The notes beneath the pieces were generated by a model. That model saw nothing but the letters and a program-made list of their open reading frames with translations, had not been told where the DNA came from and searched no databases. The position numbers and the translations under genes are program-made. This document shows, piece by piece, positions 1 to 64,000 of a stretch of 64,000 bases of DNA; within the stretch, counting starts at the first letter, position 1; every line of letters starts with the position of its first letter. Location: sequence record NC_042128.1; one strand, given 5' to 3'. The stretch comes from Escherichia phage RCS47.

Positions 1-438
1 AGCAAAAACCACGCAATGATTGTCATTGAGGATTTGAAGGTTAAATACATGTCAAAGTCAGCGGCGGGAACGATAAGTCATCCGGGTCGCAATGTCCGGG
101 CAAAATCAGGTTTAAACCGTTCGATACTGGATCAGGGCTGGTATGAAATGCGCCGCCAGCTTGAGTACAAGCAGCTCTGGCGTGGCGGTCAGGTGCTTGC
201 TGTTCCGCCAGCGTACACAAGCCAGCGTTGCGCGTGCTGTGGTCATACAGCGAAAGAAAATCGCCTGTCACAAAGTAAATTCAGATGCCAGGTATGTGGA
301 TATACAGCGAACGCCGATGTAAACGGCGCTCGTAACATTTTAGCGGCGGGGCACGCCGTACTTGCCTGTGGAGGGATGGTGCAGTCAGGCCGCCCGTTGA
401 AGCAGGAACCCACCGAAATGATTCAGGCGACAGCCTGA
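1..438 (+). CDS. tnpB: IS200/IS605-family TnpB, C-terminal part (5' end lies outside the window)
   Basis: ORF runs off the window start; C-terminal zinc-finger/RuvC-like signature (CxxC ... CxxC, ...[10 protein letters not shown]); GC-rich hairpin at 445-464 typical of an IS right end. Confidence 0.7.
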
Positions 439-477
439 ACGTAGCAGGAATCCACGCCCTTCGGGGCGTGGAGGATG

Positions 478-843
478 TCACGCTGCCTCTTTAATGTTGG
501 CGGCTATCCATGCCGCCGTGTGCTGTTTAACCTGGTCCAGGTCGATGTATGTGCCAACATATTGACTCAAGTCCTGTAACGTACCGATAAATGCATCAGT
601 GCTCTGATCGACGAATTTATCAGCCAGGAAATCAGCAACCAGTTTTGGCACACCATCATGTACCGAAGGTTGTTTTTCCTCGCCACTACTGCCGCCGGAC
701 GCGCCGTACCCCATCTGTTGCATGATCTGGTCAATTTCATCGCTGATATCCAGCAACTCCATGCCACTCGCGGTAGCCGCTTTGGACATCAGAGCATCCA
801 ACTTATCGCTGAGGTCCATTAACTCAATAGCTGATAGTGTCAT
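478..843 (-). CDS. hypothetical protein, distal gene of darA-like operon
   Basis: 121-aa ORF overlapping the darA-like stop by 4 nt; assigned by position only. Confidence 0.45.
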   Translation of the reverse strand: MTLSAIELMDLSDKLDALMSKAATASGMELLDISDEIDQIMQQMGYGASGGSSGEEKQPSVHDGVPKLVADFLADKFVDQSTDAFIGTLQDLSQYVGTYIDLDQVKQHTAAWIAANIKEAA

Positions 844-2759
844 GCCGCTACCCCCGCTTTCTGGATTGCTACCAGCAGATCAGCCAGGTGGCGAGCAGCG
901 CCATTAACCAGCTCTTCGTTTTCCTCAAAACGTCCGGCAGCCTGAAGGGCTGCAATCGCTTCCCGGACATTGCCCCGGGCGTTACGGATCTCCGCCATGT
1001 CAGTGCTTTGCATATCCATCACGTTATTGAGATATTCAATGGCTTTATTAGCCTCTGCATCTGCTTCGCTAACCGTTTCATCAGGCTGTGCCGGGGCCGG
1101 TTCTGGCTGAGTAATCTCACCGACTTCGGCCTGCAATGCATTGATCATGCTCTGCACCATTTTCTCGGTGCCAGCGCCCCCCGGAAACGCAATATTGGGG
1201 AAAGTTTTTTGAAACTGAGTCTTCAGCATTACTCGGAACTCGTCTGGTGAGCTGGTGGCCAGCTCCAGAGCTTTTTGTGCATATTTGCCAAACGGACCAT
1301 TAGTAAGTGTCTTCGCCAGGAAGTCGAAAGAATCCTCGCGAGGCAATAACTTCAGGTCGTACTCACTCATTTGCTGATCAGAAAGCGGGGTATCGTAAGT
1401 AGCAATGCCGTAGCGTGCATATTCATAATACGGGTCACCTTCATCAGGGCGCGGCAGAATTGCTTTGTTACCTTCAGGTATTGCGCCAGGGGCCGCCGGA
1501 CGCATTTGCAGGGCATATCGATATGCACCTACAGAGACTTCTGGTTCAGGCGAAGAGCTACCGGTATCCTCCGCTGGTTCAGGTTCGACGTTTTCCGGTT
1601 TATGTTCTTCTGGTTGGACCAGGTATTCCGATACATTACCCGCTTTATAGGCTTTAAACAGCTTGCCGATCGCATCTGCCATGTCCACACCCTGTATGGA
1701 TTTAGCCTTGATCATGTACACGCTGCCATCCGAATCGGTTAACTGGATATACCCTTCACCGTCCTCAATGAATTGCTTCATTGATGCACCATTACTGAGC
1801 GTCACTTCCCCGTTCATATGCATACGATTTTTGATACTTGCAAGGCGATCCGTCATCGCGCGAGAGTGTCCACCAGTCATCCCCGCAGGAGCAATGGTTT
1901 CGCGCCCACCAGTGCGATTGAGCTGATCAATCTCCGTCTGCAAACGCTCATTCTCTTCATAAAGAGAATCCGCTTCCGATGCAACAGCGTTAATTTTCTG
2001 CTCCAGATCTGCCTTCTGCCCTTCTACCGCTGCCACCTGATCCGCGAGGTCGCTCATGGCATCCTCTTTCTGGTCACTGTCAGCCTGTAGTTGGGTTATT
2101 TCATCAACAAGGGCTTTTTTCTTCTTCTGCGCACGCTGGAATTTTGCCGAGTTTTTCTCTGCAAGGTTGGCAAGTTTCATGGTGACCTGCGCCAGCGTCA
2201 TATCACGTCCACTCATCGGAGCAACGGTGTGAGTAACGTCTTTTTTATTCAGTAAGAACTGGAAAGCAACCAGCGTATCGCTATTGGTGATCCGGTTTTC
2301 CGCTGTCGGGCTATGAAACAGAATGCTGATAGTCTGACCATCACTGAGCGGAATAATGGCAGGCAGGACTGGCAGCCCGTTAACGTTACGTGCCCGGCCA
2401 ATTTCAGCGCCGCCGATCGCGCGCGCGCCGCTCTGGGCCACATCCCCCGTTTTATCACTCCCCGCAGAGATTCCGGTACCATTCAGCTTCTGGTTCAATG
2501 CCCGGACAAATGCCTGCATGGTCCGGTGTAACTGCAAACGAGTAGAACTAATCGCCTCCAGTAAATCCGTAGCACACCAGTGGATCGGCGTGTCATAGAA
2601 GAACGTAGCCTCGATTTCCTCCAGGGTGTTGGATTCCGTCATCAGATAGCGGCCCTCACCGGCCATTAATGCGCGATATTCATCATCAGTCACTGGCGGG
2701 GGAAGCACGTCAAGCCCAGGTTTGATCGTCACCCCTTTATTGATATTGAACTGTTCCAT
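840..2759 (-). CDS. darA: DarA-like internal head / anti-restriction protein
   Basis: 639-aa ORF; shares a conserved segment (..KNSAKFQ..) and flanking similarity with the adjacent 203-aa protein, as expected for a darA/hdf pair; sits downstream of lydA/lydB-like genes. Confidence 0.5.
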   Translation of the reverse strand: MEQFNINKGVTIKPGLDVLPPPVTDDEYRALMAGEGRYLMTESNTLEEIEATFFYDTPIHWCATDLLEAISSTRLQLHRTMQAFVRALNQKLNGTGISAGSDKTGDVAQSGARAIGGAEIGRARNVNGLPVLPAIIPLSDGQTISILFHSPTAENRITNSDTLVAFQFLLNKKDVTHTVAPMSGRDMTLAQVTMKLANLAEKNSAKFQRAQKKKKALVDEITQLQADSDQKEDAMSDLADQVAAVEGQKADLEQKINAVASEADSLYEENERLQTEIDQLNRTGGRETIAPAGMTGGHSRAMTDRLASIKNRMHMNGEVTLSNGASMKQFIEDGEGYIQLTDSDGSVYMIKAKSIQGVDMADAIGKLFKAYKAGNVSEYLVQPEEHKPENVEPEPAEDTGSSSPEPEVSVGAYRYALQMRPAAPGAIPEGNKAILPRPDEGDPYYEYARYGIATYDTPLSDQQMSEYDLKLLPREDSFDFLAKTLTNGPFGKYAQKALELATSSPDEFRVMLKTQFQKTFPNIAFPGGAGTEKMVQSMINALQAEVGEITQPEPAPAQPDETVSEADAEANKAIEYLNNVMDMQSTDMAEIRNARGNVREAIAALQAAGRFEENEELVNGAARHLADLLVAIQKAGVAA

Positions 2760-2760
2760 G

Positions 2761-3372
2761 TTAATTTCCTGCTTTCAGTTGCTTAAGACGGCGTTTGAGT
2801 TCGCCATTTCGGGCCTTTTCGTTATTGAGTCGGCCTGTCTCCTTATCCAGCTTCGCCCGCAAATCAGTGATCTGCTGTTGATTGAAAGACACCGAGTTCT
2901 GCGCTGATTTATAAGCGGCAACCACCTGAGCATTCCGCTGTTTTGCCTCTTGCAGGCGCTGAAAGTTGGATTTTACTGCCGGTTTCTTGTCTACCGGATT
3001 GGCAACACGTTTCGCTTTGGCGATCAGTGATTTCTGGAATTTTGCGGAGTTTTTGCGGGCCGCTTGCCCCATGACGGTACCAAGCGTCTTGATATCCGGC
3101 GACTGAGCGTTAGGAATAGCTTTTCCATTCAGCCTCACAGACGATATATCGCCAGTATCGTTTACCTGTATGGCAAGAATTTGTCCGTCGTTAAGAACCA
3201 GCTTTGCGGTTTTAACTTTAACGCCATCTTTCGTTGTTGCGCGGTTGCTGGAGTCAACCTCAATTACCGTAACACCGGTTTTATTGATCGCCGCGATAAG
3301 GGATTTCAGCCCCTTTTCATTAACCTGGTCAAAATCGACCGTTGCATACTTATTTCTCGTCATCTGACACAT
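2761..3372 (-). CDS. hdf: Hdf-like protein (homolog of DarA fragment)
   Basis: 203 aa with internal similarity to the central part of the 639-aa DarA-like protein; coiled-coil C-terminus. Confidence 0.5.
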   Translation of the reverse strand: MCQMTRNKYATVDFDQVNEKGLKSLIAAINKTGVTVIEVDSSNRATTKDGVKVKTAKLVLNDGQILAIQVNDTGDISSVRLNGKAIPNAQSPDIKTLGTVMGQAARKNSAKFQKSLIAKAKRVANPVDKKPAVKSNFQRLQEAKQRNAQVVAAYKSAQNSVSFNQQQITDLRAKLDKETGRLNNEKARNGELKRRLKQLKAGN

Positions 3373-3793
3373 CCTGTGCGAGATTTATTACGTAACTTCT
3401 GCGGATTTGCTGAGTAACAGGGAAAATCCGATACAACGGGTTAATGAACGAGTCGCCATGCGTAACCATGACGTTGAAATGCCACAGCCGTTCTCCTTTA
3501 CCCATATATTCAGTGGGTATGTACAACCATTCACTGTTTTCGCCCTGTTCAGCCGACGTCAGACAACGTTGTTCGCCTTCAATCACTGTCGTTGGCTTCT
3601 GAACATCGCGGATCCAATATCTGACCGTTGCGCCGCGCAAAAACGGGAATTTAGACCGGTATTTGAACGGCACCCGGATGAAACCCGGTTTAATTTCCAC
3701 ATCACCAAGTTCTAAATGCGTGATGTCCTTGCGTTTTAGCAAATAGCGATCGGCTAAGGCTAACGCAAGAACGCATACACCCCAGCCAATCAT
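3350..3793 (-). CDS. lydB: LydB-like lysis regulator (antiholin candidate)
   Basis: 147 aa with N-terminal hydrophobic segment; start overlaps the holin stop (ATGA); assignment is positional. Confidence 0.4.
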   Translation of the reverse strand: MIGWGVCVLALALADRYLLKRKDITHLELGDVEIKPGFIRVPFKYRSKFPFLRGATVRYWIRDVQKPTTVIEGEQRCLTSAEQGENSEWLYIPTEYMGKGERLWHFNVMVTHGDSFINPLYRIFPVTQQIRRSYVINLAQDVSDDEK

Positions 3794-4119
3794 TTCCCGC
3801 CTCCCTTTTTCACCAAACTTGTAAGAACATTCAGAATGCTATCGATATTCACTCGTTTCATCCCTGAAATCACCTCATGACCGTTATTGCTGGCTATCGT
3901 TACCATTAAGTACGTAATTGATAACTCCCAGCCCTCGTGTTGCCCCAATAGGTACGCCACCGCGCCAGCTGTCACTGCAACAAAGATCTCCGTAACCAAT
4001 CCCAACAAATTGCCAGACTGGCGACCGTCTCGGACATCCATCAGGAACGTGCCTATCCCACCAATTACTGAAAGCAGGAGCGCAATAGCAACTGGAGCTA
4101 ATTCCTGTGTGTCAAGCAC
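3790..4119 (-). CDS. lydA: holin (LydA-like)
   Basis: 109 aa with predicted transmembrane helices and charged C-terminus; first gene of the operon. Confidence 0.5.
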   Translation of the reverse strand: MLDTQELAPVAIALLLSVIGGIGTFLMDVRDGRQSGNLLGLVTEIFVAVTAGAVAYLLGQHEGWELSITYLMVTIASNNGHEVISGMKRVNIDSILNVLTSLVKKGGGK

Positions 4120-4179
4120 AAGTTCCCTCCTACGTTGTCAGGAGGTAATGGTATGCAAAGTAACTTCTCATCTGGTTGT

Positions 4180-4464
4180 TCATAATTTGCCAATACATTC
4201 GTAAATCAAGTGAAAAACCCATATTTTGGTTATTCTTAATACAAAATGGCTATTCCAACTACATATCAAAAAAGCAACCACATCCAAAAATGAGTTTCCC
4301 CACTGAACTTCTGCAAGACAAAAACCAACAAAACCACCTTTTATGGCAAGCAGCCATGCTTCAAGCCAATGTAAAAAACATGGCTTATAAGCTCCACGCC
4401 TAACTCCAGTAAGAAATAAATAGGTTCCACTAATAATGGACATTAAAAAAATCAAAATCTGCAT
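4180..4464 (-). CDS. small hydrophobic membrane protein
   Basis: 94-aa ORF preceded by a strong RBS (GGGAGGAG); very hydrophobic; AT-rich codon usage suggests an accessory gene. Confidence 0.4.
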   Translation of the reverse strand: MQILIFLMSIISGTYLFLTGVRRGAYKPCFLHWLEAWLLAIKGGFVGFCLAEVQWGNSFLDVVAFLICSWNSHFVLRITKIWVFHLIYECIGKL

Positions 4465-4585
4465 AAGCTCCTCCCGGATCTAACAAAAATCAAGCAGGAA
4501 CCTATTCAGATTGTTATTTCTGTGCATAACGCTTTGTTCTTTAAAATTCGCAGACTCATAAGAACAACGCATTAGAGTAAAAATC

Positions 4586-5147
4586 ATGCTGATCGGCTAT
4601 GTACGCGTATCAACAAATGAACAAAACACTGCTTTGCAACGAAATGCCCTTGAAAGCGCAGGATGTGAGCTAATTTTTGAGGATAAGGCGAGCGGCAAAC
4701 AGACTGAACGCCCTGGGCTAAAAAAGGTTTTGCGTATGCTTTCCAGAGGTGACACCCTGGTCGTATGGAAGTTAGATCGTCTTGGGCGCAGCATGCGTCA
4801 CTTGGTTGTGCTGGTGGAAGAGCTGCGTGACAGAGGAATTAATTTCCGGAGTCTCACTGACTCTATCGACACCAGTACACCAATGGGGCGCTTTTTCTTT
4901 CACGTAATGGGGGCGCTGGCAGAAATGGAACGTGAGCTTATCGTTGAACGTACACGCGCTGGACGTGATGCAGCTCGCGCAGAAGGTCGTAATAGGTGGG
5001 CGTCGGCCTAAATACCAAGAAGAAACATGGCAGCAAATGCGGCGATTGCTGGAGAATGGCATCCCCCGTAAGCAGGTTGCAATCATCTATGATGTGGCTG
5101 TTTCCACGCTTTATAAGAAGTTTCCGGCGTCGTCATTTCAATCCTAA
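4586..5147 (+). pseudogene. cin: Cin/Gin/Pin/Hin-family serine DNA invertase, interrupted by a +1 frameshift near 4990-4992
   Basis: N-terminal resolvase catalytic domain (MLIGYVRVSTNEQ...) in frame 1 stops at 5011; C-terminal HTH domain (GGRRPK...IPRKQVAIIYDVAVSTLYKK) continues in another frame from ~4980 to 5147; removing one A from AA at 4991-4992 restores ...AEGR-IGGRRPK... Confidence 0.8.
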
Positions 5148-5164
5148 ACCTTGGTTTAAGAGAA
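5139..5164. other. recombination crossover site (cixL/gix-like, 26 bp)
   Basis: caatcctaaacc-tt-ggtttaagagaa: two 12-bp half-sites around a 2-bp core, matching the Hin/Gin/Cin site pattern; overlaps the invertase stop codon. Confidence 0.7.
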
Positions 5165-5297
5165 CTCGGTACCAGCGGTGAAAAGATCCCCCTGTTGAGC
5201 ACGGCTAACACATGGAGTGCGCGCCAGACTTTCAACGGAGGGATCACCGGGGCACTGACAGGGAACGCCGACACCGCGACGAAATTGAAAACAGCAC
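5153..5297. repeat. left inverted repeat of invertible segment
   Basis: near-identical reverse complement of 9013-9157 (encodes ...GEKIPLLSTANTWSARQTFNGGITGALTGNADTATKLKTA in both fiber variants). Confidence 0.85.
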
Positions 5298-6496
5298 GCA
5301 CTATTGGCGGTGTGGCATTTGATGGTACTGCGAATATTAATTTACCTGGTGTTAACGTTGCGGGTAATCAGAATACATCCGGTAACGCGGCTACAGCGAC
5401 CAAGTTGCAGACAGCATGTACTATCAACGGCGTCTCGTTTGATGGTTCTAAAAATATTGAGCTAACGGCGGAAGATTTAAATCTACAGGAATTTATTAAT
5501 AAAGCAAATAATGCCGTTCAGCGTTCAGGCGATATCTTGTCCGGCGGACTTACTTTTGAAAACGGCTCAATCCTTGCCTGGATTCGAAATACTGACTGGG
5601 CAAAGATTGGATTTAAAAATGATGCCGACAGCGACACAGATTCATACATGTGGTTTGAAACAGGCGACAACGGCAATGAATATTTCAAATGGAGAAGCAA
5701 ACAAAGCACCACAACAAAAGACCTGATGAATCTTAAATGGGATGCTTTGTCTGTTCTTGTTAAAGCCCTTTTCAGCAGTGAAGTAAAAATATCGACAGTC
5801 AATGCACTGAGGATATTTAATTCATCTTTTGGTGCCATTTTTCGCCGTTCTGAAGAATGCCTGCATATCATCCCTACACGAGAGAATGAGGGGGAAAATG
5901 GTGATATAGGGCCACTACGTCCCTTTACGCTTAATCTCAGAACTGGCCGCATAACTATGGGGCATGGTCTGGATGTTACAGGAGATATAACAACTAACGC
6001 CTGGGTGTATGCAAACAGGTTTGCTATTAATAGTGGCTCAACCTCATGGATTGATATGCGAAACCAGAATGTCATTTTTGGTAGAAACGCAGTATCAACA
6101 AGTTCTGCGCAGGCTTTGTTAAGACAAGACCATGCAGAACGCAAATTTTTTGTCGGTGGACTTGGTAACTACCAGTTTGGTTTTTACATGATTAATAACT
6201 CAAGGACAGCCAATGGCACCGATGGTCAGGCGTACATGGATAATAACGGTAACTGGCTTTGTGGCTCGCAAGTTATTCCTGGCAACTATGGCAATTTTGA
6301 TTCCAGATATGTGAGAGATGTTCGCCTGGGTACGCGAGTTGTTCAATTGATGGCGCGTGGTGGTCGTTATGAAAAAGCCGGACACGTAATTACCGGATTA
6401 AGAATCATTGGTGAAGTAGATGGCGATGATGAAGCCATCTTCAGGCCAATACAAAAATACATCAATGGCACATGGTATAACGTCGCACAGGTGTAA
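5153..6496 (+). CDS. alternative tail-fiber C-terminal variable segment (Sv'), no independent start; expressed only after inversion
   Basis: open frame runs from the crossover site through the inverted repeat; shares N-terminal ~45 aa with the fiber currently fused in the - orientation, then diverges. Confidence 0.65.
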   Translation, partial: GLRELGTSGEKIPLLSTANTWSARQTFNGGITGALTGNADTATKLKTARTIGGVAFDGTANINLPGVNVAGNQNTSGNAATATKLQTACTINGVSFDGSKNIELTAEDLNLQEFINKANNAVQRSGDILSGGLTFENGSILAWIRNTDWAKIGFKNDADSDTDSYMWFETGDNGNEYFKWRSKQSTTTKDLMNLKWDALSVLVKALFSSEVKISTVNALRIFNSSFGAIFRRSEECLHIIPTRENEGENGDIGPLRPFTLNLRTGRITMGHGLDVTGDITTNAWVYANRFAINSGSTSWIDMRNQNVIFGRNAVSTSSAQALLRQDHAERKFFVGGLGNYQFGFYMINNSRTANGTDGQAYMDNNGNWLCGSQVIPGNYGNFDSRYVRDVRLGTRVVQLMARGGRYEKAGHVITGLRIIGEVDGDDEAIFRPIQKYINGTWYNVAQV

Positions 6497-7027
6497 ATGA
6501 TGCAGCATTTAAAAAATATTAAGTCTGGAAATCCTAAAACGAAAGAACAATATCAGCTAACAAAGAATTTTGATGTTATCTGGTTATGGTCCGAAGACGA
6601 TAAAAACTGGTATGAGGAAGTGAAAAACTTTCAGCCAGACACAATAAAGATTGTTTACGATGCAAATAATATTATTGTCGCCATCACTAAAGATGCCTCC
6701 ACGCTTAACCCTGAAGGTTTTAGCGTCGTTGAGGTTCCTGATATTACAGCCAACCGCCGCGCTGATGATTCAGGAAAGTGGATGTTTAAGGATGGAGCTG
6801 TAGTTAAACGGATTTATACGGCAGACGAACAGCAACAACAGGCCGAATCACAAAAGGCCGCATTGCTTTCCGAAGCTGAATCAGTCATCCAGCCGCTGGA
6901 ACGCGCTGTCAGGCTGAATATGGCAACAGACGAGGAACGCACACGACTGGAAGCATGGGAACGCTACAGTGTTCTGGTCAGCCGTGTGGATACGGCAAAT
7001 CCTGAATGGCCACAAAAGCCTGAATAA
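6497..7027 (+). CDS. tail fiber assembly protein (alternative, U')
   Basis: 176 aa; N-terminus [23 protein letters not shown]..., paralog of the 177-aa protein on the opposite strand; typical Tfa chaperone. Confidence 0.8.
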
Positions 7028-7056
7028 AAATTAAGGCCCGCTATCGGGCCTTGTCT
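7028..7056. terminator. bidirectional rho-independent terminator between convergent tfa genes
   Basis: hairpin aaggcccg-ctat-cgggcctt with flanking A/T runs. Confidence 0.5.
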
Positions 7057-7589
7057 CATTCAGGTTGTTCGGGAAATGTTACTGGCAGGCTGGAGGTGTC
7101 TGTAGATTCGACTTTCTGCGCATAGAGCATCCACTCAGTTAATTTTTGTTTATTCTCGTCGGAAATGATGCCCAGCCGTAGCTGTGAGTCCCATAGCTGG
7201 GTTTTATCCCTGACAAGTTGCAACAGGCTTTGTTTTTCATTCTCTGCCTGCTGCCTTTGTTCCTCCTCGGTATAAGTTCGCTTTATCACTACGCCATCTT
7301 TGAACATCCATTTACCCGAAATATCAGCCCGGCGATTTGCTGTAATATCAGGAACCTCAACGACGCTTGCGCCTTCTGGATTAATTGCTGAAACATCCTT
7401 TTCAATACAAATAATAACGTCGTTGTGGTCATAGACCATTTTCAACGTATCAGGCTGAAAGTTCTTTTGTTCCTCATACCAGTTTTTCCCATCCTCTGTA
7501 TAAAGCCATTTGATGTTAAATTGTTTCGTTAGCTGGTATTGCTCTTTTGTTTTAGGGTTGCCAGCAGTAATGTTTTTTAAGTGCATCAT
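7056..7589 (-). CDS. tail fiber assembly protein (U)
   Basis: 177 aa Tfa-family chaperone immediately downstream of the expressed tail fiber. Confidence 0.8.
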   Translation of the reverse strand: MMHLKNITAGNPKTKEQYQLTKQFNIKWLYTEDGKNWYEEQKNFQPDTLKMVYDHNDVIICIEKDVSAINPEGASVVEVPDITANRRADISGKWMFKDGVVIKRTYTEEEQRQQAENEKQSLLQLVRDKTQLWDSQLRLGIISDENKQKLTEWMLYAQKVESTDTSSLPVTFPEQPE

Positions 7590-7591
7590 CG

Positions 7592-18065: not shown

Positions 18066-18677
18066 TCAAAGAGAAAAACTAAAGCCCAGAAGGGAAGCTA
18101 AAGAACTTGAGGATTGGTTAAACGTGCTGTGCAATGCGAAGGTCATTGGGAATGACTTAAATTCCGTAACCTGATCCCGCGCATAGGTGACATCGCCGGT
18201 AGTGACCGGGAATACCGTCATCTCATTTTCCAGTTTGGTTAAACCGGAGGACAGCAACCGATAAATACGCACATTGAGCAAATATTTAGACGGTATATTC
18301 CCGGTACCGTCCGGATTGATCACCCGACCTTTTGCCGTCTTAAACCAGTCCAAAACGAGGCCATCAACGGTATCCCTGACCATCATTGTTATCTGCCCAG
18401 GAGAACGCTCCGTTGGCTGAAGGATATTCCCTCCGCCGATTTTAATCGTTTCATATTCGATGCTGTAATCGTGGTAGGTAATGTCTTTGGCAAAGAAGTC
18501 TGCCCCCTCCAGTCCATCAACTTCGACAGAGAACTGCCATCCTTGCGCGAACAGCATTTTGTTCATGATGATTGACGTCAGCTTACCAACTTCCCGCTCA
18601 CCAACGCCGGAGCCAAATAATGTCGTCGTTAATGCCGAAGATACATAAGACTTTACTGAAGCAACATTAAGCCCCAT
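18066..18677 (-). CDS. putative tail tube protein (positional)
   Basis: 203 aa structural ORF in tail operon. Confidence 0.35.
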   Translation of the reverse strand: MGLNVASVKSYVSSALTTTLFGSGVGEREVGKLTSIIMNKMLFAQGWQFSVEVDGLEGADFFAKDITYHDYSIEYETIKIGGGNILQPTERSPGQITMMVRDTVDGLVLDWFKTAKGRVINPDGTGNIPSKYLLNVRIYRLLSSGLTKLENEMTVFPVTTGDVTYARDQVTEFKSFPMTFALHSTFNQSSSSLASLLGFSFSL

Positions 18678-18689
18678 ATCAGCCCCCCC

Positions 18690-19280
<591 letters not shown>

Positions 19281-19336
19281 TTAACAGATTCTACGAGTTG
19301 TCATTTGTGACAGTATGCTCGCAATCGTAGTGATTA

Positions 19337-19876
19337 CTACCACCAACTGCTAGCTTTCTTCTCTCTAGCTTTTCCTTCGCTTTGCAGTAAATCTTTACTT
19401 CCTGTAGAAATATTTCTATTTGCATCAGCCTCAGACTGAATTACATCTGTCTTAGCTGCTCTCTCCTTCAACTCCTGCTCTATAAAATCGTTTTCTCGCT
19501 GGACACGAGCCGCTTTTGCTTGCAGTTCGAGTTTCATGCTTTCGAGTTGCAGCTTGCGAAGCTCATCCTCATAAGCTTGATCTCGCTTCTTGTCATTTGC
19601 TAGCTCGGCTTCTCGTTTTGCTCTACGTTCATTTTCTGCAGCAACACGCTGTTTTTCGCGTGCAGCAGCGGCAGATGCTGCTTTTTCTCTTCTAATACGT
19701 TCAGCTTGTGCTTGTTGGCGAATAAGTTCTTTTCTGGCATCCTCAGCTTGCTGCTCTTTAGCTCGCCCTTCATTTTCCGCTTGAGCAATAGCAGCAATTT
19801 GACTTTGCAACGAGTTAGCCAAGGCAGTGCCTACACTAAACGTAGAAAAGATTAGAAATAAAATAATTTTATTCAT
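19337..19876 (-). CDS. secreted coiled-coil protein (signal peptide; TolA-like Ala/Glu/Arg/Lys-rich repeats)
   Basis: 179 aa; N-terminal signal sequence MNKIILFLIFSTFSVGTALA; AT-rich codon usage. Confidence 0.5.
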   Translation of the reverse strand: MNKIILFLIFSTFSVGTALANSLQSQIAAIAQAENEGRAKEQQAEDARKELIRQQAQAERIRREKAASAAAAREKQRVAAENERRAKREAELANDKKRDQAYEDELRKLQLESMKLELQAKAARVQRENDFIEQELKERAAKTDVIQSEADANRNISTGSKDLLQSEGKAREKKASSWW

Positions 19877-19879
19877 AAA

Positions 19880-20401
19880 TTATTTCTTTTCTGGACAAGT
19901 AGCATTTGGCTGAATTCGAGTTTCATTATCTTTAGTTGAAATAAGCACAGCAAGCCCCGTTGTAAACTGGCATGCTTTACCAACTTGAGTTGAAGTGAAC
20001 ACCTTAGTTCCTTCTTTATAAGTCAGTGAAACACCTTCAACAATTGTTTTATCACTAACCAAAGAACCAGCCGCTGCACCAAGAGCCGCACCACCAGTAC
20101 CGCCAGCTACAGCACCCAGTGTCGATGTGCCTTTAACATTATAACCGGCAACGCCCCCAGCAACAGCTCCCAGTACCGCACCAAATGTCTGTGCCGCTTC
20201 TTTATTAGCTTTATTATCAACTTTCACTTTAGCTGGAAGCACAGAGATAATATTGACTGTCTTTGTTTCCTGCTTCGAATTCAATTGAGCGGTATCATAA
20301 ACATCGGCAGCATAATCAGCACCGCTAGATTGACACCCAGAAAGAAGAATTGCAGATACAACAAGAGCGCATAAAGTATACTTTTTAGACATAAGAATCA
20401 T
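19880..20401 (-). CDS. lipoprotein with glycine-zipper domain
   Basis: 173 aa; lipobox LLSGC; Gly/Ala-rich GxxxG repeats (AVAGGVAG...AVAGGTGGAALGAAAG). Confidence 0.55.
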   Translation of the reverse strand: MILMSKKYTLCALVVSAILLSGCQSSGADYAADVYDTAQLNSKQETKTVNIISVLPAKVKVDNKANKEAAQTFGAVLGAVAGGVAGYNVKGTSTLGAVAGGTGGAALGAAAGSLVSDKTIVEGVSLTYKEGTKVFTSTQVGKACQFTTGLAVLISTKDNETRIQPNATCPEKK

Positions 20402-20682
20402 CCAAGAAAAACAAAAACCGGCGAGAAGTTACCACGAGAACGGAAAGTAAACAAGAATACTCCCATTGACTTATATCAATTAATCAACTTTTTATAAGCA
20501 ACCCCTAACTTATTGTGTATAGCTGAAAAGTCAGAGACAAGTTCACCATCTGCATTATTTCTTAAGTTAATAGTTTATTGCTAACTTAATTTATGTATCG
20601 ACTATTGATATCCATCTTAAAGTAACAATATCCCTCTGCATTATTTTTCATCACAAATAATACTTCTATTGCACGACACTCA

Positions 20683-20699
20683 TCTGCTCTAATAAATTT
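20683..20699 (+). promoter_or_regulatory. C1-repressor operator-like 17-mer (15/17 to recalled consensus ATTGCTCTAATAAATTT)
   Basis: tctgctctaataaattt upstream of the ImmI-like region. Confidence 0.45.
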
Positions 20700-21013
20700 G
20701 TATTTTTAAGTCGTGAATGCTATCTTTTCGCATCATATTGACCTTTTAATCGTTCAGGCTTATAGTTTCGCCGTCGTAGCAAATTCTGCGACCGGGTTTA
20801 GCAGCCTGAATGATTGTGCGGACAGCCGCAGATATCCGATATTGCGGTATTTTTGTGTCCGTAAAACCGCGTTACGCCCAAATTATGGTGGGGCGTGATG
20901 GGGAGGCTTCGGCCTGCTGGTTTCACAATCGCCAGTCTGCTAACCCCGTCACGTCCTGCCACCTGTTTAGCAGCGGGTAGCAGGTTGTTAAACCTGATTG
21001 TGAGGCCGTAACT

Positions 21014-21235
21014 ATGGTTAATGCCAATCCTTGCGCACGCCAAGAATTCATCTGGCGTTTCTATTCCTGTAAAAAACACCACTATCACTTCGTTATCGCA
21101 GCAACAGAAGACGAAGCACGCTCTCAATTGCCTGATGGCCCCTGCATTTTTACTGCCCGTTTTTCAACTAACTCGCGCAATTCACTTAGTTACTGGAGCC
21201 TCCCCTTCTCTGCCGACGTTCAGGGGGGTTTATGA
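21014..21235 (+). CDS. icd: Icd-like small protein translationally coupled to ant
   Basis: 73-aa ORF whose stop overlaps the ant start (ATGA). Confidence 0.45.
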   Translation: MVNANPCARQEFIWRFYSCKKHHYHFVIAATEDEARSQLPDGPCIFTARFSTNSRNSLSYWSLPFSADVQGGL

Positions 21236-22266
21236 AAACACCTCTCGTCACCCGTAATGAAATAGCCGAAGCGATCGCCTTGCATACAATCTGTATGCCG
21301 ACACGGGAGATCCCCGGCGCAATTGCCAACTATTTCATGATAACCAGGCGTTTTTATACCCGAACAGATAAGGCTGTGATCAACAGGCTACTGATAGCCG
21401 AGATCAGGGATTATTTGATTGAACAAGGACGTCTACGTTACGCAACAGTGGCAGCAGAAATGAGAAAGGAGGCACATAGAATGACCGGTAATAATTTAAA
21501 TGTTGAAAAACCAGCACCTGTTGCTTCAGCTACGCCAGCACCAGCCCTGAATGTCATCCCCAACACCGGAGACACAATCGACAGCCAAACATTGTTGAAG
21601 ATGGTCAATGAGGCACGGAAATTATGTAGCGAAAAACCAGTTCGCAACAATGATTTCATTGCCAGAGTTAAGGATGAGCTTGAAGGAGAAACCTACGAAA
21701 TTTTCGTAGGTCAAAAAAACGGCGCAGAAATAGATATTATAACCATGACCTACAAACAAGCCCTGCGAGTTGCCGCGCGCGAGTCAAAAGCGGTCCGCCG
21801 TTCGCTGATCGACAAACTGGAAGAATTACAGCAGGCAAACTCCCCTACCCCATCGATCCCCCAGACATTACCAGAAGCCCTACGCCTGGCTGCCGAGTTA
21901 GCAGAACAGAAAATGCAGTTGGAACAACAGCTGGTGGCCGCAGCCCCTAAAGTCGATTTTGCCGACCGGGTATCAGTGGCCAATGGAATCCTGATCGGGA
22001 ACTTTGCAAAGGTCGTTGGACTTAAGCAAAACGCCCTTTTCTCATGGTTGCGCCAGAATGGCATTCTCATGGCTTTTGGAGCGCGCAAAAACGTACCGCG
22101 CCAACAGTACATCAACGCCGGGTATTTCACGTTGAAAGAAGTGGTGCTGGATGATGAAAATGGCTACCAGATACGGCTGACGCCCCAATTAACGGGTAAA
22201 GGCCAGCAGTGGTTAACTCGCAAGCTACTTGATGCTGGTTTGTTAAAACCAGTAGCAATAGGTTAA
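21232..22266 (+). CDS. ant: antirepressor (Ant) with C-terminal KilA-C domain
   Basis: 344 aa; C-terminal ~130 aa homologous to the C-terminus of the KilA-like protein at 22430-23230; in-frame internal Met (MTGNN...) compatible with Ant1/Ant2. Confidence 0.65.
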   Translation: MKTPLVTRNEIAEAIALHTICMPTREIPGAIANYFMITRRFYTRTDKAVINRLLIAEIRDYLIEQGRLRYATVAAEMRKEAHRMTGNNLNVEKPAPVASATPAPALNVIPNTGDTIDSQTLLKMVNEARKLCSEKPVRNNDFIARVKDELEGETYEIFVGQKNGAEIDIITMTYKQALRVAARESKAVRRSLIDKLEELQQANSPTPSIPQTLPEALRLAAELAEQKMQLEQQLVAAAPKVDFADRVSVANGILIGNFAKVVGLKQNALFSWLRQNGILMAFGARKNVPRQQYINAGYFTLKEVVLDDENGYQIRLTPQLTGKGQQWLTRKLLDAGLLKPVAIG

Positions 22267-22277
22267 CAAAAGAAAAA

Positions 22278-22303
22278 ACCTGCCAGCAAACTGGCAGGTT
22301 TCT
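22278..22303 (+). terminator. rho-independent terminator after ant
   Basis: hairpin aacctgccag-caaa-ctggcaggtt followed by tct. Confidence 0.5.
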
Positions 22304-22343
22304 GAGCAGATCGACCAACCCGATCTGGATCGAGTCAGAAAAA

Positions 22344-22360
22344 TTTGCTCTAATAAATTT
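22344..22360 (+). promoter_or_regulatory. C1 operator-like 17-mer (16/17) upstream of kilA
   Basis: tttgctctaataaattt. Confidence 0.5.
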
Positions 22361-22429
22361 CGTTTTCTAAGTGCAAAGAATCACCATTTCGAGCTGGTGA
22401 TTGAAGGTTGATGCAAATTTGGAGAAAAA

Positions 22430-23230
22430 ATGCAACAAACATTCAATGCGGATATGAATATATCAAACCTTCATCAAAATGTCGATCCTTCAACCACTCT
22501 GCCCGTTATTTGTGGTGTTGAAATTACGACCGACCGCGCTGGCCGTTACAACCTTAATGCTCTACACAGAGCGAGCGGACTCGGTGCCCATAAAGCGCCA
22601 GCTCAATGGCTAAGAACGCTGTCAGCTAAACAGCTCATCGAAGAGCTTGAAAAAGAAACTATGCAGAATTGCATAGTTTCGTTCGAAGGCCGTGGCGGCG
22701 GCACTTTTGCCCATGAATTGCTCGCAGTGGAGTACGCTGGTTGGATTTCTCCCGCGTTTCGGCTGAAGGTAAACCAGACATTTATCGACTATCGAGCCGG
22801 AAGATTACAACCTGCTATTCCGCAGAGTCTCCCTGAAGCTCTCCGTTTGGCTGCCGACCTGGCAGAGCAAAAGCAACGGCTGGAACAAAAAATGCTTATG
22901 GATGCACCTAAAGTCGAATTCGCCGAACGCGTTGCTACCGCCAGCGGGGTTCTAATCGGCAACTATGCCAAAGTGCTCGGTCTGGGCCAAAACTATCTCT
23001 TCACCTGGTTGCGTGATAACGGAATTCTGATCGCAACCGGTGAACGCAGGAACGTCCCCAAACAAGAATACATATCCCGTGGGTATTTCACCCTTAAAGA
23101 AACCGTGATCGATACAAGCAATGGAAGCAGGATTTCTTTCACGACTCGTATAACCGGCAAAGGTCAGCAGTGGCTGATGAAGCGATTGCTTGATACTGGT
23201 GTGCTGGTACCTGTCGCGGCAACGCGCTAA
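22430..23230 (+). CDS. kilA: KilA (KilA-N DNA-binding domain + KilA-C domain)
   Basis: 266 aa; two-domain architecture; C-terminal domain paralogous to Ant C-terminus. Confidence 0.65.
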   Translation: MQQTFNADMNISNLHQNVDPSTTLPVICGVEITTDRAGRYNLNALHRASGLGAHKAPAQWLRTLSAKQLIEELEKETMQNCIVSFEGRGGGTFAHELLAVEYAGWISPAFRLKVNQTFIDYRAGRLQPAIPQSLPEALRLAADLAEQKQRLEQKMLMDAPKVEFAERVATASGVLIGNYAKVLGLGQNYLFTWLRDNGILIATGERRNVPKQEYISRGYFTLKETVIDTSNGSRISFTTRITGKGQQWLMKRLLDTGVLVPVAATR

Positions 23231-23259
23231 CAGACGTAGTAAGAACCACCAGCATTGTA

Positions 23260-24105
23260 ATGCTGGCTAAAGTCACTTTCCTGAGCTGTATAACGATGAG
23301 CGATTTTACTTTTTCTGGCTATGAATTGGCCTGCTTTGTAACACACTCCGGTCTATCCCGTAGCGCCGGGCATATCCTGTCGCAATGTGCAAATCTCGCG
23401 GCAACAACCAGTGAATACTTCATTCACAAGCCTCACCGCCTGATCGCGGCAGAAACTGGTTATAGCCAATCAACCGTCGTTCGTGCATTCCGTGAAGCTG
23501 TAAACAAAGGAATCCTGTCTGTAGAGATTGTTATCGGCGATCACCGTGAACGTCGCGCTAACCTGTACCGGTTTACACCATCCTTTTTGGCCTTCGCACA
23601 ACAAGCCAAAAATGCGCTGATTGAAAGCAAATTAAAGATCTCTTCAGCGGCAACCAAGGTTAAAGCTGTTCTCGCTAAGACATTGGCTTTATTTAATTTT
23701 TTATCCACATCCCCATGTCAAAATGATACCCCCTCCCCCTGTCAGGATGACGTGGCAATAAAGAATAAGAAGTCACAAGTTAAAAAAACAAAAAGATCAG
23801 TTTCCGACGGTGCCGGAACGTCCAGACTCAAAAAATTGACTTCGTGGATCGCTGAGGCAAAAGCAAAAGCTGACAATCTGCGGTTATCCAAAAAACGCGC
23901 TCAAAAACATGAGTTCAAGCAGAAAGTAGAGGCGGCAGCGCGGAAATATGCTTACCTGAAGAACAAGCGTTCTCCTGATATTGGCGGGATATCAAACTTC
24001 GATAATCTGCCGCATTGCATGACGGTAAACGAAGCTCTTAATGCGGTTTTAGCCAAAAATAAAGATAACGAACAATGGGGTATACCGGCAGGATTCAGAG
24101 GGTGA
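23260..24105 (+). CDS. repL: RepL-like lytic replication initiator
   Basis: 281 aa, immediately downstream of kilA in one operon. Confidence 0.5.
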   Translation: MLAKVTFLSCITMSDFTFSGYELACFVTHSGLSRSAGHILSQCANLAATTSEYFIHKPHRLIAAETGYSQSTVVRAFREAVNKGILSVEIVIGDHRERRANLYRFTPSFLAFAQQAKNALIESKLKISSAATKVKAVLAKTLALFNFLSTSPCQNDTPSPCQDDVAIKNKKSQVKKTKRSVSDGAGTSRLKKLTSWIAEAKAKADNLRLSKKRAQKHEFKQKVEAAARKYAYLKNKRSPDIGGISNFDNLPHCMTVNEALNAVLAKNKDNEQWGIPAGFRG

Positions 24106-24109
24106 TAGA

Positions 24110-24120
24110 TTGCTCTAATC
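24110..24120 (+). promoter_or_regulatory. truncated C1 operator-like motif (attgctctaat) abutting the IS left end
   Basis: first 11 nt of the 17-mer; the remainder is replaced by IS sequence. Confidence 0.3.
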
Positions 24121-25560
24121 TGGAGTCACCTGGCGTTTTCAGCGAAAAACCGCCGAGAACCCTCGCCCAATGCGGGCGGGGAGGAAAGGCGGAAAAGCCC
24201 GAAGGGCTTTAAAAATATTATTACGGTGTTAGCATAAAAACCTGTACCAATGAGCGGTGACTATGTTAAGAGCAACAAAAGTACGCATCTACCCGACACC
24301 AGAACAGGCTGAATTTATCAACGCCCAGTTCGGTGCAGTGCGTTTTGTGTACAACAAAGCTCTGCATATCAAGAAACATTCTTACCAGCGGCACCGCGTA
24401 AATTTAAACCCGCGTAAAGACCTCAAACCACTGCTTGCAGTGGCGAAGAAATCCCGCCGGTATGGATGGCTTAAAGAATATGATTCTATTGCGTTGCAGC
24501 AGGCGGTAATTAACCTCGACGTGGCTTTTTCTAACTTTTTCAATCCGAAACTGAAAGCAGGTAAACCTACCTTTAAAAGTAAACACGGCAGACAATCTAG
24601 CTATCATTGTGTTGGCATAAAAGTCCTTGATGGTGCGATAAAAATACCGAAAATCTTGCCGATTGAAGCGCGTTTACATCGTGAAATTACGGGAATGCTG
24701 AAAAGTATCACGTTGAGCCGCAGCGCAACCGGGAAATACTACGCGTCGTTACTCTGTGACGACGGGATGGAAGCGCCGGCAAAGCCCGCACTGATATCAA
24801 ATGTGACAGGGCTGGATATGGGGCTGGCGCATTTTGTCATCAAATCGGACGGCAATAAAATTGCCAGTCCCCGCCACCTAATCAATGCAAGTCGCAACCT
24901 GCGCCGGAAGCAGAAAGCACTGTCCCGTAAGAAAAAAGGGAGCGCAAACAGGCGCAAAGCCAGAATACAACTTGCAGCCGTTCACGAACGGGTAGCCAGT
25001 GCCCGTGCCGATTTCCAGCACAAGTTATCTCGCGCAATTGTTGACGAAAACCAAGCGGTAATTGTCGAAACATTGAAAACGGCAAATATGATGAAAAATC
25101 ACCATCTGGCTCGTGCGATAGGCGATGCTGGATGGTCTGGATTCATCACAAAACTGGAATACAAAGCAACAGAGAAAGGTGTGCATCTGGTGAAACTGGA
25201 TCAATGGTTCGCCAGTTCGAAAACCTGCCACTGCTGCGGTCACAAAATGTCGGAGATGCCATTACATAAGCGCATCTGGCAGTGTCCAGAGTGTGGAGTT
25301 GAACATGACCGCGATATCAATGCGGCGCTCAACATCAAACGCAAGGGCATACTGGAATTACAAGCGGCGGGACTCGTCGTTTCTGCCCATGGAGGCCAGC
25401 GTAAATCCGTCACACAGACGGTTGCGGCTTAAGAAGTGGGAAGCCTCGCCCGACAGGGCGGGGAGCAGTCACTATGGATTTTCTTTGGCGCGGTCTGGCC
25501 ATTAGGGGTCATGTTTGCTGCAACGTTTCTTCTGATGTGGATATTCACCCTTCCAGGTGA
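24121..25560 (+). mobile_element. IS200/IS605-family element encoding only TnpB (right boundary uncertain, between ~25470 and ~25770)
   Basis: tnpB flanked by GC-rich subterminal hairpins (ctcgccc..gggcgggg motif on both sides); no tnpA ORF. Confidence 0.7.
24263..25432 (+). CDS. tnpB: TnpB (RNA-guided RuvC-like nuclease of IS200/IS605 family)
   Basis: ~389 aa; N-terminal ...ATKVRIYPTPEQ..., C-terminal zinc finger CHCCGH...CPECG and ...DRDINAALNI; start taken at ATG 24263. Confidence 0.85.
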   Translation: MLRATKVRIYPTPEQAEFINAQFGAVRFVYNKALHIKKHSYQRHRVNLNPRKDLKPLLAVAKKSRRYGWLKEYDSIALQQAVINLDVAFSNFFNPKLKAGKPTFKSKHGRQSSYHCVGIKVLDGAIKIPKILPIEARLHREITGMLKSITLSRSATGKYYASLLCDDGMEAPAKPALISNVTGLDMGLAHFVIKSDGNKIASPRHLINASRNLRRKQKALSRKKKGSANRRKARIQLAAVHERVASARADFQHKLSRAIVDENQAVIVETLKTANMMKNHHLARAIGDAGWSGFITKLEYKATEKGVHLVKLDQWFASSKTCHCCGHKMSEMPLHKRIWQCPECGVEHDRDINAALNIKRKGILELQAAGLVVSAHGGQRKSVTQTVAA

Positions 25561-25770
25561 TTTCTATAGAAAAAAAGCCAGACATTGATACACCCGCTGC
25601 GGTGTGCTTGAGGCTATCTGCTTCAGGCATTCCCCGAAAAGCAGATAGAAGAAAGCCCCAGTAAACATTATGCGTCCCGCACAACGCTTAACATTAACCG
25701 GGGCCATACCTATGCTTAGCGTGCTTAGATTAATCCTCTCCTCTGTCAAGGAGCAAGGAATTTTTTACTG

Positions 25771-26367
25771 CTATGCCGCCTTTCCAGTTATGGATTCAGC
25801 GACCAGAACAACCCCATGCTTACTTCGATCTGGGTGTTCACTCCATATCTCGGATTCAGGAATACTTACCCCGTCATAGCAAACACGTTCGCCGTCAAAC
25901 GGGTAATACTGAGCGGCATCGGTGTCGAGGATAAACACTTTTAGCTCGGAAGAGCGACGGGCGATATGTTGCCAAAGAGCTTTTCCACCTTCGTATTGCT
26001 CATTATCACTGAGCAAAACAACACCAGCTTTTGAGGCTACGGTTTCGTAAACAAAAGTAGCTAAACCGACATCCCGGACAGTTCCATCAACCACGATACC
26101 TTCAATCTGGGCAACATCGCTATCCTCCCAGAACTTCCTTACCAGTACGCCTTCAAGCTGCGGGCGACGTTGAAGTTCAAGAGTAGCGACAACCTTATGC
26201 CGCATATCACCATCGATAACAGAAGGCGCAGCCTCTATTACAGCTGCAAATGGGGTTTTGGAATCCCATATAACCTGGTAAAGCACACCCTGGATGGTAA
26301 CTCCGTCCAGGATCGAAAATCGACGAGCGACAGTACCCGGGGAGTACGACATTGGAATCACAGCCAT
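25771..26367 (-). CDS. hypothetical protein (pmgF-like by position)
   Basis: 198 aa from internal Met with AAGGGGGA RBS. Confidence 0.4.
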   Translation of the reverse strand: MAVIPMSYSPGTVARRFSILDGVTIQGVLYQVIWDSKTPFAAVIEAAPSVIDGDMRHKVVATLELQRRPQLEGVLVRKFWEDSDVAQIEGIVVDGTVRDVGLATFVYETVASKAGVVLLSDNEQYEGGKALWQHIARRSSELKVFILDTDAAQYYPFDGERVCYDGVSIPESEIWSEHPDRSKHGVVLVAESITGKAA

Positions 26368-26489
26368 TTTAGAGTCCCCCTTTAACAGTACAGGCACAAA
26401 CATCTACCTCAATAATTGTAGTTTATTAGAACATTAATAATCTAACATAAAACTCCAGACAATGTTATCGATGCATTTTTATATAAAAT

Positions 26490-26520
26490 AGTTATAAAAA
26501 AAGCTCCCGAAGGAGCTTTA
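26490..26520 (-). terminator. rho-independent terminator of the sheath/capsid operon
   Basis: hairpin aaagctcc-cgaa-ggagcttt followed by a T-run on the - strand. Confidence 0.55.
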
Positions 26521-26538
26521 AAATACAAGGGATGACTC

Positions 26539-27048
26539 TTAATCCCACTCAATCCAGTTGTAGACGATACGAAGTGACGGGCGCACAGCGGCAGTCACAT
26601 CTTCGGTACTAAAGTCGATTGCATCACTGTAGATTTTGCAGTCCAACATTTCAATTGTTGTAGCAGCTTTTGTCACAGCGTTAACCCCGGAAGATTTGGA
26701 TTCAGGGGTAGCAGCCATCGTGATATCAACATAGTCCTTCGCCGCAATGCGATCCTTAATGAACTGAAGAATATCGCCTTCGATAGTCTCCACGCACTGG
26801 ACCTGGATTTCCCCAGAGTTTCGAATTGGTCCGTGCTGGTTGAACTTCACACCATTCGGACCATAGTCCTCCACATCCTCGCGAGTCATTTCAGGGATTT
26901 GCGACGTACGAACAAGTACACTGATATCTTCATAGCCTGCAAAAGTGAGCTGGAATTCAGAAGATACCAGTCGTTCGCCTTTGGCCGCGTTGGCAGTATA
27001 GCGGCCCTTAATAAATTTACGGTTTCCCTTAGTGTTATTGTGCCCCAT
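26539..27048 (-). CDS. tail tube-like / baseplate tube-family protein
   Basis: 169 aa; size and C-terminal pattern (...YNWIEWD) resemble T4 gp19-type tube proteins; weak. Confidence 0.35.
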   Translation of the reverse strand: MGHNNTKGNRKFIKGRYTANAAKGERLVSSEFQLTFAGYEDISVLVRTSQIPEMTREDVEDYGPNGVKFNQHGPIRNSGEIQVQCVETIEGDILQFIKDRIAAKDYVDITMAATPESKSSGVNAVTKAATTIEMLDCKIYSDAIDFSTEDVTAAVRPSLRIVYNWIEWD

Positions 27049-27059
27049 ATAAAATCCTT

Positions 27060-27641
27060 TTACTGGAACGCCCGAACAATATCGGAGCTGTTATATATCG
27101 AAGAACCGGTCAACTGGAGGTTGACGGTGTTTTTCAGGAAATATCCATTACTGTCCCTTGGCGCATCGAGATCAAAACTTAAGTCCTGGATAGCGACATC
27201 GGTGATGTTGATCCGGCGACCAATGTTTAGCGTCACACGTTCCGGGATTCGACCACCAACATTGGCCGCTTTTAGTTCCGGGCTAATCATGGCTGTCAAC
27301 GCGGCGATAGCGCCTGAAACTTCAATGAATGGATTGTTCAAAGCAATGAAAGTTACGGGCAGCGTGAACGTCGGCGGTGTCCCCCCTTCCCAAACCATTA
27401 AGCTGTTCCAACGGGCAACCGACGTTGTTTCAGTACCTACTTGCACAAACCCCCCCAGAGCGCCAGAAACAGACCCCATGGACATACCAGTAAACGGTGC
27501 TTCCCAATTCTGGGCCATGTTCATTGCCGCCCCCTGGCTGATATATCCGGTAACCTGGTACTGAGAGTTCGTTAAAGTAACTTTCAGAAATGGCGATACA
27601 CCATCAGCCTGGCTGTAAACCCCATAAGGTATAGGTGCCAT
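27060..27641 (-). CDS. structural protein (tail/baseplate operon)
   Basis: 193-aa ORF. Confidence 0.4.
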   Translation of the reverse strand: MAPIPYGVYSQADGVSPFLKVTLTNSQYQVTGYISQGAAMNMAQNWEAPFTGMSMGSVSGALGGFVQVGTETTSVARWNSLMVWEGGTPPTFTLPVTFIALNNPFIEVSGAIAALTAMISPELKAANVGGRIPERVTLNIGRRINITDVAIQDLSFDLDAPRDSNGYFLKNTVNLQLTGSSIYNSSDIVRAFQ

Positions 27642-27676
27642 TCAAGTTAAAGGCCGGAGTTCTCCGGCCTCCTCCT

Positions 27677-28492
27677 TTAGCCAAGGCGCTTACGGCGCAG
27701 TTTCATTGACTTTTTGCGGGCAAGTTTTGCCGCACCGGTCTGGGCTTTTCGACGCGCTTTTTTCAGCGCCGATTTTTGAGCCGCAGTCAGACGTTTTTTA
27801 CGCAGGCGTTTACGGATGAGTTTGATCTCACCGTTACGAACAACCTTCTTAAATGCTTCAGTCAGCATTTCATCAGAAGTGCCAGCAACAACAAACGCCG
27901 CTTCCAGTTCGTCACGATCGTCGCTATCTAAACCAGCGATAGAGGCACCAACATCAGCAGCTGCGTCGTCGTCTTCATCGTCAGCCAGTGCTTCGATCAG
28001 GTCATCATCTACACCGCATGCTGCGAGGAAGTCAGCAACATTTGCCCATGCTTCGTTATAGGCATCGTCCTGTTCTTCTGTAACTTCGGAGTCGTCGTCA
28101 TCAGAGATACCAGCGATAGCCTGAACGAAACCATCAAGGGAGTCGAAAGTCAGATCACCGCTATCAGCCCAGGCGAAAACGGCGTCGGCCGCATCACTCA
28201 ACGCATTCTGCATAGCACTTCGATTTGCAGCTTCCAGAATCATCTGGTGCGCCTGTTCAACGGTCCATTCTTTACCTTCTTTCCCTTCCAGGATTTGCCC
28301 AGGAGCCTGGTCAGGTTGAACGTTCTCGTTAATCTGTGCCGCCGGTTCCGGATTATTATTAATAACCGGATCTGTTGGCGGTTCGGCGCTTGCCCGGGCA
28401 GACTCCATCAGCTGCACAGGATCAGAATTCAAAGCGAAACGGGACAGTCCATTCCCCAAAAATGCCCCGGATTGAAAAAAGTTTTTGCTCAT
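27677..28492 (-). CDS. acidic structural/assembly protein with basic C-terminal tail
   Basis: 271 aa; Asp/Glu-rich core followed by Lys/Arg-rich tail. Confidence 0.4.
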   Translation of the reverse strand: MSKNFFQSGAFLGNGLSRFALNSDPVQLMESARASAEPPTDPVINNNPEPAAQINENVQPDQAPGQILEGKEGKEWTVEQAHQMILEAANRSAMQNALSDAADAVFAWADSGDLTFDSLDGFVQAIAGISDDDDSEVTEEQDDAYNEAWANVADFLAACGVDDDLIEALADDEDDDAAADVGASIAGLDSDDRDELEAAFVVAGTSDEMLTEAFKKVVRNGEIKLIRKRLRKKRLTAAQKSALKKARRKAQTGAAKLARKKSMKLRRKRLG

Positions 28493-28501
28493 TGTATTCC
28501 C

Positions 28502-30091
28502 TTACTTAATAAGCAGCGGTACGCCCTGGATACGACGGGCTACGCCAGTCGGGCAGCAGGCCCAGACTACTTCCCATTTATCGAATTCCGCCTGCGTAAC
28601 TTTCAGCACATACGGTTCTGTACCGTCAGCATCAGGATCACGAGGAGCCACCAGAGCGCCGGAGGCGACAAAGCGATCTAAAAGTTTGGTCATCCCTTTA
28701 GTCAGGCCAGCCGCAGTAATACCGTCCGGGCTATGCTTCATCTGTCGGGCTAACTGGACAAAGAAACGGCTGATTGCATTCATCAGGGATGGGACGTGCT
28801 GGAAGTGCAGATAGTTATCCTGCGTGCAGCAAGTTAAAGCATCGTCGATGATCATCTGGCCAGAGGTGCCAACAGATACTTTATTGAGACGGCCCTTGAC
28901 CATTGCTTCTTCGTCCGGGGTATCTTCCGGATACAGCGGTTGAATTGACGCACGAGCAATGACGGCACGTTCTTCACCAGCCGGTGAGTAATGCCAACCG
29001 CCGACATCAGAGTTTTTCTTGACGCCACGAGCTTTCGCCGCATACGCCACGCCAGACAGACCAAAGACCACACGGGATTGGGTCCATTTGTCTTTGCAGG
29101 AGAACGGGTAGTGATAGACAGCACAGCTTACATAATCGGTACCAAGTAAACCGGTATCTTCAACAGCAGAGATCGCTTCCGTGTACGTCAATGTCGGTTT
29201 GACATCAAAGAAGCCATCAATCAGGCGATCTGCACAGATTTTACCTAATGCGGTGATAGCCGCATTGTCATAGCAGCCCAGGCCAAGAACAGCGGTGTAC
29301 ATGTACGGCGCATTATTCAGCACTTTAACCGCACGCAGGTACGCAGCGGTTGAGATTTTCGACTGATCGCCGTTGGTACCGCCAGTGAACGCCAACGATT
29401 TTTTGTTTGTTACTTTCGCTGTCGAAATCAGCTCTTCATTAACAACCGCGCGCAGATATTTAGAACGGGCTTCCAGAGCCGTAGGCAGATAACACAAGCG
29501 GCCCATGTCATCTTTCGCTTCTTCCGCCAAAGACACAGTGTGTGTCTCCAGGGTCGTTACCACGCCGAGCGAAGTCGTCTGGGTCAGTTTTAAGAGGAAG
29601 CGTTCATTACCCGCGCTGTCCGCTGTTGCCGTTTCGATGGTTAACTCACGGGTAGGTGAAATACACGGATCACCATCATCAACGTAGATAGCAAAGGCTT
29701 CGCCACTATCAAGTTCAATTTCAGAACCGTATGGCAACGCACTGTAAGCCGGTTCGCCTGATTCATCGAACATAATAATCGGGAACTTCGCATCATCCGG
29801 AACAGCGCGAACAACATAACCAGACGTTTGCTGAATAGCTTCGTATACATGGCGAATTGGTTCGAACTGTGAGCCGGAAGACGGCTTCAGCGGTTCGCCG
29901 AGAACATCTTCGTAATTGGACTCAGTAACCGCAAGAACAGTAAACGGCTTGCCACGCGCAAATACGCCAATACCAGCCCATAAGCTGCTATTTAATGCAA
30001 CACCGGTAGATAACGTCGCATCGGCATTGATCGGGCTAACCGCGACGCCGGATGCATTACCTAATGACTGTTGAATTGAATATTGAGACAT
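28502..30091 (-). CDS. contractile tail sheath protein
   Basis: 529 aa; N-terminal region resembles sheath signatures (..GKPF..YEDVLGEP.. and ..GYVVRAV.. comparable to T4 gp18 ..LRVVRAV..). Confidence 0.6.
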   Translation of the reverse strand: MSQYSIQQSLGNASGVAVSPINADATLSTGVALNSSLWAGIGVFARGKPFTVLAVTESNYEDVLGEPLKPSSGSQFEPIRHVYEAIQQTSGYVVRAVPDDAKFPIIMFDESGEPAYSALPYGSEIELDSGEAFAIYVDDGDPCISPTRELTIETATADSAGNERFLLKLTQTTSLGVVTTLETHTVSLAEEAKDDMGRLCYLPTALEARSKYLRAVVNEELISTAKVTNKKSLAFTGGTNGDQSKISTAAYLRAVKVLNNAPYMYTAVLGLGCYDNAAITALGKICADRLIDGFFDVKPTLTYTEAISAVEDTGLLGTDYVSCAVYHYPFSCKDKWTQSRVVFGLSGVAYAAKARGVKKNSDVGGWHYSPAGEERAVIARASIQPLYPEDTPDEEAMVKGRLNKVSVGTSGQMIIDDALTCCTQDNYLHFQHVPSLMNAISRFFVQLARQMKHSPDGITAAGLTKGMTKLLDRFVASGALVAPRDPDADGTEPYVLKVTQAEFDKWEVVWACCPTGVARRIQGVPLLIK

Positions 30092-30151
30092 AACTTTCCC
30101 TGTTATGCGCCCCGCACGGGGGCGCTATGTTAAACGGAGAACTTCCCCTGA

Positions 30152-31879
30152 TTACTCAGAGTCACCGGCATCAATCGTGTCGCCGCTAATGAAGTTAAGC
30201 CCGCCTTTTTTGGCCATTGTCAGCGTTACACGAGTGAAGTAATCAGCGCCGTTGCGTGGGTGCATATCGTTGATAGCCGAACCCCACAGCGTGGTACGGT
30301 TGACCAGCGCCGGAGTGGTCGGATGCTGGAACGGGATGGCCGGGACAGCATCACCAGTCACGAAGCCTGCTTTACCCGGATTTTCATCACGGACGTAGCA
30401 CAGCACATCCATCGAGCTGAACTGAATGTTCTCTGTCGTTAAGTTCTTACAAATACCAGCAGGTACTTCGTACACTTTCACGTTACCGAACAGGGTACCG
30501 ATGTAGTGAACATACGGAGTCTGGATATAGTCTTCGGCTGGCTGGAAGAAATCCTTCGGCAACTGTTTGAAGAAAGATGCTGCATCAGCACCAGCAAACA
30601 TCCCCATCGCACCAGAAGATTTAACGCGCTCAATAATGTCGCGATATACAGTCTGGAATTTGCCACGAATGATGGTTGCCCATACATCAAAGGACTGGTT
30701 AACCGGCAGAGCGATGTCAAAGGTGTCGGTCGCAAGAGTACGCCAGATCATGATGCGAAGACGCAGCATATCCTGTTCATGAGACAGGTATTCCTTCAGG
30801 GTGCGGAACTGTAGGGAACCCAGGTCCAGACCAAATTCACGCTGTGCTTCATACGCCGCCTGTACCGTGTGCTCAGCCGCGATAACGAACTGGCTTGGGA
30901 ACAGGGTGTATTTCTTCATTTCGTGGTTGATCAGCGGGATCAGCTCAGGAGCGGCTTCAATATTGATTTCCGTCTCAATTGCGATCTCAGTGCCTTTATC
31001 CGGCGCTTTGGAGAACGACAGGGCAATCTGACCAATGTTGTAGTTCAGAGAGCAGGTAACAGTGATTTGCTCACCAGCAGCATTAGTAAACGAGTGAAGT
31101 AGGCTGCCGGAACCGTTATCAACAACAGACTTAATACGGTTAACGTAGATGTTAGTACGACCTTTTCGGATTGGTACATTCTGGCCTTCGAAGTCTTCCA
31201 TCTTGAAGGTTGCGGTTTTGCTGGTGCCATCGGAGCTTGCCACCAGCACATAGCGGCGGCGTAACTGGCTGTACACACCGACGGATTGCATGTCCAGAAC
31301 ATCACCAGCAGCATAAGAACCAAAAGAGGAACCTGCCACGTTAAAGACTTCATAGATGTCGGACTGGTCACGCGTAACCGGAATGAAGGTACACGCATCA
31401 GCGGTAGCTGCCCCCAACTGAACAGGCAGGATCATCGCGAGGAATAAAGGCAGACGCATAACACCGTCAGAAACGCTCATCATCTCTGCTGCGACGGATT
31501 CCAGCATCGCTTTATTAGTGGCATCCATGCTATTGCGGGTGGACTCAATCAGGCAGTTTTCCAGCGTCTGGTGGCAGGAGGCCAGAATTTCCGGACGCGG
31601 CATAGATTTATGTGCTGCGGCGTAGTCAGCCAGTGCACTTGCCCACGCTGTAGCGATTTGAGCGGTGGCATTATCAGAGATACCCGCAAAAACCGGGTCT
31701 TTACGTGCAGCTTCAAGGATAGATGCGGCACGCGCGGCATCATCTTTAATGAATTGGTTATCAGTACCGAACTGCGCAGTGCTTGCCCAGCCAAGCACAG
31801 CTTTAGAGCGTTTTGCGATATCTGCAATACGATTCTGGTATTCGCGTAAGTTACTCAATTTACTCTTCCTTAAACACAA
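30152..31879 (-). CDS. putative major capsid protein precursor (positional, P1 gene 23-like); true start probably a TTG near 31858
   Basis: 575-aa ORF between sheath gene and parS; no ATG at ORF start. Confidence 0.4.
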   Translation of the reverse strand: MCLRKSKLSNLREYQNRIADIAKRSKAVLGWASTAQFGTDNQFIKDDAARAASILEAARKDPVFAGISDNATAQIATAWASALADYAAAHKSMPRPEILASCHQTLENCLIESTRNSMDATNKAMLESVAAEMMSVSDGVMRLPLFLAMILPVQLGAATADACTFIPVTRDQSDIYEVFNVAGSSFGSYAAGDVLDMQSVGVYSQLRRRYVLVASSDGTSKTATFKMEDFEGQNVPIRKGRTNIYVNRIKSVVDNGSGSLLHSFTNAAGEQITVTCSLNYNIGQIALSFSKAPDKGTEIAIETEINIEAAPELIPLINHEMKKYTLFPSQFVIAAEHTVQAAYEAQREFGLDLGSLQFRTLKEYLSHEQDMLRLRIMIWRTLATDTFDIALPVNQSFDVWATIIRGKFQTVYRDIIERVKSSGAMGMFAGADAASFFKQLPKDFFQPAEDYIQTPYVHYIGTLFGNVKVYEVPAGICKNLTTENIQFSSMDVLCYVRDENPGKAGFVTGDAVPAIPFQHPTTPALVNRTTLWGSAINDMHPRNGADYFTRVTLTMAKKGGLNFISGDTIDAGDSE

Positions 31880-31984
31880 GGCACTTGTGTGAATCCCTTT
31901 TCGGAAGAGATTTTATTGAAAGTCACTTGTTGACTTTCTCGTGACAAGCAATTTTTTTATTTTTTCGGGAGGAGGGGAGGAAGG

Positions 31985-32085
31985 TAAAATCCAAGGTGAA
32001 ATCGTGGCGATTTCACCTTGAAATTTTAGAGTAATTTACTTTAAAAACAGTCAGTTAATAGTGAAATTTGAATGGCGAAAGTTTA
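31985..32085. other. parS: plasmid centromere parS
   Basis: palindrome aaggtgaaatcgtggcgatttcacctt (heptamer ATTTCAC boxes with TCGCCA box) at 31993-32019, AT-rich putative IHF site, second GTGAAAT/TGGCGA arm at 32059-32081; immediately downstream of parB. Confidence 0.8.
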
Positions 32086-33084
32086 AGGCTTCGGCTTTTT
32101 ATCGAGGCTCTTTCTAAGGATATGCCCAATCATCCTGTCGAGTTCTTCCTGTAACTCTTTTGAGAGTCGATTAAACTCATAAGAAAATGCACGGCCTTTC
32201 ACGCGCTTCCTTGCAAAGCGATCCTTGTCCTCAAATTTCCATAATTCAGTAACTACGGACTTATCTTTAGAACCTTTATCCGTGAGTAGTGAGGCTTCCT
32301 TTGTTATCAAGCGCAGGATTTTATTTTTAACTTCATCTTCGGCCATTTCTTCAATGGATAAGATGTCGTTTATTTCCGGGGATATGTTTTGAATAAGCTG
32401 ATCAAACTCTAAATTCTTGTTCCCCATTTCGTCGCCAACAGCACAAAGCGTTTTGTAGTCCGAAAAGGTTAATTCCGACTGCACAGGGAAAAGGGCGACT
32501 AATTCTTCCGGAGCACTCGCTGCCTGGAGAGCACGCGTGACCTTCGCCTGAGACAGCCCTTCTTTGGCTGCAATATCCTTCTGACTCATCCCATCATTTT
32601 TCATTCGCATCAAACGCAGACCTATTTCTCGAATGCTGTGCTGCAATGCTGTCTGAACGTCTTTCGCTAAATTTTGCGCTTCCTGAACGCTGATCTCCTG
32701 GTCCGTGACTAAAACCCGCAACCCTACGTTCTCTAAGATGGCAGAAGCTCGACGCCGGGAACCATCCAAAATTTCAATTTTCCCTGTAGCCCGTCTGACA
32801 CCTATTGCAGGGTAAAATTGCTGATGCTTAATAGTGCTTCGGATACTTTTTAATGATTTTGGCGTAAGAGATGCCTGGTCACGCCCGTTGTTATGCTGAT
32901 CAACAAAGGTATCGCTTTCTACCTGGTTCGGAGGTATTACCTCTTCAATAAATGTGGCCTGGCGACCAGTTGATAACTTGAATACCTGCTCGACTCGATC
33001 GCCAGAGGCTGAAGAACTATCAAATCCGCTTAATATTGAAGGATTAAGGGTTCGCCCAATTGTTGGTCTGTTTTTCTTTGACAT
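32083..33084 (-). CDS. parB: partition protein ParB
   Basis: 333 aa; HTH ParB family; adjacent to parA and parS. Confidence 0.85.
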   Translation of the reverse strand: MSKKNRPTIGRTLNPSILSGFDSSSASGDRVEQVFKLSTGRQATFIEEVIPPNQVESDTFVDQHNNGRDQASLTPKSLKSIRSTIKHQQFYPAIGVRRATGKIEILDGSRRRASAILENVGLRVLVTDQEISVQEAQNLAKDVQTALQHSIREIGLRLMRMKNDGMSQKDIAAKEGLSQAKVTRALQAASAPEELVALFPVQSELTFSDYKTLCAVGDEMGNKNLEFDQLIQNISPEINDILSIEEMAEDEVKNKILRLITKEASLLTDKGSKDKSVVTELWKFEDKDRFARKRVKGRAFSYEFNRLSKELQEELDRMIGHILRKSLDKKPKP

Positions 33085-33100
33085 GGGGGTTTCTTACTCC

Positions 33101-34297
33101 TCAGTTAGATCTGATAAATTCAATACGGTCAAAAACTGCTTTAGCAAAATCTTCCGCGGCAATTCGCGCGTTCTTCAATGCATCAGCACTACCAACATAC
33201 GTTGCCGGGTTAGCTGAAATAACAGTGTCAAAAGACTCGCCGCAGCGTTCAAAACCGTCAAGGCGAGGGAGGACGACATCAAGCATATCCCCACCGAACA
33301 CTTCTTTAGCCAGGCTATGGCAATACTTATGGTCTGCCTTGTTACTCAACTTGGACATAAAACCAATGTTAGTCGCAAGCTGGCACTCGCAGCCTTCATC
33401 CGAAATGAGTTTTACCAACTCAGGAAGGCGGGCAACGTATTTAAGCGATGAGTGGAAATCAACCGTTGCAGGCGGCAGAGGTGTAAACAGTATATTGGCC
33501 GAGGCCAAAGCATTTTTCAGGAAGGCGTCAAGGTGAGGACCACTATCAACGAGGATAAAGTCATAATCGCTCTTCAGCTTATCAATCACATTTTCTTTCA
33601 GGACTGCATGGATGTTTTGACCCGGTAGATGCTCATTGCACAGCTCTCTCCAATCGGATGCAATAAAGGCATCGTCAATCGACGCAGGCATAACGTCAAC
33701 CCCAGGTACAACAGAAGGAACAATAAACTCCTCTAACAGCTCTTCACGGCTTACATTCTGCAACATAGCCTGTGCAGATGTTGCGTTTACGATACCAATA
33801 GAGTGTTTATGGCTTAAAAACATCGTTGCTGAAGATTGCGGATCAAGGTCAATAACCAGAATCCTTAAATCTTCCATCAGAAGATGAGGGTGAGCACGCA
33901 TTGCATGCGCCAGAGAAACCGTCGATACAGTTTTTGACACACCGCCTTTAAGATTGGAGATGAAAATCACATACGCTTCGCTGTAGCGATCCCGGTATTT
34001 TGGCACTCCGCGATGTTCATATATGTCAATGATGTTCTGAATTGACATCGCATATTTCATTGAAGAGCCAGCAGGGCGTTTATCGAAAACATAACCCTTT
34101 TCTTCCATTTCACTCACGGCATAGTCAACGTTCGCTCGAGTCAGTAGAGGCAATTTTGCCAGTGCCGCTTTCGCATAGACCTGGTAAAACTCGTTCGCGT
34201 GTAGCTCATCCTTTTGCAACTGTACTTGTTCAGTCAGAACATTGAGCATTCTGTTTGCTCTTTGAGCAACCTTGTGAAGCTGGCTGGAATCACTCAT
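33101..34297 (-). CDS. parA: partition ATPase ParA (type Ia, with N-terminal DNA-binding extension)
   Basis: 398 aa; deviant Walker A KGGVSKT. Confidence 0.9.
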   Translation of the reverse strand: MSDSSQLHKVAQRANRMLNVLTEQVQLQKDELHANEFYQVYAKAALAKLPLLTRANVDYAVSEMEEKGYVFDKRPAGSSMKYAMSIQNIIDIYEHRGVPKYRDRYSEAYVIFISNLKGGVSKTVSTVSLAHAMRAHPHLLMEDLRILVIDLDPQSSATMFLSHKHSIGIVNATSAQAMLQNVSREELLEEFIVPSVVPGVDVMPASIDDAFIASDWRELCNEHLPGQNIHAVLKENVIDKLKSDYDFILVDSGPHLDAFLKNALASANILFTPLPPATVDFHSSLKYVARLPELVKLISDEGCECQLATNIGFMSKLSNKADHKYCHSLAKEVFGGDMLDVVLPRLDGFERCGESFDTVISANPATYVGSADALKNARIAAEDFAKAVFDRIEFIRSN

Positions 34298-34366
34298 CGA
34301 AAGCCATCCTTTATGCTGTATTTTTGAATTTAATTAAAAATGCTGCATAAAATAATAATGTATGCG

Positions 34367-34383
34367 TAGATGCTTGTACATAG
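34367..34383. promoter_or_regulatory. candidate parA operator palindrome
   Basis: atgct-tgtaca-t-agcat near-palindrome in the parA promoter region. Confidence 0.3.
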
Positions 34384-34434
34384 CATTCTCTGCATGTTTG
34401 GTTCATTTTGCACGATTGAGAGTTACAAGGAGGG

Positions 34435-34460
34435 CACAAAAAAGCCCCGTTCAGGGGCAT
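34435..34460 (-). terminator. rho-independent terminator after the T5orf172 gene
   Basis: - strand hairpin gcccctgaacggggc followed by TTTTTTGTG. Confidence 0.6.
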
Positions 34461-34465
34461 CAGTG

Positions 34466-35275
34466 TTATTTGCTAAGAGCAGCGAATAATCGTTCGAAAT
34501 CGATAGTATCTATGGCACGCGTAAGCGCCGGAAGTTCAGCCTCAAAGTACCCGTGTCGATCGTAAAAGAAGGGACCGAAGAGCGAGGCATGTTGGATTCT
34601 ACTTCGCCCCAGCCCGGACACACAGTTAAGCCCATTACCGGCTAAAAGGCTAAAAAACTTCTCTGGATTATCGTGGTAAAGCTGGGAATCAATGGTGGCG
34701 GTTAACTCTTCCATAGGGAAGCACACCCGCCTTGTCTCCCAGGAATATTTAGTCCGAAGCATAAACATTGCTTTCAGCAATTCACATTGAGCGCGGATCG
34801 CGTCCGGTTCATAGCCAGATATGGAGACATAAGCCACGTCCCTCATTCCTGCGTCATCTTTGAAAGTCACGATAGAAGTAACATCCAGCTCTTTTTCGAA
34901 AGAGCGGGCAGCATCTACTGGACGCTGAAGTAAATCATTCGACTTAATGCGCTCGAGAATCCCTCCCCACATATCATTTAGATATTCGATATGAGCCAAA
35001 ACCTTATCAAGACACTCTCGTGTAAACCATTCAGTATGCCCGCCACCAGCGCTTTTCTCCCACGGCGCATTCCAGGGGAAAAAGGTTGCGTGTAAAGCCC
35101 GCTCAAGATTAACTATTGCCAAACGCGTACCACGATAGACCCGTGAAAGCGCAAAATCGGGACTCACTTGTAGCCCTTTAAACCGTGCCAATGGACCACA
35201 TGAAATGCCGATTTTAAAAGTATCTCCATTCTCCGGCACCAGAACGTAGAGGTAGTGTTGTTTCTCTTCTTGCAT
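34466..35275 (-). CDS. T5orf172 (GIY-YIG-like) domain protein with uncharacterised C-terminal domain
   Basis: 269 aa; N-terminus HYLYVLV...FKIGIS...R...E..LH..F...GGGHTEWF matches T5orf172/MUG113 signature including the EWF motif. Confidence 0.6.
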   Translation of the reverse strand: MQEEKQHYLYVLVPENGDTFKIGISCGPLARFKGLQVSPDFALSRVYRGTRLAIVNLERALHATFFPWNAPWEKSAGGGHTEWFTRECLDKVLAHIEYLNDMWGGILERIKSNDLLQRPVDAARSFEKELDVTSIVTFKDDAGMRDVAYVSISGYEPDAIRAQCELLKAMFMLRTKYSWETRRVCFPMEELTATIDSQLYHDNPEKFFSLLAGNGLNCVSGLGRSRIQHASLFGPFFYDRHGYFEAELPALTRAIDTIDFERLFAALSK

Positions 35276-35309
35276 ATCAATACCACTGCTTGATGAGAAC
35301 CGCGCAAAT

Positions 35310-35566
35310 GTTGACTATGCGCGAAAGTTAATGTGAATAGTTGACTATGCGCGATGTGACTACAGTCAAAAGTTGACTGTAGTCGATTTAACTCCACCAA
35401 AGATCGACTATGTAAGATATTGTCGGGAGAAACGTTGACTATACGCGATGAAATGACCCTAAAAGCCATCTCAATAGCAACTTGCAGAATATTGACGCCA
35501 GCAAAAATCCACCAGCGTCAACGAATGTCGCCTATAGTCAACTTCTCGCTATCGCATATAGTCAAT
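35310..35566. repeat. incA-like iteron array (copy-number control)
   Basis: at least 8 copies of TTGACTATRCGCGA-like repeats in both orientations between repA and parA. Confidence 0.6.
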
Positions 35567-35567
35567 A

Positions 35568-36452
35568 TTATGGATTGCGCTTATGGATCTGGAAGCCGAT
35601 TTTCCTGCCGTTTTTTATTTCTGAAAATTTAAGATATTCAATAGCTTCCAAATCTTTCATGGCTTTTCTGATAACGCTATTTTGCACGCTAACGGATGAT
35701 TTGAGATTAAGCCTTGCTCTAAGGCGCTCAATGCTGACAGGTGCCGGGTTGGCGGGTAGAGCCTCAAAGAATGTATACAGTACCTTGGCCGTCTCTTTGC
35801 GCCCGAGCTTATCCAGCATCTTCAGCTTCAGGATTCGCTTATAGTCAACATAGTAAAGTTCAGATAGCTGTTTCTGCGGCTGGATCTCGATAACATCAAG
35901 CTCAGTATTCAGGCTGCTATATGCCAACAAGTTGACGTTAATGTTATTGAGATGACCTTTTGCCGCCGGGAAGCGGAATTTGACAACTGTCTGCTGAATG
36001 CGTGTCAGAGAGTCATCAATACTTTTACGGAACGCCTTTGAAAGGCGCTTACGTGGATAGCCGCATCGATCGGCAAACTCGGAGAATGGCAGGGTGATTA
36101 TGCCGTCATCATCAGGAGCATAGTCAAACAACGCGGAGGTTATGCCCACCCACACCTTAAAATCAGTATCCATATCCAGGCGTGGACCATGAATTTCAAT
36201 TCCCTCATAGCCTTCCTGCTCAACAATTTTGAGGCTTGATAGTTCTTCGGTTGCGTTCGTTGTGTTTGTTGTAACTGACGATCCGCGACGTAGCGCCACA
36301 TTGGTAGATTTTAAGGTTGGCACAAACACACCTAAGCGCAACAAAGCTATGGGTTGTATAGTGCTGTTGTTATTGGGCTTCAGGCTGTGGATTTCTCCTG
36401 TATTTCCTGCAACTTCTTCAACGCTAAGGAAGCCTTTACTTTCTTCCGGCAT
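35568..36452 (-). CDS. repA: plasmid replication initiator RepA (iteron-binding)
   Basis: 294 aa flanked by iteron arrays on both sides. Confidence 0.75.
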   Translation of the reverse strand: MPEESKGFLSVEEVAGNTGEIHSLKPNNNSTIQPIALLRLGVFVPTLKSTNVALRRGSSVTTNTTNATEELSSLKIVEQEGYEGIEIHGPRLDMDTDFKVWVGITSALFDYAPDDDGIITLPFSEFADRCGYPRKRLSKAFRKSIDDSLTRIQQTVVKFRFPAAKGHLNNINVNLLAYSSLNTELDVIEIQPQKQLSELYYVDYKRILKLKMLDKLGRKETAKVLYTFFEALPANPAPVSIERLRARLNLKSSVSVQNSVIRKAMKDLEAIEYLKFSEIKNGRKIGFQIHKRNP

Positions 36453-36527
36453 CGTGGTTTCTCCATGTGTGGCGCGGCCTGGCGTTAATTTAGATGACTG
36501 TTATCAACAGCTGTGAATATTCAGGCT

Positions 36528-36745
36528 CTAAAATCGCGTACAGTCAACGTTTCTGTCGCGTATAGTCAACAATAAATCGCGTGCAGTCAACATAAAATCG
36601 CACACAGTCAACATAAAATCGCGTATAGTCAATGTTGATCCCGTTTCAGGCCATGAACGGCGCGGCTTACAGCGATCCGGGATCTTCTTTGGATCTTCCT
36701 AGGTTCTCTTTGGGATCTGTTTATTGGATCTATGCTGTGGATAAG
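36528..36745. other. plasmid origin oriR: 5 direct iterons (incC), 5 GATC sites, DnaA box
   Basis: five ~19-bp direct repeats (a/t)aaatcgcRtRcagtcaac at 36530-36633 with ~21-bp periodicity; GATC at 36674, 36681, 36692, 36714, 36727; perfect DnaA box tgtggataa at 36736-36744. Confidence 0.75.
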
Positions 36746-36786
36746 TTGAATAAACCGGCCAACATAGCCGGTTGGAAGGAAGGGTA

Positions 36787-37179
36787 TTATTCTACGCTTT
36801 CGATAAGAAGACCATGTTCATAACATTTAAGCTCATCGCCTTCGTACAGGAATTGGTATCCAATACCACCATTTTCATGGACATTAGGGAATAACTCATA
36901 ACTCACTGAAGAGCAAATCACACCAATGCAGCGATCAACGCCTTCTCGTTCTTCAGTGCTGAAAAAATCCTCTTCGGTAAGAACATGAGTACATTGCTCA
37001 TCAGCATAGGTCGGAAATACATGCTCAATGCAATCCGGGTGTTTTAAACCAAGCTGAGCGGCAAGCTCGAAAGCATGACGGTATTGTTCAGATCCTGGCT
37101 TGCCAACAGTGATGTGCTCAATTTTGTAGATTGAAGTCGCTTTGTTGATAGTTTGCTTTACTGTTACTTTATCAGACAT
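36787..37179 (-). CDS. hypothetical protein
   Basis: 130-aa ORF. Confidence 0.4.
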   Translation of the reverse strand: MSDKVTVKQTINKATSIYKIEHITVGKPGSEQYRHAFELAAQLGLKHPDCIEHVFPTYADEQCTHVLTEEDFFSTEEREGVDRCIGVICSSVSYELFPNVHENGGIGYQFLYEGDELKCYEHGLLIESVE

Positions 37180-37190
37180 AAAAATCCCTT

Positions 37191-37442
37191 TTAGTTACCG
37201 CTGATAGCGCGGTTGTAATCATTAACGTTGCGATTCTTCCTGTTAATCCCCATCAGCATCGTTTCTGTATCGAGGATATACGCTGGCAGATCATCGAAAT
37301 ATTCACTGCTAAACTCTGGCATTCTGCACATAAATGCACTTTTGGGGGCAGGGTGGTTAACCTTTGTCGGCGTCGGCGTTAAATTCGCTGATCGACTCCC
37401 GGAGCAACCGCTGAGTGTCAGCAGGAATGCGCTGGCGAACAT
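37191..37442 (-). CDS. small proline-rich outer-membrane lipoprotein (o-spanin-like), embedded out of frame in the 3' part of the upstream gene
   Basis: signal peptide + lipobox LTLSGC, Pro-rich mature part; overlapped architecture. Confidence 0.45.
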   Translation of the reverse strand: MFASAFLLTLSGCSGSRSANLTPTPTKVNHPAPKSAFMCRMPEFSSEYFDDLPAYILDTETMLMGINRKNRNVNDYNRAISGN

Positions 37443-59216: not shown

Positions 59217-59723
59217 TTGAGTATTTTCAATAAACACGCACACCAGGAACGTCCGTACATCGTCATAGTAGATATTGATGGGACGATATCAGAGGCAACG
59301 GAAGACAGGCTGCATTTACTTCCACCACCTGGCAAAGGTGCATTAACAGAGCACTGGAACGAGTTTAACCTTGCCTGTGACACTGATGCTCCCATCACTC
59401 CAGTTATTGATATGGTGCGCCAGTTGTCCGGCATTTACACCCTCTGGTTTGTAACCGGGCGCTGTGAGATCGCAAGGGATAAAACACGAGCCTGGCTGCG
59501 GAAGTACGTAACAAACGGGGCTGAGCCTTTGCTATCTATGCGTCCTGCCACCGATGACAGAAATGACGGCCCAGCAAAGATTGATCTCCTTAAGAAAATT
59601 GGTCTAAGTAAAATCGCGTTCGCGCTGGAAGATAAGATTGAAGTGGCGCGTGTTTTCAGGAGGCACGGCGTGCTTACGTTAATGGTCAGGGAGTATGAAA
59701 ACGCGCTTCTCCATCAACAATAA
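59217..59723 (+). CDS. HAD-superfamily phosphatase-like protein (DxDGT motif)
   Basis: 168 aa; YIVIVDIDGTISE near N-terminus, as in polynucleotide 3'-phosphatases. Confidence 0.45.
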   Translation: MSIFNKHAHQERPYIVIVDIDGTISEATEDRLHLLPPPGKGALTEHWNEFNLACDTDAPITPVIDMVRQLSGIYTLWFVTGRCEIARDKTRAWLRKYVTNGAEPLLSMRPATDDRNDGPAKIDLLKKIGLSKIAFALEDKIEVARVFRRHGVLTLMVREYENALLHQQ

Positions 59724-59739
59724 TTGCTCTAATAAATAT
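59723..59739 (+). promoter_or_regulatory. C1 operator-like 17-mer (16/17)
   Basis: attgctctaataaatat overlapping the stop of the preceding gene. Confidence 0.45.
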
Positions 59740-59821
59740 TGATTTTTAAAACAGAGAAAGTGAAAATAAAAACATGCCGCAAGGCGCGGCATGTATCCAA
59801 TCAATCACAGGAGCTGAAAAT

Positions 59822-59908
59822 ATGAACACGGCATTCAAAATCATTATGGCCGCGATCTATTTCTGGCTGTTCTCTATCACTTTTGGCGGCATCGTCGCAC
59901 ATGGGTAA
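59822..59908 (+). CDS. 28-aa hydrophobic peptide (single TM helix)
   Basis: MNTAFKIIMAAIYFWLFSITFGGIVAHG with AGGAG RBS; below ORF-track size cutoff. Confidence 0.3.
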   Translation: MNTAFKIIMAAIYFWLFSITFGGIVAHG

Positions 59909-59917
59909 GGGGGATGC

Positions 59918-60505
59918 ATGAAAGGCGAAGTGAAAGAGCGCGGCATGATTTTTAACGATGAGATGGTCCGGGCAATTCTTGGCGGGAATAAAACACAGAC
60001 TCGCAGGATTGTTGAAGAAAAATTCTATGGACGGGCAGTGGCCGCAGAGTTGCTTGCCAAGCATTGTCCATATGGTCAACCGGGCGATCGTATTTGGGTT
60101 CGCGAAACCTACCGGGTACATGGCAAAGCGACGGACGTCGCAACGCTGGTTTATCGCGCAAGCGTGCGTAACTCCTGGACAGAACAAACGCACCGGGTTC
60201 CGGTCGAGGTTTGTAATAAACCAGTATCAGAAAAGTGGACGCCATCAATTCACATGCCGCGCTGGGCATCGCGCATTCTTCTGGAAATTACCAACGTGCG
60301 CGTTGAGCGGTTGAACGATATCAGCGAATGCGATGCAAGGGCTGAGGGCGCACCAACAGAATCGACCCTCATTGGCGATAAGCATTACCCAGGTTTCCGT
60401 AGCCTATGGAAATCAATTTATGGCGAAGATAGTTGGAACGCTAATCCTTGGGTGTGGGTAATAGAGTTTGAGCGTATTCAGGGGGCAACCAGTGAGCGAA
60501 ATTAA
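59918..60505 (+). CDS. ASCH/PUA-like domain protein
   Basis: 195 aa; N-terminal ...MVRAILGGNKTQTRR... Confidence 0.4.
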   Translation: MKGEVKERGMIFNDEMVRAILGGNKTQTRRIVEEKFYGRAVAAELLAKHCPYGQPGDRIWVRETYRVHGKATDVATLVYRASVRNSWTEQTHRVPVEVCNKPVSEKWTPSIHMPRWASRILLEITNVRVERLNDISECDARAEGAPTESTLIGDKHYPGFRSLWKSIYGEDSWNANPWVWVIEFERIQGATSERN

Positions 60506-61181
60506 TTACCAGGCACTGCGTGAGGCGGCGGAACGTGCAATTCCAGCAATGGAACGCCTGTTAATGTTGCCAGCTGATGATGATTTGTTAAGTGAACAGG
60601 AACTTAAAGATTACGGTGTGGATATTGATGCGCTCAACGCCTTCAAATTTCTGGCCGGACCAGAAACCGTGCTGGCACTACTGGATGAACGGGAAAGGAA
60701 CCAGCAATACATCAAACGCCGCGACCAGGAGAACGAGGATATTGCGCTAACGGTAGGGAAGCTGTTAATCGAAAACGGTCAGCTTGTTGCCGATACGCTA
60801 CGCCACTTAGCTGATAACGAAATCGACTCTGATTATTTTGCTATCACCTCAACTAATGAGAACGGTACTGAAATTGATCATGAGATGTCTATTACCGATT
60901 ACGCACTGCAAGCTGCCGGAACTGTAGACGAATTGGTTGCGGCGCTGGAAGCCGCAAAATCAAAACTCAACGAGCAGCGTGAATATTACGAGGGAGTAAT
61001 CGCGGATGGAAGTAAGCGCATAGCAGAACTGGAGGAGCGGGAAATACTGCTCCCGGAACGTAGCAGCATGCTTCATCGAACAGATTTTCACGATGATTAC
61101 CAAACGGTAATGGCATACAAAGTTTCTGAAGTCATCGCTGCAATCCGCGCCGCAGGCATTCGCATCAAAGGAGGTGAGTAA
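60468..61181 (+). CDS. acidic hypothetical protein
   Basis: 237-aa ORF. Confidence 0.4.
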   Translation: MSVFRGQPVSEINYQALREAAERAIPAMERLLMLPADDDLLSEQELKDYGVDIDALNAFKFLAGPETVLALLDERERNQQYIKRRDQENEDIALTVGKLLIENGQLVADTLRHLADNEIDSDYFAITSTNENGTEIDHEMSITDYALQAAGTVDELVAALEAAKSKLNEQREYYEGVIADGSKRIAELEEREILLPERSSMLHRTDFHDDYQTVMAYKVSEVIAAIRAAGIRIKGGE

Positions 61182-61357
61182 TGCGTGTGGCATGTATCGG
61201 CTTGTTACCGTACCCGACTCGTTTTTGGGCTTCTGCGCTAATTGCAAAGCCGTATGTCCTGATGGCTGACAACATCATCCCGGCACCAAAGCGCCGCCAT
61301 ACCGGTATTGCAGCGGCACGACGAGCAGCAAAGAGACGCAGGAGAGCAAAGCGATGA
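61181..61357 (+). CDS. small protein with Arg-rich C-terminus
   Basis: 58 aa, strong RBS AGGAGGTGA, stop overlaps next start (ATGA). Confidence 0.3.
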   Translation: MRVACIGLLPYPTRFWASALIAKPYVLMADNIIPAPKRRHTGIAAARRAAKRRRRAKR

Positions 61358-61530
61358 AAAACCGTAAGGCAAAACGACTTTTTTTACAGCGACCTGTGCG
61401 TGTGGTGGAGCTGGTTATTAGCAACCATAAGATAGCGGTACTCCATCCATTTGGTCAGGTGGCTTTTGCCGCAAAGCGTAAGCCTACTGCGTCACAGAAC
61501 AGGCGGAAGAAAGGGTACGCAGTAAGATGA
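61354..61530 (+). CDS. small basic protein, paralog 1 (MKNRKAK...)
   Basis: 58 aa, GGAG RBS, stop overlaps next start. Confidence 0.35.
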   Translation: MKNRKAKRLFLQRPVRVVELVISNHKIAVLHPFGQVAFAAKRKPTASQNRRKKGYAVR

Positions 61531-61715
61531 AAAACCGTAAAGCAAAGATTCTGTTAGTTCGTAGAAACGCTCCTGGCGTCTGGCAGTGGGTGAGACTCAG
61601 CAACCGACGGATGGGGTTGATGAAATATTACGGGATGATGGATTGTGGTTTTTGCAAAAAGCCCAGCGCGGCGCAAAACCGCTGGAAAAACCACTTGCGC
61701 ACTAAAGGAGAGTGA
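61527..61715 (+). CDS. small basic protein, paralog 2 (MKNRKAK...)
   Basis: 62 aa; N-terminus identical in 7 of first 8 residues to paralog 1. Confidence 0.4.
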   Translation: MKNRKAKILLVRRNAPGVWQWVRLSNRRMGLMKYYGMMDCGFCKKPSAAQNRWKNHLRTKGE

Positions 61716-61716
61716 T

Positions 61717-61926
61717 ATGGCTATCGCTGCAAGTTACACCATGCATCTCTATTGTGATTGCCTCCAGTGTACAGATGGCAAATATAAGTCGCCAGACTTC
61801 GGTGAGTATATAGGTACGTCATGGGCTGGCTGTGCAAAAGAGGCGCGCAAGGATGGCTGGCGAATAAGCAAAGACAAAACGCGTGCTTTTGCGCCCGGGC
61901 ATAAAGTTTTGAGGATTAACAAATGA
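61717..61926 (+). CDS. small Cys-rich protein
   Basis: 69 aa from ATG with AAAGGAG RBS; CDC..C..C pattern. Confidence 0.4.
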   Translation: MAIAASYTMHLYCDCLQCTDGKYKSPDFGEYIGTSWAGCAKEARKDGWRISKDKTRAFAPGHKVLRINK

Positions 61927-62780
61927 CCACTATAACCAAAGAGCGACTGCTGACAATCAAGCAGTGGCGCGAAACATACGGACCTGATAGCAACGTTGTA
62001 CTGCCAGCAGAAGAAGCGGAAGAACTGGCGCGTATCGTGCTGGCATCGCTGGAAGCAGAGCCTGTTCTGTATCAGTCCTGCACTCGCCCCACCTGGAATA
62101 GCGGTGTTCCGTGGACGGAATGGAAAGAACGTAGTCGTGAGTGCTACGAAGACGATTTGCGTTTTACAGACACGCCTGACCATGCCGGTTGGATATACAA
62201 ATGTCGAAAACTATATACCACTCCGCCAGCGCCGATAGCGTTAGAGGCCATTGAAAACGCAATTGAATACATTCGTAGTATCGCTTTTCACATCGATGAA
62301 GACGATTACCACGGCAAACATATTGCGTATTTCATGCGACAAGCATTGGCCTGGCTGGAAGGGCATTCATGCAGCGACGACAGACTGGGTAAAGCCGACA
62401 ATCAACCAGTACGCGGCAACCAGGCTGCCGAATCCAATCGCGGTAATGAGTGGACCGGCAATCCTGATATTGATAACGCAATCATCATGCTCGACCGCAT
62501 AGATACGGCGGAAAGTTACGATGATGACCGTATTGAGGCTGTTAAGGCTGTTTTGCGTAGACTGGCAGGCAACTCTCCGGTAACTCCGGATGGTTGGATA
62601 AGCTGTAGTGAGCGAATGCCCCCTCAAGATGATTGGATTTTAATTTATTCAAAGCACGGCGAGTATATGGCAGGACAGGTACAAGGGGAATACGTGGAGT
62701 TGAGCGACGGCACTTTATCGTGGTTAGGGAACGCCTTGTTCTGGATGCCGCTACCAGAACCGCCGCAGGAGGCGAAATGA
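61923..62780 (+). CDS. hypothetical protein with C-terminal DUF551-like domain
   Basis: 285 aa; C-terminus ...DGWISCSERMPP...WLGNALFWMPLPEPP. Confidence 0.45.
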   Translation: MTTITKERLLTIKQWRETYGPDSNVVLPAEEAEELARIVLASLEAEPVLYQSCTRPTWNSGVPWTEWKERSRECYEDDLRFTDTPDHAGWIYKCRKLYTTPPAPIALEAIENAIEYIRSIAFHIDEDDYHGKHIAYFMRQALAWLEGHSCSDDRLGKADNQPVRGNQAAESNRGNEWTGNPDIDNAIIMLDRIDTAESYDDDRIEAVKAVLRRLAGNSPVTPDGWISCSERMPPQDDWILIYSKHGEYMAGQVQGEYVELSDGTLSWLGNALFWMPLPEPPQEAK

Positions 62781-63037
62781 TGGATGTAAAAGAGAAGGTT
62801 TTGCAGGTGATGCGTTCCCGGGCTGCCCTGCAAGATAAAGCTCTCGGCGGGGAATATCCATTCAGGATGGCAACCTGGAATCTGCGGTTGGCAATGGAGA
62901 AGGCATTTCCTGATGAAGAATGGCGTTCGGCAGATTTGCGCAAAATTCTTATGGAGCTGGCTAAAGACGGAACAGTATCCAAAGATACCCATGCCAGCCG
63001 GATTGGTCAGGCGGTATGGAGACTGGAGGTGAGGTAA
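62780..63037 (+). CDS. hypothetical protein
   Basis: 86 aa from internal ATG, start overlapping the preceding stop. Confidence 0.35.
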   Translation: MDVKEKVLQVMRSRAALQDKALGGEYPFRMATWNLRLAMEKAFPDEEWRSADLRKILMELAKDGTVSKDTHASRIGQAVWRLEVR

Positions 63038-63318
63038 TGGCTAACCTGCAACTTGCCGTTAAAGGTGAATACTTCGATGCCATGATTCGCGGGGAGAAAA
63101 CGGAAGAGTATCGCCTGTGTAATGACTACTGGAATAAGCGCCTCGTTAACCGTAAGTATTACCGCCTGATTATCACAAAGGGATATCCGAAGCGCGAAGA
63201 CTTCAGTCGCAGAATTGACGTCCCGTATAACGGATATGAAATAAAAACAATCACACATCCACACTTCGGTGATAAACCGGTAAAGGTGTTCGCGATAAAA
63301 GTGAAGATTAATAGCTAA
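63016..63318 (+). CDS. ASCH domain protein
   Basis: 100 aa; ...LAVKGEYFDAMIRGEKTEEYR... Confidence 0.45.
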   Translation: METGGEVMANLQLAVKGEYFDAMIRGEKTEEYRLCNDYWNKRLVNRKYYRLIITKGYPKREDFSRRIDVPYNGYEIKTITHPHFGDKPVKVFAIKVKINS

Positions 63319-63341
63319 ATTTCAATTAACACGGAGTAATT

Positions 63342-63635
63342 ATGTGGCGCGGTAATAATCATGGCGGAAGTCAGATGATACTTACCGAATATACGTTCGA
63401 CCACAAAACCAATAAATCACGTTCAGTATATTTGCTTCGGCACAATAGCCGCGTAAGAAATACCGTTCTGGAGCAAAATCTGATCGTTGAAATGGATAAT
63501 TTGGGAAACTTCAAGCCAACAATATCGCTTGATGATTTTCCGTGTGGTTTAAGCGAAAGAGAAGCAATGCTGAAATTAGCAGAATGGCTACAAAGATTAA
63601 GCATTGCTATTGAAGATAACTGGTCTGAACCTTAA
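63342..63635 (+). CDS. hypothetical protein
   Basis: 97-aa ORF. Confidence 0.4.
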   Translation: MWRGNNHGGSQMILTEYTFDHKTNKSRSVYLLRHNSRVRNTVLEQNLIVEMDNLGNFKPTISLDDFPCGLSEREAMLKLAEWLQRLSIAIEDNWSEP

Positions 63636-64000
63636 ATTAATATGATGACACTAAAACATTTTCTTGACCGCCCATTATGGGCGGCAGCCGCAGGCTATGA
63701 CTTTAATTATATGGATTGCATGTCTTATACTGCCAATGCATACGACCATTCGTTCAGCCTGCTGTTTAATTCTTTAAGAATATTGCCGGAAACAGAAGTT
63801 GGAGAGCTTCATTTATGGATATTGGGCTTTATCGCGGCTGGAGTTGGTATTGCCGTATGGCCTTTTATTTTCTGGCTGGTGGCTGTTGTAGTGTGGTTTA
63901 AGTGCAAGACGTACCGGAAAAAGTATTTCTTAGGTGATGGAATGACTGATATTGCCAAAATGAACATTGAAAAATGGACTAAGGAATGTGAAAAGAAATG

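Follow-up and report, generated by a model that had tools for sequence, protein, structure and literature searches.

The 64,000-nucleotide stretch of Escherichia phage RCS47 analysed here (sequence record NC_042128.1; hereafter, the window) carries at 478-4166, on its minus strand, what is almost certainly the late dar (darA) operon, in the form of its P7 alleles, from a plasmid prophage of the P1/P7 type (Punavirus). The features of the locus are as follows.

1..481, plus strand: right end of a tnpB-only IS200/IS605-family element (Pfam Cas12f1-like_TNB, E 5.2e-25)
478..843, minus strand: ddrA, 121 aa (ORF list, junction alignment)
840..2759, minus strand: darA, 639 aa (ORF list, Pfam, PDB match)
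2553-2759, in darA: DarA propeptide, residues 1-69 (limits from PMC12810830)
2148-2564, in darA: DarA_N domain of DarA, residues 66-204 (Pfam)
2136-2156, in darA: KNSAKFQ, residues 202-208
about residues 205-285 of DarA: long alpha-helix (limits from PMC12810830)
1344-1529, in darA: DarA_C domain, residues 411-472 (Pfam)
2761..3372, minus strand: hdf (odaE in P7), 203 aa (ORF list, Pfam, PDB match)
3046-3336, in hdf: DarA_N domain of Hdf, residues 13-109 (Pfam)
3034-3054, in hdf: KNSAKFQ, residues 107-113
2764-2970, in hdf: C-terminal alpha-helix of Hdf, residues 135-203
3350..3793, minus strand: lydB, 147 aa antiholin (LydA antagonist; Pfam LydB, E 8.1e-104)
3790..4119, minus strand: lydA, holin of 109 aa that starts with GTG and opens the operon (Pfam Phage_holin_3_3, E 5.4e-7)
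4148..4166, minus strand: late promoter LPdar, at the position annotated in the P1 and P7 records
4180..4464, minus strand: lydC, 94 aa accessory holin, P7 allele (P7 annotation)

The analysis establishes what each gene at 478-4166 is, and likewise the promoter. In nucleotide comparison, positions 482-5200 are 99.3% identical to P7 and 98.0% to P1; the proteins of the operon are 97-100% identical to their P1 or P7 counterparts, and the gene order matches that annotated in both phages, namely ddrB-ddrA-darA-hdf-lydB-lydA-LPdar-lydC-cin. Among the window proteins, DarA_N, DarA_C, LydB and the LydA holin family are all found above the Pfam cut-off. All five operon genes that lie within the window are intact, and up to the IS the operon is complete, running from LPdar through lydA (holin), lydB (antiholin), hdf and darA to ddrA. 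A preliminary description, made from the sequence alone, had placed a "DarA-like" operon at 840-3372. Its two open reading frames, 840-2759 and 2761-3372, are confirmed to the nucleotide, both on the minus strand and encoding 639 and 203 aa, and the family assignment holds, as both proteins share 98% identity with P1 DarA and Hdf from end to end; mere likeness, however, is too weak a term, because the operon is the P7 allele itself. The operon does start with the holin/antiholin pair as in P1, as had also been proposed, but this pair lies at 3350-4119, outside the range given for it. Plus-strand open reading frames within darA and hdf (for example, 837-1250, 1371-1742 and 3064-3417) were treated as spurious because they have no counterpart in the detailed P1 annotation.

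The surroundings are likewise those of a Punavirus. Positions 482-24119 are collinear with P7 30685-54302 at 98-99.5% identity, most of 26497-58048 is 96.6-98.2% identical to P7, and the c4 antisense RNA and its targets are detected in the window with Rfam. On the 3' side of darA, ddrA is present (117 of 121 residues identical to P1 DdrA and 118 of 121 to P7 OdaC) and is followed by the IS, inside which the left edge of the window falls. Going by the P1 ORF numbering, in which Ulx is 9, DarB is 10 and DdrB to Hdf are 22 to 25 (PMC9024508), darB and ulx would be expected to the left of the window. As a separate observation, the dmt methyltransferase gene in the window contains an unannotated LAGLIDADG intein within its catalytic PCQ motif; a literature search found no described intein in a P1-type Dmt.

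At the promoter end, the -10 element TACCAT of LPdar occupies 4148-4153 and its 9-bp -22 box, AAGTTACTT, occupies 4158-4166; every base of 4120-4170 is identical to P1 and P7. LydA is identical to its P1 and P7 counterparts at all 109 positions and LydB to that of P7 at all 147 (145 of 147 for P1). The lydA stop and the lydB ATG overlap by 4 nt, and lydB overlaps the start of hdf by 23 nt. Directly upstream of the dar operon, lydC forms an early transcription unit of its own, with the C1 operator Op(lydC) placed at 4565-4581 via the P7 annotation; the sequence here is the same as in P7. Its product, whose role is that of an accessory holin (PMC9025707), is identical to P7 LydC (94/94) and only distantly similar to that of P1 (25/95).

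The hdf gene lies immediately upstream of darA, with a single nucleotide between the hdf stop and the darA ATG. Hdf is identical to P1 Hdf at 199 of 203 positions and to P7 OdaE at 202, contains DarA_N (PF18788, E 1.5e-21) and matches chain H of PDB 9UKM (E 2e-121). DarA is identical to P1 DarA at 626 of 639 positions and to that of P7 at 631 (eight amino-acid differences), contains both DarA_N (E 3.8e-42) and DarA_C (PF18789, E 5.7e-17) and is matched over residues 1-639 by chain I of the same entry (E=0). Several of its 13 substitutions relative to P1 fall within residues 275-343, where the helix ends and the penton-binding domain lies, and two, V10M and G36D, lie in the propeptide (residues 1-69).

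Hdf and DarA are paralogs. That Hdf is an internal paralog of DarA had been proposed from the outset, and this is correct; however, what Hdf matches is DarA's N-terminal third (about residues 66-281) and not the central region. Because residues 1-69 are reported to be removed, the Hdf-like part would form the N-terminus of mature DarA. Pairwise alignment, suggested earlier as a check, reveals similarity beyond chance: the two proteins are 29% identical over 105 aa by BLASTP (E 8e-4), and the Smith-Waterman score of 84 compares with 43.0±6.7 (maximum 70) for 1000 shuffles of Hdf, the short protein, with none reaching 84 (z=6.1). One might still attribute such a likeness to chance or composition, driven by lysine-rich coiled coils without common descent, as the BLASTP E value is only 8e-4 at 29% identity and the helical tails compared alone show no significant sequence similarity (170 of 1000 shuffles reach their score). 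However, when only the globular parts are compared, z is 6.7 and none of 1000 shuffles scores as high, and the independent Pfam model DarA_N matches both proteins far above its cut-off. In addition, hhalign with three-phage profiles of Hdf and of DarA aligns Hdf 43-200 with DarA 121-281 over 144 collinear columns (95.7% probability, E 1e-8), and the shared invariant residues are kept in D6 and JK004. Shuffles, Pfam, invariant residues and profile-profile comparison thus refute a chance similarity, the probability of which is practically nil. The idea that the helices, too, are recognisably homologous by sequence was set aside, as the tails are not significantly similar when compared alone; only the profile alignment, in which they are collinear, supports it.

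Eight residues are invariant across both paralogs in three phages. They include Hdf D62, which corresponds to D140 in the DGQ motif of DarA, and Hdf N82-x-K84; the latter motif, N82-G-K84 in Hdf and N171-K-K173 in DarA, is invariant or conservatively basic in both paralogs of the three phages. For the alpha+beta domain DarA-N, a conserved Asp and an Asn-X-basic (NX+) motif have been described (Iyer et al. 2017; PMC5512222), and the invariant residues of Hdf and DarA fit both. The heptapeptide KNSAKFQ noted in the preliminary description is indeed shared by both proteins; as a family signature it was rejected, since D6 Hdf has RGATSFQ at this position and D62, Q64, L81, N82 and F112 are invariant instead.

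The ATG of ddrA overlaps the darA stop by 4 nt. In place of its native TAA, the gene ends here with a TGA (478-480) that the terminus of the IS provides. The element, in which the 3' end of tnpB lies at 16-438 and a right-end hairpin, CCACGCCC-TTCG-GGGCGTGG, at 452-471, lies immediately 3' to TTAT and antisense to the operon. It separates ddrB from ddrA exactly at the ddrA stop, where P1 runs on into ddrB. Homology to P1 and P7 begins at 482, and ddrB lies beyond the left edge of the window. The same insertion occurs in phage SJ46, where the element is 1335 bp long with insQ annotated and a full-length ddrB homolog lies beyond it. The ddrA-IS junction is present in 75 PLSDB plasmids; it is at least 99% identical in 62 plasmids and is also found in the inducible phage SJ46 and in vB_EcoM-813R1.

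The IS may or may not affect ddrB expression. An element of this length (1335 bp in SJ46) between ddrA and ddrB, transcribed against the operon, might be polar on ddrB and thereby impair the operon, leaving hdf-darA-ddrA functional and yielding virions without DdrB and, by way of the loading order, without DarB-dependent protection against EcoB and EcoK. DdrB has been reported to help the addition of DarB to the capsid (PMC9024508), and cin within the window has a private frameshift, so that some decay is present. However, conservation of the junction at 99% identity or more in 62 plasmids, as well as its presence in SJ46 and vB_EcoM-813R1, implies that the insertion is not obviously deleterious. 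Furthermore, terminator-like and promoter-like counts in the IS were no higher than in shuffles in a consensus scan, no convincing intrinsic terminator was found on the operon strand within the IS, and all five operon genes in the window are intact. An operon impaired in this way therefore seems unlikely to us, and it is quite improbable that the IS, with its replacement TGA, uncouples ddrB from LPdar throughout the lineage of SJ46, vB_EcoM-813R1 and some 75 PLSDB plasmids. If the IS were polar, members of this lineage would naturally be low in DdrB; their head size would be controlled normally by DarA/Hdf, but they would counter a narrower range of restriction systems, the DarB/EcoB-EcoK branch being lost.

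What this operon does can be read from P1 (PMC12810830; bioRxiv 10.1101/2025.11.26.689930; PMC9024508; PMC12707154; PMC9025707), and we infer that what is known there about structure, processing, the effect on head size, the order of loading and the restriction phenotypes holds for the 98-100% identical copy described here. In cryo-EM structures (PDB 9UKM/9VZ0), P1 DarA and Hdf form 55 helix-bundle pairs that sit on the inside of the capsid and touch DNA; according to published genetics, both proteins determine head size and are needed for loading DdrA, DdrB, DarB and Ulx (PMC12810830). For deletion mutants of P1, a fall in large heads from about 80% to about 15% is reported, along with loss of all Dar proteins. 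In late lytic growth, Lpa-dependent LPdar would thus drive lydA, lydB, hdf, darA and ddrA, which would be translationally coupled via their overlapping or abutting stops and starts; in P1, the transcript runs on into ddrB. In both DarA and Hdf, a long alpha-helix would come after the DarA_N alpha+beta domain, the two helices pairing into a parallel bundle that would be fixed to the inside of the capsid wherever a penton meets a hexon, with 55 pairs per head and the basic N-domains pointing towards the packaged DNA. The prohead protease Pro would cut off the DarA propeptide (residues 1-69), and DarA-Hdf together with the capsid protein N-terminus would serve as an auxiliary scaffold, shifting assembly towards large (T=13) and away from small (T=7) heads. 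DdrA, DdrB, DarB and Ulx would then be loaded in order onto the DarA-Hdf platform. Upon infection, the Dar proteins would exit the head with the DNA and shield it, in cis only, from type I restriction, with the DarA branch directed against EcoA/StySA and the DarB branch against EcoB/EcoK.

Current literature regards DarA and Hdf mainly as head-size determinants and as a Dar loading platform (PMC9024508; PMC12810830). The classical view that DarA protects against EcoA would instead make DarA and Hdf themselves the anti-restriction effectors, which coat the ejected DNA or remain attached to it and sterically exclude type I enzymes, rather than chiefly a scaffold or platform. Several observations are in line with such a direct role: positively charged faces of the N-domains contact DNA in the structure, the pairs are missing from heads that have ejected all their DNA, and protection against EcoA/StySA is ascribed to Hdf and DarA by the authors (PMC12810830). 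Dar protection, moreover, acts in cis only (PMC12707154). As to how the Dar proteins block type I enzymes, occlusion in cis is still a hypothesis of the literature. However, loss of DarA or Hdf leaves all other Dar proteins absent from virions (PMC12810830), and the restriction phenotype of darA and hdf mutants can therefore be indirect; in addition, about 55-100 copies of DarA would seem too few for coating 94 kb of DNA. The sources disagree on the EcoA antagonist, which is DarA/Hdf in one (PMC12810830) and DdrA in another, in which Gonzales et al. assign DdrA to EcoA and DarB to EcoB/EcoK (PMC9024508). A direct effector role is thus possible but rather doubtful.

Overall, the darA-hdf operon described here is already known, ordinary and well studied, nothing speaks against its identification, and there is no pointer to a new function for darA or hdf themselves. 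What is re-identified is textbook material, for which genetics and virion proteomics have been published and, since 2026, in-situ cryo-EM structures as well. It is nevertheless of value for annotation, as in many P1-like plasmid records these genes, ddrA at the IS junction among them, still go by the name "hypothetical protein". Two small corrections, moreover, serve those who cite the pair as a case of duplication within a genome: Hdf is equivalent to DarA's N-terminal third, and the invariants are D...N-x-K and not KNSAKFQ.

The closest known system is that of P7 (AF503408; odaC-darA-odaE-lydB-lydA, LPdar, lydC), in which promoter and gene order are as here and LydA, LydB and LydC are 100% identical. 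In P7, however, no IS separates ddrA from the ddrB homolog (annotated "prt"), and cin is intact, whereas cin here is frameshifted. The Dar system of P1 (lydA lydB hdf darA ddrA ddrB, plus darB and ulx), from which everything known on the mechanism derives, has the same genes, order and LPdar; P1 lydC, however, is a different allele, and the IS at the ddrA/ddrB junction is a feature of the copy described here. SJ46, vB_EcoM-813R1 and about 75 P1-like PLSDB plasmids share both the operon and the tnpB-only IS at the ddrA stop; SJ46 is 98.0% identical but differs in the invertase and tail-fibre region. Gene order is conserved in divergent phages: phage D6 (orf25-30) and Cronobacter phage JK004 (genes 116-121) retain the order lydA-lydB-hdf-darA-ddrA-ddrB with both paralogs and share the invariant D...N-x-K residues, although Hdf and DarA are only 38% and 40% identical in D6 (79% and 72% in JK004) and the D6 ddrB homolog is much shorter (1365 bp).

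Beyond these phages, DarA-N occurs in the phage "polyvalent proteins", and the same Pfam family, PF18788, was defined on the DarA N-terminus and Hdf (PMC5512222). There, DarA-N is fused to many effector domains in one giant polypeptide (PMC5512222), whereas here it is found in two separate small proteins, each with a helix. Two further likenesses are functional analogies only. IPI* of phage T4 is also head-internal, is injected with the DNA and counters a restriction system, and the given difference from Dar is that it inhibits the enzyme directly (PMC12810830). CpmA and CpmB of SaPI1 are accessory scaffolds that redirect capsid size; however, they promote small capsids and are removed when the head matures, whereas DarA-Hdf promote large ones and remain in the mature head (PMC12810830).

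The interval 840-3372 is filled, as the preliminary description had it, by two minus-strand ORFs in the six-frame ORF list, encoding the long protein DarA and the short protein Hdf (odaE in P7), and the same strand also holds three further tightly packed ORFs. When window 1-5200 is compared with phage records by megablast, 482-5200 is 99.3% identical to phage P7 and 98.0% to P1, and the matching P7/P1 annotation runs in the order ddrB ('prt' in P7), ddrA, darA, hdf, lydB, lydA, LPdar, lydC, cin.

Features of the dar operon and of lydC, with identical residues in global protein alignments to P1 and P7
478..843, minus strand: ddrA (odaC in P7), 121 aa, downstream of darA, its own ATG overlapping the darA stop; 117/121 P1, 118/121 P7
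840..2759, minus strand: darA, 639 aa; 626/639 P1, 631/639 P7
2761..3372, minus strand: hdf, 203 aa; 199/203 P1, 202/203 P7
3350..3793, minus strand: lydB, 147 aa, upstream of hdf, overlapping its neighbour; 145/147 P1, 147/147 P7
3790..4119, minus strand: lydA, 109 aa, GTG start, upstream of hdf, overlapping its neighbour; 109/109 P1, 109/109 P7
4148-4153: -10 element of LPdar, TACCAT
4158-4166: 9-bp -22 box of LPdar, AAGTTACTT
4180-4464: lydC, P7 allele, only 26% identical to P1 lydC; 25/95 P1, 94/94 P7

Pfam matches above the curated cut-offs are DarA_N and DarA_C in DarA, DarA_N in Hdf, LydB, and the LydA holin family, and DarA and Hdf match end to end the P1 cryo-EM chains 9UKM/9VZ0 ('Defense against restriction protein A', 'Hdf'). 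Both the naming of darA and hdf after P1 and the claim that a holin/antiholin pair opens the operon as in P1 are borne out by these identities; PMC9025707 describes LydA as the canonical holin, antagonised by LydB, with both made from the late dar operon, and lydC as a separate early unit directly upstream. Because the LPdar stretch is identical to P1 and P7 at every base, its -10 element and -22 box can be placed, and because lydC is P7-like and unlike that of P1, a sharp mosaic boundary lies a short way upstream of LPdar, around base 4170.

Farther along, cin, the C-segment invertase gene (4586-5147, plus strand), carries an extra A near 5001 (GGTCGTAATAGG versus GGTCGT-ATAGG in P1 and P7) and a T>G change close to it; its frame ends at 5011, giving 141 aa rather than 186, and the DNA-binding part at the C-terminus is lost. 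Not one of the 215 matching plasmids has these two differences (best match 98.6%), and the change is either a private inactivating mutation or a sequencing error; if real and inactivating, it would leave the tail-fibre segment locked. Gene U, for the tail-fibre chaperone (7056-7589), is one intact 177-aa ORF, which the P7 record splits into Ua and Ub.

The sole structural difference of the operon from the reference phages is at its distal end, where homology to P1/P7 starts at base 482.

1-481: right end of an IS200/IS605-family element, with the TnpB C-terminus (Pfam Cas12f1-like_TNB) and a right-end hairpin at 452-471

The whole element in Salmonella phage SJ46 (L003 2147-3481) is 1335 bp and tnpB-only, and comparison with it shows that the insertion took place exactly 3' of TTAT, at the stop codon of ddrA, and duplicated no target. 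The native ddrA TAA is lost, and the IS right end supplies a replacement TGA, so DdrA keeps 121 residues. The junction occurs in 75 PLSDB plasmids (62/75 at >=99% identity); consensus scans gave no basis for calling the IS polar or non-polar on ddrB.

The preliminary description took Hdf for a paralog of the central region of DarA. The paralogy is upheld: in BLASTP, DarA 107-210 aligns with Hdf 29-115 (29% identity, E 8e-4), and the Smith-Waterman score is 84 against 43.0±6.7 (maximum 70) in 1000 Hdf shuffles. In the shuffle test z is 6.7 for the globular parts taken by themselves, whereas the helical parts are collinear but lack significant similarity when tested alone. As a check on whether the pair is old, Hdf was used as a tblastn query; divergent homologs came up in two phages, D6 (38% identical) and the Cronobacter phage JK004 (79%). 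Profiles of three Hdf and three DarA sequences match Hdf 43-200 to DarA 121-281 in 144 collinear columns at 95.7% probability (E 1e-8). From these alignments, Hdf is the counterpart of the N-terminal third of DarA (about 66-281, domain plus long helix), not of its centre. The shared heptapeptide KNSAKFQ is indeed present (DarA 202-208, Hdf 107-113) and striking in P1 and P7, but it is not an invariant, as D6 Hdf reads RGATSFQ. Invariant in all six jointly aligned sequences are Hdf N18, G33, D62, Q64, T73, L81, N82, F112, L192 and L199; the invariant Asp and Asn-x-Lys/Arg agree with what Iyer et al. (PMC5512222) give for the DarA-N domain, a 'conserved aspartate and NX+ motif'.

The mechanism comes from the P1 literature and is carried over by near-identity. 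The in situ model of Zheng et al. (2026; PMC12810830) covers residues 70-382 of DarA and 135-203 of Hdf and has 55 DarA-Hdf pairs on the inner capsid surface at penton-hexon junctions, joined through a parallel alpha-helix bundle and complementary charges; residues 1-69 of DarA are not seen, which agrees with their being cleaved off by the prohead protease Pro. The same appendages are reported in T=13 large heads and not in T=7 small heads in an independent preprint (bioRxiv 10.1101/2025.11.26.689930). As Piya et al. (2017) are quoted in PMC12810830, deletion of hdf or darA lowers large heads from ~80% to ~15% and strips virions of all other Dar proteins, and Hdf and DarA load first, followed by DdrA, DdrB, DarB and Ulx. 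A role as scaffold and loading platform is the best supported for both proteins. They may also shield DNA directly. DNA is apposed to positively charged faces of both N-domains, and heads emptied of all their DNA no longer contain the pairs (PMC12810830). Dar action is described as confined to cis, affecting the DNA packed together with it (PMC12707154). Virion-internal protection of injected DNA from type I restriction, which had been ascribed to these two proteins, holds at the level of the system, and with these corrections both the observation and the interpretation of the preliminary description stand.

A local blastn comparison of the window with 57 kb of P7 reveals a P7-like genome backbone in which a few modules have been exchanged.

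24120-26496: stands where P7 has rapA/rapB
24257-25432: second, full-length IS200/IS605 tnpB, 391 aa (Pfam HTH_OrfB_IS605, OrfB_IS605, TNB)
25602-25775: sok antitoxin RNA match (Rfam)
25771-26403: 210-aa ORF without Pfam match
32028-36658: partition/replication module without DNA-level match to P7
32083-33084: ParB
33101-34297: ParA with HTH_54 domain
34466-35275: T5orf172-domain protein, between parA and repA
35568-36452: Rep3-type RepA
44900-46354: replaces the P7 terB region
44488-44907 and 44908-45237: two small ORFs without Pfam matches
45509-46336: SPFH/Band 7 protein, 275 aa

The sok match suggests a hok/sok-type module at 24120-26496, and the partition/replication module suggests an incompatibility type other than that of P7. 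The SPFH/Band 7 gene and the two small ORFs are flanked by tRNA genes at 44210-44360 and 46364-46436.

The most noteworthy sight in the window, outside the flagged feature, is the intein of dmt, the gene of a Dmt/Dam-type bifunctional DNA methyltransferase (40249-43536, plus strand; 1095 aa versus 672 aa in P7). The extra 340 aa (40483-41502, plus strand) is a canonical LAGLIDADG intein, with Cys1, a block B that reads TNDH, a pair of LAGLIDADG motifs, a terminal His-Asn, and Pfam Hint_2 and LAGLIDADG_3. It splits the C5-methyltransferase motif between GGTP and CQAFS (...VLVGGTP|CFTAGHMVL...GAVVHN|CQAFSIAG...), its +1 Cys being the catalytic Cys of the PCQ motif. The insert is found at >=99% identity in three phage records, one a P1 derivative, and in 126 PLSDB plasmids (>=80% query coverage, 95-100% identity); the features annotated under these matches are only Dmt/Dam methyltransferase, and no description was found in the literature that could be searched.

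Overall, the operon at the flagged locus is nearly identical to one already characterised by genetics, proteomics and structure, and is as such already known. Its gene order, lydA-lydB-hdf-darA-ddrA-ddrB, is the same in the divergent phages D6 and JK004.

Follow-up and report, generated by a model that had tools for sequence, protein, structure and literature searches.

The host-range switch of the phages P1 and P7 is a textbook system, in which the invertase Cin acts on the C segment. Members of its family, the Din family of serine invertases, have an N-terminal resolvase-type catalytic domain with a nucleophilic serine (Ser9 in Cin and Gin) and, on the same polypeptide, an arm and an HTH domain; they act on an adjacent segment that inverts between inverted crossover sites with a 2-bp core, with a recombinational enhancer in cis. 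Gin of phage Mu follows the same domain plan as Cin (catalytic core, helix E, GGR(R/P)PK arm, and HTH) in one polypeptide. The invertases are to some extent exchangeable, complementation of Cin by Gin, Pin, and Hin being known from the literature of the 1980s. Likewise, PinE inverts the H region of Salmonella and the G segment of Mu, Fin acts on the H segment, and the P segment of e14 is inverted by PinQ, PinR, and PinE alike (PMC12529663). Truncated cin genes have been reported in the P1-like plasmids pSvP1 (MN510446) and pTZ20_1P, where switching is presumed to be lost (Venturini et al., 2019; PMC6906374); the gene in pSvP1, a plasmid with an IS609-like insertion, is described as a 'partial invertase orf [N-catalytic domain]' (PMC6906374).

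The stretch of DNA analysed here, 64,000 nt of Escherichia phage RCS47 and referred to as the window, is on the basis of its sequence a P1/P7-type plasmid-prophage (Punavirus). A 901-nt query around cin (cin, lydC, and Sv′) has 99.8 % nucleotide identity with phage P7 (AF503408), and collinear blastn blocks against P7 cover about 50 of the 64 kb at 96.7-98.5 % identity; elements of this type are recognised by synteny and high nucleotide identity with P1 or P7 over the modules for lysis, tail, immunity, replication, and head. The nearest plasmids are IncY phage-plasmids from E. coli, with identities up to about 98.6 %. The element is therefore a distinct natural relative and not P7 itself; its backbone is only about 97-98.5 % identical to P7, and there are parts without any P7 alignment. 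The features of the switch region are as follows.

4586-4990, plus strand: 5′ part of cin, encoding the catalytic domain and helix E, Cin residues 1-135, with catalytic Ser9 (PF00239; tblastn).
4604-4671, plus strand: recombinational enhancer within the 5′ part of cin (68/68 nt identical to the feature in P7 AF503408).
4965, plus strand: private substitution T to G, changing CTT to CGT, Leu127Arg in helix E (alignment with P7 and P1).
4991-4992, plus strand: AA in place of the one A of P7, P1, and every relative surveyed, a +1 frameshift (alignment).
4992-5147, plus strand: 3′ part of cin, encoding the minor-groove arm IGGRRPK and the HTH, residues 136-186 and stop, out of frame (PF02796; tblastn).
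5141-5160, plus strand: cixL, overlapping the cin stop codon, with its crossover at 5151/5152 (identical to the annotated cixL of P7).
5141-5338 and 8972-9169: arms of the inverted repeat (inverted-repeat search).
5152-9158, no strand: invertible C segment (P7 annotation by alignment; ORFs; inverted repeats).
5152-6496, plus strand: Sv′, part of the C segment.
6497-7027, plus strand: U′, part of the C segment.
7056-7589, minus strand: U, an intact 177-aa ORF, part of the C segment.
7592-9158, minus strand: Sv, part of the C segment.
9141-9180, no strand: cixR region inside gene S, with its crossover at 9158/9159 (40/40 nt identical to the cixR region of P7).
7592-10519, minus strand: tail-fibre gene S, 975 aa, in the expressed configuration of Sc (9159-10519) plus Sv (7592-9158), then U (ORF list; P7 annotation).

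The gene order lydC, cin, cixL, Sv′, U′, U, Sv, cixR, Sc, R is common to the window, P7, and P1, and the enhancer, cixL, and cixR are identical to those of P7. Cin, however, is unsplit and has Leu127 in P7 and P1, whereas in the window the inserted A splits it after residue 135 and residue 127 is Arg. It had been predicted that the catalytic domain is read in frame 1 as far as 5011 and the HTH in another frame up to 5147, and this is confirmed by Pfam, the ORFs, and tblastn. The ORF at 4586-5011 (141 aa) contains a Resolvase domain (PF00239, E 8e-51, residues 3-135), with the nucleophilic Ser9 of the family and a MLIGYVRVST motif identical to that of Gin and P7 Cin, and it ends in an out-of-frame tail, NRWASA, before the TAA at 5009-5011. 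The HTH_7 domain (PF02796, E 6e-19) is read from the following frame, in the ORF at 4932-5147. When P7 Cin is the tblastn query, residues 1-135 map to 4586-4990 with one mismatch (99.3 % identical) and residues 136-186 to 4992-5144 (100 % identical), shifted by one frame.

Base-level alignment with P7 (AF503408) and P1 (NC_005856) attributes the shift to one inserted A, CGT-ATA becoming CGTAATA, and removal of one A in silico restores a 186-aa protein that is P7 Cin except for L127R; the extra A proposed at 4991-4992 is therefore the cause. This insertion and the T to G change at 4965, which is 26-27 nt upstream of it, are the sole differences from P7 in the gene. Because the catalytic ORF stops at 5011 and the HTH_7 domain lies one frame over, and not on the catalytic polypeptide as in other members of the family, the cin locus is most probably the pseudogene of a family member and, as written, no functional member. 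Of the original prediction, the core is retained, namely that a 1-nt insertion parts the catalytic and DNA-binding domains of the C-segment invertase, but its two explanations, a sequencing error or a locked segment, do not stand as they were put.

The consequence of the truncation can be judged against known structures. The Gin structures 3UJ3 and 4M6F can be aligned with Cin over residues 1-182 without a gap (E 2e-88), and so can the catalytic fragment of gamma-delta resolvase (1GDR and 2RSL; query residues 2-135 against chain residues 3-138). The truncation falls where the 1GDR/2RSL fragment ends, so the catalytic core and helix E are kept and the IGGRRPK arm and HTH are lost. The 141-aa product thus ends equivalently to the isolated gamma-delta catalytic domain (residues 1-140), a laboratory proteolytic product cited here only as an analogue. 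That domain alone does not bind DNA specifically, and a serine-recombinase fragment without its arm and HTH cannot recognise its sites. Truncated Cin should therefore not bind the cix sites and, judging from this domain architecture, cin is most probably non-functional in cis and a pseudogene in the lineage.

Among related invertase loci, 79 of 80 have a single uninterrupted frame, the 80th being cut by the end of its contig, and all 80 have Leu at position 127; broken invertases are thus rare among the relatives, and both private changes are unusual. This position aligns with Leu in Gin and with Arg in gamma-delta resolvase, making the effect of L127R alone uncertain; the substitution may have come as a second hit, or by drift once the gene was inactive.

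Programmed ribosomal frameshifting was considered and rejected. The two-frame arrangement is not conserved, as shown by the 79 of 80 single-frame loci and by 232 of 232 short-query matches without the extra A, and by codon-anticodon rules CGU AAU AGG UGG offers neither a heptamer nor a P-site codon able to re-pair. The earlier observation that there is no obvious slippery heptamer at the site was correct. A separate HTH peptide, started at the internal ATG at 4968, was rejected for want of a convincing ribosome-binding site and because no activity is known for split serine recombinases. A weaker version, in which rare +1 slippage near CGU-AAU-AGG would produce a little full-length Cin (with Ile136Asn and Leu127Arg) and slow inversion, is highly improbable. 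The AGG codon, rare and slow, would be in the A site directly after the insertion, and invertases work at very low concentrations; however, no P-site codon is slippery, tRNA-Asn would be unable to re-pair on AUA, this lineage alone has the arrangement, which is therefore no conserved recoding signal, and L127R strikes a position that is invariant in the relatives. Were such leakage to occur, it would be an accidental, naturally attenuated invertase, tuning host-range switching at a reduced rate.

The frameshift itself is, on the sequence evidence, a real and inherited mutation, and a sequencing error is very unlikely. An exact-protein look-up with the 141-aa product was the sole route by which the allele was found in other contigs, and returned six contigs that encode it exactly (five by the cluster table). 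Because the product has both L127R and the out-of-frame tail, it can come only from this allele. Carriers include the NCBI assembly GCA_965265255.1 (a contig of 93,375 bp) and three Logan assemblies of SRA runs (ERR2205918, SRR21096940, and SRR21096736), and in the DNA of all four contigs fetched both the inserted A and the G of L127R are present. Single-nucleotide differences at window positions 534, 713, and 814 divide the carriers of the broken cin into at least three haplotypes.

The suggestion of a sequencing error, by which the true sequence would have one A and cin would be intact and active, has in its favour that one-base indels are the commonest assembly error and that the allele is so rarely met with. 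A 32-mer with the inserted A had no exact match in the genome, viral, and metagenome contig collections, while the wild-type 31-mer at the site is in 21 viral contigs; a 41-mer with the G of L127R had no match in the genome contig collection. With a 61-mer across the site, 102 of 102 E. coli and 130 of 130 plasmid records align 60 nt to the 61-nt query, and none of the approximately 1,000 records of E. coli genomes and plasmids listed as matches has the length of the query. Even so, error is hardly credible, given that the inserted A occurs together with L127R in four separately assembled datasets, one from NCBI and three from SRA, spread over the different haplotypes. Nor is the site a homopolymer, as had been supposed, a single A having become AA. 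In addition, cin is the one real gene in about 50 kb whose frame is broken by an indel. Other indels relative to P7 are intergenic, in-frame triplets, or gaps in a divergent patch that total a multiple of three, and among 422 stop-to-stop reference ORFs from three relatives cin is the only real gene that is split across frames; two further flags of split ORFs fall on tRNA-bearing or unannotated intergenic DNA.

The remainder of the switch is in good order. The segment lies next to cin between inverted crossover sites with a 2-bp core, as is usual in the family, and an enhancer is present in cis by its identity (4604-4671) to the P7 feature labelled 'putative enhancer of Cin-mediated C-segment inversion', putatively Fis-dependent. 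All four reading frames of the segment (Sv′, U′, U, and Sv) are open, and the silent Sv′/U′ cassette is without decay. The P7 record divides U into Ua and Ub, while in the window the gene is unbroken; the old P7 record may therefore carry a frameshift or an error.

There is evidence that the C segment has inverted since cin was broken. In the 93-kb contig of GCA_965265255.1 cin is broken in the same way and the C segment is inverted relative to the window: past cixL this contig runs into window position 9169 and continues down to 8170, reversed. It agrees with the cin-side flank up to 5147 and with the opposite arm from 5176 at all of the informative positions listed (to 5424). The change of arm between 5147 and 5176 places the exchange in the shared 28-nt block 5148-5175, with the crossover at 5151/5152. 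A contig with the extra A, inverted by an exchange in the cix block, implies at least one inversion of site-specific type since the frameshift. A single inversion by wild-type Cin that lingered when the mutation had just arisen, through phenotypic lag or heteroplasmy, could alone account for the difference between this contig and the window. An exact look-up with the S protein (975 aa) for assemblies in the window orientation returned no record.

The Logan contigs bear on the same question. Logan assemblies are made from a k=31 de Bruijn graph with singleton k-mers dropped (PMC12424806), and the right ends of the three Logan contigs are at 5175, 5177, and 5175. In a simulation at k=31, the unitig leaving cin ends at 5206 if either orientation is present singly, at 5175 if both are present, and at 5177 if the window orientation is accompanied by the reciprocal recombinant junction only. 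The ends simulated for mixed orientations are matched in three of three runs, and the end at 5206 in none. Provided that there is one P1-like element per run, which this inference presupposes, the C segment seems to be heterogeneous in orientation within the sequenced cultures. Together with the comparison of the 93-kb contig and the window, these contig ends point to a segment that inverts at its crossover sites. A minor wild-type cin allele could be hidden by bubble popping in the Logan runs. The left ends of the two SRR contigs are at 3006 and 3125, inside odaE; there are no 31-mer repeats at these positions in the window to explain them, and as repeats are not the cause the runs may be low-coverage or mixed, perhaps with a second related element in the samples.

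These results speak against a dead cin with the C segment frozen in its present orientation (S-U expressed) and a fixed host range, which we regard as unlikely. The product lacks the arm and HTH, tblastn found no second serine invertase within the 64-kb window (about 30 kb of the plasmid lies beyond it), and a truncated cin with presumed loss of switching is known from other P1-like plasmids (PMC6906374); all of this would suit a frozen switch. Against it are the occurrence of this allele beside a segment turned the other way, with its change of arm at cix, the three contigs that end where only mixed orientations predict, and the undecayed silent cassette. A locked orientation with a fixed host range, one of the two readings of the original prediction, is therefore not supported, and the switch is apparently not frozen. 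A broken adjacent invertase does not equate with a frozen switch, since the segment is still found in both orientations.

Inversion without any invertase, through occasional RecA-dependent homologous recombination between the inverted repeats, is less likely still. Two inverted repeats on the flanks of the segment, one of 198 nt (87 % complementary) and one of 129 nt (88 %), would be available for it, but the exchange in the 93-kb contig is in the 28-nt cix block and not in the longer identical block of 44 nt (5177-5220) or elsewhere in the arms. Identical tracts of 28-44 nt are poor substrates for homologous recombination, and a minority orientation visible in three read sets would imply a rate far beyond that of homologous exchange.

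It is probable that, the +1 insertion being genuine and heritable, cin is dead and the C segment is inverted in trans by a related invertase. The sequence of events would be a heritable insertion (A to AA), with the nearby Leu127Arg, in the cin gene of a P7-like host-range switch; translation from the normal start codon would then yield the 141-aa catalytic domain and helix E, which would not bind cix, and the DNA substrates of the switch (cixL, cixR, the enhancer, and both tail-fibre cassettes) are untouched. A related Din-family serine invertase, of Pin, Gin, or Cin type, would flip the C segment in trans, and it might come from a resident prophage of the host or from a transiently co-resident P1-like element. 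PinE, PinQ, and PinR on the P segment of e14 and Fin on the H segment are precedents for inversion by an enzyme whose gene is not next to the segment but at another place in the cell; in those cases the enzymes are known, whereas for the window element action on cix is presumed.

Potential sources of such an enzyme are common, 581 tblastn-confirmed stretches in enterobacterial viral contigs encoding Cin relatives; those below 90 % identity are, among the matches listed, mostly 82-87 % identical. No cix-like sites were found just downstream of 58 Pin/Gin-like invertase genes, and a cix-like site is within the 1.5-kb flanks at 6 of these 58 loci. That the lineage has outsourced the switching of its C segment to the invertases of other prophages is a proposal towards which we lean only slightly. 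If true, the host-range variation of the phage would depend on the prophage content of its host.

What has been found is an ordinary pseudogene in a textbook Cin/C-segment system; P1-like plasmids with a broken cin were already on record, and its importance is slight outside this element. What is added is small: evidence of switching that persists despite a broken cin, which fits an emerging picture of prophage invertases acting across elements. In pSvP1 and pTZ20_1P the switch is presumed lost, whereas in the lineage of the window the segment is seen in both orientations. For annotation, the allele should be treated as a true pseudogene and not as an error for polishing. In addition, the end-points of public k=31 contigs can show inversion heterogeneity without reads.

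Several observations concern the rest of the element. The partition and replication region (32027-36659) is DNA without alignment to P7, and the replicon module is therefore a variant other than that of P7. It encodes a Rep3-type initiator at 35568-36452 (weak Pfam hits), a T5orf172-domain protein at 34466-35275, and two par-like ORFs. A TnpB/OrfB-only element of the IS200/IS605 family is at 1-481, the window beginning within its gene; the same element is complete in the 93-kb contig (approximately 525-1896), where TnpB has 382 aa and a Cas12f1-like_TNB domain (E 5e-25). It is inserted directly after TTAT in the 12 nt that separate prt from odaC in the P7 backbone. In some E. albertii plasmids the match begins at window position 1; they may therefore share the insertion. 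By description, the partial cin and IS609-like insertion of pSvP1 resemble the window with its TnpB element; the interruption of sit by IS2 and the large ISEc84 rearrangements of pSvP1, however, are not seen here.

A second TnpB gene (24257-25432, plus strand, 391 aa, with HTH_OrfB_IS605, OrfB_IS605, and TNB domains) shares only 33 % identity with the first; it lies within a 2.4-kb stretch that is in place of the P7 rapA/rapB region, after repL. In sit there is a short patch (14713-14765) strongly divergent from P7, whose ten small insertions add up to 30 nt and so keep the frame; the patch looks like a mosaic replacement within this injection transglycosylase gene. An accessory gene for an SPFH/Band 7 family protein (45509-46336, plus strand, E 1e-30) lies between the tRNA region and ban, in a stretch missing from P7 and present in plasmid NZ_CP031351. 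Homopolymer lengths differ from P7 at 18683, 22273, 43737, and 43876 (C5 rather than C7, an A-run one shorter, T6 rather than T8, and A7 rather than A6), and all four of these positions are intergenic.

Follow-up and report, generated by a model that had tools for sequence, protein, structure and literature searches.

The window, i.e., the whole stretch of 64,000 nucleotides of Escherichia phage RCS47 (NC_042128.1) that was analysed, represents a P7-type relative of phage P1, in which a two-gene cassette exactly replaces the simC-simB-simA genes of P1. As judged from its sequence, this self-contained module of two genes was acquired horizontally and is paralogous to, though diverged from, the core operon yfgH-yfgI of the host. 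It may well provide the carrier with an extra, prophage-encoded stabiliser of the outer membrane.

Boundaries and context of the cassette

Pairwise alignments with P1 revealed that homology ends at position 19309 of the window and returns at position 20685, delimiting a cassette of 1375 bp with both genes inside (Table 1). The GC content of the cassette was 40.4%, compared with 48.1% in both flanks and 47.6% in the whole window, and only 0.3% of all 1375-bp segments were as GC-poor, every one of them overlapping the cassette. To the left, the cassette is adjoined by pmgC/tub/pmgB/sit, and to the right by the C1 operator, the C4 RNA, icd, and ant, so that it lies between the late promoter of the tail operon (LPsit) and the C1 operator and C4 RNA of immI. 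The right-hand recombination junction coincides with the left edge of Op(c4) (TCTGCTCTAATAAATTT). A previous interpretation made from the letters only (the sequence-only reading) had placed an AT-rich locus between tail genes and the immunity region, and both its position and its low GC content were confirmed. The suggestion that P1 carries superimmunity functions at this position was correct as well, as the same interval in P1 contains simC-simB-simA. Similarly, the likeness to a moron held, given the deviant GC content and the presence/absence polymorphism of the slot among closely related P1-like plasmids. The nmpC porin moron of P7 was absent from the window.

Table 1. Features of the cassette and of its immediate surroundings in the window
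Feature	Position	Strand	Basis
Substitution cassette relative to P1	19310..20684	.	Pairwise alignments, GC, P7-type identity
yfgH-like gene (P7 upf50.5), putative 173-aa outer-membrane lipoprotein precursor	19880..20401	-	YfgH homology, Foldseek
Putative lipobox L20-S21-G22-C23 (Cys23, lipidated residue; +2, Gln)	20333..20344	-	Read from sequence
Predicted glycine-zipper helical hairpin, residues 64-113	20063..20212	-	AF2 secondary structure, invariant glycines
Predicted C-terminal beta domain, residues 118-173	19883..20050	-	Model strands 118-163, Foldseek alignment
yfgI-like gene (P7 upf50.0), 179-aa DUF5384 protein	19337..19876	-	Pfam PF17358, YfgI homology, PHROG 1094
Predicted Sec signal peptide, residues 1-20, cleavage after A-L-A	19817..19876	-	Sequence reading
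Charged, length-variable helical spacer (predicted), residues 35-95	19592..19774	-	Composition, column entropy
Conserved C-terminal region, residues 96-179, terminal aromatic pair WW	19340..19591	-	Invariant residues
AT-rich leader of the cassette, 32% GC	20402..20684	-	GC; scans for promoters
Late promoter LPsit of the tail operon	19288..19307	-	P1 and P7 annotation; PWM 16.9 bits
C1 operator Op(c4)	20683..20699	+	P7 annotation moved by gap-free match
immI a1b1 targets	20760-20812	+	Rfam RF03163, 54.6 bits, above gathering score
immI C4 antisense RNA	20881-20966	+	Rfam RF01695, 69.6 bits, above gathering score

Over positions 19200-20750, the cassette region was 98.8-99.4% nucleotide-identical to P7 (98.8%), SJ46, JL22, and others. 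The cassette as present in P7 (upf50.0/upf50.5; AF503408), and also in SJ46, JL22, phi456, and many IncY phage-plasmids, does not differ in substance from that of the window, the lipoprotein being 100% identical. Among 509 P1-like plasmids in PLSDB, 168 contained the yfgHI pair in the slot, whereas 265-270 contained sim or Ro-type DNA; the cassette was at least 99% conserved in the former 168, which originated from Escherichia and Salmonella. The sim locus of P1 shares its interval, orientation, low GC content, products with signal peptides, and dispensability with the cassette, but neither DNA nor protein similarity. Indeed, the cassette proteins lacked sequence similarity to SimA, SimB, SimC, and Sit, only the flanks aligned with P1, and the PHROG families of the cassette and the sim locus differ. 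It is known that sim mediates superinfection exclusion (PMC9177967, with reference to Kliem and Dreiseikelmann 1989), that the slot is dispensable in P1 (PMC10695390), and that the sim interval varies among P1-like phage-plasmids and is low in GC (PMC9603915).

The YfgH-like lipoprotein

The product of the first gene was 67% identical to E. coli YfgH (115/171 residues; E=6e-73), without gaps. An alternative start (ATG at 20392, with GGA ahead of it) is available. The cysteine of its putative lipobox (C23) was invariant among 56 YfgH-like homologues and the preceding glycine (G22) nearly so, and the Gln at position +2, with no Asp, suggests sorting to the outer membrane. The mature protein of 151 aa is predicted to contain a membrane hairpin of two helices (residues 64-88 and 94-113; AF2) with GxxxG/A repeats, of which G74, G78, G82, G104, and G108 were invariant in the same 56 homologues. 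The L-S-G-C lipobox and these repeats agree with the earlier description of this product as a glycine-zipper lipoprotein. The tip of the predicted hairpin (approximately residues 86-100) was the most variable mature segment, with an entropy peak at residues 91-100, and two cysteines of the C-terminal domain (C144 and C169) were invariant.

The AF2 model of the lipoprotein, which was of low confidence (mean pLDDT 56), found its best Foldseek match in SlyB (7ojf_A; E=3.2e-6; probability 1.00; TM 0.49/0.59, the latter on the target; 139 columns, 138-residue target; 25% identity), the beta domain aligning with the periplasmic domain of SlyB. A sequence search of solved structures gave no match for either cassette protein, and the Pfam Gly-zipper 2TM match was below threshold (18.2 versus 24.2 bits). 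SlyB (PDB 7OJF/7OJG) is a PhoPQ-regulated glycine-zipper lipoprotein of the outer membrane, the rings of which enclose outer-membrane proteins and lipid patches. As modelled, the phage lipoprotein has the lipid anchor, the transmembrane glycine-zipper hairpin, and the small beta domain in common with it. It differs from SlyB not only by the low identity mentioned above but also by its partner, as no DUF5384-type partner has been described for SlyB, whereas YfgH-type genes invariably occur together with a DUF5384 gene.

A second family to be considered is TraT of F-like plasmids, an outer-membrane lipoprotein with an alpha-helical membrane element forming rings, to which the YfgH-like hairpin has a weak profile similarity. 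The Pfam TraT profile (PF05818) matched residues 59-145 over profile positions 74-160 of 214 (E=7e-5), weak precomputed TraT matches occurred on many homologues, and TraT structures (9e2v, 9fsm, and 9fs5) ranked second to fourth in Foldseek. Nevertheless, the Pfam score (23.1 bits) was below the gathering cut-off of 31 bits and the structural matches were insignificant (E 0.14-0.33; TM 0.18-0.22; rmsd 13-16 A), in contrast with the significant match to SlyB, so that membership of the TraT family was rejected and the model was considered to match a SlyB-type fold. In addition, the lipoprotein falls short of TraT by approximately 70 residues and has no counterpart of its large surface-exposed beta-sandwich ectodomain, and TraT has no DUF5384 partner. 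A TraT-like surface protein, conferring surface exclusion during conjugation or serum (complement) resistance on the carrier, is therefore very unlikely, also because P1-like phage-plasmids are mostly non-conjugative, 151 of the 168 cassette-bearing ones being non-mobilizable.

Small outer-membrane lipoproteins that guard an infected or lysogenic cell against further infection are encoded by other phages, namely Llp by T5 and Cor by phi80 and N15. The YfgH-like protein resembles them in being small, phage-encoded, and, as predicted, targeted to the outer membrane. However, Llp and Cor bind a single receptor (FhuA), act alone, and have neither a glycine-zipper hairpin nor an origin in a host operon.

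The YfgI-like helical protein

The second gene starts 3 nt past the stop codon of the first (TAA-TTT-ATG), and the two genes are translationally coupled. Its product matched the DUF5384 family (PF17358) over nearly the full profile (positions 4-145 of 145; E=3e-43; 147.8 bits versus a gathering cut-off of 25) and was 47% identical to E. coli YfgI (E=9e-46). The predicted signal peptide consists of MNK, a hydrophobic core, and A-L-A|N, and is directly followed, past the predicted cleavage site, by a mature N-terminus (SLQxQ, from residue 21-22 onwards) that was conserved in 57 homologues. Export of both products, as proposed in the sequence-only reading, was thus supported by this Sec-type signal peptide and by the lipobox of the 173-aa protein.

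AlphaFold2 predicted a single continuous helix encompassing residues 3-178 (pLDDT 88), which would be approximately 24 nm long; its two ends are conserved, and its middle is variable and rich in charges. This middle part (residues 35-95; helix pLDDT >90) contained 48% charged and 8% hydrophobic residues, resembling a single-helix spacer; it displayed the highest column entropy and a partial occupancy among homologues, the length of which ranged from 145 to 199 aa. Invariant residues of the C-terminal region were D104, A141, S148, A150, D151, R154, and G159. A heptad-like hydrophobic pattern was confined to approximately residues 96-140. The designation of this product as a secreted coiled-coil protein was thus supported with respect to secretion, but only in part with respect to the coiled coil.

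Relation to the host operon yfgH-yfgI

The chromosomal operon yfgH-yfgI of E. coli (b2505-b2506, beside guaA) corresponds to the phage pair in gene order, protein sizes (172 and 179 aa), and architecture, and was found with the same gene order in 5420 of the 5426 complete E. coli genomes. Conserved between the two pairs are the lipobox, the glycines of the zipper, both C-terminal cysteines, and the C-terminal motif of YfgI. The phage copy differs from the chromosomal one by saturated dS values, a lower GC content (42-43% versus 47-49%), a shorter intergenic gap (3 nt versus 15 nt), a non-homologous leader, and its residence on a phage-plasmid in the sim slot. The divergences of the two genes increased together over seven loci, and a DUF5384 gene was located directly 3' of the yfgH-type gene in the window as well as in each of the nine other contexts that were inspected. 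Between deeply diverged alleles, dN/dS was 0.06-0.10 with dS saturated. These alleles are under strong purifying selection, and those of the phages represent old lineages of their own instead of recent copies of the host gene.

The match to DUF5384, the low dN/dS between alleles, and the conservation in 168 plasmids indicate that the two open reading frames are real genes and not chance ones. The same evidence bears on the possibility that the cassette is a neutral passenger, i.e., hitch-hiking DNA without a current function for phage or host. Whereas the dispensability of the slot in P1 (PMC10695390) and the promoter scans of the leader, which gave none, would agree with a passenger, intact open reading frames, selection across deeply diverged alleles, near-identity among plasmids of two genera, and the maintenance of tight gene coupling make it highly improbable.

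The pair also occurred on non-phage DNA, namely on islands flanked by IS elements, on Rep3 contigs of plasmid size, and on ColE1 plasmids of 7.5 kb, in the latter case next to a gene for a CptA-like phosphoethanolamine transferase, which argues for a benefit that is independent of P1 biology. Phage TL-2011b and approximately 60 IMG/VR contigs (66-69% identity) were rejected as carriers of yfgHI cargo, as their matches represent the chromosomal yfgH-yfgI-yfgG-pdeF genes bordering prophages that are inserted next to guaA. Similarly, two contigs of approximately 100 kb with diverged pairs (L007 and L012) were not called phage-plasmids, because megablast gave no match to any deposited phage.

Leader and flanking control elements

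A scan for sigma-70 promoters gave no match of 9/12 or better on the coding strand, and manual inspection revealed candidates of approximately 8/12 only, so that the 283-bp leader contained no recognisable promoter. A scan for an intrinsic terminator of the cassette found none. The leader was not conserved with respect to that of chromosomal yfgH, nor did a search for shared motifs among the leaders of eight alleles show conservation. LPsit is located directly downstream of the cassette within a 12-bp inverted repeat (19263-19297), the RNA hairpin of which (z=-6.5) was the sole structure found downstream of the cassette and is derived from the phage backbone.

A function in the lytic phase would require late synthesis of the pair, which would then hold the outer membrane until lysis or block lysis from without, thereby tuning the timing of the burst. 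The cassette is indeed located directly upstream of the late tail operon in the same orientation, and loss of YfgH raises blebbing (bioRxiv 10.64898/2025.12.22.696046). Yet, with a PWM derived from nine annotated late promoters of P7, the best Lpa-type site in the leader scored -6.3 bits, compared with at least 8.9 bits for real ones. A candidate Lpa-dependent promoter at 20475 on the minus strand, which matched a crude 12-position consensus at 10/12, was rejected, as it reached only this score and was no better than shuffled sequences (P=0.997). The absence of a late promoter upstream, LPsit being located downstream, fits with expression apart from the late lytic programme.

The combination of an outer-membrane lipoprotein and a periplasmic helical protein superficially resembles a spanin pair. 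In such pairs, the i-spanin has an uncleaved N-terminal transmembrane anchor, the o-spanin is short and proline-rich, and both are encoded in a lysis cassette. In contrast, the helical protein has a predicted cleavable signal peptide of the A-x-A type and no inner-membrane anchor, the lipoprotein with its 151 mature residues and putative membrane hairpin is unlike o-spanins, and the lysis genes of P1 and P7 (lyz and lydA-E) are located away from the cassette, so that a spanin pair was rejected. With homologues that are core chromosomal genes, a lytic-phase role of any kind has a very low probability.

Putative function of the cassette

The outer-membrane stabiliser that the cassette may well encode, the most probable of the roles considered, could act as follows, by analogy with E. 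coli YfgH and SlyB. First, the lipoprotein hairpin would insert into the outer membrane and oligomerise into rings. Second, these rings would corral outer-membrane proteins and lipid patches, providing resistance to detergent, chelator, and stress on the assembly of LPS and outer-membrane proteins. Third, the helical partner would be active in the periplasm, where it might serve as a tether or ruler attached via its conserved C-terminal part. The benefit to the phage-plasmid would consist of lysogenic conversion, an extra and separately regulated dose rendering the outer membrane of the carrier tougher and less permeable, and an effect on incoming phages, if any, would be a by-product. Experimentally, E. 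coli YfgH stabilises the outer membrane under stress and fractionates with it, rings for YfgH being modelled only, and the suppressors of yfgH (clsA) and slyB (mla) differ (bioRxiv 10.64898/2025.12.22.696046). In addition, the genetic interaction between yfgH and lptD is aggravating (PMC3219608). Of the two roles put forward in the sequence-only reading, envelope modification is well supported by the homology with yfgH-yfgI, the SlyB-like predicted fold, and this stabilising activity of YfgH, whereas superinfection exclusion found no counterpart in Sim similarity, a PADLOC match, or a Sit-like segment. Against a stabiliser, it can be argued that nearly every host already possesses yfgHI, leaving no obvious need for a simple extra dose, that divergence of the YfgI-like protein to 47% identity could mean a changed function, and that the other slot alleles, with sim and a Sit-like segment, point to phage-directed functions.

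Dedicated superinfection exclusion, with the cassette as a functional replacement for sim, is a possible but less probable explanation. The pair would then block P1-like or other phages after adsorption, either while the outer membrane is being penetrated or while the tail tube, Sit, or DNA crosses the periplasm. This is suggested by the position, orientation, and boundaries of the cassette, which equal those of sim in an interval recognised as variable (PMC9603915), and by the fact that all three slot alleles encode Sec-exported proteins only. Moreover, the third, Ro-type allele contains a 47-residue segment resembling the injection protein Sit (E=7e-9), which is a plausible decoy, although such a segment was absent from both cassette proteins of the window and from SimC. 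The age and distinctness of the phage alleles fit exclusion too, as does the variability of the hairpin tip, which would be directed outward in a SlyB-type topology. A precedent is found in TraT, a chromosomal family of ring lipoproteins co-opted by plasmids for surface exclusion (PMC11733297). However, positional analogy is not evidence of function, similarity to SimA, SimB, SimC, or Sit is lacking, and PADLOC-DB contained no family matching either protein at E<=0.01. No domain has been added relative to the chromosomal proteins, the low dN/dS of the genes as a whole does not point to an arms race, and the same pair is found on non-phage elements.

A bolder form of the exclusion reading, in which yfgHI is a true functional sim allele, i.e., a chromosomal SlyB-type lipoprotein with a periplasm-length partner that became specialised against phages at the outer membrane or periplasm, is rather unlikely. 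If true, at least three unrelated devices for exclusion at the envelope, namely SimBC, a decoy mimicking Sit, and YfgHI, would replace one another in the slot, the cassette would be the phage counterpart of the co-option of TraT by plasmids, and the first phenotype-linked handle on YfgI/DUF5384 would be available. Even with exclusion in its general form, a new use of SlyB-type ring lipoproteins would be revealed and the sim interval would be an exchange site for exclusion devices at the level of the envelope.

If the cassette toughens the outer membrane instead, it would represent an unrecognised lysogenic-conversion trait, altering detergent and bile tolerance as well as antibiotic permeability. 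Approximately one in three P1-like phage-plasmids in PLSDB (168/509) carries the module, and many of these elements spread resistance genes in E. coli and Salmonella from humans and livestock. Under either reading, the phage copy offers a natural diverged allele pair for dissecting YfgH and its partner YfgI.

The cassette was already present in the databases as P7 upf50.0/upf50.5, and it is a duplicate of a host operon in the sim slot; neither this origin nor the P7 annotation was recognised in the first reading. In the P7 record, the genes are noted as resembling putative membrane and lipoprotein genes of E. coli and the signal peptides are marked, whereas later automated annotations of the P7-type genes, as 'DNA methyltransferase' and 'minor tail protein', are wrong.

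Position and boundaries of the cassette

The two ORFs proposed from the sequence alone were both retrieved on the minus strand, exactly where they had been placed, and the observation of a two-gene locus was confirmed as a whole. Their surroundings are those of a P1-like (Punavirus) genome, in which the a1b1 targets and the C4 antisense RNA matched Rfam above the gathering score. Alignment with phage P1 showed that homology is lost at position 19309, just beyond the late promoter LPsit, and regained at position 20685, within the left edge of the C1 operator; the 1375 bp of the cassette stand in for approximately 1.5 kb of P1 DNA with simC, simB, and simA. Given these boundaries and this replacement, the sequence-only reading had correctly assigned the position to the superimmunity (sim) site of P1. 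Its claim of a lower GC content held too, the cassette having 40.4% GC (32% in its 283-bp leader) versus 48.1% in both flanks, which makes it the lowest-GC 1.4-kb stretch of the entire 64-kb window. The simABC genes were already listed among eight variable, low-GC regions of P1-like phage-plasmids in a survey (PMC9603915). The region is 98.8% identical to that of phage P7 (gene names upf50.0 and upf50.5) and 99.2-99.4% identical to SJ46, JL22, phi456, and faecal 'P1' isolates.

Features of the cassette, its surroundings, and the loci compared
Feature	Source	Position	Strand	Remarks
173-aa ORF, lipoprotein	window	19880-20401	-	first of pair
179-aa ORF, DUF5384 protein	window	19337-19876	-	begins 3 nt after 173-aa ORF
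Perfect 12-bp inverted repeat	window	19263-19297		CTCGTAGAATCT / AGATTCTACGAG, 11-nt loop
Sit, comparison sequence	window	13666-17088	-	1140 aa
Left neighbours: pmgC, tub, pmgB, Sit	window			transcribed from LPsit
Right neighbours: C1 operator Op(c4), a1b1 targets, C4 antisense RNA, then icd, ant1/2, kilA	window
Third sim-slot allele, 224-aa signal-peptide protein	phage vB_EcoM-Ro157c2YLVW, MH160767 (L004)	2144-2818	-
simA	phage P1 (L002)	5393-5551	-	52 aa
Porin gene nmpC	phage P7 (L097)	25531-26646
Further cargo	E. albertii P1-like contig (L005)	5175-7298		between yfgHI-type pair and pmgC
Further cargo	pLR-25_1 (L095)	3889-5148		between yfgHI-type pair and pmgC
Diverged pair, Rep3 setting	plasmid-size contigs			Rep3 replicon
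Diverged pair, ColE1 setting	7.5-kb plasmids			adjoins CptA-like phosphoethanolamine transferase; DUF5384 gene truncated
Three genes by an IS1	pYLMB10c, NZ_CP073991 (L094)	1947-4892
yfgHI pair, 73% identical	E. coli GCA_005040235 (L011)	3104-6071		between prophage tail genes and 424-aa PLDc_2 gene
End of prophage	TL-2011b, JQ011317 (L010)	41360-44784

Homology to the yfgH-yfgI operon and annotation

A chromosomal copy of the whole pair, 69% identical in a DNA search, was found in 5420 of the 5426 complete E. coli genomes, namely the operon yfgH-yfgI beside guaA, with the same gene order as the cassette. A second, P7-type copy occurred in 182 of these 5426 genomes and was nearly always plasmid-borne. 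The lipoprotein is 67% identical to E. coli YfgH without gaps (E=6e-73), and the 179-aa protein is 47% identical to YfgI (E=9e-46) and a full-length member of DUF5384 (E=3e-43). The feature is already public but loosely annotated, and its products belong to known families, a YfgH/SlyB-type lipoprotein and a DUF5384 protein; no paper discussing phage-borne yfgHI copies was found.

The lipoprotein gene is labelled 'DNA methyltransferase' in RefSeq P7 (NC_050152), SJ46 (NC_031129), and PHROG 1277, and phage phi456 (OR339795) labels the cassette genes 'minor tail protein' and 'tail tip protein'. None of the three labels is compatible with the lipobox, the homology to YfgH, or the resemblance of the fold to SlyB. 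The 31-residue 'sig_peptide' of the P7 record disregards the lipobox. Two start codons are possible for the lipoprotein gene: the ATG at 20401 (MILMSKK...) opens the ORF, and an alternative ATG at 20392 (MSKK...) has a GGA upstream at a better Shine-Dalgarno distance and yields a more typical n-region. Phage P7 has another host-type outer-membrane gene, the porin gene nmpC, at the place of isaA-IS1-isaB in P1. No nmpC copy was found in the window by tblastn; its collinearity with P7 starts at P7 position 30685, which places the nmpC site outside the window.

Predicted products

Both proteins are exported, as had been proposed. The lipoprotein contains the lipobox L-S-G-C, of which Cys23 is invariant in 56 homologues, followed by Gln at position +2. 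According to the established +2 sorting rule for lipoproteins, this predicts an outer-membrane location. In Pfam, only below-threshold matches were obtained, to TraT (23.1 versus a cut-off of 31 bits) and to the glycine-zipper 2TM family (18.2 versus 24.2 bits). The monomer model has a helical hairpin (residues 64-88 and 94-113) with invariant zipper glycines and, C-terminally, a domain rich in beta structure in which two cysteines are invariant; the low confidence of the model (pLDDT 56) is not surprising for a protein that would form part of a membrane oligomer. The sole significant match among solved structures was SlyB (7ojf_A; E=3.2e-6, probability 1.00, TM 0.59 on target), with TraT structures ranking next (E 0.14-0.33, TM approximately 0.2). 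TraT membership was therefore rejected, and the model points to filing the protein as YfgH/SlyB-type.

The partner has a predicted cleavable signal peptide, with a conserved mature N-terminus directly after A-L-A, and was predicted to form a single unbroken helix (residues 3-178, pLDDT 88). Its mature chain of 159 residues would measure approximately 24 nm if fully helical, a length in the range of the periplasmic width seen in E. coli by cryo-tomography. Both ends are conserved, and the middle (residues 35-95; 48% charged, 8% hydrophobic) varies in length, homologues ranging from 145 to 199 aa. The heptad-like pattern is confined to about residues 96-140; the earlier description as a secreted coiled-coil protein was thus fair but incomplete, and the prediction agrees better with a helical rod or tether whose C-terminal part could form a coiled coil.

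Expression signals

The cassette lies outside the late regulon. Nine annotated P7 late promoters were used to build a matrix, which scored the real sites at 8.9-25 bits in leave-one-out tests and LPsit of the window at 16.9 bits; an Lpa-type candidate at 20475, suggested by a crude consensus, was rejected at -6.3 bits. Scanning of the cassette revealed neither a sigma-70 site of at least 9/12 on the coding strand nor an intrinsic terminator, and the leaders of eight alleles had no common motif. Downstream of the yfgI-like stop, the sole structure was a strong hairpin (z=-6.5) from the 12-bp inverted repeat around LPsit, backbone sequence common to P1, which could end or stabilise cassette transcripts. 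The repeat contains the LPsit -10 and gives the other strand a second TAGAAT.

Maintenance and possible functions

With the neighbouring tub-pmgC, found in 509 PLSDB plasmids, as backbone reference, the P7-type cassette was present at at least 99% identity in 168 (146 from Escherichia and 22 from Salmonella; 151 non-mobilizable). An allele with an 84%-identical lipoprotein occupied the same position in approximately 20 further plasmids, and sim-type or related DNA was found in 265-270 of the 509. Between phage alleles and chromosomal genes, synonymous sites are saturated and GC contents differ (42-43% versus 47-49%); judging from these sequences, the phage alleles were not copied recently from the E. 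coli gene. Between mobile alleles, dN/dS was 0.06-0.10 where estimable, indicating that both genes are kept functional. The two proteins diverge in step across seven other loci (88/81%, 86/78%, 75/67%, 73/53%, 67/48%, 62/44%, and 62/43%), and the pair is adjacent everywhere, so that the two genes move and evolve together. The yfgH-yfgI module has been duplicated, has diverged, and is selectively maintained.

E. coli YfgH is found in the outer-membrane fraction, and its deletion causes SDS/EDTA sensitivity, raised NPN uptake, and OMP loss under stress, suppressed by clsA mutations; it is induced upon lpxC, lptD, or bamA knock-down, its overexpression rescues those knock-downs, and its SlyB-like ring oligomers are modelled only (bioRxiv 10.64898/2025.12.22.696046). 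Earlier work reported aggravating yfgH-lptD interactions (PMC3219608). YfgI has been cited for a phenotype with DNA damage and nalidixic acid, and the S. Typhi orthologues (srgIL) are regulated by SdiA, unlike an E. coli fusion (PMC11619404). The phage lipoprotein may form outer-membrane rings that stabilise patches of OMP and lipid, with the partner acting alongside it on the periplasmic side; if expressed by the prophage, the pair would then make the outer membrane of the carrier tougher and less permeable. This explanation as a whole is given an even chance of being right.

The main rival, a module specialised for superinfection exclusion, is considered rather unlikely. The argument for it is positional, yet not trivial: all three slot alleles encode exported proteins only, and residues 131-177 of the 224-aa protein of phage Ro157c2YLVW are 49% identical to Sit residues 937-979 (E=7e-9; 'GMRxxxVQGTLEERARGxGT'), and Sit 1013-1026 is matched by another short stretch. 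From its sequence, this protein is plausibly a periplasmic mimic of the injection/tape-measure protein, a decoy that could serve superinfection exclusion; the 158-aa product of the adjacent ORF is also predicted to be exported. P1 SimA matches the N-terminus of this protein over 50 residues (94% identity), so that the P1 sim locus is itself recombinant. DNA similarity between P1 and the Ro-type phage is confined to 256 bp at the c4-proximal end (94% identity), which suggests that simA is a 5' remnant from the insertion of simB-simC. However, the window proteins contain neither a Sit-like segment nor a new domain and have no PADLOC match, and the yfgHI pair also occurs on non-phage elements. 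The earlier suggestion of superinfection-exclusion or envelope-modifying factors is partly supported, in that export, low GC, and the sim slot stand, but the cassette genes show no relationship to sim. Stabilisation and exclusion could both apply; tails might penetrate less easily through an outer membrane made denser and braced by rings. Possible co-option of a nanodomain-forming lipoprotein by a phage for exclusion would parallel plasmid TraT (PMC11733297). The role of the cassette in the phage is putative.

Other carriers and neighbouring cargo

In an E. albertii P1-like contig and in pLR-25_1, the slot contains extra cargo, one element having a gene of the YfjT family plus one for an SH3_3-domain protein, the other a DUF559 (endonuclease-like) gene, indicating that it accumulates accessory genes. 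Outside P1-like elements, diverged pairs were found in four settings, namely an IS-rich island, beside prophage tail genes, and with Rep3 and ColE1 replicons. The mobilisable ColE1-type plasmid pYLMB10c (7.5 kb) carries a truncated CptA-like phosphoethanolamine transferase gene, not a member of the MCR family, together with a yfgH-like gene whose product is 75% identical to that of the window and a DUF5384 gene that is also truncated; an LPS-modifying enzyme accompanies the outer-membrane-stabiliser pair there. The PLDc_2 gene (phospholipase D/cardiolipin-synthase superfamily) beside the E. coli GCA_005040235 pair may be relevant because of the clsA suppression of yfgH loss.

Apparent yfgHI cargo of other phages (TL-2011b and approximately 60 IMG/VR contigs, L032-L093) was rejected, as these hits represent the host's chromosomal operon, situated at the margin of prophages inserted beside guaA. 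The prophage boundaries had been set too far into host DNA, dozens of calls being cut at one point inside yfgH. These prophages of 30-44 kb end in yfgI-yfgH-yfgG-pdeF, which indicates a much-used insertion site between guaA and yfgI.

Follow-up and report, generated by a model that had tools for sequence, protein, structure and literature searches.

The segment 20683–22266 on the + strand of Escherichia phage RCS47 (NC_042128.1) is almost certainly the ImmI (secondary immunity) operon of a P1/P7-like phage-plasmid (Punavirus), with the immunity specificity of phage P7. The stretch analysed, referred to below as the window, comprises 64 000 nucleotides of this record, and all positions are counted from its first letter. 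The P7-type reading was computed here from the order of the elements, identity to P7, RNA family membership, predicted fold, complementarity and covariation. Nothing in the sequence contradicts it, and all sequence-level features of a P1/P7 ImmI operon were found in the window. By analogy with the literature on P1 and P7, the locus would also share their RNA processing, translational block, termination and binding of Ant to C1. The operon belongs to a system that has been fully characterised and is not a variant of that system; it is already known, real but ordinary.

A preliminary description of this DNA had called the locus ‘ImmI-like’. This was right in substance but incomplete, the locus being ImmI of P7 specificity itself. 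The a elements that it listed were found again, but it had missed the location of c4, the b′, b1 and b2 elements, the C1 operator, the promoters and the internal start of Ant2.

Similarity of the locus to P1-like phages

When positions 20400–22400 were compared with phage records by megablast, identities of 98.8% to Escherichia phage phi456 and 96.0% to phage P7 were obtained over the full 2 kb, and of 93.5% to phage P1 from the operator onward. The matches to P7 and P1 cover their annotated c4, icd, ant1, ant2 and C1 operators. It was also observed that the 24 kb around the locus is 96–99% identical to P1-like phages (Punavirus, Salmonella phage SJ46), and 781 plasmid records were found to contain similar DNA; of these, 714 are from Escherichia. 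Therefore, the window belongs to a P1/P7-like phage-plasmid.

The curated annotation of P1 and P7 was moved to the window via a three-way alignment (window, P7, P1). The gene order is colinear with that annotated for P7 and P1: C1 operator, P51a/P51b, a1 b1, c4, a2 b2, icd, ant1/ant2, and then Op53-kilA-repL (Table 1). A second, RNA-based layer of immunity like that of P1 had been proposed earlier, and this is supported, since the annotated c4-icd-ant1/ant2 segments of P7 and P1 can be matched to the region base by base.

Table 1. Features of the ImmI operon and its downstream neighbours in the window.
Feature	Position	Strand	Basis and remarks
C1 repressor operator (Op51 / Oc4) TCTGCTCTAATAAATTT	20683–20699	+	Aligned with and identical to the annotated P7 Op(c4)
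Promoter P51a (P2c4)	20697–20726 (−35 at 20697–20703; −10 TATCTT at 20721–20726)	+	P1 annotation via alignment; operator overlaps
Promoter P51b (P1c4), TTGACC-17-TATAGT	20738–20766	+	Promoter scan, 10/12 matches
a1 leader site TTAGCAG (P7 type)	20798–20804	+	Complementary to a′ of c4; within the RF03163 match; equivalent P1 site annotated
b1 leader site GATTGTG (P7 type)	20812–20818	+	Complementary to b′ of c4; inverted repeat; equivalent P1 site annotated
c4 antisense RNA gene, 77 nt	20887–20963	+	Rfam and P7/P1 annotation agree; identical to P7 c4
b′ TCACAATC	20923–20930	+	Within c4, hairpin loop
a′ CTGCTAA	20937–20943	+	Within c4, single-stranded joint
a2 target site TTAGCAG, icd-ant mRNA	20967–20973	+	Inverted repeat; equivalent P1 site annotated
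b2 target site GATTGTGA	20996–21003	+	Inverted repeat, 8/8 complementary to b′; equivalent P1 site annotated
icd, 73 aa, cell-division inhibitor and ant1 coupling ORF	21014–21235	+	ORF list; identity to P7/P1 Icd; NF033153
ant1, 344 aa, antirepressor	21232–22266	+	ORF list; start overlaps icd stop
ant2, 261 aa, in-frame internal start in ant1	21481–22266	+	Aligns with annotated P7 and P1 ant2 starts
GC-rich hairpin	22274–22303	unassigned	Terminator scan call on − strand, 13 pairs; directly after ant stop codon
Next C1 operator	22344–22360		Downstream of ImmI operon
kilA	22430–23230		Downstream of ImmI operon
repL	23260–24105		Downstream of ImmI operon

The c4 RNA and its leader

The whole 64-kb window was scanned against Rfam at gathering thresholds. 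The C4 antisense RNA family (RF01695) gave a full-length model match at 20881–20966 (+), scoring 69.6 bits against a gathering threshold of 45 (E 1.7e-11). The c4-a1b1 leader (RF03163) was matched at 20760–20812 with 54.6 bits against 46.7 (E 5e-11). The preliminary description had taken the complementary elements upstream of the 73-aa ORF as compatible with a c4-type antisense RNA and its targets; both above-threshold matches, together with the compensatory covariation described below, bear this out. It had also suggested alignment to the P1/P7 c4 RNA as a check, and in that alignment the 77-nt c4 is identical to that of P7.

The predicted fold of c4 is a long closing stem around two hairpins, with an energy of −44.9 kcal/mol (z −5.7); none of 200 shuffled sequences was as stable, and the minimum free energy and centroid structures coincide. 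Both recognition segments stay unpaired in this fold, b′ within a hairpin loop of 9 nt and a′ within a single-stranded joint of 7 nt.

A repeat of the Rfam scan showed a resemblance of 20773–20854, the part of the c4 leader that carries a1/b1, to the isrK family (RF01394; 43.7 bits, E 1.3e-7). Membership in this family was rejected, the score being below the gathering threshold of 50; in the window, this segment forms the leader at the 5′ end of the c4 precursor transcript. Sub-threshold matches to ctRNA_p42d and mir-1231 were dismissed as noise. Elsewhere in the window the scan at gathering thresholds found a sok RNA and three tRNAs.

Recognition elements

A mechanical repeat search found an exact 10-nt direct repeat, GTTTAGCAGC, at 20796 and 20965, which contains the a element. 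A second set, TGATTGTG[C/A]GG, occurs at 20811 and 20995, and its exact 8-nt complement TCACAATC lies in the c4 loop. All three of the short elements named in the preliminary description are present. The first, GGTTTAGCAGCC, had been placed 9 nt off, as it is found at 20795 and not at about 20786, while TGTTTAGCAGC is at 20964 and CTGCTAACC at 20937. The b2 element overlaps the icd Shine–Dalgarno sequence GAGG (21002–21005). For a1/b1 the role is putative; the P1 annotation, too, lists it as such.

Complementarity of the a elements is contiguous over 7 nt only (CTGCTAA at 20937–20943 against TTAGCAG at 20798–20804 and 20967–20973). The 7-mer TTAGCAG was found at three further + strand sites of the 64-kb window, and its complement at three sites besides a′. 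Taken alone, this 7-nt complementarity is at chance level.

Covariation of the recognition elements in relatives

The elements were compared in 88 loci, comprising the window and 87 further loci, of which 3 came from genomes, 80 from viral contigs, and the others from the records of P7, P1, D6 and phi456. The viral-contig set consists of the best 80 loci, all with Icd at least 96% identical, and the scan of genome contigs with Icd alignment gave 3 loci, its patterns being too specific. Two a-types and five b-types were found in the 88 loci, in eight cognate combinations plus one locus with a mismatched b2. In each locus the a-type is the same across a1, a′ and a2, and the b-type across b1, b′ and b2, with a single exception (locus L013), in which b2 has no match to its own c4. 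The type of the window, with both a and b as in P7, forms the commonest group among the loci. Two ImmI modules that differ in b type occur, as assembled, on a single viral contig of 97 kb (IMGVR_UViG_2703718869_000013).

Pair counts were made on an alignment of 20 distinct sequences. For the internal helices of c4 together with a′/a2 and b′/b2, 99.9% of the cells were in standard pairs and 8 pairs had changed on both sides; for a1/a′ together with b1/b′ the corresponding figures were 100% and, again, 8 pairs. When the partners were slid by 1–3 columns as controls, 25–53% of the cells were paired, with double changes of 0 or 1. Considered separately, a′/a2 was paired throughout (100%; 2 pairs changed on both sides) and b′/b2 in 99.4% (6 of its 8 pairs changed on both sides). 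Likewise, a1/a′ was 100% paired, with compensatory changes, and 6 of the 7 pairs of b1/b′ had changed on both sides. The preliminary description had made its RNA reading depend in part on complementarity being conserved in relatives, and this is what was found, at 99.9–100% pairing in the 20 distinct sequences.

The covariation reflects a few reassorted alleles and not many independent substitutions, because the loci are close relatives plus D6; the matching at three sites for each element is nevertheless unambiguous.

These counts also bear on the alternative that the complementary elements are a product of chance and that ant is controlled purely by C1 at the operator, with no RNA regulator. 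The shortness of the contiguous complementarity (7–8 nt), and the roughly random rate at which TTAGCAG and its complement recur elsewhere in the window, would fit such an arrangement. However, it would leave the Rfam E values of about 1e-11, a c4 stem far more stable than its shuffles, and the near-perfect covariation of a and b in 20 distinct sequences from 88 loci, set against 25–53% in the slid controls, without an explanation. We regard it as having practically no chance of being correct. The chance reading of the short repeats was rejected on the Rfam scores and the covariation. The elements stand above chance because of the 10-nt direct repeat, the b set, the Rfam matches above gathering and the compensatory changes.

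With respect to the wider set of loci, a tentative and rather doubtful extension is that a and b form a modular recognition code with at least eight cognate combinations. This could mean that there are many more heteroimmunity groups than those of P1 and P7, and recombinants with mismatched elements, L013 being an example, could be derepressed in nature. No paper describing the full a × b repertoire was found in the literature searched, which did not include the key D6 and P1 genome papers, and the repertoire may already be published. It could help to predict the coexistence or exclusion of P1-like plasmids, many of which carry resistance genes.

Specificity of the P7 type

When window, P7 and P1 are aligned, c4 and the six recognition elements of the window prove base-for-base identical to those of P7. 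P1 departs from the window and P7 precisely in the a and b elements, where each change is matched by one in the partner. The a sites and a′ read TTAGCAG and CTGCTAA in the window and P7, but TTGACAG and CTGTCAA in P1. The b sites and b′ read GATTGTG and CACAATC in the window and P7, but GTTAGTG and CACTAAC in P1. Each a element and each b element thus has 2 positions that differ between window and P1. The predicted energy of the cognate b′/b2 duplex is −10.0 kcal/mol, compared with −5.0 and −4.7 kcal/mol for the P1/P7 cross-pairs. Hence, from the P7-identical elements and these duplex energies, the ImmI specificity is of the P7 type. Small differences in ImmI underlie the heteroimmunity of P1 and P7 (PMC6906374).

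An ImmI operon of P1 specificity, or of a new one, was also considered. The flanks of the locus are mosaic relative to P1, P7 and SJ46, and several other a/b combinations exist among the relatives, which would favour a different type. But a1, b1, a′, b′, a2 and b2 all have the P7 sequence, and the specificity positions set them apart from P1; the cross-pair of b′ with the P1 target is predicted to be weak (−5.0 vs −10.0 kcal/mol). A specificity other than that of P7 is therefore extremely improbable. P1-type specificity in particular was rejected, as the alignment has P7 bases at the specificity positions. Under the P7-type reading, lysogens would be ImmI-immune to superinfecting phages of the P7 type and not to those of the P1 type.

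icd, ant1 and ant2

The 73-aa ORF, which had been described as an icd-like coupling ORF overlapping the start of a 344-aa ORF, was confirmed in the ORF list, and the icd stop and the ant1 start share the sequence ATGA at 21232–21235. Its product shares 98.6% of its residues with the Icd of P7 and 95.9% with that of P1. It also matches the NCBIfam model NF033153 (phage_ICD_like) with 52.3 bits against a cut-off of 25; no Pfam model matched Icd. The assignment of this ORF as icd is upheld by the P7 identity and the NF033153 match.

The KilA-C domain that had been ascribed to the 344-aa ORF is indeed present (Pfam PF03374, KilAC; aa 231–333, E 2.6e-30). Ant1 is 93.1% identical to its P7 counterpart and 90.5% to that of P1. 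Compared with P7 it has a 4-aa deletion and a divergent patch of ~20 aa, at about aa 150–172, and the 344-aa form is common to 12 of the 88 loci. The ATG of ant2 (21481) is preceded by AGGAGG, positions 21470–21483 reading aggaggcacatagaATG, and Ant2 is 92.1% identical to that of P7.

Operator, promoters and flanking genes

The C1 operator consensus was matched 9 times in the 64-kb window, compared with 0.32 matches expected, and the operator at 20683–20699 is among the 9. The sequence of P51a shows no change among the window, P7 and P1; a promoter consensus scan gave no independent call for it. P51b coincides in the alignment with the annotated P1 promoter P1c4, and does not lie under the operator. 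The hairpin at 22274–22303 is a probable terminator at the end of the operon. On the + strand, for which this function would have to hold, the stem is followed by TTTCT only.

The flanking genes are as in P7, with homologues of upf50.5 and upf50.0 upstream and kilA and repL downstream. KilA is 99.6% identical to that of P7 and 99.2% to that of P1. A TnpB-type ORF (IS element) lies directly downstream of repL.

Using the P7 proteins as tblastn queries, we found neither c1 nor coi within the 64-kb window. Therefore, the primary repressor gene lies outside it. Some P1-like plasmids have modified or deleted ImmI regions (PMC6906374), and the module could accordingly be imagined as an inactive remnant on a defective phage-plasmid, with no immunity function; the missing c1 and coi and the IS element next to repL would agree with this. 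However, only about two thirds of a P1/P7-like genome is included in the window, so the absence of c1 says little. Moreover, the ORFs are all intact, c4 and the six recognition elements are identical to those of the functional P7, the promoters and the operator are conserved, and the neighbouring structural genes, kilA and repL are intact and 97–99% identical to phage records. A remnant is thus very unlikely, and an intact ImmI operon of the P7 type is the preferred reading. Its exact coordinates are useful for annotation, as c4 and even icd are unannotated in many deposited records (e.g., phi456 and SJ46).

Proposed mechanism of control

In work of the Schuster laboratory, c4 is reportedly released from the operon transcript by RNase P. 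The a′ and b′ elements of c4 are said to pair with a2 and b2, by which the icd ribosome-binding site is blocked, and the untranslated icd RNA reportedly terminates early, so that ant is neither transcribed nor translated. Processing of the P7 c4 is said to have been reported by Citron & Schuster in 1992 and by Hartmann et al. in 1995. Given its identity to P7 c4, the RCS47 c4 would likewise be excised by RNase P as a 77-nt RNA.

The control at the RCS47 locus would then run as follows. A single transcript would start from P51a, which C1 would repress through the overlapping operator, and from P51b, which would be independent of C1. It would carry, in order, the a1/b1 leader, c4, a2/b2, icd and ant1/ant2. 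Once the 77-nt c4 RNA had been cut out (by RNase P, as in P1/P7), its unpaired b′ and a′ would pair with b2 and a2 on the same kind of transcript, and translation of icd would be blocked because b2 overlaps the icd ribosome-binding site. Expression of ant1 is expected to depend on translation of icd through the ATGA coupling. The untranslated icd RNA would be prematurely terminated, no Ant1/Ant2 antirepressor would be made, and C1 would stay active. If the control by c4 failed, or if a heteroimmune phage with non-matching a/b elements entered, Icd and Ant1/Ant2 would be produced and lytic growth would follow. Icd would act as a division inhibitor that targets FtsZ, and Ant1/Ant2 would bind and inactivate C1. 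The ATGA overlap and the overlap of b2 with the Shine–Dalgarno sequence are the sequence basis of this c4-icd-ant scheme.

Background for several of these steps is available. C1 represses the c4-icd-ant operon, and full repression needs the C4 antisense RNA, as stated in a passage of PMC8198154 that cites Citron & Schuster 1990 and Riedel et al. 1993. Ant1/Ant2 bind C1 (PMC8198154), and FtsZ is the target of Icd (PMC11897509). For RCS47, homology (93.1% identity to P7 Ant1, and the KilAC domain) suggests that Ant1/Ant2 bind and inactivate C1 in the same manner.

Comparison with known systems

The immI region of phage P22 is an analogy only. There, the sar antisense RNA limits synthesis of the ant antirepressor, which inactivates the primary repressor. 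The components are unrelated to those of the window: sar is a true cis-antisense transcript, and the proteins Mnt and Arc are involved. P22 immI is also not known to have an icd coupling ORF, nor is its RNA known to be co-transcribed with the target and then processed out.

The leader of the window resembles the model of the Salmonella IsrK sRNA (RF01394, Gifsy-1 prophage) over 20773–20854, though below gathering.

The c4-icd module of phage D6 (MF356679) is closer. It has a c4-like RNA, with a1/b1 and with a2/b2 upstream of an icd homologue, and shares 86% DNA identity with the window over c4 and the leader. D6 Icd, however, is only 48.6% identical to that of the window, and the antirepressor encoded downstream of it is a Roi-like protein (235 aa) with no relation to Ant1. 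In D6 the b elements are of the ACTTACG specificity, and the module adjoins repL at a different genome position.

In the P1 ImmI operon (AF234172, 48140–49731), the architecture is the same and the mechanism presumably so, and the DNA is 93.5% identical to the window from the operator onward. Upstream, P1 has simABC where the window has the upf50.5 and upf50.0 homologues. The specificity elements of P1 and the window differ by compensatory changes, which are the classical basis of P1/P7 heteroimmunity.

The P7 ImmI operon (GenBank AF503408, 50853–52448) has the same neighbours as that of the window, with upf50.5 and upf50.0 upstream and kilA-repL downstream. In the operator-distal upstream region a few substitutions separate the two, a further one lies just after the −10 box of P51b, and the Ant1 of P7 has 348 aa compared with 344 aa in the window, where the patch at about aa 150–172 is divergent. 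The order of the elements is the same in both, and c4 and the six recognition elements are identical.

Modular recognition elements of c4

When the ImmI locus of the window (20795-21006) was compared with the 87 loci of relatives (L001-L087), it was observed that the c4 recognition elements of these 88 P1-like loci are modular. Two types of a (TTAGCAG and TTGACAG) and five types of b (GATTGTG, GTTAGTG, ACTTACG, ACGAATG, and ACTTGTG) occur, and they are joined in eight cognate a/b combinations. Judged from the sequences, this modularity suggests that there are heteroimmunity groups beyond those of P1 and P7.

At a single locus, L013 (IMGVR_UViG_2565956613_000015, 3-242), b1/b' are of the ACGAATG/CATTCGT type while b2 is of the P1 type, GTTAGTG. 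Since these types differ, the b' loop of its c4 is mismatched to the ribosome-binding site of its own icd, and the locus may have arisen by recombination, in which case its ant may be derepressed. Two complete c4-icd-ant modules (L016 and L072) were found on one 97-kb viral contig, IMGVR_UViG_2703718869_000013. They have one a type in common, but their b types differ (ACTTGTG and GTTAGTG). The pair reflects either a genuine duplication or an assembly in which two co-resident P1-like plasmids were wrongly joined.

The c4 leader, the region after a2, and Ant1

The c4 leader, with a1 and b1, matched isrK (RF01394), the Rfam model of a Salmonella Hfq-binding sRNA, below the gathering threshold (43.7 bits against 50; E 1.3e-7). 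The match begins about 7 nt past the -10 box of P51b, i.e., at the expected transcript start.

A GTAGCAG sequence lies 4 nt 3' of a2 and, like a2, can pair with a' of the P7 type, here over 6 bp and with a predicted pairing energy of -8.5 kcal/mol. P1 and P7 both carry this sequence. As the D6 type and that of another relative, L012, lack it, this site is probably incidental.

Compared with P7 and P1, Ant1 of the window shows a deletion of 4 aa and, at about residues 150-172, a divergent patch that follows the N-terminal part and precedes the KilAC domain. Its length of 344 aa is common to 12 of the 88 loci.

Other features of the window

Features located in the window
Feature	Position	Strand	Evidence or remark
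upf50.0 and upf50.5 homologues of P7	19337-20401	-	upstream of ImmI
c4 leader, sub-threshold isrK match	20773-20854	+	RF01394
GTAGCAG	20977-20983	+	after a2
Ant1 ORF	21232-22266	+	
TnpB/OrfB_IS605-type ORF, 391 aa	24257-25432	+	Pfam PF07282, PF01385, PF12323
sok antitoxin RNA	25602-25775	+	Rfam RF01794, 68.5 bits (gathering 59)
Seven further C1-operator-like 17-mers	38982, 43527, 43538, 53958, 57582, 57631, 59723		C1 operator consensus matches
Three tRNA genes	44210-44282, 44288-44360, 46364-46436	+	Rfam scan of window

Including those at ImmI and kilA, nine C1-operator-like 17-mers occur in the 64-kb window against 0.32 expected; the second and third of the further sites form a divergent overlapping pair. 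The TnpB-type ORF lies directly 3' of repL, a position occupied in P1 by rlfA/rlfB. The sok match implies a putative hok/sok-type addiction module adjoining the IS element. P1-family phages carry tRNA genes, and the three genes in the window would fit such a phage.

Upstream of ImmI, P1 has the superimmunity genes simABC, whereas the window has homologues of P7 upf50.0 and upf50.5 in their place. The former encodes a secreted DUF5384 protein and the latter a lipoprotein whose TraT-like match is weak and falls under the Pfam cut-off.

Follow-up and report, generated by a model that had tools for sequence, protein, structure and literature searches.

The 64-kb window analysed here, by which we mean the whole stretch of DNA, is part of a P1-like Escherichia coli phage-plasmid and is 100% identical to CP099080.1 around the element described below. 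The two sequences are not base-for-base the same, there being an indel near window position 598, so that positions were not mapped through record coordinates. Downstream of repL the window carries a mobile element of 1,330 bp (24143–25472, plus strand), which lies 3' of the sequence TTCAG, 34 bp past the repL stop codon (TGA, 24103–24105). It consists of a left end, a tnpB gene and a right end; because no tnpA was found, we classify it as a non-autonomous member of the IS200/IS605 family with the IS1341-type layout and not as an autonomous IS605-type insertion sequence. The element is an ordinary representative of a well-studied family. Over its full length it is 99.5–99.7% identical in seven other E. 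coli plasmids, and RefSeq already lists identical copies as RNA-guided endonuclease TnpB. The original prediction of a standalone tnpB element of the IS200/IS605 type was correct, with RuvC and zinc-finger motifs intact and no tnpA partner. The span it had assigned (24110–25770) has to be narrowed to the boundaries given above, which were set by comparison with relatives carrying either the empty site or a 143-bp allele; its right boundary lay 298 bp too far, since 25473–25770 is conserved plasmid backbone. This backbone includes a leader of the hok/sok type that lacks a hok coding sequence (25602–25775, plus strand; Rfam sok RF01794, 68.5 bits against a gathering threshold of 59). Downstream of this leader, relatives carry hokD/mokW, whereas the window has a minus-strand ORF of 210 aa. 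Another tnpB, different from the first (33% identity), is represented by its 3' part at positions 1–438 on the plus strand; as had been noted from the sequence, it is cut by the window start, and in CP099080.1 it is a complete gene of 402 aa.

The left end and leader of the element (24143–24262, plus strand) comprise two hairpins and the scar of a tnpA deletion. The first hairpin is subterminal and GC-rich (24160–24181), the second (24194–24210) corresponds to what used to be the terminator region of tnpA, and the scar is located around 24219–24232, with its endpoints at a short GGTGTT repeat. The right end contains a further GC-rich hairpin (25444–25463), whose arms are formed by 25444–25451 and 25456–25463, so that the GC-rich subterminal hairpins that had been described are indeed present on both sides. 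The left and right hairpins have arms that repeat each other directly, in the same orientation, and there are no terminal inverted repeats; imperfect subterminal palindromes on one strand at both ends are a hallmark of IS200/IS605 elements. The right end terminates in GTCAC, which differs from the target motif, and its 33 nt are invariant in many genera of gammaproteobacteria.

The left flank at the insertion point ends in TTCAG (24138–24142, plus strand), the transposon-adjacent motif, which is also found in the empty site of the relative L008. In L008 TTTTCAG is joined directly to TATGG, which makes it a seamless empty site without any target duplication, and insertion 3' of a specific tetra- or pentanucleotide without target-site duplication, together with seamless excision, is the pattern of the IS200/IS605 family. 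The test for a target-adjacent motif that had been proposed for this site was carried out on 16 independent left junctions and yielded the consensus 5'-(T)TYAG (N-T-Y-A-G, with T at position −5 in 12 of the 16). Position −3 of the motif covaries with the base 5' of the left hairpin foot, as expected if an internal guide sequence recognizes the cleavage site in the manner of IS608 (PMC3201880). A target preference exerted via the left-junction hairpin GGCGTTTTCAG/CGAAAAACCGCC was also considered and rejected, as the complementarity between flank and left end was not above that of shuffled sequences (12 junctions, P = 0.38).

Three allelic states occur at this site among the relatives, namely the seamless empty site, a 143-bp segment and the element. 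The 143 bp, which are found in most relatives, represent the 5' half of an 81-aa phage ORF with two transmembrane segments (phrog_3772, PHROG E = 9.7e-54) that is intact in the relative L002; in the window its 3' half is left as a remnant in the backbone (25473–25588, plus strand), from which the first 47 codons are missing. The element takes the place of the 143 bp instead of interrupting the common allele cleanly. The suggestion that the insertion had replaced genes present in relatives holds insofar as these 143 bp are missing in comparison with the nearest relatives, but not for the P1/P7 genes rlfA/rlfB (rapA/rapB in P7). Alleles combining the 143 bp with the element, whichever came first, were not found among 5,426 E. 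coli genomes at a composite-query coverage of at least 80%. The flank haplotypes are mosaic and each allele is found on several of them, so that flank SNPs give no order of the alleles. The occupied allele is rare, with 3 of 66 IMG/VR contigs, about 8 complete plasmids and ~4–5% of the relatives that have the backbone. Such a low frequency is unlike that of an efficient drive.

Directly after the repL stop codon, and outside the element, lies the 11-mer ATTGCTCTAAT (24109–24119, plus strand), the core of a 17-mer that resembles the C1 operator of P1. The 17-mer with this core occurs nine times in the window (at up to 3 mismatches) compared with 0.32 occurrences expected. The sequence at 24109–24125 matches the asymmetric 17-mer consensus ATTGCTCTAATAAATTT at 11 of 17 positions, namely the first 11, and is not recovered at up to 3 mismatches; the next six bases, CTGGAG, deviate from the consensus and are the same in element-free relatives. 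The 11-mer corresponds to the annotated P7 operator Op(rap), which is itself off-consensus in its right part. Hence, the operator-like motif that had been noticed here is real, although its position is one base off (24109–24119 instead of 24110–24120). It had further been supposed that the element abuts this motif and that its insertion apparently split a repressor operator; on such a reading it would also have displaced the P1/P7 genes following repL. Similarity to P1 and P7 does end exactly after ATTGCTCTAAT, and in P7 the operator is followed by rapA/rapB. However, 23 bases, CTGGAGTCACCTGGCGTTTTCAG (24120–24142), separate the 11-mer from the element, these bases are common to hundreds of element-free relatives, and only 143 bp are missing with respect to the closest of them. 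The operator was not split, since ATTGCTCTAAT followed by CTGGAG, and more fully by CTGGAGTCACC, is identical in relatives that do not contain the element, namely L001, L002 and L008 and about 330 PLSDB plasmids. A splitting of the operator by the insertion is therefore extremely improbable. As P1 and P7 diverge from the whole lineage directly past the 11-mer and the relatives without element share this break, it represents an older module junction.

The tnpB gene (24263–25432, plus strand) encodes 389 aa from the ATG, or 391 aa if translation starts at the in-frame GTG at 24257, so that the complete ORF reported initially was found at 24257/24263–25432. The protein contains the Pfam domains HTH_OrfB_IS605, OrfB_IS605 and Cas12f1-like_TNB, all above their curated cut-offs, and matches the NCBIfam model guided_TnpB with 343 bits (cut-off 100). 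It shows ~100% amino acid identity to the TnpB of ISEc46 and aligns with ISDra2 TnpB (8EXA, 8H1J) with E = 1e-74. In this alignment D185, E269 and D351 correspond to the RuvC residues D191, E278 and D361 of ISDra2, and C322/C325/C341/C344 (CxxC...CxxC) to the zinc-finger cysteines; the protein thus has the split RuvC domain (D, E, D) and the zinc finger of TnpB–omega RNA nucleases. A degenerate pseudogene with disrupted RuvC motifs, which had been named as the finding that would overturn the prediction, was looked for, and the ORF and all D/E/D residues proved to be intact. The ORF is likewise intact in all four copies read at the insertion site, and seven RefSeq plasmid copies are annotated as intact. 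A nuclease-dead, TnpB-like repressor of the TldR type was ruled out because all three catalytic residues are present. The dN/dS ratio of tnpB is 0.06–0.16, including comparisons between tnpA-less copies that have diverged to dS 0.2–0.6, and tnpB is thus under strong purifying selection also where tnpA is absent. A search of the stretch from the repL stop to the tnpB start revealed no sigma-70-like promoter, for which reason transcription of tnpB may depend on read-through from the repL operon; there is also no terminator-like site between repL and the element.

The guide RNA had been expected at the 3' end of tnpB and the right end, and it is there that a conserved, covariation-supported structure is located. 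The structured part of the predicted guide-RNA (omega/reRNA) scaffold extends over 25362–25472 (plus strand), thereby taking in the final 71 nt of tnpB as well as the right end, as in OMEGA systems; the conserved structure itself covers 25362–25463. It is composed of five helices, formed by 25362–25368 with 25376–25382, 25386–25390 with 25436–25440, 25393–25400 with 25424–25430, 25407–25411 with 25417–25421, and 25444–25451 with 25456–25463. Across 17 homologues 99.3% of the cells in these helices are paired, compared to 37–53% when the partners are slid. Eleven base pairs show compensatory changes on both sides, several of them inside the tnpB coding sequence, and the covariation score was reached by none of 500 shuffles. 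No Rfam family covers the scaffold; a hit to HgcC (RF00062) over 25373–25483 was discarded as sub-threshold (17.3 bits against a gathering threshold of 50, E = 0.55). On the basis of the architecture known from ISDra2 (PMC8612924), the 16 nt of flank following the right end, TATGGATTTTCTTTGG (25473–25488, plus strand), are predicted to be the guide segment, and the same 16 nt would be the target in vacant alleles. TATGGATTTTCTTTGG occurs once on the plasmid, where it is preceded by GTCAC and not by the transposon-adjacent motif. The vacant site, TYAG followed by TATGGATTTTCTTTGG, is present in 63 P1-like IMG/VR contigs compared to 3 occupied ones, and the predicted target with a suitable motif is found in about 95% of related P1-like contigs; the motif reads TTCAG in the empty allele and CTTAG in the 143-bp allele. 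Two further IMG/VR matches to motif plus guide were dismissed as chance 20-mer matches in AT-rich sequences.

With regard to its origin, the element is a chimera derived from ISEc46. Its left 120 nt are 97–100% identical to a tnpA-less copy on an IncF plasmid and only 70–82% identical to ISEc46, whereas tnpB and the right end (24263–25472) are 97–100% identical to ISEc46 copies with an annotated ISEc46 tnpA. The left end and leader thus come from a tnpA-less E. coli plasmid lineage and the remainder is essentially ISEc46. The native ISEc46-type copies are inserted after TTAG (4 of 4) and the present copy after TTCAG, from which it follows that its own excision joint might be a poor TnpB substrate. 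The Y1 HUH transposase gene tnpA is absent, as had been predicted, both from the 64-kb window (tblastn with ISEc46 TnpA, best E = 1.9) and from the annotation of the rest of CP099080.1. Copies without tnpA were found at no fewer than five different sites with different flanks, located on IncY, IncF (leading region) and IncI1 plasmids and on another phage-plasmid type; a phage-plasmid specificity of such copies was therefore rejected. Roughly 800 copies occur in E. coli; in an evenly spaced 40-row sample of the matches there, the 10 copies without tnpA were all plasmid-borne and the 24 with tnpA all chromosomal. The full element is found on at least one plasmid, and full ISEc46 is present on the chromosome in about 9% of complete E. 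coli genomes. It might be that such an element is a stranded relic, which after the loss of tnpA is immobile and inactive and persists only by hitch-hiking on the plasmid lineage. The lack of tnpA on the plasmid, the lack of a promoter-like site upstream of tnpB and the few occupied IMG/VR contigs and complete plasmids would be in line with this, but a relic would hardly keep its ORF and catalytic residues intact, its dN/dS low even among tnpA-less copies, and its RNA helices paired by compensatory changes. Together with the presence of tnpA-less copies at several unrelated sites and of the occupied allele on different flank haplotypes, this makes inactivity quite improbable.

We therefore favor, with a probability of roughly 0.78, the reading that the element is a tnpA-less ISEc46 derivative that has retained RNA-guided homing or retention and transposes only with the help of TnpA supplied in trans. 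Its steps are modelled on the biology of ISDra2 and IS608, from which RNA production, guide, cleavage, homing and mobilisation in trans are transferred by analogy. Transcription through tnpB would deliver both TnpB and the RNA, with the scaffold formed by the last ~110 nt or more of the element and the RNA 3' end reading into the flank TATGGATTTTCTTTGG, as is the case for the right-end flank of ISDra2 (PMC8612924). The TnpB–RNA complex would then cut (T)TYAG followed by this 16-mer, that is, the vacant allele, which could arise by excision or be carried by a related P1-like plasmid or phage in the same cell. Repair of the cut by recombination with an occupied copy would restore or spread the element, and new sites would be reached only with a Y1 transposase provided by a full ISEc46. 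Precedents for this mechanism are found in PMC8612924, in a preprint (bioRxiv 10.1101/2023.11.20.567912) and in the spread of IS605 from plasmid to plasmid independently of TnpA (reviewed in PMC13565253).

A related but stronger proposal is that the element has been co-opted as a weapon or drive, whereby TnpB and its guide would cut the vacant allele of competitors during co-infection and exclude or convert them, expressed by read-through from the C1-controlled kilA–repL lytic operon. The predicted target in most related contigs, the position immediately after repL without an intervening terminator-like site, and the restriction of the sampled tnpA-less copies to plasmids are consistent with it, and a TnpB-dependent but TnpA-independent spread of IS605 between plasmids has been reported (reviewed in PMC13565253). 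The same data, however, fit plain selfish retention. The rarity of the occupied allele speaks against a strong drive, tnpA-less copies are not specific to phage-plasmids, and the full element also occurs on a plasmid; we thus regard a co-opted role as unlikely. In a more general form, TnpB and its guide RNA alone may spread on plasmids and phage-plasmids as a gene drive guided by RNA and directed at the vacant allele in co-resident or co-infecting relatives, an idea suggested by the plasmid-only occurrence of tnpA-less copies in the E. coli sample, by purifying selection and by the prevalence of the target, which we consider tentative and rather doubtful. If it were true, the position just downstream of the C1-controlled kilA–repL operon would make expression coincide with lytic growth, a phase in which many genomes mix.

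In itself the finding of this element matters little, TnpB being among the commonest prokaryotic genes. No description of the motif of this element or of TnpB in P1-like plasmids was found in the literature. The locus nevertheless constitutes a clean natural test case, in which the three alleles (vacant, 143-bp and occupied) are found side by side across hundreds of sequenced P1-like plasmids. With a defined predicted guide and motif and no transposase, it would allow testing inheritance drive by TnpB alone between co-resident phage-plasmids, an idea so far based on engineered IS605 plasmids (reviewed in PMC13565253). At the level of annotation, the operator remnant after repL should be regarded as an old module junction and not as insertion damage.

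Among known systems, the closest is ISEc46 (named according to the RefSeq annotation), with which the element shares tnpB, the right-end hairpin and terminus, the left-end architecture and the TYAG-class motif; it differs by the lack of tnpA and by a left end and leader from a sub-lineage that goes with TCAG instead of TTAG. The TnpB of ISDra2 from Deinococcus radiodurans is, as judged from the alignment, homologous over the full length including the catalytic and zinc-finger residues, and in both systems the scaffold extends from the 3' part of tnpB into the right end, with a guide expected from 16 nt of flank (PMC8612924). In contrast, the motif of ISDra2 is TTGAT and not (T)TYAG, and the present element has no tnpA in cis. 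The tnpB-only elements of the IS1341 group have the same order of left end, tnpB and right end, and the 1.33 kb found here fall within their range of 1,252–1,393 bp (PMC9956272); however, the present copy arose from an IS605-type element by deletion and recombination and is not an independent lineage. IS608 from Helicobacter pylori, the “peel and paste” transposon (PMC3201880), likewise has subterminal hairpins, inserts 3' of a short motif without duplication and shows covariation of this motif with the bases 5' of the left hairpin foot, but its motif is TTAC, and in the present case the putative TnpA chemistry would act in trans. As a functional analogy only, the free-standing homing endonucleases of T-even phages are also phage nuclease genes that target the nuclease-free allele of relatives, although recognition by the element would be RNA-guided and its homing from phage to phage is hypothetical.

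The window represents a P1-like E. coli phage-plasmid, in which the TnpB element lies downstream of kilA (22430-23230) and repL (23260-24105) and upstream of baseplate and tail genes. Over 2.1 kb around the element it is 100% identical to CP099080.1, a 99,269-bp plasmid from poultry-farm faeces, and the two are not base-for-base equal, with an indel near window position 598. CP099080.1 is assigned to IncHI1B by PLSDB/MOB-suite typing, while close relatives are typed as IncY. Three alleles were found at the insertion site. In State A (e.g., CP098993.1), which was retrieved from plasmids with a composite query of both flanks, TTTTCAG is joined directly to TATGGATTTT. In State B (phage vB_EcoM-673R5 and Punavirus MH422554), ATTGCTCTAATCTGGAGTCACCTGGCGTTTTCAG is followed by 142-143 bp ending in CTTAG and then by TATGGATTTTCTTTGG. 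In State C, which is that of the window, the element is located between the same two points. Since the empty-site and the 143-bp relatives fix both junctions, the element extends from 24143 to 25472 (1,330 bp; left flank TTCAG, right flank TATGGATTTTCTTTGG, no target duplication), which corrects the limits of 24110-25770 given in the original prediction. In IMG/VR, 55 B, 8 A, and 3 C alleles were counted; two further matches to the site were unrelated and due to chance. PLSDB holds ~330 plasmids in one of the two element-free states (A in roughly 10%), and State C occurs at 99.5-99.7% identity in seven complete E. coli plasmids. A P1-derived fragment (hokD, baseplate gene) on the IncFIB plasmid NZ_CP019262.1 (L010:1960-2010) keeps the junction between right end and TATGGATTTT; an IS3-family insertion has removed the remainder of the element.

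An 81-aa ORF with two transmembrane segments (phrog_3772, function unknown) has its start codon and its first 47 codons in the 143 bp of State B and is truncated in States A and C. Most relatives carry this ORF intact between repL and the hok/sok locus (in MH422554 at L002:1757-2002), and a remnant is present at 25473-25588 (+) of the window. The adjoining hok/sok-type leader (25602-25775, +; Rfam sok 68.5 bits, gathering score 59) is not followed by a hok coding sequence. Where relatives have hokD/mokW, the minus strand of the window and of phage 673R5 instead carries a 210-aa ORF (25771-26403; phrog_7522, function unknown).

It had also been suggested that the insertion splits a repressor operator. 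The operator-like 17-mer ATTGCTCTAATAAATTT is present in the window in nine copies at ≤3 mismatches (0.32 expected), and the one that follows repL is the counterpart of the P7 operator annotated as Op(rap). However, relatives that never carried the element have the identical sequence, ATTGCTCTAAT followed directly by CTGGAGTCACC, and the element starts only 23 bp past the 11-mer ATTGCTCTAAT. Thus, the break in the operator is a module junction older than the insertion and common to hundreds of plasmids rather than insertion damage. Similarity of P1 and P7 to the window ends at 24119, the end of ATTGCTCTAAT, and closer relatives match beyond this point.

The tnpB ORF (24257-25432, +; GTG start, or ATG at 24263) encodes a protein of 389/391 aa with the Pfam domains HTH_OrfB_IS605, OrfB_IS605, and Cas12f1-like_TNB. 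It scores 343 bits against NCBIfam guided_TnpB (cut-off 100) and matches the solved ISDra2 TnpB (8EXA, 8H1J) over its full length (E=1e-74). D185, E269, and D351 align with the catalytic residues D191, E278, and D361 of ISDra2, of which D191 is documented in PMC8612924, and C322, C325, C341, and C344 align with the zinc finger. No tnpA was found in the 64-kb window by tblastn with ISEc46 TnpA (best E=1.9), and none is annotated on the rest of CP099080.1. The proposal of a standalone TnpB-only element with intact nuclease motifs and no tnpA partner is thereby borne out. The 389-aa ORF is intact in all four State C copies read, and dN/dS is 0.06-0.16 among family members and 0.10-0.16 among the tnpA-less copies alone. 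The second, different tnpB noted at the window start is likewise real, ending at 438; it is 33% identical to TnpB of the element and is present as a complete 402-aa gene on CP099080.1, with no tnpA near it on the plasmid. Within window 1-490 (+), this gene is followed by a right end of the same architecture, with the hairpin CCACGCCCTTCGGGGCGTGG and then GGAGGATGTCAC.

The part from tnpB to the right end matches 799 of 5,426 complete E. coli genomes, at 489 chromosomal and 392 plasmid places. In chromosomal copies a divergently oriented gene, annotated as "IS200/IS605-like element ISEc46 family transposase," is located between left end and tnpB. This gene is deleted in the window element, and the endpoints lie at a short GGTGTT repeat, of which one copy is at the 3' end of tnpA and another upstream of tnpB. 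The window element is a chimera: in a sliding comparison, the stretch 24143-24262 shares 97-100% identity with a tnpA-less copy from an IncF plasmid (L139) and only 70-82% with ISEc46, whereas positions 24263-25472 are 97-100% identical to ISEc46 and 55-90% to L139. Its TnpB is ~100% identical to that of ISEc46 and 82-88% to TnpBs of elements with the same left-end type. The arms of the left and right hairpins (D10, D17) are directly repeated, as expected for the IS200/IS605 family. Overall, the element is an ISEc46 derivative of a known family, TnpB-only; its nuclease motifs are intact, and its guide-RNA scaffold is supported by covariation. A tnpA-bearing copy close to ISEc46 was also found on the 3.3-kb contig JAHEOE010000054.1 (L054) from a MAG labelled Candidatus Paceibacterota, where it likely results from contamination or mis-binning.

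For the scaffold, the last 240 nt of 17 homologues (67-99% identical) were aligned, which yielded a consensus fold of five helices at window 25362-25463. In these helices 99.3% of the cells are paired, compared to 37-53% with partners slid by 1-3 columns; 11 pairs are changed on both sides, and the covariation score was reached by none of 500 shuffles. Three helices are wholly or partly inside the tnpB frame (stop codon 25430-25432). This location matches that of the ISDra2 reRNA, which consists of the tnpB 3' end and the right end plus a guide of ~16 nt read from the flank (PMC8612924). No Rfam family matches the scaffold (HgcC only 17.3 bits). Among Photorhabdus, Proteus, Xenorhabdus, Pluralibacter, Endozoicomonas, Marinobacterium, Vreelandella, and others, the 33-nt right terminus is invariant, and the right flank differs in every copy bearing it. 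In several genomes (L014 and L037 from Proteus faecis; L026, L033, and L036), the element is reduced to the terminal 60-120 nt of its right end, i.e., the guide-RNA scaffold without tnpB; such remnants may represent solo ends or miniature derivatives. Many copies are present in Photorhabdus viridis and P. faecis, whose assemblies break at the right-end repeat.

The insertion sites of copies lacking tnpA are several and unrelated. In IncY P1-like plasmids (L005) such a copy follows dam, in an IncF plasmid (L139) it lies in the leading region between psiA and ardA, and others are located on another phage-plasmid type (L004) and on an IncI1 plasmid (L140). Of 740 E. coli records, 40 rows were sampled at even spacing; in this sample, which is not a census, all 10 tnpA-less matches were plasmid-borne and all 24 tnpA-bearing matches chromosomal, and the full element is present on at least one plasmid (L007). 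The best-supported reading of the mechanism of the window element, by analogy with the established mechanism of its family, is that TnpB with its guide RNA would cut the vacant allele, i.e., motif followed by flank sequence, and that recombination with an occupied copy would then restore or spread the element. Such cutting of a vacant site with recombinational retention is described in PMC8612924 and bioRxiv 10.1101/2023.11.20.567912, and IS605 has been reported to spread between plasmids independently of TnpA (reviewed in PMC13565253). The occupied allele would not be a target, since the 16-mer TATGGATTTTCTTTGG, the predicted guide segment, occurs once on the plasmid and is preceded there by GTCAC, not by the motif. 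To transpose to new sites, the element would have to be supplied with TnpA in trans. No promoter- or terminator-like site was found in the interval from the repL stop codon to tnpB, so that transcription of the C1-controlled kilA-repL operon may read through into tnpB.

A motif-like pentamer directly precedes each end of the replaced 143 bp, TTCAG on the left and CTTAG on the right. Among 5,426 E. coli genomes, none was found in which the element and the 143 bp occur together, and flank haplotypes are mosaic at the insertion site. Two scenarios would fit these data: the second motif may have been used by a transposase for an adjacent deletion, or two elements inserted at the two motifs may have recombined, which would also account for the chimeric structure. 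State A could be a seamless excision product of State C.

The motif itself was deduced from 16 independent left junctions, which come from plasmids and chromosomes of E. coli, from Marinobacterium, Endozoicomonas, and Allopseudospirillum, and from viral contigs. Positions -4, -2, and -1 are T, A, and G in all 16, position -3 is either T or C, and position -5 is T in 12. Base -3 covaries perfectly with the left-end type: left ends with CCGAGAACC go with TCAG (5/5) and those with CCGTAAACC with TTAG (11/11). The native type of the window TnpB goes with TTAG, yet the left flank of the window element is TTCAG; the element joins a TCAG-type left end to the TnpB of TTAG-associated elements. In the common vacant allele B, the pentamer is CTTAG. 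In the 16 junctions (L004-L140), G or A 5' of the left hairpin foot (GAGAACC or GTAAACC; window 24155-24159) tracks C or T at -3. This covariation, whose base is two lineages only, is what would be predicted from IS608-type recognition, in which a guide sequence 5' of the hairpin foot reads the cleavage site (PMC3201880).

Follow-up and report, generated by a model that had tools for sequence, protein, structure and literature searches.

The DNA analysed here, which we call the window, is a 64-kb stretch of the genome of Escherichia phage RCS47. It is collinear with 57 kb of phage P1 (P1 coordinates 27.5–84.6 kb) and also with pS51_2, a circular plasmid of 98 kb. Part of the window corresponds to the parS-parB-parA-incA-repA-incC/oriR region of P1 (NC_005856, 58.9–62.9 kb), with the same order, the same strand and the same neighbour genes, gene 23 on one side and upfA on the other. 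A previous sequence-only reading had listed parS, parB (333 aa), parA (398 aa), an iteron array, repA, origin iterons, a GATC cluster and a DnaA box. We find all of them on the minus strand, and the ORFs of parA, parB, repA and a nuclease gene are intact in the window. The claim of a complete maintenance module with P1 architecture in a P1-like phage genome is borne out.

Judged by identity, the partition system is P1's own (type Ia ParABS, incB specificity). The parS centromere (incB; 31996–32078, minus strand) matches the annotated parS of P1 (58912–58994) at 100% identity. As read from the sequence, it consists of four box A heptamers (31996–32002, 32010–32016, 32018–32024, 32061–32067) and two box B hexamers (32005–32010, 32073–32078), and the boxes flank a P1-identical IHF site at 32045–32057. 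The parB gene (32083–33084, minus strand) encodes a protein that matches PF08775 (E=1.6e-44) and is identical to P1 ParB in 333 of 333 residues. Next to it, parA (33101–34297, minus strand) encodes a type Ia ParA with an N-terminal HTH and a Walker ATPase (HTH_54 and AAA_31); here 397 of 398 residues (99.7%) agree with P1, the exception being residue 342, which is V here and F in P1. The parA-parB-parS operon stands under the promoter Ppar (−35 TGTACA, −10 TATTAT), which together with the par operator (34295–34380, minus strand) is equivalent in position to P1 61211–61296 and lies inside a block that is 99.4% identical to P1. A promoter scan recovered Ppar independently at 34380–34352. By analogy with P1 par, ParB would assemble on parS with the help of IHF, and ParA would repress Ppar and position plasmid copies ahead of division.

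The repA gene (35568–36452, minus strand) encodes a 294-aa iteron-binding initiator that, on profile and identity matches, belongs to the RepFIB / P1-RepA clade and is of p0111 type. The protein matches phrog_775 (E=2.6e-134) and Rep3_C (27.3 bits, cut-off 21.1), and its Rep3_N score of 22.0 bits is slightly below the cut-off of 22.4. Its identity to P1 RepA is 42%, compared with 83% for a true IncY-like relative in the same P1-type RepA comparison. RepFIB-type initiators are 45–49% identical to it over their full length. The RepFIB replicons of IncF plasmids have an initiator of the same clade and share iteron-based control, but their iterons differ in sequence, they lie in another genomic context, and the plasmids that carry them are not phages. 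A consensus promoter scan did not find a repA promoter; the gene would presumably be autorepressed via the proximal iterons.

At the 3′ end of repA lies an incA-like control array (35305–35570), recognised by iteron-core matches. Iterons inverted relative to those of the origin lie at 35310, 35340, 35372 and 35434, with a degenerate one near 35403. Their spacing of 30, 32, 31 and 31 bp corresponds to the 30–32 bp phasing of P1 incA copies 1–6. Direct iterons lie at 35529 and 35553, again with a degenerate one near 35509. The bidirectional array described by the previous reading is therefore present in both orientations, but the count of six clear and two degenerate iterons differs from the nine in P1. 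By analogy, such an array would titrate RepA and pair with the origin (“handcuffing”), which would lead to a low copy number. An iteron-like 14-mer with one mismatch to the core also occurs within the repA coding sequence (35836–35849, plus strand), and the same sequence is found in a diverged relative, L007.

The origin contains five direct iterons (36530–36633, minus strand, consensus GTTGACTRTACGCGATTTT), the equivalent of incC and likewise recognised by core matches. Their 14-bp cores begin at 36535, 36557, 36578, 36599 and 36620, and the resulting spacing of 22, 21, 21 and 21 bp is exactly that of P1 incC, so the five phased origin iterons reported previously hold up. Their sequence (GTTGACTATACGCGATTTT), in contrast, is unrelated to that of the P1 iterons, and the 19-bp iterons of GATGTGTGCTGGAGGGAAA type that the P1 R-replicon has in incC and incA are not what we find here. 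Core matches with at most two mismatches occur ten times in the 64-kb window, all ten within 35310–36633.

Beyond the iterons, GATC (Dam) sites cluster between 36637 and 36730 (at 36637, 36674, 36681, 36692, 36714 and 36727). Six sites in 95 bp is the highest density in the window, where the maximum elsewhere is three, and the Poisson probability of such a cluster is about 3e-6 per 100-bp span. Four of the sites are contained in AGATCC[AC] heptamers. P1 has five annotated Dam sites, and the DNA that holds the last five sites here, from 36674 on, is homologous to the P1 region in which they lie; the sixth, at 36637, adjoins the outermost iteron. Hence the cluster was rightly recognised, but its count of five applies to the P1-homologous part only. 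A perfect DnaA box (TTATCCACA; 36736–36744, minus strand), also noted previously, is equivalent in position to the P1 DnaA site at 62891–62908. P1 has two tandem boxes there, whereas the neighbour here (36745–36753, TTATTCAAC) is degenerate with three mismatches, which leaves one perfect box. Between the iterons and repA, we also read a near-consensus box, TTATCAACA (36501–36509, plus strand), whose role as a DnaA box we infer; L007 carries a perfect TTATCCACA at the equivalent position. As in the P1 R-replicon, RepA monomers would bind the five phased iterons, and opening and helicase loading would take place in the adjoining Dam-methylated GATC region with host DnaA on the flanking box. The architecture of that replicon (DnaA box, GATC cluster, five phased iterons, repA and bidirectional control array) is thus found in full. 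The order is that of P1, as had been claimed, and so is the number of origin iterons, but the counts of array iterons, GATC sites and DnaA boxes are not.

Comparison with P1 by blastn shows where the two modules part. P1 homology extends over 31085–34399 (99.4% identity) and 36659–38000 (95.9%), with no significant nucleotide homology to P1 across 34400–36658. The junctions, 34399|34400 and 36658|36659, delimit a replaced cassette of p0111 type (34400–36658; 2,259 bp) that comprises a T5orf172 gene, the incA-like array, repA and the five origin iterons, while the origin is homologous to P1 at its GATC/DnaA-box end. Therefore, going by its sequence, the maintenance module is a mosaic and distinct from the P1 R-replicon.

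The cassette is far from rare. The whole 4.9 kb is 98.4–98.6% identical to SJ46, JL22, phi456 and Ro157c2YLVW, and the cassette is 98–99.6% identical in SJ46, JL22, phi456, about 400 PLSDB plasmids (382 when at least 80% of the region has to be covered) and E. coli genomes. Among complete E. coli genomes, 419 of 5,426 (about 8%) carry it. The p0111-type relatives SJ46 (a Salmonella phage, Punavirus SJ46), JL22 (an Escherichia phage), phi456 and pS51_2 have the same genes and junctions at 98.4–99.4% identity over 4.9 kb and differ at points only; for example, the T5orf172 ORF of SJ46 is truncated at residue 228. In JL22, “repA” (p0111) and an unknown gene, gp57, have been reported to stand in for repA (IncY) (PMC9603915), and P1-like phage-plasmids have been divided into two replicon types, IncY and p0111 (PMC11165635). 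Our region is 98.4% identical to JL22 over 100% of the query, a class assignment that rests on JL22 and SJ46 and not on the PlasmidFinder reference AP010962. By this near-identity, the replicon is the known p0111 alternative of P1-like phage-plasmids, already published and very common. The weight of our main finding is limited accordingly.

Sequence identities, anatomy, plasmid distribution and the decayed nuclease genes of related elements are direct observations. How they fit together we can state with high confidence: the region would be the maintenance block of a P1-like phage-plasmid (Punavirus, SJ46/JL22 type) that combines P1 partition, p0111-type replication and a linked, dispensable nuclease gene.

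The nuclease gene (34466–35275, minus strand) encodes a 269-aa protein of the T5orf172 / GIY-YIG family (PF10544, 26.8 bits, cut-off 20) with a C-terminal domain outside known families. It is followed by its own intrinsic terminator (34444–34458, minus strand; GCCCC-TGAAC-GGGGC, then TTTTTT), located by a terminator scan. In P1, a spacer of about 170 bp between Ppar and incA takes the place of gene and terminator. The domain match, the conserved catalytic residues and the fold all place the protein in the T5orf172 / GIY-YIG superfamily. The catalytic Tyr, Lys-x-Gly, Arg and Glu are invariant, as would be expected of an active nuclease. PADLOC and NCBIfam searches gave no match, and structural matches in BFVD include ORF88 of phage ICP1.

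It had been proposed that this gene is an insertion in an otherwise conserved module. That does not agree with its position inside the replaced cassette, with which it travels in about 400 p0111 plasmids; by these comparisons, it is a part of the cassette and not a private insertion. In P1 and IncY-type PLSDB plasmids, the gene is absent and the junction uninterrupted, and 9 of 45 near-identical loci have premature stops or an insertion in it, the SJ46 copy among them. Because it is missing in P1/IncY-type plasmids and one in five of the near-identical copies is broken, the gene is dispensable for maintenance. It is also fast evolving: its pN/pS is 0.32, compared with 0.02 for repA and 0.002 for parA.

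What might the protein do? Most likely, we conjecture, it is a selfish, homing-endonuclease-like or competitor-directed accessory nuclease. Two known systems are instructive. Odn (Gp88), the origin-directed T5orf172 nuclease of ICP1, and free-standing GIY-YIG homing endonucleases have the T5orf172/GIY-YIG fold in common with the protein studied here, which likewise has two domains. Further points of resemblance are that its gene neighbours a replicon module swapped as a whole, that the gene is present in some relatives and absent from others, and that some of its copies decay. Like a homing endonuclease gene, the gene studied here is present or absent in an intergenic position between conserved neighbours, and its copies degenerate. 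The resemblance to Odn does not extend to the DNA-binding domain. In Odn, this domain is 42% identical to the RepA_N of its target (PMC8263062), whereas the C-terminal domain here has no sequence similarity to any RepA, so that homology to the iteron-binding domain of an initiator is not found.

One could go further and argue that the protein is a replicon-linked weapon or drive element that cuts the rep region of a rival IncY-type element, or its iterons. We regard this more specific proposal as rather unlikely, although it is worth spelling out. When two P1-like phage-plasmids meet, the nuclease would cut the allele of the rival, which would then be converted to the p0111 cassette, as with a homing endonuclease; alternatively, the competitor would be eliminated, as with ICP1 Odn. 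Such a mechanism would account for the sharp borders of the cassette and for the fact that nuclease and replicon are strictly linked. It would also account for a phage-plasmid tree on which the replicon has switched repeatedly, and for a nuclease gene that evolves fast and often decays.

A working role in replication or partition control, for example as a domesticated DNA-binding regulator, like PLE CapR, with the iterons or Ppar as its target, appears improbable to us. In its favour, the position of the gene, always between control iterons and Ppar, is the same in four diverged lineages that have three RepA types, and a domesticated T5orf172 regulator is known (PMC8096241). Against it, P1 and all IncY-type PLSDB plasmids lack the gene, and 9 of 45 copies are broken. 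Invariant catalytic residues speak for an active nuclease, and the pN/pS exceeds that of repA 15-fold. An accessory nuclease thus remains our preferred reading. In the literature, the gene is an “unknown gene”. Taken together, its decay pattern and its conserved location in the company of three RepA types make a testable case for a nuclease in the competition between phage-plasmids.

In Enterobacteriaceae, the P1-like phage-plasmids are carriers of ESBL and mcr genes. The RCS47 element is very likely extrachromosomal, as far as can be judged from an internal 64-kb window. A plasmid lifestyle is strongly expected because 466 of the 474 places at which the cassette occurs in complete E. coli genomes are on plasmids, and because JL22 lysogenised a recipient and formed intact virions (PMC9603915). 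We consider it very improbable that the element is chromosomally integrated or a defective remnant, in which case the module would be present without maintaining a plasmid. Eight of the 474 places are on chromosome records, some Salmonella isolates have putative chromosomally integrated P1-like elements (PMC11165635), and the window contains neither end of the element. Yet the cassette-bearing E. coli plasmids are mostly 90–100 kb in size, the collinearity with P1 and with a circular 98-kb plasmid is extensive, and parA, parB, repA and the nuclease gene are intact. The one chromosomal copy that we inspected (of eight) is fragmented, scrambled and rich in pseudogenes, unlike the window.

That the region is the P1 R-replicon (IncY) itself, conserved except for an inserted T5orf172 gene, as the sequence-only reading had it, can be rejected almost with certainty: gene order, iteron count and phasing at the origin, GATC cluster, DnaA box and the flanking gene 23 and upfA are indeed as in P1, but the cassette is a gap in nucleotide homology, the RepA proteins are only 42% identical, the iterons GTTGACTATACGCG and GATGTGTGCTGGAGGG have nothing in common, and the near-identical JL22 region has been typed in print as p0111 and not as IncY (PMC9603915). 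In annotations, the replicon should therefore not be labelled IncY or “P1 R-replicon”.

The replaced cassette also divides the origin in an informative way. The exchange swapped all RepA-specific parts, namely RepA itself and the iterons of both origin and control array, and left the host-factor end of the origin, with its GATC heptamers and DnaA box, in place. It amounts to a clean natural domain swap in which the DnaA/Dam parts are kept, and it thereby reveals the initiator-specific portion of oriR. Because the RepA-specific parts were exchanged and P1 partition was kept, the element is expected to be replication-compatible with P1/IncY and partition-incompatible with P1.

Our results show that RCS47 combines the partition system of P1 with a different replicon. 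The window is collinear with P1 from about 27.5 to 84.6 kb (79% aligned, 88–99% identity) and with pS51_2 (NZ_CP015997.1), a circular 98-kb E. coli plasmid of p0111 type; the parts absent from P1 fall in regions that earlier work had found to vary among P1-like phage-plasmids. In the maintenance region, where every gene lies on the minus strand, window 31085–34399 aligns with P1 58000–61315 at 99.4% identity and runs from the 3′ part of gene 23 through parS, parB and parA to the Ppar promoter and operator. On the other side, 36659–38000 aligns with P1 62816–64163 at 95.9%, with five GATC sites and the DnaA box, then upfA and the sequence beyond. Between the two, 34400–36658 (2,259 bp, the cassette) has no nucleotide homology to the 1,500 bp at the same place in P1.

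A sequence-only reading had described a P1-like phage-plasmid with the P1 partition system, and this is borne out: in addition to the collinearity, parS (31996–32078, minus strand) is 100% identical to that of P1, ParB (32083–33084, 333 aa, Pfam PF08775) agrees in 333 of 333 residues and ParA (33101–34297, 398 aa, Pfam HTH_54 and AAA_31) in 397 of 398. The same reading took the replicon for the R-replicon of P1, which is refuted. The cassette carries the known p0111 alternative, whose RepA (35568–36452, 294 aa; Pfam Rep3_C over the cut-off, Rep3_N slightly under it) is 42% identical to P1 RepA and whose iterons, GTTGACTATACGCGATTTT, have nothing in common with those of P1, GATGTGTGCTGGAGGGAAA.

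Despite the different RepA and iterons, the architecture of P1 is retained in detail. All the parts that had been named (parS, parB, parA, a control array, repA and five phased origin iterons) are present, but not every count holds. The five direct origin iterons, with 14-bp cores starting at 36535, 36557, 36578, 36599 and 36620, agree with P1 in number and exactly in spacing (22/21/21/21 bp). The incA-like control array downstream of repA (35305–35570) does run in two orientations, but it numbers six clear iterons plus two degenerate ones, versus nine in P1. Its inverted block is phased at 30–32 bp like P1 incA copies 1–6, and its short block, closest to repA, has the orientation of the origin like copies 7–9. 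The perfect DnaA box TTATCCACA lies at 36736–36744, the position of the annotated DnaA site of P1, but it is single where P1 has two in tandem, and there are six GATC sites (36637, 36674, 36681, 36692, 36714 and 36727), not five. Thus, the exchange swapped everything that has to recognize RepA or be recognized by it. The host-factor end of the origin was left untouched.

The iteron repeats and the GATC cluster are not chance. Across the 64-kb window all matches to the 14-bp iteron core with at most two mismatches are confined to 35310–36633, and six GATC sites in 95 bp form the densest cluster, the maximum elsewhere being three. For one perfect DnaA box the count alone is not significant. A second perfect TTATCCACA occurs at 23701–23709, within the repL/lytic-origin region, and a near-consensus box, TTATCAACA, lies on the repA side of the origin (36501–36509), where the diverged P1-like relative L007 has a perfect one. 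An Rfam search of 31000–38000 gave nothing credible.

Several smaller features of the repeats deserve mention. The GATC that abuts the outermost origin iteron (GATCAA; window 36637–36640, near 4822 in L007 and near 4647 in L009, an IncY-like relative) is common to p0111, p0111-like and IncY-like lineages, and P1 does not have it. Within the repA coding sequence, at 35836–35849, lies an iteron-like 14-mer, CGCTTATAGTCAAC, with one mismatch to the core; we estimate about 0.02 chance matches of this type across the whole window, and the repA of L007 keeps the identical 14-mer. It could serve in regulation or simply result from the encoded peptide YYVDYKRIL. Finally, a near-perfect palindrome at 35358–35385, GACTACAGTCAA-AA-GTTGACTGTAGTC, consists of half an iteron plus the inverted one at 35372. 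It resembles the operators with inverted repeats to which dimeric Rep proteins of other iteron plasmids bind, but its place here is within the control array rather than at the repA promoter.

By analogy with the established P1 system, ParB and IHF would assemble on parS, and ParA would drive segregation and also repress Ppar. Replication would be initiated when RepA occupies the five origin iterons; the methylated GATC region would then be the place of opening and helicase loading, with DnaA at the flanking box. The downstream array would keep the copy number low through titration and handcuffing. A scan for consensus promoters found none for repA, and from the case of P1 we would place its promoter in the proximal iterons. 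Since the iterons differ from those of P1, compatibility with P1 is predicted for the replicon. Partition incompatibility is nevertheless expected, because parS and ParB are the same.

The p0111 replicon of P1-like phage-plasmids is already known. Among 55 such elements 31 were IncY and 24 p0111 (PMC9603915), and in Salmonella 132 were p0111 and 94 IncY, with 17 changes of replicon type inferred on the tree (PMC11165635). The 4.9-kb region is 98.4–98.6% identical to the phages SJ46, JL22, phi456 and Ro157c2YLVW and up to 99.4% identical to plasmids, with at least 80% coverage in 382 PLSDB records. RepA of this type occurs at 99% identity or more in 392 plasmids; the next relatives are RepFIB initiators of IncF plasmids at 45–49%. 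Within the RepFIB/P1-RepA clade it is a distinct member. The replicon of pS51_2 is labeled “IncHI1B” in PLSDB/MOB-suite versus p0111 in the literature and PlasmidFinder, a naming trap in automated typing.

In PLSDB the uninterrupted P1-type parA-incA-repA junction is found in 143 records, p0111 in about 400, and an IncY rep with another par type in many more than 143. In many IncY-type plasmids the match to P1 begins only at the first incA iteron (query 386–389 = P1 61485–61488; PLSDB matches H260–H266). This points to another recurrent recombination junction, at which a different par module, probably of P7 type, was joined to the IncY replicon.

Is the RCS47 prophage a plasmid or part of a chromosome? 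Both ends of the element lie outside the window, and no chromosomal flanks are visible within its 64 kb. Its last 3.6 kb, absent from P1, align to a variable region of pS51_2. The cassette alone is found in 419 of 5,426 complete E. coli genomes, in 466 plasmid places and 8 chromosomal ones. Given this ratio and the intact genes, we strongly expect an extrachromosomal prophage. The one chromosomal copy inspected of the eight, in E. coli ST2747, is a scrambled, pseudogene-rich patch in a lambdoid prophage and was rejected as a model for the window.

The T5orf172 gene (34466–35275, minus strand, 269 aa, with a Pfam T5orf172 match and its own terminator at 34444–34458) had been taken for an insertion into an otherwise conserved module. 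It is not a private acquisition but belongs to the cassette: a tblastn search locates it in 402 plasmids and 10 phage records, and these are in essence the carriers of this replicon. P1 is without it. Homologues with the whole architecture occur in three rare P1-like lineages, which come from assemblies of public reads, and each of them lies between the control iterons and parA. In L007 (locus positions 5006–6936) RepA is 84% identical to that of RCS47, with the same iterons, and the nuclease 44%; in L009 (4813–6882) RepA shares 83% identity with that of P1, the iterons are of P1 type and the nuclease is at about 30%; L010 (3861–5891) has its T5orf172-family gene in this slot too, beside a third RepA type. 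It follows that the gene has long accompanied this locus. L007 and L009 have nearly the same ParA (99.7%) and ParB (98%) and different RepA/iteron/nuclease cassettes. Hence, the cassette is polymorphic in a second par background as well.

Homologues of the protein are rare: a search of 5.8 billion proteins gives no more than 5 clusters. Nearly all of the 164 matches in an exhaustive profile search are limited to the N-terminal 100 or so residues, and only the matches P0004, P0009 and P0011 have the whole architecture; scans of GTDB genomes and IMG/VR return almost only near-identical copies. The N-terminal part is a GIY-YIG/T5orf172 nuclease domain, with catalytic residues invariant in 50 homologues, and matches phage T5orf172 proteins including ICP1 ORF88 (named Odn). 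The C-terminal 165 or so residues are nearly unique: Pfam gives nothing credible at E up to 10, and the structure model there has moderate to low confidence. The protein has no defense-system or NCBIfam match and falls in a PHROGs family of unknown function only.

The gene is dispensable and fast-evolving. Its pN/pS is 0.32, compared with 0.02 for repA and 0.002 for parA, and of 45 near-identical p0111 loci 9 have a broken copy alongside intact repA and parA: by a stop at residue 112 (L018, L019, L021, L022, L024), 228 (L047, which is SJ46) or 68 (L050), by an insertion of about 1.8 kb (L053), or as a truncated match (L055). A selfish or accessory nuclease fits this pattern better than a core maintenance factor does. 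There is a published precedent in a T5orf172 nuclease aimed at the origin iterons of a rival, where exchange of the replicon module offers a way out (PMC8263062). The analogy to Odn is only a lead, because a RepA-derived DNA-binding domain, its defining feature, was not found: in an Odn-style chimera test the C-terminal domain showed no similarity to RepA profiles. The residual interest of the region lies in this nuclease.

Two further stretches of the window differ from P1. Directly after repL, 2.4 kb (24120–26496) are missing from both P1 and pS51_2; they hold a 391-aa TnpB/IS605 OrfB-type gene (24257–25432; PF07282, PF01385, PF12323) and an unassigned 210-aa ORF (25771–26403). The region of dmt, a Dam-family methyltransferase gene, has about 1 kb more than P1 (40483–41502), and the homologous gene measures 3,288 nt in pS51_2 versus 2,265 nt in P1. 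This extra sequence may matter here, given the GATC cluster of the origin.

What the first reader, a model, noticed from the sequence alone, without database searches (positions are those of the whole stretch)
34435..35275. T5orf172/GIY-YIG-like domain gene inserted between incA and the parA promoter of the plasmid maintenance module
In the P1 prophage-plasmid backbone as I recall it, the incA iterons are followed directly by the parA promoter. Here a 269-aa ORF with its own terminator sits in that gap. Its N-terminus carries the T5orf172 signature (...YVLV...KIGIS...GHTEWF); the C-terminal ~170 aa resemble nothing I recognise. T5orf172 domains recur in phage-defence and counter-defence islands and are putative nucleases or DNA-binding modules, so this looks like an accessory cargo gene placed where it is co-maintained with the replicon.
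Basis: partly seen in the sequence, partly recalled or inferred. Interest (0 to 1): 0.7.

Follow-up and report, generated by a model that had tools for sequence, protein, structure and literature searches.

The report
Nuclease gene riding a swapped plasmid replicon
The gene is real and encodes a probable DNA-cutting enzyme, but it is not a lone insertion into phage P1: it is the end piece of an alternative, already catalogued replication cassette found in hundreds of P1-like phage-plasmids, where it is dispensable, fast-evolving and often broken, as selfish or competitive nucleases are.

Summary
Window 34466-35275 (-) is an intact 269-aa ORF followed by a strong intrinsic terminator. Its N-terminus passes Pfam's T5orf172 threshold and models as a GIY-YIG fold.

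The repA and iterons next to the gene are not P1's. A 2,259-bp cassette (34400-36658: origin iterons, p0111-type repA', eight iterons, this gene) replaces 1,500 bp of P1. The gene lies within 67 bp of the cassette's par-side edge.

About 400 PLSDB plasmids and 412 of 5,426 complete E. coli genomes carry the gene, essentially one-to-one with repA'. PGAP already names it "GIY-YIG nuclease family protein", and the JL22 paper lists it as unknown gp57.

The only full-length relatives among 1.84 billion representative proteins (26-44% identity) occupy the same rep-par slot in three other P1-like lineages with three RepA types. The gene follows rep, not par.

The C-terminal domain has no sequence match. 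It models confidently as a winged helix closest to iteron-initiator WH1 domains, though it is acidic. Constraint is relaxed (pN/pS 0.34 against 0.08 or less for neighbours), and 10 of 49 copies are broken by at least six independent events.

Best reading (about 0.4): a selfish, homing-type or Odn-like nuclease linked to the replicon it travels with. Function is untested.

The parts
34466..35275 (-). 269-aa ORF: N-terminal T5orf172 (GIY-YIG superfamily) nuclease domain plus C-terminal winged-helix domain.
   Evidence: ORF list. Pfam PF10544 scores 26.8 bits against GA 20. phrog_2876 matches full length, E = 8e-193. PGAP names it 'GIY-YIG nuclease family protein' in plasmid records.
34961..35275 (-). 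Nuclease domain, residues 1-105. Y10, K21-x-G23, R31 and E82 are conserved.
34469..34912 (-). C-terminal domain, residues 122-269. Predicted winged helix, closest to the WH1 domain of iteron-plasmid initiators. Acidic.
34444..34458 (-). Intrinsic terminator of the gene. It would also end any repA' read-through transcript.
   Evidence: Five GC pairs, a 5-nt loop and a T6 run. A similar hairpin follows the L006 homologue.
34400..34443 (.). Last 44 bp of the cassette, between the terminator and the point where P1 homology begins. It is conserved with L006.
   Evidence: The breakpoint with P1 lies at 34399/34400. Identity to L006 is about 80% although the two proteins are only 26% identical. Function unknown.
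34352..34380 (-). Ppar, the P1-type par operon promoter. It belongs to the backbone, not the cassette.
   Evidence: Promoter scan found TGTACA-17-TATTAT. It coincides with the Ppar annotated in NC_005856 once coordinates are transferred.
35305..35570 (.). Downstream iteron array, the incA equivalent of the p0111-type replicon. Five iterons in one orientation at ~31-bp spacing and three in the other. The last one ends ~35 nt before the ORF's ATG.
   Evidence: Repeat families D2-D5 and inverted pairs I1-I25. Sequence view.
35568..36452 (-). repA' (p0111-type Rep_3 initiator, 294 aa).
   Evidence: Pfam Rep3_C and Rep3_N. Identity to P1 RepA is 40.5%. Literature naming.
36530..36640 (.). Five origin-side iterons at 21-bp spacing, the incC/oriR equivalent.
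   Evidence: Repeat family D1/D2.
34400..36658 (.). The whole substituted replicon cassette, 2,259 bp. It replaces 1,500 bp of P1.
   Evidence: blastn of the window against NC_005856: 99.4% identity up to 34399, none across the cassette, 98.0% from 36659.
32083..34297 (-). parA-parB of P1 type. This is context and not part of the cassette.
   Evidence: ParA is 99.7% and ParB 100% identical to P1.

Best explanation
The gene encodes a two-domain endonuclease. An N-terminal T5orf172/GIY-YIG catalytic domain is joined by a ~20-residue linker to a winged-helix domain of the kind that iteron-plasmid initiators use for dimerisation and iteron contact. It is the terminal gene of the p0111-type replicon cassette of P1-like phage-plasmids.

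Proposed mechanism (inferred):
- The gene is transcribed by read-through from repA' across the RepA-bound iterons, and transcription stops at its own terminator. Expression would therefore be highest when RepA is scarce, for example just after entry into a cell.
- The protein cuts DNA of a co-resident P1-type element that lacks the cassette. The target would be either the empty rep-par junction or the rival's iteron/origin region.
- Repair from the cassette-bearing copy needs homology in par on one side and upfA on the other. It therefore co-converts the whole replicon. Failure to repair instead eliminates the rival.
- Either outcome keeps the nuclease genetically linked to the replicon it travels with, while the host element does not need it for maintenance.

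Shown here by computation: the domain architecture, conserved catalytic residues, cassette boundaries, slot conservation, relaxed selection and recurrent inactivation. Inferred only: nuclease activity, target, transcription mode and drive/exclusion effect.
For: - Y10, K21, G23, R31 and E82 are invariant from 23% to 98% identity. R and E are the residues retained in the active T5orf172 nuclease Odn, and E180A kills Odn (PMC8263062).
- The layout is nuclease plus a separate fast-evolving second domain, as in homing endonucleases. Pairwise N-domain identity is 34-65% against 17-30% for the C-domain.
- The second domain's best structural neighbours are replication initiators in two independent searches. 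This echoes Odn, which is T5orf172 plus RepA_N.
- The gene lies 67 bp from the cassette/backbone breakpoint in the window versus P1. It lies 84 and 63 bp from the breakpoint in the independent L003/L004 pair. Their flanks are 94-98.6% identical by blastn, but they differ in RepA type and in nuclease (27% identity).
- P1's flanks are as close to the window as those of other p0111-type elements, so the cassette or its flanks have moved between backbones.
- Homologues sit in the same slot with three RepA types and three par types, and they follow rep.
- pN/pS is 0.34, against 0.02 for repA', 0.01 for parA and 0.08 for parB.
- 10 of 49 complete copies carry nonsense mutations, frameshifts or an insertion, from at least six independent events. 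This is the signature described for ICP1 T5orf172 homing genes (PMC10448857).
- A p0111-like repA with the same iteron layout works without the gene in a non-P1 element.
- No promoter-like site lies between repA' and the ATG, and no terminator lies between them.
Against: - No solo insertion of the gene next to a P1-type incA was found, so homing in the strict sense is not shown.
- The whole protein is near-neutral to acidic and the C-domain has pI 4.6-5.4. Sequence-specific DNA-binding domains and GIY-YIG homing enzymes are usually basic.
- The breakpoint beside the gene could simply mark the functional limit of the par promoter, since recombinants that break Ppar would be lost.
- Only one end of the cassette carries a nuclease gene.
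- P1's empty spacer shows no remnant of the gene and no recognisable target.
- No experimental data exist on this protein in the searched literature.
Confidence: 0.4

Rival explanations
1. Defence or anti-defence cargo. The nuclease attacks unrelated incoming phages or plasmids, or their modified DNA, on behalf of the host cell or prophage. It sits at the rep-par junction only because that position is tolerated.
For: T5orf172/GIY-YIG domains recur in conflict systems (papers listed). The gene is accessory, evolves fast and is often inactivated. P1-like elements have known variable regions that include repA-upfA.
Against: PADLOC gives no match at E <= 1. It is a single gene with no partner. The slot never holds unrelated cargo, only divergent homologues of this gene or nothing. 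Full-length relatives exist only in P1-like elements among 1.84 billion representative proteins, whereas defence genes usually spread across element types. Co-occurrence with one replicon type is essentially strict.
Confidence: 0.2
2. Domesticated, non-cutting accessory factor of the replicon. Through its acidic Rep-WH1-like domain it binds RepA' (WH1-WH1 pairing) or iteron-bound complexes. It would tune copy number or handcuffing, or insulate Ppar from rep transcription, much as the PLE protein CapR is a T5orf172 protein reused as a repressor.
For: The position is immediately downstream of the control iterons, the gene is probably co-transcribed with repA', and it follows rep rather than par. 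WH1 is the dimerisation module of Rep_3 initiators, and the hits 1hkq and 2z9o are dimeric forms. The acidic C-domain fits protein rather than DNA binding. CapR is a precedent (PMC8096241).
Against: The catalytic Y, R and E residues are retained in all lineages, which is not expected of a pure binder. RepA' is 84% identical between the window and L003 while the C-domains are only 30% identical, a poor fit to a conserved partner. About 20% of natural copies are broken with repA' and par intact. A related replicon lacks the gene. Any regulatory role is therefore dispensable.
Confidence: 0.15
3. Functionless passenger. It would be a decaying remnant of an old insertion that hitch-hikes with a successful replicon.
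For: Pseudogenes are frequent and constraint is relaxed. No promoter of its own was detected.
Against: The ORF has stayed open with conserved motifs down to 26% identity in four lineages. pN/pS of 0.34 is well below 1. About 80% of copies are intact. Base composition matches the backbone.
Confidence: 0.1

Closest known systems
Odn (ICP1 Gp88), the origin-directed nuclease, and its coliphage look-alikes (Inny, Muut, Mt1B1_P17)
   Same: A T5orf172 nuclease domain is fused to a domain of replication-initiator type. It has retained catalytic Arg and Glu and belongs to a mobile element engaged in replicon-level conflict (PMC8263062, PMC10448857).
Free-standing GIY-YIG/T5orf172 homing endonuclease genes (T4 Seg family, I-TevI, ICP1 T5orf172 HEGs)
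   Same: It has a nuclease plus a variable second domain and sits intergenic beside essential genes. It shows presence/absence polymorphism between near-identical genomes, lies at a boundary of genetic exchange, and suffers frequent frameshifts and stops.
   Different: It is never seen as a solo insertion with both flanks conserved. It always travels with ~1.4 kb of non-homologous replicon. No target site is identified. The protein is not basic.
CapR of the Vibrio PLE satellite
   Same: A T5orf172-family protein carried by a mobile element and possibly used for something other than homing.
   Different: CapR is a repressor of phage capsid genes with its own zinc-finger-type binding domain. Here the catalytic residues are kept and the second domain is unrelated.
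SLX1 / UvrC-type GIY-YIG nucleases
   Different: Sequence identity is only 11-16%. The second motif is K-I-G instead of Y-I-G, as is usual for T5orf172. Partners and biology differ.
WH1 domain of Rep_3 iteron initiators (F RepE, pPS10 RepA, MSBI1.176 Rep, RctB)
   Same: They are the best structural matches for the C-terminal domain, with about 100 of 125-129 residues aligned at 3.2-3.5 A. A phage COG5527 initiator tops the BFVD search.
   Different: There is no sequence similarity. It is a single WH rather than a WH1-WH2 pair. It is acidic rather than basic.

Membership tests
T5orf172 (Pfam PF10544) / GIY-YIG superfamily | Profile match above the curated gathering threshold | tested here: met
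   26.8 bits against 20, E = 7.6e-6, residues 8-85 on profile positions 2-87 of 101. MUG113 scores 15.6 against 22.3, so it is not met.
T5orf172 (Pfam PF10544) / GIY-YIG superfamily | Motif-1 Tyr, motif-2 x-I-G, catalytic Arg and catalytic Glu | tested here: met
   Y10, K21-I22-G23, R31 and E82 are present and invariant across family and remote members. The Asn of classical GIY-YIG enzymes was not identified.
T5orf172 (Pfam PF10544) / GIY-YIG superfamily | GIY-YIG alpha/beta fold | tested here: met
T5orf172 (Pfam PF10544) / GIY-YIG superfamily | Metal-dependent endonuclease activity | not testable with these tools
   Needs purified protein and an E82A control.
Homing endonuclease gene | Presence/absence polymorphism at one site between otherwise near-identical genomes | tested here: met
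   P1 and the window have 99.4% and 98.0% identical flanks, and the gene is present only in the window. The same holds for L003 against L004, with different homologues.
Homing endonuclease gene | Occupied and empty alleles differ by the gene alone, with both immediate flanks homologous | tested here: not met
   The gene always comes with repA' and its iterons. PLSDB counts are 401 against 399. No IncY-plus-gene recombinant was found.
Homing endonuclease gene | Recurrent degeneration (frameshifts, stops, deletions) | tested here: met
   10 of 49 complete copies are disrupted by at least six independent events.
Homing endonuclease gene | Cleavage of the gene-less allele and biased inheritance in crosses | not testable with these tools
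   Needs in vitro cleavage assays and co-infection or co-residence crosses.
Odn-like origin-directed nuclease | T5orf172 domain fused to an initiator-type DNA-binding domain | tested here: inconclusive
Odn-like origin-directed nuclease | The binding domain shows sequence similarity to the RepA of the targeted replicon | tested here: not met
   hhalign of the family against five P1-family RepA proteins gives probability 0.1. Only these RepA types were tested.
Odn-like origin-directed nuclease | Iteron-dependent cleavage of an origin | not testable with these tools
   Needs a nuclease assay on iteron-containing and iteron-deleted substrates.
Known anti-phage defence systems (PADLOC-DB v2) | Match to any defence-system protein model | tested here: not met
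   No families at E <= 1.
Canonical P1 (IncY) plasmid maintenance module | P1 RepA, 19-bp GATGTGTGCTGGAGGGA-type iterons, incA followed by Ppar | tested here: not met
   RepA is 40.5% identical to P1's. The iterons differ. There is no nucleotide homology between 34400 and 36658 apart from one 59-bp, 76% match inside repA. Only par is P1's.

The most novel reading that the evidence does not exclude
The protein is a replicon-linked gene drive. It would be a T5orf172 nuclease that uses an initiator-like winged-helix domain to find the iteron/origin region of rival P1-type replicons, either directly or by docking on iteron-bound RepA. Cutting there would convert or evict the rival. This would explain why rep modules reassort at this junction and why the p0111 cassette is now at least as common as P1's own IncY replicon (the nuclease gene in 412 against IncY repA in 359 of 5,426 complete E. 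coli genomes). It would be the first nuclease-based incompatibility or replicon-displacement mechanism described in a plasmid or phage-plasmid.
Probability: 0.2. Interest if true: 0.75.

Novelty: new variant of a known kind. Interest (0 to 1): 0.45.

Why it matters
P1-like phage-plasmids are common in E. coli and Salmonella. The p0111 cassette alone is in 7.6% of complete E. coli genomes, and these elements carry ESBL, mcr and carbapenemase genes.

They fall into two replicon types, and nobody has explained how or why one replicon replaces the other. A nuclease gene sits exactly at the exchange boundary and follows the rep module through several lineages. This gives a concrete and cheap hypothesis to test: nuclease-driven replicon conversion or exclusion.

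If the hypothesis is wrong, the practical value is smaller. The gene would remain a dispensable marker of the p0111 cassette, and some of its annotations need correcting (for example "terminase small subunit" in phi456).

Tried and rejected
- PADLOC and NCBIfam scans gave no match.
- A Pfam scan of the four C-terminal domains alone at E <= 10 returned only noise.
- A profile search of the PDB by sequence returned only a marginal GIY-YIG hit.
- hhalign of the family against P1-family RepA proteins showed no homology. The idea that the C-domain was recently copied from a neighbouring RepA, as in Odn, is rejected.
- I searched P1's empty 213-bp spacer for remnants of the gene with tblastn and with local alignment against shuffles. 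Nothing exceeded chance, so loss versus gain in P1 cannot be decided.
- The truncated protein clusters P0002 and P0003 (205 and 229 members) looked like common natural truncations. For each representative looked up, the ORF lay at a contig end.
- Contexts of remote N-domain-only relatives (P0154, P0155) were short metagenomic contigs with no rep or par genes. They give no support for a general nuclease-replicon association beyond P1-like elements.
- The third word-indexed protein search added nothing new.
- Base composition shows no sign of recent foreign origin: GC is 47.5% against 47.6% for the window.
- The literature search found only passing mentions and no functional work.

Full report
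**1. What is there.** The minus strand of the window carries, in order:
- upfA (36787-37179);
- five 21-bp-spaced iterons (36530-36640);
- a 294-aa Rep_3 initiator (35568-36452);
- eight more iterons (35305-35570, five in one orientation and three in the other);
- the 269-aa ORF in question (34466-35275);
- a strong intrinsic terminator (34458-34444);
- the par promoter (34380-34352);
- parA and parB.

Pfam's T5orf172 model matches above its gathering score (26.8 against 20 bits). PHROGs has a full-length family of unknown function (phrog_2876). PADLOC and NCBIfam have nothing.

**2. It is part of a replicon swap, not an insertion into P1.**
- ParA and ParB are 99.7% and 100% identical to P1's, but RepA is only 40.5% identical and the iterons differ.
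- Nucleotide homology with NC_005856 runs at 99.4% up to window 34399, disappears, and resumes at 98.0% from 36659.
- So 2,259 bp (origin iterons, repA', control iterons, this gene, terminator) replace 1,500 bp of P1 (oriR/incC, repA, incA, a 190-bp empty spacer).
- This is the "p0111" replicon of P1-like phage-plasmids. [quoted passage not shown] - In PLSDB, repA' occurs in 399 records, this gene in 401 and the whole cassette in 392. The small differences come from records that start inside the region or from IS disruptions.
- In complete E. coli genomes the gene is in 412 of 5,426, against 359 for P1's own repA.

**3. The family and its slot.**
- An exhaustive HMMER search of 1.84 billion representative proteins found about 160 proteins sharing the N-terminal domain. 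Only three other clusters were alignable over the full length: P0004 (44%), P0009 and P0011 (about 26%).
- All three lie between repA-plus-iterons and parA in divergent P1-like elements.
- L003 has a p0111-like RepA (84% identical to the window's). L004 has a P1-like RepA (83% identical to P1's). L006 has a third type (42-48% to the others).
- L003 and L004 have flanks 94-98.6% identical by blastn, with ParA and gp23 99.5-99.7% identical. They differ in RepA type and in the nuclease (27% identity). Homology resumes 84 and 63 bp after the nuclease stop codon. This is the same place, just upstream of Ppar, as in the window/P1 pair.
- Other IncY elements combine P1's rep with a P7-like par. They have only about 115 bp, and no gene, between incA and parA.
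- Hence rep and par modules reassort at this junction. The slot holds either nothing or a member of this one family, and the nuclease follows rep rather than par.
- A p0111-like repA with the same iteron layout sits in a non-P1 phage-like plasmid without the gene. The replicon therefore does not need it.

**4. The protein.**
- Residues Y10, K21, G23, R31 and E82 are invariant from 98% down to 23% identity. These are the GIY, x-I-G, Arg and Glu positions of the superfamily. Arg and Glu are the residues retained in Odn, whose E180A mutant is inactive.
- The C-terminal 148 residues, modelled alone, give a confident model (pLDDT 84.7, pTM 0.81).
- The best BFVD neighbour is a phage COG5527 plasmid replication initiator (E = 1.7e-3).
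- This is a fold-level resemblance only. There is no sequence signal to Pfam or to the neighbouring RepA proteins.
- The domain is acidic in all four lineages (pI 4.6-5.4). That fits protein-protein contact at least as well as DNA binding.

**5. Selection.**
- Among 48-49 complete copies gathered from phage, plasmid and IMG/VR records, pN/pS is 0.34 for this gene. It is 0.02 for repA', 0.01 for parA and 0.08 for parB.
- Ten copies are disrupted by at least six independent events: S112 to stop in five copies, W68 to stop, Q228 to stop (phage SJ46), a 2-bp deletion, two 1-bp deletions, and a 1.8-kb insertion with deletion.
- Between lineages the N-domain keeps 34-65% identity while the C-domain drops to 17-30%.
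- The gene is therefore dispensable for maintenance and under weak but real purifying selection. It repeatedly decays, which is the pattern described for ICP1's T5orf172 homing genes.

**6. Expression signals.**
- No sigma-70-like site and no terminator lie between repA' and the ATG. The last iteron ends about 35 nt upstream, an arrangement repeated in L003, L004 and L006.
- Read-through from the autoregulated repA' promoter across RepA-occupied iterons is the simplest reading. This is inferred, not shown.

**7. Mechanism.**
- My best explanation (confidence about 0.4) is a selfish or competitive site-specific nuclease tied to the replicon cassette. It would cut cassette-less P1-type DNA, so that repair co-converts the replicon or the rival is lost.
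- The main weaknesses are the absence of any solo insertion, the acidic protein, the modest structural scores, and the fact that the breakpoint could simply mark the edge of the par promoter.
- Rivals are generic defence cargo (0.2), a domesticated RepA-interacting or regulatory factor (0.15) and a functionless passenger (0.1).

**8. Novelty.**
- The gene and its linkage to repA' are already recorded, and the T5orf172 call is already in public annotation.
- New from this analysis are the initiator-like second domain, the conservation of the slot across RepA types, the position at exchange boundaries in two independent backbone pairs, and the population signature of relaxed constraint.
- Relative to Odn and T5orf172 homing genes this is a new variant of a known kind, with function untested. 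Interest is moderate (0.45).

Noticed in passing
window 34400-34458; L006 5995-6060: The terminator and the ~35 nt after it are about 80% identical between the window and L006. The two nuclease proteins are only 26% identical and the par modules differ. This conserved non-coding segment at the cassette end has no assigned role. L003 and L004 lack it.
   Followed up: partly
L068 (CP063718.1) and L069 (AP027478.1), locus ~3885-4001: Many IncY-type P1-like plasmids pair P1's repA/incA with a P7-like par operon (ParA 401 aa, ParB 321 aa). Only ~115 bp separate incA from the parA ATG, and there is no gene in between. Rep and par modules therefore reassort at this junction independently of the nuclease gene.
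   Followed up: partly
L011 (CP042620.1) 3770-5070: A repA 77% identical in nucleotides to repA', with the same two-sided iteron layout, sits next to tail genes in a 93.6-kb non-P1 phage-like plasmid. It has no T5orf172 gene. The p0111-type replicon is thus not confined to P1-like elements.
   Followed up: partly
L003, L004/L005, L006: These are divergent P1-like lineages (major capsid protein gp23 ~80% identical to P1) from Logan and NCBI assemblies. L003 and L004 form a near-identical backbone pair that carries either a p0111-like or an IncY-like replicon. This is a second, independent case of replicon swapping.
   Followed up: partly
window 35305-35570 and 36530-36640: The p0111-type replicon has five 21-bp-spaced iterons upstream of repA' and eight downstream (five plus three in opposite orientations). 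This mirrors P1's incC/incA layout despite only 40% RepA identity. One further iteron-like copy lies inside repA' (35835-35849).
   Followed up: partly
OR339795.1 (L013 1601-2410); PLSDB typing of L009/L010: There is annotation noise. Phage phi456 labels this gene 'terminase small subunit'. RefSeq phage records call RepA a 'replication helicase'. MOB-suite types the p0111 replicon as IncHI1B.
   Followed up: no
L012 (NZ_AP027538.1) 4001-4258: In a 231-kb IncFIB cointegrate the gene is cut to its last 258 nt by IS1, and repA' is gone while parAB remain. It is an example of a P1-like par module surviving without its replicon.
   Followed up: no
protein clusters P0002 and P0003: More than 400 database entries for this protein are fragments. 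The two representatives looked up lie at contig ends, one at a contig end and one at a contig start. Draft assemblies may often break inside or beside this gene. The cause was not examined; co-resident related elements are one possibility.
   Followed up: partly
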